Source: Selaginella moellendorffii (Eukaryota; Plantae; Lycopodiophyta). Taken from it: a stretch of 8,408 nucleotides of DNA. The notes beneath the pieces are model-generated. The model saw nothing but the letters and a program-made list of their open reading frames with translations. It was not told where the DNA came from and did no database searches. Both the position numbers and the translations under genes were made by a program. Where the stretch lies: NCBI RefSeq assembly GCF_000143415.4, contig NW_003314632.1:1-8408 (forward strand). Reading direction: 5' to 3'. Below, piece by piece: positions 1 through 8,408 of the stretch. How positions within the stretch are numbered: the first letter of the stretch is position 1; each line of letters starts with the position of its first letter.

Positions 1-72
1 CGTCACTTACTGGAGACAGATCGCCAGGATTTCTTCTCGTTTGCTTTCTTGTCCCTCTAACAATGCACTCAA

Positions 73-402
73 AGCATTCGGTGTACAGCCCCGACGTCGC
101 ATGTCCTCTAAGAGATCCAAGGCCGCCTGGCCTTCACCGTTTCCAGCGTAGCCCACCACCAGCGCCGTCCAGGACACGACATCGTGCAGTGGCATCTTGT
201 CAAAAACTCTGCGAGCGTCTGCCGAGCTCTCACATTTGACGTAGAAATCCACCAGCGTGTTTGCGACGAAATACTCCAACTCGACACCACCTTTAGCAGC
301 TTCGGCGTGTATAGCCATTCCTCTCTCCAGTGAGCGAACTTTTCCTTCACGTTTCCCCGAAACTCGCACAGCCTCCTCTTTTGATGCCACACTTGTGCAA
401 GC
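73..402 (-). pseudogene. PLS-class pentatricopeptide repeat (PPR) gene fragment, about 2-3 motifs
   Basis: Residues 91-200 of ORF 7..672 read ACTSVASKEE...SLERGMAIHAEAAKGGVELEYFVANTLVDFYVKCESSADARRVFDKMPLHDVVSWTALVVGYAGNGEGQAALDLLEDMRRRGCTPNA. These are typical L/S/P PPR motifs (N.LVD.Y.KC, ARRVFD.M, DVVSWTAL..GY). Homology starts and stops abruptly, the usual KCG reads KCE, and there is no own start codon or E/DYW domain. Confidence 0.85.
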
Positions 403-407
403 TGAAG

Positions 408-1161
408 CTGAAGCTGGATTCGTTGCAGACATAAAGATCGAAACTAATAACACCAATGCTTCGGAGAGGGTACACATCTCCAAGCTGATCAAAGCCAGGC
501 TTGAGAACCAGGTAGATCTACACACTCGATGCAAGTCAGTAGACAACACCAAACTACATAAGAAAACCTTTGCTTTCACAATGTGCGTCGGTGCGTCTTT
601 GAGGCAGTCAGCAGCGATTCCTCCATAAGCTCCAACGAAAGCTTCGTTCCACCAAAGTACCTGGATTTCCAATTAGTTTTTGTTCTTTCGTTTGGAAAAA
701 CGATGATAGGTACCTCGTGACAACGACCATAACTCCATCCACACCAGAATTTCCTCTGGCAGCCTAGATTGGCCGTCCTGCCGTTCCTCCAGGCTCTCCA
801 CCATCGCTAAAACGATAGCGTTCTTTGATCTAAGCTGGAAGAAAATGAAACATTCAAGCAAAGAAGGCGAAATAAATGAACCACCTTGTAAGCCCAGCAC
901 TCGTGAGTTGCCCGTGGATCCAAGACCTTGCAAACAAAGGAATGAGCTAAGATCGCGATTTTCTTCTTTGCAAACTAGAGCTGGGAGAGAAATGCCAATG
1001 CGCCTTGTTCATCGTCCACTGTCCAGAGCGGCCGTGGCGATGAACTTACTTCGTTTCATCTCGCCATCGCTCCAAGATTTCGCTCCTCCCTGGCGACTGA
1101 AATGCATATACATTGGCGCCAGCGCCGCCGTCCTTCCATCGATTGGCGATCTAGCAAGCAT
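408..1161 (-). pseudogene. IMPACT/YigZ (UPF0029) family gene remnant, multi-exon
   Basis: Manual spliced translation. Exon 1161-981: M...EMKRSKFIATAA, frameshift, VDDEQGALAFLSQ. Exon 926-885: VLDPRATHECWAYK. Exon 834-714: RYRFSDGGEPGGTAGRPI*AARGNSGVDGVMVVVTR. Exon 660-568: YFGGTKL, deletion, VGAYGGIAADCLKDAPTHIVKAK. Exon 517-464: IYLVLKPGFDQLGDVYPL. These match the family motifs K.SKF, ATH.CWAY, DDGEP.GTAG.P and VV.RYFGG.KLG.GGL.RAY. Introns are 50-54 nt. Lesions: TAG at 766-764, frameshifts, GTGG motif deleted, and donors at 980 and 463 are not GT. Confidence 0.88.
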
Positions 1162-1176
1162 CGCTCCCAGCTATAA

Positions 1177-1185
1177 AAACCCTAG
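1177..1185. promoter_or_regulatory. Telo-box (AAACCCTAG) in the leader of the IMPACT-like remnant
   Basis: AAACCCTAG at 1177-1185 lies about 15 nt upstream of the minus-strand ATG at 1161. Telo-boxes are common in leaders of plant translation-related genes. The motif is short and could be chance. Confidence 0.35.
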
Positions 1186-1269
1186 ACGAGGAATCCAAGC
1201 AGAAGCGCGATCAGGATAGAAAAAAAAAGAAAAAACTTCCATGCTTGTTGTAAAATTTATTAATCATCA

Positions 1270-1658
1270 TCCTTCTAAATTTAAAAGAGCAAGGGCAACA
1301 TATTCAATTGAGATTCTTTTTGAGCTTAATGGTGGAGATGAAGACACGTGGGAAAAACAGTTGAGAGTGGAATGTTCTTTTTTTTAGAATAAACCAGTTA
1401 TTTCGATGGTAAACTTGTTTTTTCAAGCATTTTTCCTGATTGATGAGAGCAGCGAATGTGCAAATGTGGTGAAATGCTGAATTACATAAGAGCTCCTGGA
1501 AAAATGCTTTGAAAAAACAGGTTTACCATCGAAAAAACTGGTTTACCCTAAAAAAAAAAAAACGTTACTGTTTTTCCCATCTGTCTTTATCTCCACCATT
1601 AAACCTGAAAAGAATTTCAATTGAATATGTTGCCCTTGCTCTTTTAAATATAGAAGGA
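1270..1658. repeat. Long inverted repeat (fold-back 1): arms ~1270-1437 and ~1498-1658, loop about 60 nt
   Basis: 1270-1360 (tccttctaaatttaaaagagcaagggcaacatattcaattgag...gtgggaaaaacag) is the reverse complement of 1568-1658 with scattered mismatches. 1391-1436 (aaaccagttatttcgatggtaaacttgttttttcaagcatttttcc) pairs with 1498-1544. Confidence 0.95.
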
Positions 1659-2741
1659 CTAGCAGAAACCCCAGCTCTGCTAGGAGATATAACATACCCA
1701 ATATAAATAAATCTTCTTTTCTATCTTTACAATGTTAGAAATTTTGATTGTATACAAGGTTAAATTTATCTAAGTTTTGCTACTATTCATCTCAAAAAAA
1801 ATGCATAATAATGCAATTAGATAATAATGCAAGTGTTGGGGAAGATAAGATCATTTTTAATCATCATTAAATTTGAATTTGAATTTTTTATTGCCTTTAT
1901 GGAAAGGTACCAAACCCTAAACACATAAACAAGATTGCTGCCATACTTTAAAAGCAATTAAATTTTCACAAAACTGAAGAACTATAGACTACCAAAAAAT
2001 AATAGGTTAGTTTGGAGAAATTATAAGTTTGATTGCATACTGGGCTAAATTTTTTTATCTGAACTGTAATCATGCCTCTAACTTTCATAGTTTACTAAAG
2101 AATAATAGAACCTTTATTATATGTCTGGTTTTACATTTAAAAATATACATAATTAAATCTACCTAGATATTCACACTACATTAGAGGTGTTAAAAAGACA
2201 AAGATAATAATTATATTAAAGATATAATGTTTGTATTAAGAAAAATCTGTACTAATGCTTTATGATAAAATTATGCATTCATGTCTAATATATGACATGG
2301 TATCTAATATGCTATAAGCAATTTCATACACATACAAATATCAAATCCATTTCTTAATAATATCTCAAAAATAAGAAAAAACCCTTTTATACTATCAATT
2401 AATCTTCTTGCTCATAATCTTACTGTAGTCTATCAGCAGCTTTACATGAGTTTTATTGTTTGTCTCAATATTTATACAATGATTTATTTGCTATCTTATA
2501 TTATATTATTATTATATAAAGGTAATAAAACATAAAATTCAAATTTAATGATGATAAAAAAATGATCTTATCTTCCCCAACACTTGTATTATTGTGCATT
2601 TCTCTGGAGATGAATAGTAGCAAAATTTAGATAAATTTAACCTTGCATACAATCAAAAGTTCTAACATTGTAAAATTAGGAAAGAAGATTTATTTATCTT
2701 GGGTATGCTATATTTCCCAGTAGAGCTGGGGTCTCTATTAG
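1270..2741. mobile_element. Non-autonomous Helitron-like termini in both orientations
   Basis: Plus strand: A|TC start at 1269/1270, and a 3' end at 2716-2742 made of hairpin cccag-tagag-ctggg then gtctctaTTAG|T. Minus strand: hairpin cctagc-aga-gctggg then gtttctgCTAG ending at 1659, followed immediately by TCcttctatatttaaaagag from 1658. A TC start, a GC-rich hairpin about 11 nt from a CTRR end, an A|T insertion site and no TSD are the canonical Helitron hallmarks. There is no Rep/helicase ORF in the window. Confidence 0.65.
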
Positions 2742-2742
2742 T
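1658..2742. repeat. Long inverted repeat (fold-back 2): arms ~1658-1900 and ~2516-2742, AT-rich spacer about 615 nt
   Basis: 1658-1900 (actagcagaaaccccagctctgctaggagatataacatacccaatataaataaatcttc...caagtgttggggaagataagatcattttt...ttgcctttat) is the reverse complement of 2516-2742 (ataaaggtaataaaa...gatcttatcttccccaacacttg...cccagtagagctggggtctctattagt). There are scattered substitutions and a small ataataatgcaa duplication in the left arm (1805-1832). Confidence 0.95.
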
Positions 2743-2838
2743 ACTTTTTATTTAAAGTTGCTATTTAAAAAGTTAATGGTTTCAAAATAAAGCATAATAA
2801 TGTGTTATATTTTTGAGAATGATACAACTCCACTAAGA

Positions 2839-2892
2839 AATATAGACAATAATAATTTTAATAATAATATAGACAATAACAATTTTAATATT
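2839..2892 (+). repeat. 27-bp tandem duplication
   Basis: aatatagacaataataattttaataat followed by aatatagacaataacaattttaatatt. Confidence 0.8.
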
Positions 2893-5249
2893 GATATTAG
2901 ATATTTAATAAAATATTATTATACCTCTGAAACCTTTCCAACCAGAACATTCTTTAGCAAAAGAACACATTTTATAACTCATAATGCATAAGATAACCAC
3001 TATGAAATTTAAATGATGAAGAGACAGAATACATGGGAAAGAAAAACATAGAATGAGGAAAGCTTATAGAAATAAGAGTTTAAAATATTAAATGACTGGT
3101 TTATTTGAACATCTCAAGAAATGGTTTTAGGCTGAAAAGTAATAGAACAGCTCCCAATTGAATACCCATGAAAGAAGCAGCAAAAATGTACCATTATGAA
3201 TTAGATTGAGGTTATCTAAATGCAGGTTGATGTTGAGAAAAATTACATGAATCCCAAAAAGTAGATATAATACATAAAGAAATAAATAGAGGATATCTTT
3301 GAAATTACATAAATTGGCTGTATTAAAATGTAATAAGAATTGAATGTGAACACAATTAAAAGTATAAATACAAAGATGAAATATTATAAAATATAAATTA
3401 TTATTTTTATATATTATATATTATATTCTTTTAATATGAATTTCAGAACAGTAATTAATGAAGAAATTTTTCTTATGAAATAATGTATGTTTCTAGCTAA
3501 AACTAAACTGTTATTACTAAATTAGTATTTAACAGAAAAAATATTTTGCTCATTTATTTCACAATGTGCCACCTTTTACTGGTGGAGGCTCGGTCTAATA
3601 CACATTCTCATCCTCTAGGTCTCAAACTTCAACTGTTGCATGATGAAATATCACCATTGTGATCATAGATTTGTGATGCATACTTGAATGGAGTTTGGGA
3701 GCCTTTGGTATGGCAGTCTATACCTACACAAAACTTATTTCATTTTCTCAACATTGAGAGTTCTTGCTGCAGTATATGGATGGGCTCACTGCAAGTAAAA
3801 TGCAAGTCAATCATCCTACTTTTCTTCTTCTTTTGTACACTAATTCCATGTTTTTTGTTGTAGATTTTCTATCATTACAGAATTGAAAGGCAGAGAGTTT
3901 ATGGTTGCGATATTCTTGCAGTGGTCTGGGTGGGATAAAATCCTAAAATTTTGTATTATATAGCTGTTTTACAGTTTTGGAGCCGATTCAAATATCCAGT
4001 GTTTGCTCAAAATTTCCCAGCGAGGAGCACATTGGTGATGGAGCAGCTTTGTGCACTGGCCAGTGAAAAAAAGCATAGATTACAACTTTACCTTTTTCTT
4101 GTAGATCTTGCATAACATTATAACCGTTAAAACAACACATATACAGTGTTCATGTAGAGAAGAGATCACTCATGAGAGAGACTTACAGCCTACTACCACT
4201 GCCAGTAACATTCCCTTCCAACTTCTAACTTCGAAACACTAATCTAAATTCTAGAATTTGAATGTAATATGAAAATAAAATATTTTCTTTCAAGACTTAT
4301 TGTCATATAAATTCAAGAAGTACATAATTAAATTTTTTTCATGTAGATAGTGTTTTGTAATTTTACATCAAGCTTAAAATCTCTGTCATCCGATTTTTAA
4401 AATTAATTATACCTAATATTTAAATATAATAGATATCTGAATATATAAATTTTCAAGCTTATATCCCTGTTTTCTCATAATTTTTAGAAAATTGGTAGAT
4501 TGAAGGTAATATGGATATAATAAATATTTTGTATAGTGGAGGATGTGCCACAAAAGACCAAGTTCATCAATACAACATCATAATCCATGATAATGTGTAT
4601 CTTCTTTTGACAAAATATAACTCTTTTTAAATTTTAATCTATAATTAATTTCCCTCTTTATGGAGTGAATAGGTTTTAATTACTCAATCTTCGTTAAATG
4701 TAATTTGTAAGGAAAAAGTTGTCTACAAAGCTTTAAGTATGATCTTTCCAGATCTCAATGAGTCCCATTATGAATACTTTATAGACTTACATAGCAGCAA
4801 CTATTACTTTTAAAAGACAAACAATAACCTCAAGTGTTGTGAACAGATTTCCAGAACTCCACCACCCGTAAGTAGAGCTTTAGAGTATTATATGGATAAA
4901 AAGTTTCTTTGCCCAATACCTTTAGCTAACAAACACCAATAGTATCAAAATATATTCTTTACTACATATAAGGGAAGAAAACTTTTCATAAACATGTCTT
5001 TTCCATGAGAAGTGGCCAAGCAGTCATATTAGTAAGACCAGTTTATTTTGCAGCCTTCAATCTAAAGCTATAATGCTTTTGGCAAACATGGAGTACGTTG
5101 TCTGGTTGCACACACGAATCCCTACCACCAAAAGCGTTGCATCACCCTTTAGGCCTGGAAAACCTTCTAGAGAAGAACACTCAGCGTCCTTTTGACCTGG
5201 ACAACTTCCTGTTGAAGAACATACACAATGGCAAGCTTGACTTATGATT

Positions 5250-5856
5250 TCAGCACATTGCTAATCTTGAAATTGTCTGCATTAATTTTAGAAAGATGGA
5301 GGAACATGGGGTCCTGAAAATGCCATTCACAGAATCCATAGCAGTGAAGGTTATATAAAATTTAAAGAAAAAGTACTTATAATGGCAGCCTCCAAAGACA
5401 CACATAGTTGGCTGAGTTCTTAGAATCTGGTGATGCTTGCAGGCTTCTCTAAACTCAAAATAAGGGAGATCACGACCCATGAGCGAAAACACTAAAAGTG
5501 TACCTGATAGTTACTTGCTGTAATCAGCGTGAATCTCATACCTTCTTGGAAACTCTGTAAATCATAGTTTCCAGCAAGCTCCTGATGCATTGTATTGCTG
5601 TGCAAACAGGACTTAGTTAAAAAATAAATGAAGACCTTATTTTTAACAACCTTATTGTCTTGTGCCAGAAGTGAGACAAATTAAATGCTAGACTGCAACT
5701 CTTCTTGATGATGCTGCTGTTCTCAACATTTGGTCCATGGTCATAAAAGCTATGCATGTCCTCCAAAGACCTGTGATGAGAAACATTTGTGGCAATCCTG
5801 CCTTTGAGTATCTTCTTGTCTTTGAGTTTCATCCTGTTGAGGCAGTGACTTCGCTC
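5250..5856 (-). other. Unidentified putative multi-exon coding fragment
   Basis: Candidate exons 5856-5651, 5597-5542, 5491-5377 and 5313-5250 are separated by GT-AG introns of 53, 50 and 63 nt. They splice into one open frame (ERSHCLNRMKLKDKK...HFWHKTISNTMHQELAGNYDLQSFQEVFSLMGRDLPYFEFREACKHHQ...GGCHYKTPCSS...LAMC*). No family recognised. Confidence 0.35.
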
Positions 5857-5970
5857 CTTGTGATAAGTCAATAAGTGACAGGGAAAAATTAGAATAGTGG
5901 AGGCATGAGAATGCATAAGGTATCATATTGTATGAGGTACAATTCAGTAAAGTACTTTTTTCTTTTATAA

Positions 5971-6460
5971 CTACAGAAGTTTTGAAACTCTTACGGAATA
6001 GAAGTCTCGTGGTCTTGGATGTGGCAAGTAAGAAACTTTGCTGTTGGGATCCAAGGCAGTCCACCTCAAACCCCAGATAAAAGGAATAATGGCACAAATA
6101 ATAGATCTTTACCTGTAATAACGAATTAATGGACGACAATGAAGATTTGAAGCTTGGCAAGTTTGTAAGTTCGATTTCCCATCCCAAAGGGTGTGAACGT
6201 GAATGGAGATGCTCCATATTTCTAGTTAAAAATCCCAGCCAGAGTTACAGAGCATGGGTGAGAATCTCGTACCTCCCAGCTGGATTGAACTTTTCCGGAT
6301 CAGGGTGGATCCATATGTACTTGTCTTAGCAACGCTTCCAAATCACTTGAACATCACTTGAGAGAAGAAGGAGACTCACTATTAAACTCGAGGTCTAACA
6401 AGGCTCTTCTAAAGACCATTGGGGATATTTTTGCAAGTTGCAGTGTTTCATTGAGAGTAA
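5971..6460 (-). pseudogene. Cytochrome P450 3' fragment (CYP85 clan, CYP88/ent-kaurenoic acid oxidase-like), four exons
   Basis: Exon ~6460-6380: NETLQLAKISPMVFRRALLDLEFN (K-helix ExxR reads ETLQ). Exon ~6340-6273: EALLRQVHMDP/PDPEKFNP/WE (PERF region with microdeletions). Exon 6221-6113: KYGASPFTFTPFGMGNRTYKLAKLQIFIVVH*FV (heme motif FGxGxRxCxG lacking CxG, TAA at 6128-6126). Exon 6064-5971: WTALDPNSKVSYLPHPRPRDFYSVRVSKLL*. VHMDP and YLPH.RP.D are characteristic of CYP88/KAO-type proteins. Not visible in the ORF track. Confidence 0.85.
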
Positions 6461-6483
6461 CTGAGAATCAAACGAAACAAATC

Positions 6484-7899
6484 TCGCCATGTAAGATTGC
6501 AGCCTGAGCAAAGACAGGCTTGTACGAGAAGAGCAGCCCACAGAAAAGCTTCCCATCGATGGACACTTCTAATATGTATCCGTAGTTGAATACGTCGCTT
6601 ACTCTAGCCTCGAACATCTTCTCGCCTAGCAGCTGAACATGAGCTTGAAACTCTGTAGCATGAGTTTGACAGGGAAAAATTGGAGAGGTCCAAGTTTTTC
6701 TGCAGATACCTCCGTGAGATGAAACCAAGCTCTTGTCCGCATCCCGTTGCTTGTCTAGCACGAATGGCGTGGCACAATACTCTTGCCGCCTTCTCTTAAG
6801 TTCCTTACGCATGGATAGCTTTGGTTCTGATGGATCTTTCCCCCTCAGCATCTCTTCACAGAAAAATGGCAACCATATTGTCAAGAATAGCAGCAATGTC
6901 AATTAAAGAAGAAGCCAACCTGTGTCGAGGAAATACATGTCATCCAGAGCTTCAAGCTCTTCGTTACATCCCCCATAGAAGAATCATATGCCTCGCTCTG
7001 TGTCCACGGAATCTCCTGCAAGGGAGAAACGTGGAGAAGGCCCGGGACCAGAGGGATTCGAAGTCGCCCAAACACCAGTTGCTACAAAATACGTAAAAGC
7101 CCCATGAGAGACTCACGTACTTAAGTCGAGAGTATGGACGTCATTGAATAGCTTGTGATCATAGGAGAATCCTCCAAACACGACGAGATACTTTCCATGG
7201 CTGATTGTTGTGTGCCTGGCTCTTAGCATCAGCTCCGCACCAGTCGTCTTTACCTCCCGCCATGCCATTGTTTCTGGAAACGCAAATGAATTCGCAAGTT
7301 TAAAACCAGCACAATGTATGTACCTGTGTCCAGAATATAAACGTCGTTTAGATAGGCATTACCACCGTCCTCGCCACCCATGACAACGAAACAGTTCTTA
7401 TAGAAAGAGCAGGTATGGCTATCCTGAGGAATAGGCGAGACTCCAGTGGTAGAAATCTTCTTCCAGACAAAAGTATCTACAGGAAAAAAAAAGTTTAGAA
7501 GAAAACAAGGAAGATAACAGGATATTACTTGTGTTCAAAACATGGAGGTCGTTGTAGTACTACTCCTCTGAGGGATCGCTGGATTTCCCACATCGCCCAA
7601 ACACGAACAGGTTGTCACCGATGAGAGACGTGCTATGTCCTTCTCTTGGAGCAGGAACATCACCAAAAACGTAAGGTTTCCTCCAGGTGTTGGTAGCTGC
7701 ATCGGATGATAAGAACAAGAAAAAAAAATCGATAGAACTCGGAGCCTACCAGTATCCAAAACAAAGAGATCGTTGAGCGGGCTGGTTCCATCGGTACCAC
7801 CAAACACATAGAGCTTAGACCTGACGGCCGTTGAGCTGTGGCTGTCTCGAGGAGAAGGGTGTGTTCCTTGCATCACAGGCTTGCTCCAGGTGTACGTCC
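6484..7899 (-). pseudogene. Kelch-repeat (galactose oxidase/kelch beta-propeller) gene resembling Arabidopsis At1g18610, 5'-truncated with nonsense codons
   Basis: Exons: 7899-7750 (TYTWSKPVMQGTHPSPRDSHSSTAVRSKLYVFGGTDGTSPLNDLFVLDT); 7696-7529 (PAPREGHSTSLIGDNLFVFGRCGKSSDPSEE*YYNDLHVLNT); 7476-7324 (TFVWKK...DSHTCSFYKNCFVVMGGEDGGNAYLNDVYILDT); 7273-7121 (YLVVFGGFSYDHKLFNDVHTLDL); 7081-6920 (GPSPRFSLAGD...GI*FFYGGCNEELEALDDMYFLDT); 6853-6710 (KLSMRKELKRRRQE); 6652-~6484 (GEKMFEARVSDVFNYGYILEVSIDGKLFCGLLFSYKP). Stops are TAG 7562-7560 and TGA 6986-6984. The exon for the first kelch repeat is absent. Confidence 0.92.
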
Positions 7900-7936
7900 C
7901 TGCGCGATCCCACCAGAAGAGTGAAGAACCTTGATT

Positions 7937-8408
7937 CTAGTCGTCGATGCCAACGTGAATCCCCTCGTTGTCCGAGACGTTGTCCCTGTAGTGAGCTCCA
8001 TCCACCATAGCCTCTTCGCCTTTCACTCCCATTCCTCGTCGCATTTCCCAGCAGAGCACGTCGATCTGTCGAATGCACCTGCGCAGGTGGATGCCGGCGA
8101 TTTTTTTCCCAGCGTAAGTCTGGAAGGCATCGAGCCTGTTCTCGCTGATCATCCAGCACAACTATGGCAACACAGAGAAAGCCGTGAGCCTCTCAAACCT
8201 TTGCAAATGGAGAAACAAACACAACCTCGTTGTAATAGGCTGGGACTTTCAGCCGCTTAGGATCGTTATCCAGTGCCGTTCCCAGGAGTTCTTCCGGAGC
8301 TGTCCAAAAAAGAACGCGTTAGAGTTTTTTCTAGTGTCTAAATCGAAGGAACTCACTCAAAGGTGTGGATAAGGAACAAATGTAGGTTGCGGCTTTTGGT
8401 AGGAGGTT
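7937..8408 (-). pseudogene. Three-exon coding fragment, possibly a degenerate class I terpene synthase C-terminal region (continues beyond the window)
   Basis: Exons 8408-8357, 8299-8226 and 8161-7937 (introns 57 and 64 nt) splice in frame: NLLPKAATYICSLSTPLTPEELLGTALDNDPKRLKVPAYYNELCWMISENRLDAFQTYAGKKIAG...MGVKGEEAMV. This resembles the kaurene-synthase-like pattern LPATY..GP.L.E...Y..L..L.S..GRLLND.Q.F.RE...GK, with an eroded NSE/DTE motif. The exon structure is better supported than the family call. Confidence 0.4.

Follow-up and report, generated by a model that had tools for sequence, protein, structure and literature searches.

A Helitron-type unit in a lycophyte that appears to carry an inverted copy of its joined ends

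We report that, at the single locus examined, positions 1270-2741 of an 8408-base stretch of lycophyte DNA (the whole stretch analysed, hereafter the window) appear to represent one plus-strand, non-autonomous Helitron-type unit, here referred to as P, the two bounding ends of which recur in its middle, inverted and joined to one another. The best explanation of the whole is, in our judgement, that P is a Helitron situated in a stack of Helitrons and bearing an inverted copy of its family's joined ends, a reading to which we give somewhat more credence than doubt. Since such a joint can be copied only from a Helitron with joined ends, the internal joint of P would then be the fossil of a joined-ends intermediate (a circle or a perfect tandem) in a lycophyte.

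Anatomy of P and the probable Helitron stack around it

Self-BLAST of the whole 8408-base window gave two significant self-matches and no others, each of them inverted (1270-1658 with itself, E 1e-85; 1643-1900 with 2756-2516, E 1e-73), and a separate repeat search of the window returned the same arms. A preliminary description of this DNA had placed two long fold-backs next to each other at 1658 without a spacer, and both searches agree with it in all coordinates. Specifically, the two fold-backs touch at 1658|1659 with zero spacer, and the minus strand across this point (1659|1658) reads ...GGGGTTTCTGCTAG|TCCTTCTATATTTAAAAGAG, i.e. a tail closed by CTAG followed directly by a head that starts with TC, which bears out the earlier reading of a minus-strand joint between Helitron-type ends. 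The same holds for the long inverted copy that had been assigned to each of these ends, one starting at 1270 (head) and the other ending at 2741 (tail): upon realignment the identity was 90.0% for the head arms (1270-1436 versus 1658-1498; 160 aligned sites) and 90.7% for the tail arms (1900-1659 versus 2516-2741; 225 sites), with K2P distances of 0.109 and 0.101, respectively, so both pairs are equally diverged. Moreover, a 20-nt head motif and a 20-nt tail motif each occur exactly twice in the window, with 0.01 occurrences expected by chance in either case. The arms differ at ~10% and therefore do not represent one sequence assembled twice; an assembly artefact was rejected on this ground.

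On the plus strand the order in P is head, loop 1, inverted head, inverted tail, loop 2 and tail (Table 1). TCCTTC follows directly after an A (1269) at the left end, and ...GGGGTCTCTATTAG stands directly before a T (2742) at the right end; both head copies begin with TCCTTC, the inner tail copy ends with CTAG, and the outer one ends with TTAG. The preliminary description had expected boundaries of the types A|TC and CTRR|T and no target-site duplication (TSD). In this locus A|TC is seen at 1269|1270 and there is no direct repeat at the flanks, while the tail expectation agrees with the inner copy and is off by one transition in the outer copy, which reads TTAG|T. Given that the outer copies, too, stop exactly at plus-strand boundaries of the Helitron type, we read 1270-2741 as a single unit. 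The head and the tail of P are not mutually complementary, i.e. there is no TIR, and the repeats pair each end with an internal copy instead. No TSD was found around 1270-1658, 1659-2741 or 1643-2756, and no 2-10-bp direct repeat was found beside either fold-back with every boundary choice tried; this absence of a TSD speaks against a TIR transposon, MITE or MULE. From the end motifs, the absence of a TSD and the stack context described below, we infer that P is a Helitron and that it has been mobile.

Table 1. Coordinates of the features of P and of the likely Helitron sequences around it (window positions).
Feature	Positions	Strand	Description
Two 3-nt stubs of older heads, TCA TCA	1264-1269	+	Preceded by host A at 1263; read directly
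Unit P	1270-2741	+	1472 bp; non-autonomous Helitron-type; A|TCCTTC...CTATTAG|T; no ORF of note, no TSD
Head arm H+ (5' end of P)	1270-1436	+	90.0% identical to reverse complement of 1498-1658
Loop 1	1437-1497		61 nt; unique, with just weak similarity across its centre
Inverted head copy H-	1498-1658	-	TC at 1658-1657 on the minus strand
Inverted tail copy T-	1659-1900	-	CTAG at 1662-1659; ends at 1659, fused directly to H-
Loop 2	1901-2515		615 nt; unique; 24-25% G+C
Tail arm T+ (3' end of P)	2516-2741	+	Ends with TTAG; 90.7% identical to reverse complement of 1659-1900
Sub-terminal hairpin	2716-2730	+	CCCAG-TAGAG-CTGGG; 11 nt before the 3' end of P
Helitron #2, likely older, remainder	2742-3598	+	From head without TCA (TACTTTTTATTTAAAG...) to CTAA tail
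Helitron #1, likely oldest, start of remainder	3599-3625	+	TACACATTCTC...; CTAA|TAC junction at 3598|3599

The hairpins at the 3' ends are short. In the outer tail the stem is G+C-rich and 5 bp long, the hairpin being weak (z -1.2) and its counterpart in the inner tail having one mismatch; for the inner copy T- an 8-bp terminal hairpin is predicted. These alternative stems are each intact in one arm only, with z values of -1.2 and -1.9, close to those of shuffled sequences. A 20-bp unit (AAAAAACAGGTTTACCAT..) is repeated ~2.3 times inside each head arm (1375-1426 and 1509-1560), and the Helitron head region thus has an internal direct repeat of its own. No ORF longer than 65 aa lies within 1270-2741, and loop 1 and loop 2 (~60 versus 615 bp) are unrelated in self-BLAST. 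Rfam and tRNA scans of the fold-backs gave no family and no tRNA, and a tandem-repeat scan gave nothing relevant. Scans of metagenome contigs with the exact head and the exact tail patterns gave no match, and a protein search with the joint-spanning 65-aa ORF, for ORFs on other copies, gave no candidate.

The second fold-back had been described as stopping at CTAG. The motif boundary is exact, but the likeness continues beyond it for ~16 nt (1643-1658 against 2756-2742, 13/16 matches), a score that ~0.3% of same-length, T-initial words from the window's AT-rich DNA also reach. In other words, the first 16 nt past 2741 resemble the head of P (13/16). Such a resemblance would be expected from a related Helitron head after 2741, and would be the reason why the second repeat seems to pass CTAG.

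Other features at the two flanks of P point in the same direction as such a head. On the plus strand YTRR|TAC is present at only two sites in the window, 2741 and 3598, and both are located 9-11 nt after a G+C-rich 5-bp hairpin; at the second site the order is hairpin (CCACC-7nt-GGTGG), 9 nt and CTAA, followed by TAC, and on these motifs 3598 is a likely Helitron tail. To the left, TCATCA has three plus-strand occurrences in the window (~5e-4 per position), one of which stands directly before the head of P, and the TCA stubs are as many as the tail|TAC junctions (n = 2 for both). The G+C content is 48% at 900-1263, 33% and 26% in the fold-backs and 23% at 2742-3598, and it jumps from 21% to 36% exactly at 3598|3599. 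Together, we infer that P is the most recent arrival in a stack of head-targeted Helitrons. A point against this is that its head, TCCTTC, is unlike the TCATAC heads that seem to be usual in the stack.

In such a stack, a RepHel protein would mobilise P in trans by a nick at A|TC, and the P strand would be peeled off 5' to 3' with a stop at the hairpin and CTAG. P would have landed three letters inside the head of an older Helitron (TCA|TAC), which itself would earlier have inserted into the head of one older still. By serial tip insertion of this kind, each arrival would shift one TCA stub to the left and leave the rest of the older head after its own tail, so two nested head insertions would give two TCA stubs to the left and two tail|TAC junctions to the right. 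The empty site without P would read ...TTAATCATCA|TACTTTTTATTT....

Within the remainder of Helitron #2 (2742-3598; 23% G+C) there is a 27-bp tandem repeat at 2839-2897. Further away, at 5548-5585 on the plus strand, a hairpin with an 11-bp stem (one mismatch) is located 8 nt before CTGA|T; it is possibly a further tail of a Helitron on the plus strand, and may mark where the oldest member of the stack ends. The DNA at 5548-5585 may, however, belong to the minus-strand gene to the right.

Origin of the inverted joint and alternative explanations

The inner segment of P comprises ~403 bp, in which 242 bp of tail are joined base-for-base to 161 bp of head, the whole being inverted. A complete Helitron inserted upside down would be read as inverted tail, body and inverted head, while the order here is inverted head and then inverted tail, touching each other; because the order is reversed and the pieces touch, the fragment spans a tail-to-head joint. 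Such a joint is found only in a Helitron circle or in a perfect tandem or tip insertion, and the segment was therefore most likely reverse-copied from a template of this kind. The progenitor of P would have consisted of head, loop 1, loop 2 and tail (~1.07 kb), and it would have gained an inverted copy of a sibling's joined ends through filler-DNA break repair or two template switches, a step that can be placed before or after insertion at the present site. The equal divergence of the two arm pairs fits one event in which one contiguous joint was copied. Moreover, when P is drawn as a circle it has just one large inverted repeat, that of the end-joint, and the two spacers are 61 and 615 nt long; the linear view turns this into two abutting fold-backs.

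One of the two models in the preliminary description was close to this, i.e. a tandem dimer or circle the junction-spanning middle of which had been inverted. Taken literally, a tandem dimer with its middle inverted is refuted, since it predicts identical loops and tail arms of ~500 bp, whereas the loops are unrelated (~60 and 615 bp) and the tail arms measure ~240 bp; the core of that model, an inverted copy of joined ends, stands. We also rejected an inverted triplication over a plus-strand joint, with no tail present to the left of 1270 and no full head to the right of 2741, and two whole minus-strand insertions, with no tail remnant in 1437-1497 and no head remnant near 2515.

According to the other earlier model, the joint belongs to a tandem pair of large, cargo-carrying minus-strand Helitrons, one ending at 1659 and the other starting at 1658, each repeats its own end as a long, inverted sub-terminal copy, and what look like boundaries on the plus strand are there by coincidence. 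All recognisable coding sequence in the window is indeed on the minus strand, i.e. the strand of the inner joint, with PPR sequence to the left and Kelch sequence to the right (see below). However, the Kelch repeats are ordered over at least four consecutive open segments in a host-gene-like manner, and Helitrons do not feature sub-terminal repeats as long as 165-240 bp. The model also gives no reason why each inverted copy should stop precisely where the head begins or the tail ends, and it leaves the framing by A plus (TCA)2 and by TAC unexplained. It is in particular the exact plus-strand boundaries at 1270 and 2741 that disfavour it, and we regard it as unlikely. The absence of a 2-10-bp direct repeat at the flanks of either half bears on another alternative, in which a fold-back or long-TIR transposon of 389 bp (MITE- or MULE-like) happens to adjoin an unrelated one of 1083 bp, and TC and CTAG are there by chance. 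Each half does have the shape of a classic fold-back with arms of 160-240 bp and ~90% identity, and both halves have the length and A+T richness usually seen in MITEs and non-autonomous MULEs. On the other hand, the termini of P presumably match no usual hAT, Mutator, PIF, Stowaway or CACTA start, and it would take a series of coincidences to produce the exact abutment, the consistently oriented Helitron ends and the TCA/TAC context, which leaves two adjacent TIR elements only a slim chance.

The joint could also have been built in place, from a simple Helitron into which two minus-strand relatives inserted, the later of them exactly at the tip of the earlier, followed by deletions that spared just 161 bp of a head and 242 bp of a tail. 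Opposite-orientation self-insertion has been proposed for composites in Fusarium (PMC5148889). This route needs at least two insertions and at least two deletions, the outer edges of the inner segment (1437-1497 and 1901-2515) have no remnant of a minus-strand tail or head, and the equal divergence of both arm pairs would be a coincidence. Its probability is low, much like that of the tandem minus-strand pair or slightly below it.

Predicted single-strand fold and relation to known systems

As single-stranded DNA, P is predicted to fold into two long helices, 1270-1658 and 1664-2736, with 148 and 204 arm-to-arm pairs, respectively; the MFE of the fold is -349 kcal/mol, and both halves are far below their shuffled controls. 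In the predicted fold the 5' end of P pairs with 1658 and the 3' end is able to pair with 1659-1661. Because the inverted head and the inverted tail are contiguous, the 5' and 3' ends of P would be held side by side on one complement, and single-stranded P can be modelled as a nicked dumbbell. A fold of this type might aid the joining of ends, hinder unwinding or feed hairpin RNA into silencing. That the inverted joint is functional, acting in the excised single strand as a splint and giving a dumbbell ready for sealing into a circle, seems to us very improbable. Were it so, the result would be a double-stranded circle with a valid end-joint on each strand, so the family could integrate from either strand, giving two isomers that differ only in loop orientation; the minus-strand joint could also launch read-through into the host DNA flanking P to the left.

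With Helitron1 of Kapitonov and Jurka 2001, in the account given of it in PMC4778049, P shares the TC start, the CTAG-type end, the insertion site between A and T, the lack of a TSD and the lack of coding capacity; the small hairpin that Helitron1 has ~11 nt upstream of its 3' end has a putative, weak counterpart in P. It departs from canonical Helitrons, which are without long inverted repeats, in that ~27% of P consists of its own two ends copied in inverted orientation. Precise joints between Helitron ends have been described before: TC is joined precisely to CTAG in Helraiser circles (PMC4778049), adjacent maize Helitrons have a precise CTAG|TC joint that arises from insertion at the regenerated A|T (PMC2267711), and Helitron tandems in Myotis are attributed to Pritham and Feschotte 2007 where PMC4778049 and PMC2267711 refer to that work. 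The joint in P is the same: at 1659|1658 CTAG passes directly into TC, and no host base intervenes. The joints in those systems link co-oriented whole elements or close a circle, whereas that of P is in an inverted internal fragment of 403 bp. For the FoHeli composites of Fusarium, the model is self-insertion in the opposite orientation (PMC5148889, Figs 7-8). Both these and P are single Helitrons holding the termini of a relative in opposite orientation; a whole inverted insert would read tail, body and head, while P has head and then tail with zero spacer, i.e. a permuted joint.

Helitron2/Helentron elements have asymmetric terminal inverted repeats of 12-15 bp and insert between T and T, and we know of none from land plants. 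They have in common with P that an end is repeated, inverted, inside the element. P differs from them in its A|T target, in arms of 160-240 bp and in that its ends are paired with an internal joint; fungal cases of Helitron2/Helentron are described in PMC5148889. Replitrons have short direct terminal repeats (PMC10288648), and P as a Replitron was rejected since it has no direct terminal repeat.

Long inverted duplication of transposon sequence is also seen in P and in Mu killer of maize, and in both cases dsRNA is conceivable if the repeat is transcribed. Mu killer is reportedly an inverted partial duplication of MuDR that silences its family through hairpin RNA. The repeat in P consists of non-coding ends and holds no transposase gene.

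In the literature searched we found no description of a Helitron whose middle repeats its bounding ends in joined and inverted form. Maize, bats and fungi already provide examples of head-to-tail joints and of Helitron stacks; the mirrored joint, at this one locus, is the new part. If the architecture is common to many copies, it would represent a Helitron form with long fold-backs, the rule that Helitrons are without inverted repeats, which annotation tools use, would be blurred, and questions concerning end joining, strand choice and hairpin-RNA silencing would become testable. If it is a single scar, P would be a neat but minor case of filler-DNA repair inside a transposon.

Flanking genes

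To the left of the stack, a truncated piece of PPR coding sequence, in which one PPR repeat is clear, lies in the minus-strand ORF at 7-672. Its identity to P0001, an annotated Selaginella moellendorffii protein of 133 aa, is 98%, from which we judge the DNA to be of this species; P0001 is probably the other-haplotype allele or a recent paralogue. Since 133 aa is far below the lengths of the other PPR matches of the search (196-379 aa), the ORF probably represents only part of a gene. Kelch repeats are found to the right, likewise on the minus strand, where they succeed one another in the proper sequence through at least four consecutive open segments (~7120-7940), and 6470-8320 on this strand looks like one coherent multi-exon Kelch gene rather than a mosaic of unrelated fragments. 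A 144-aa open segment on the minus strand at 6471-6902 gave no Pfam match and no usable ESM Atlas match. The DNA between the PPR fragment and the Kelch gene is A+T-rich. Finally, at 1165-1185 on the plus strand TATAAAA is followed by AAACCCTAG (telo-box-like), ~85 bp before the TCA stubs; this stretch resembles a plant promoter, and the Helitron stack may be situated just downstream of it.
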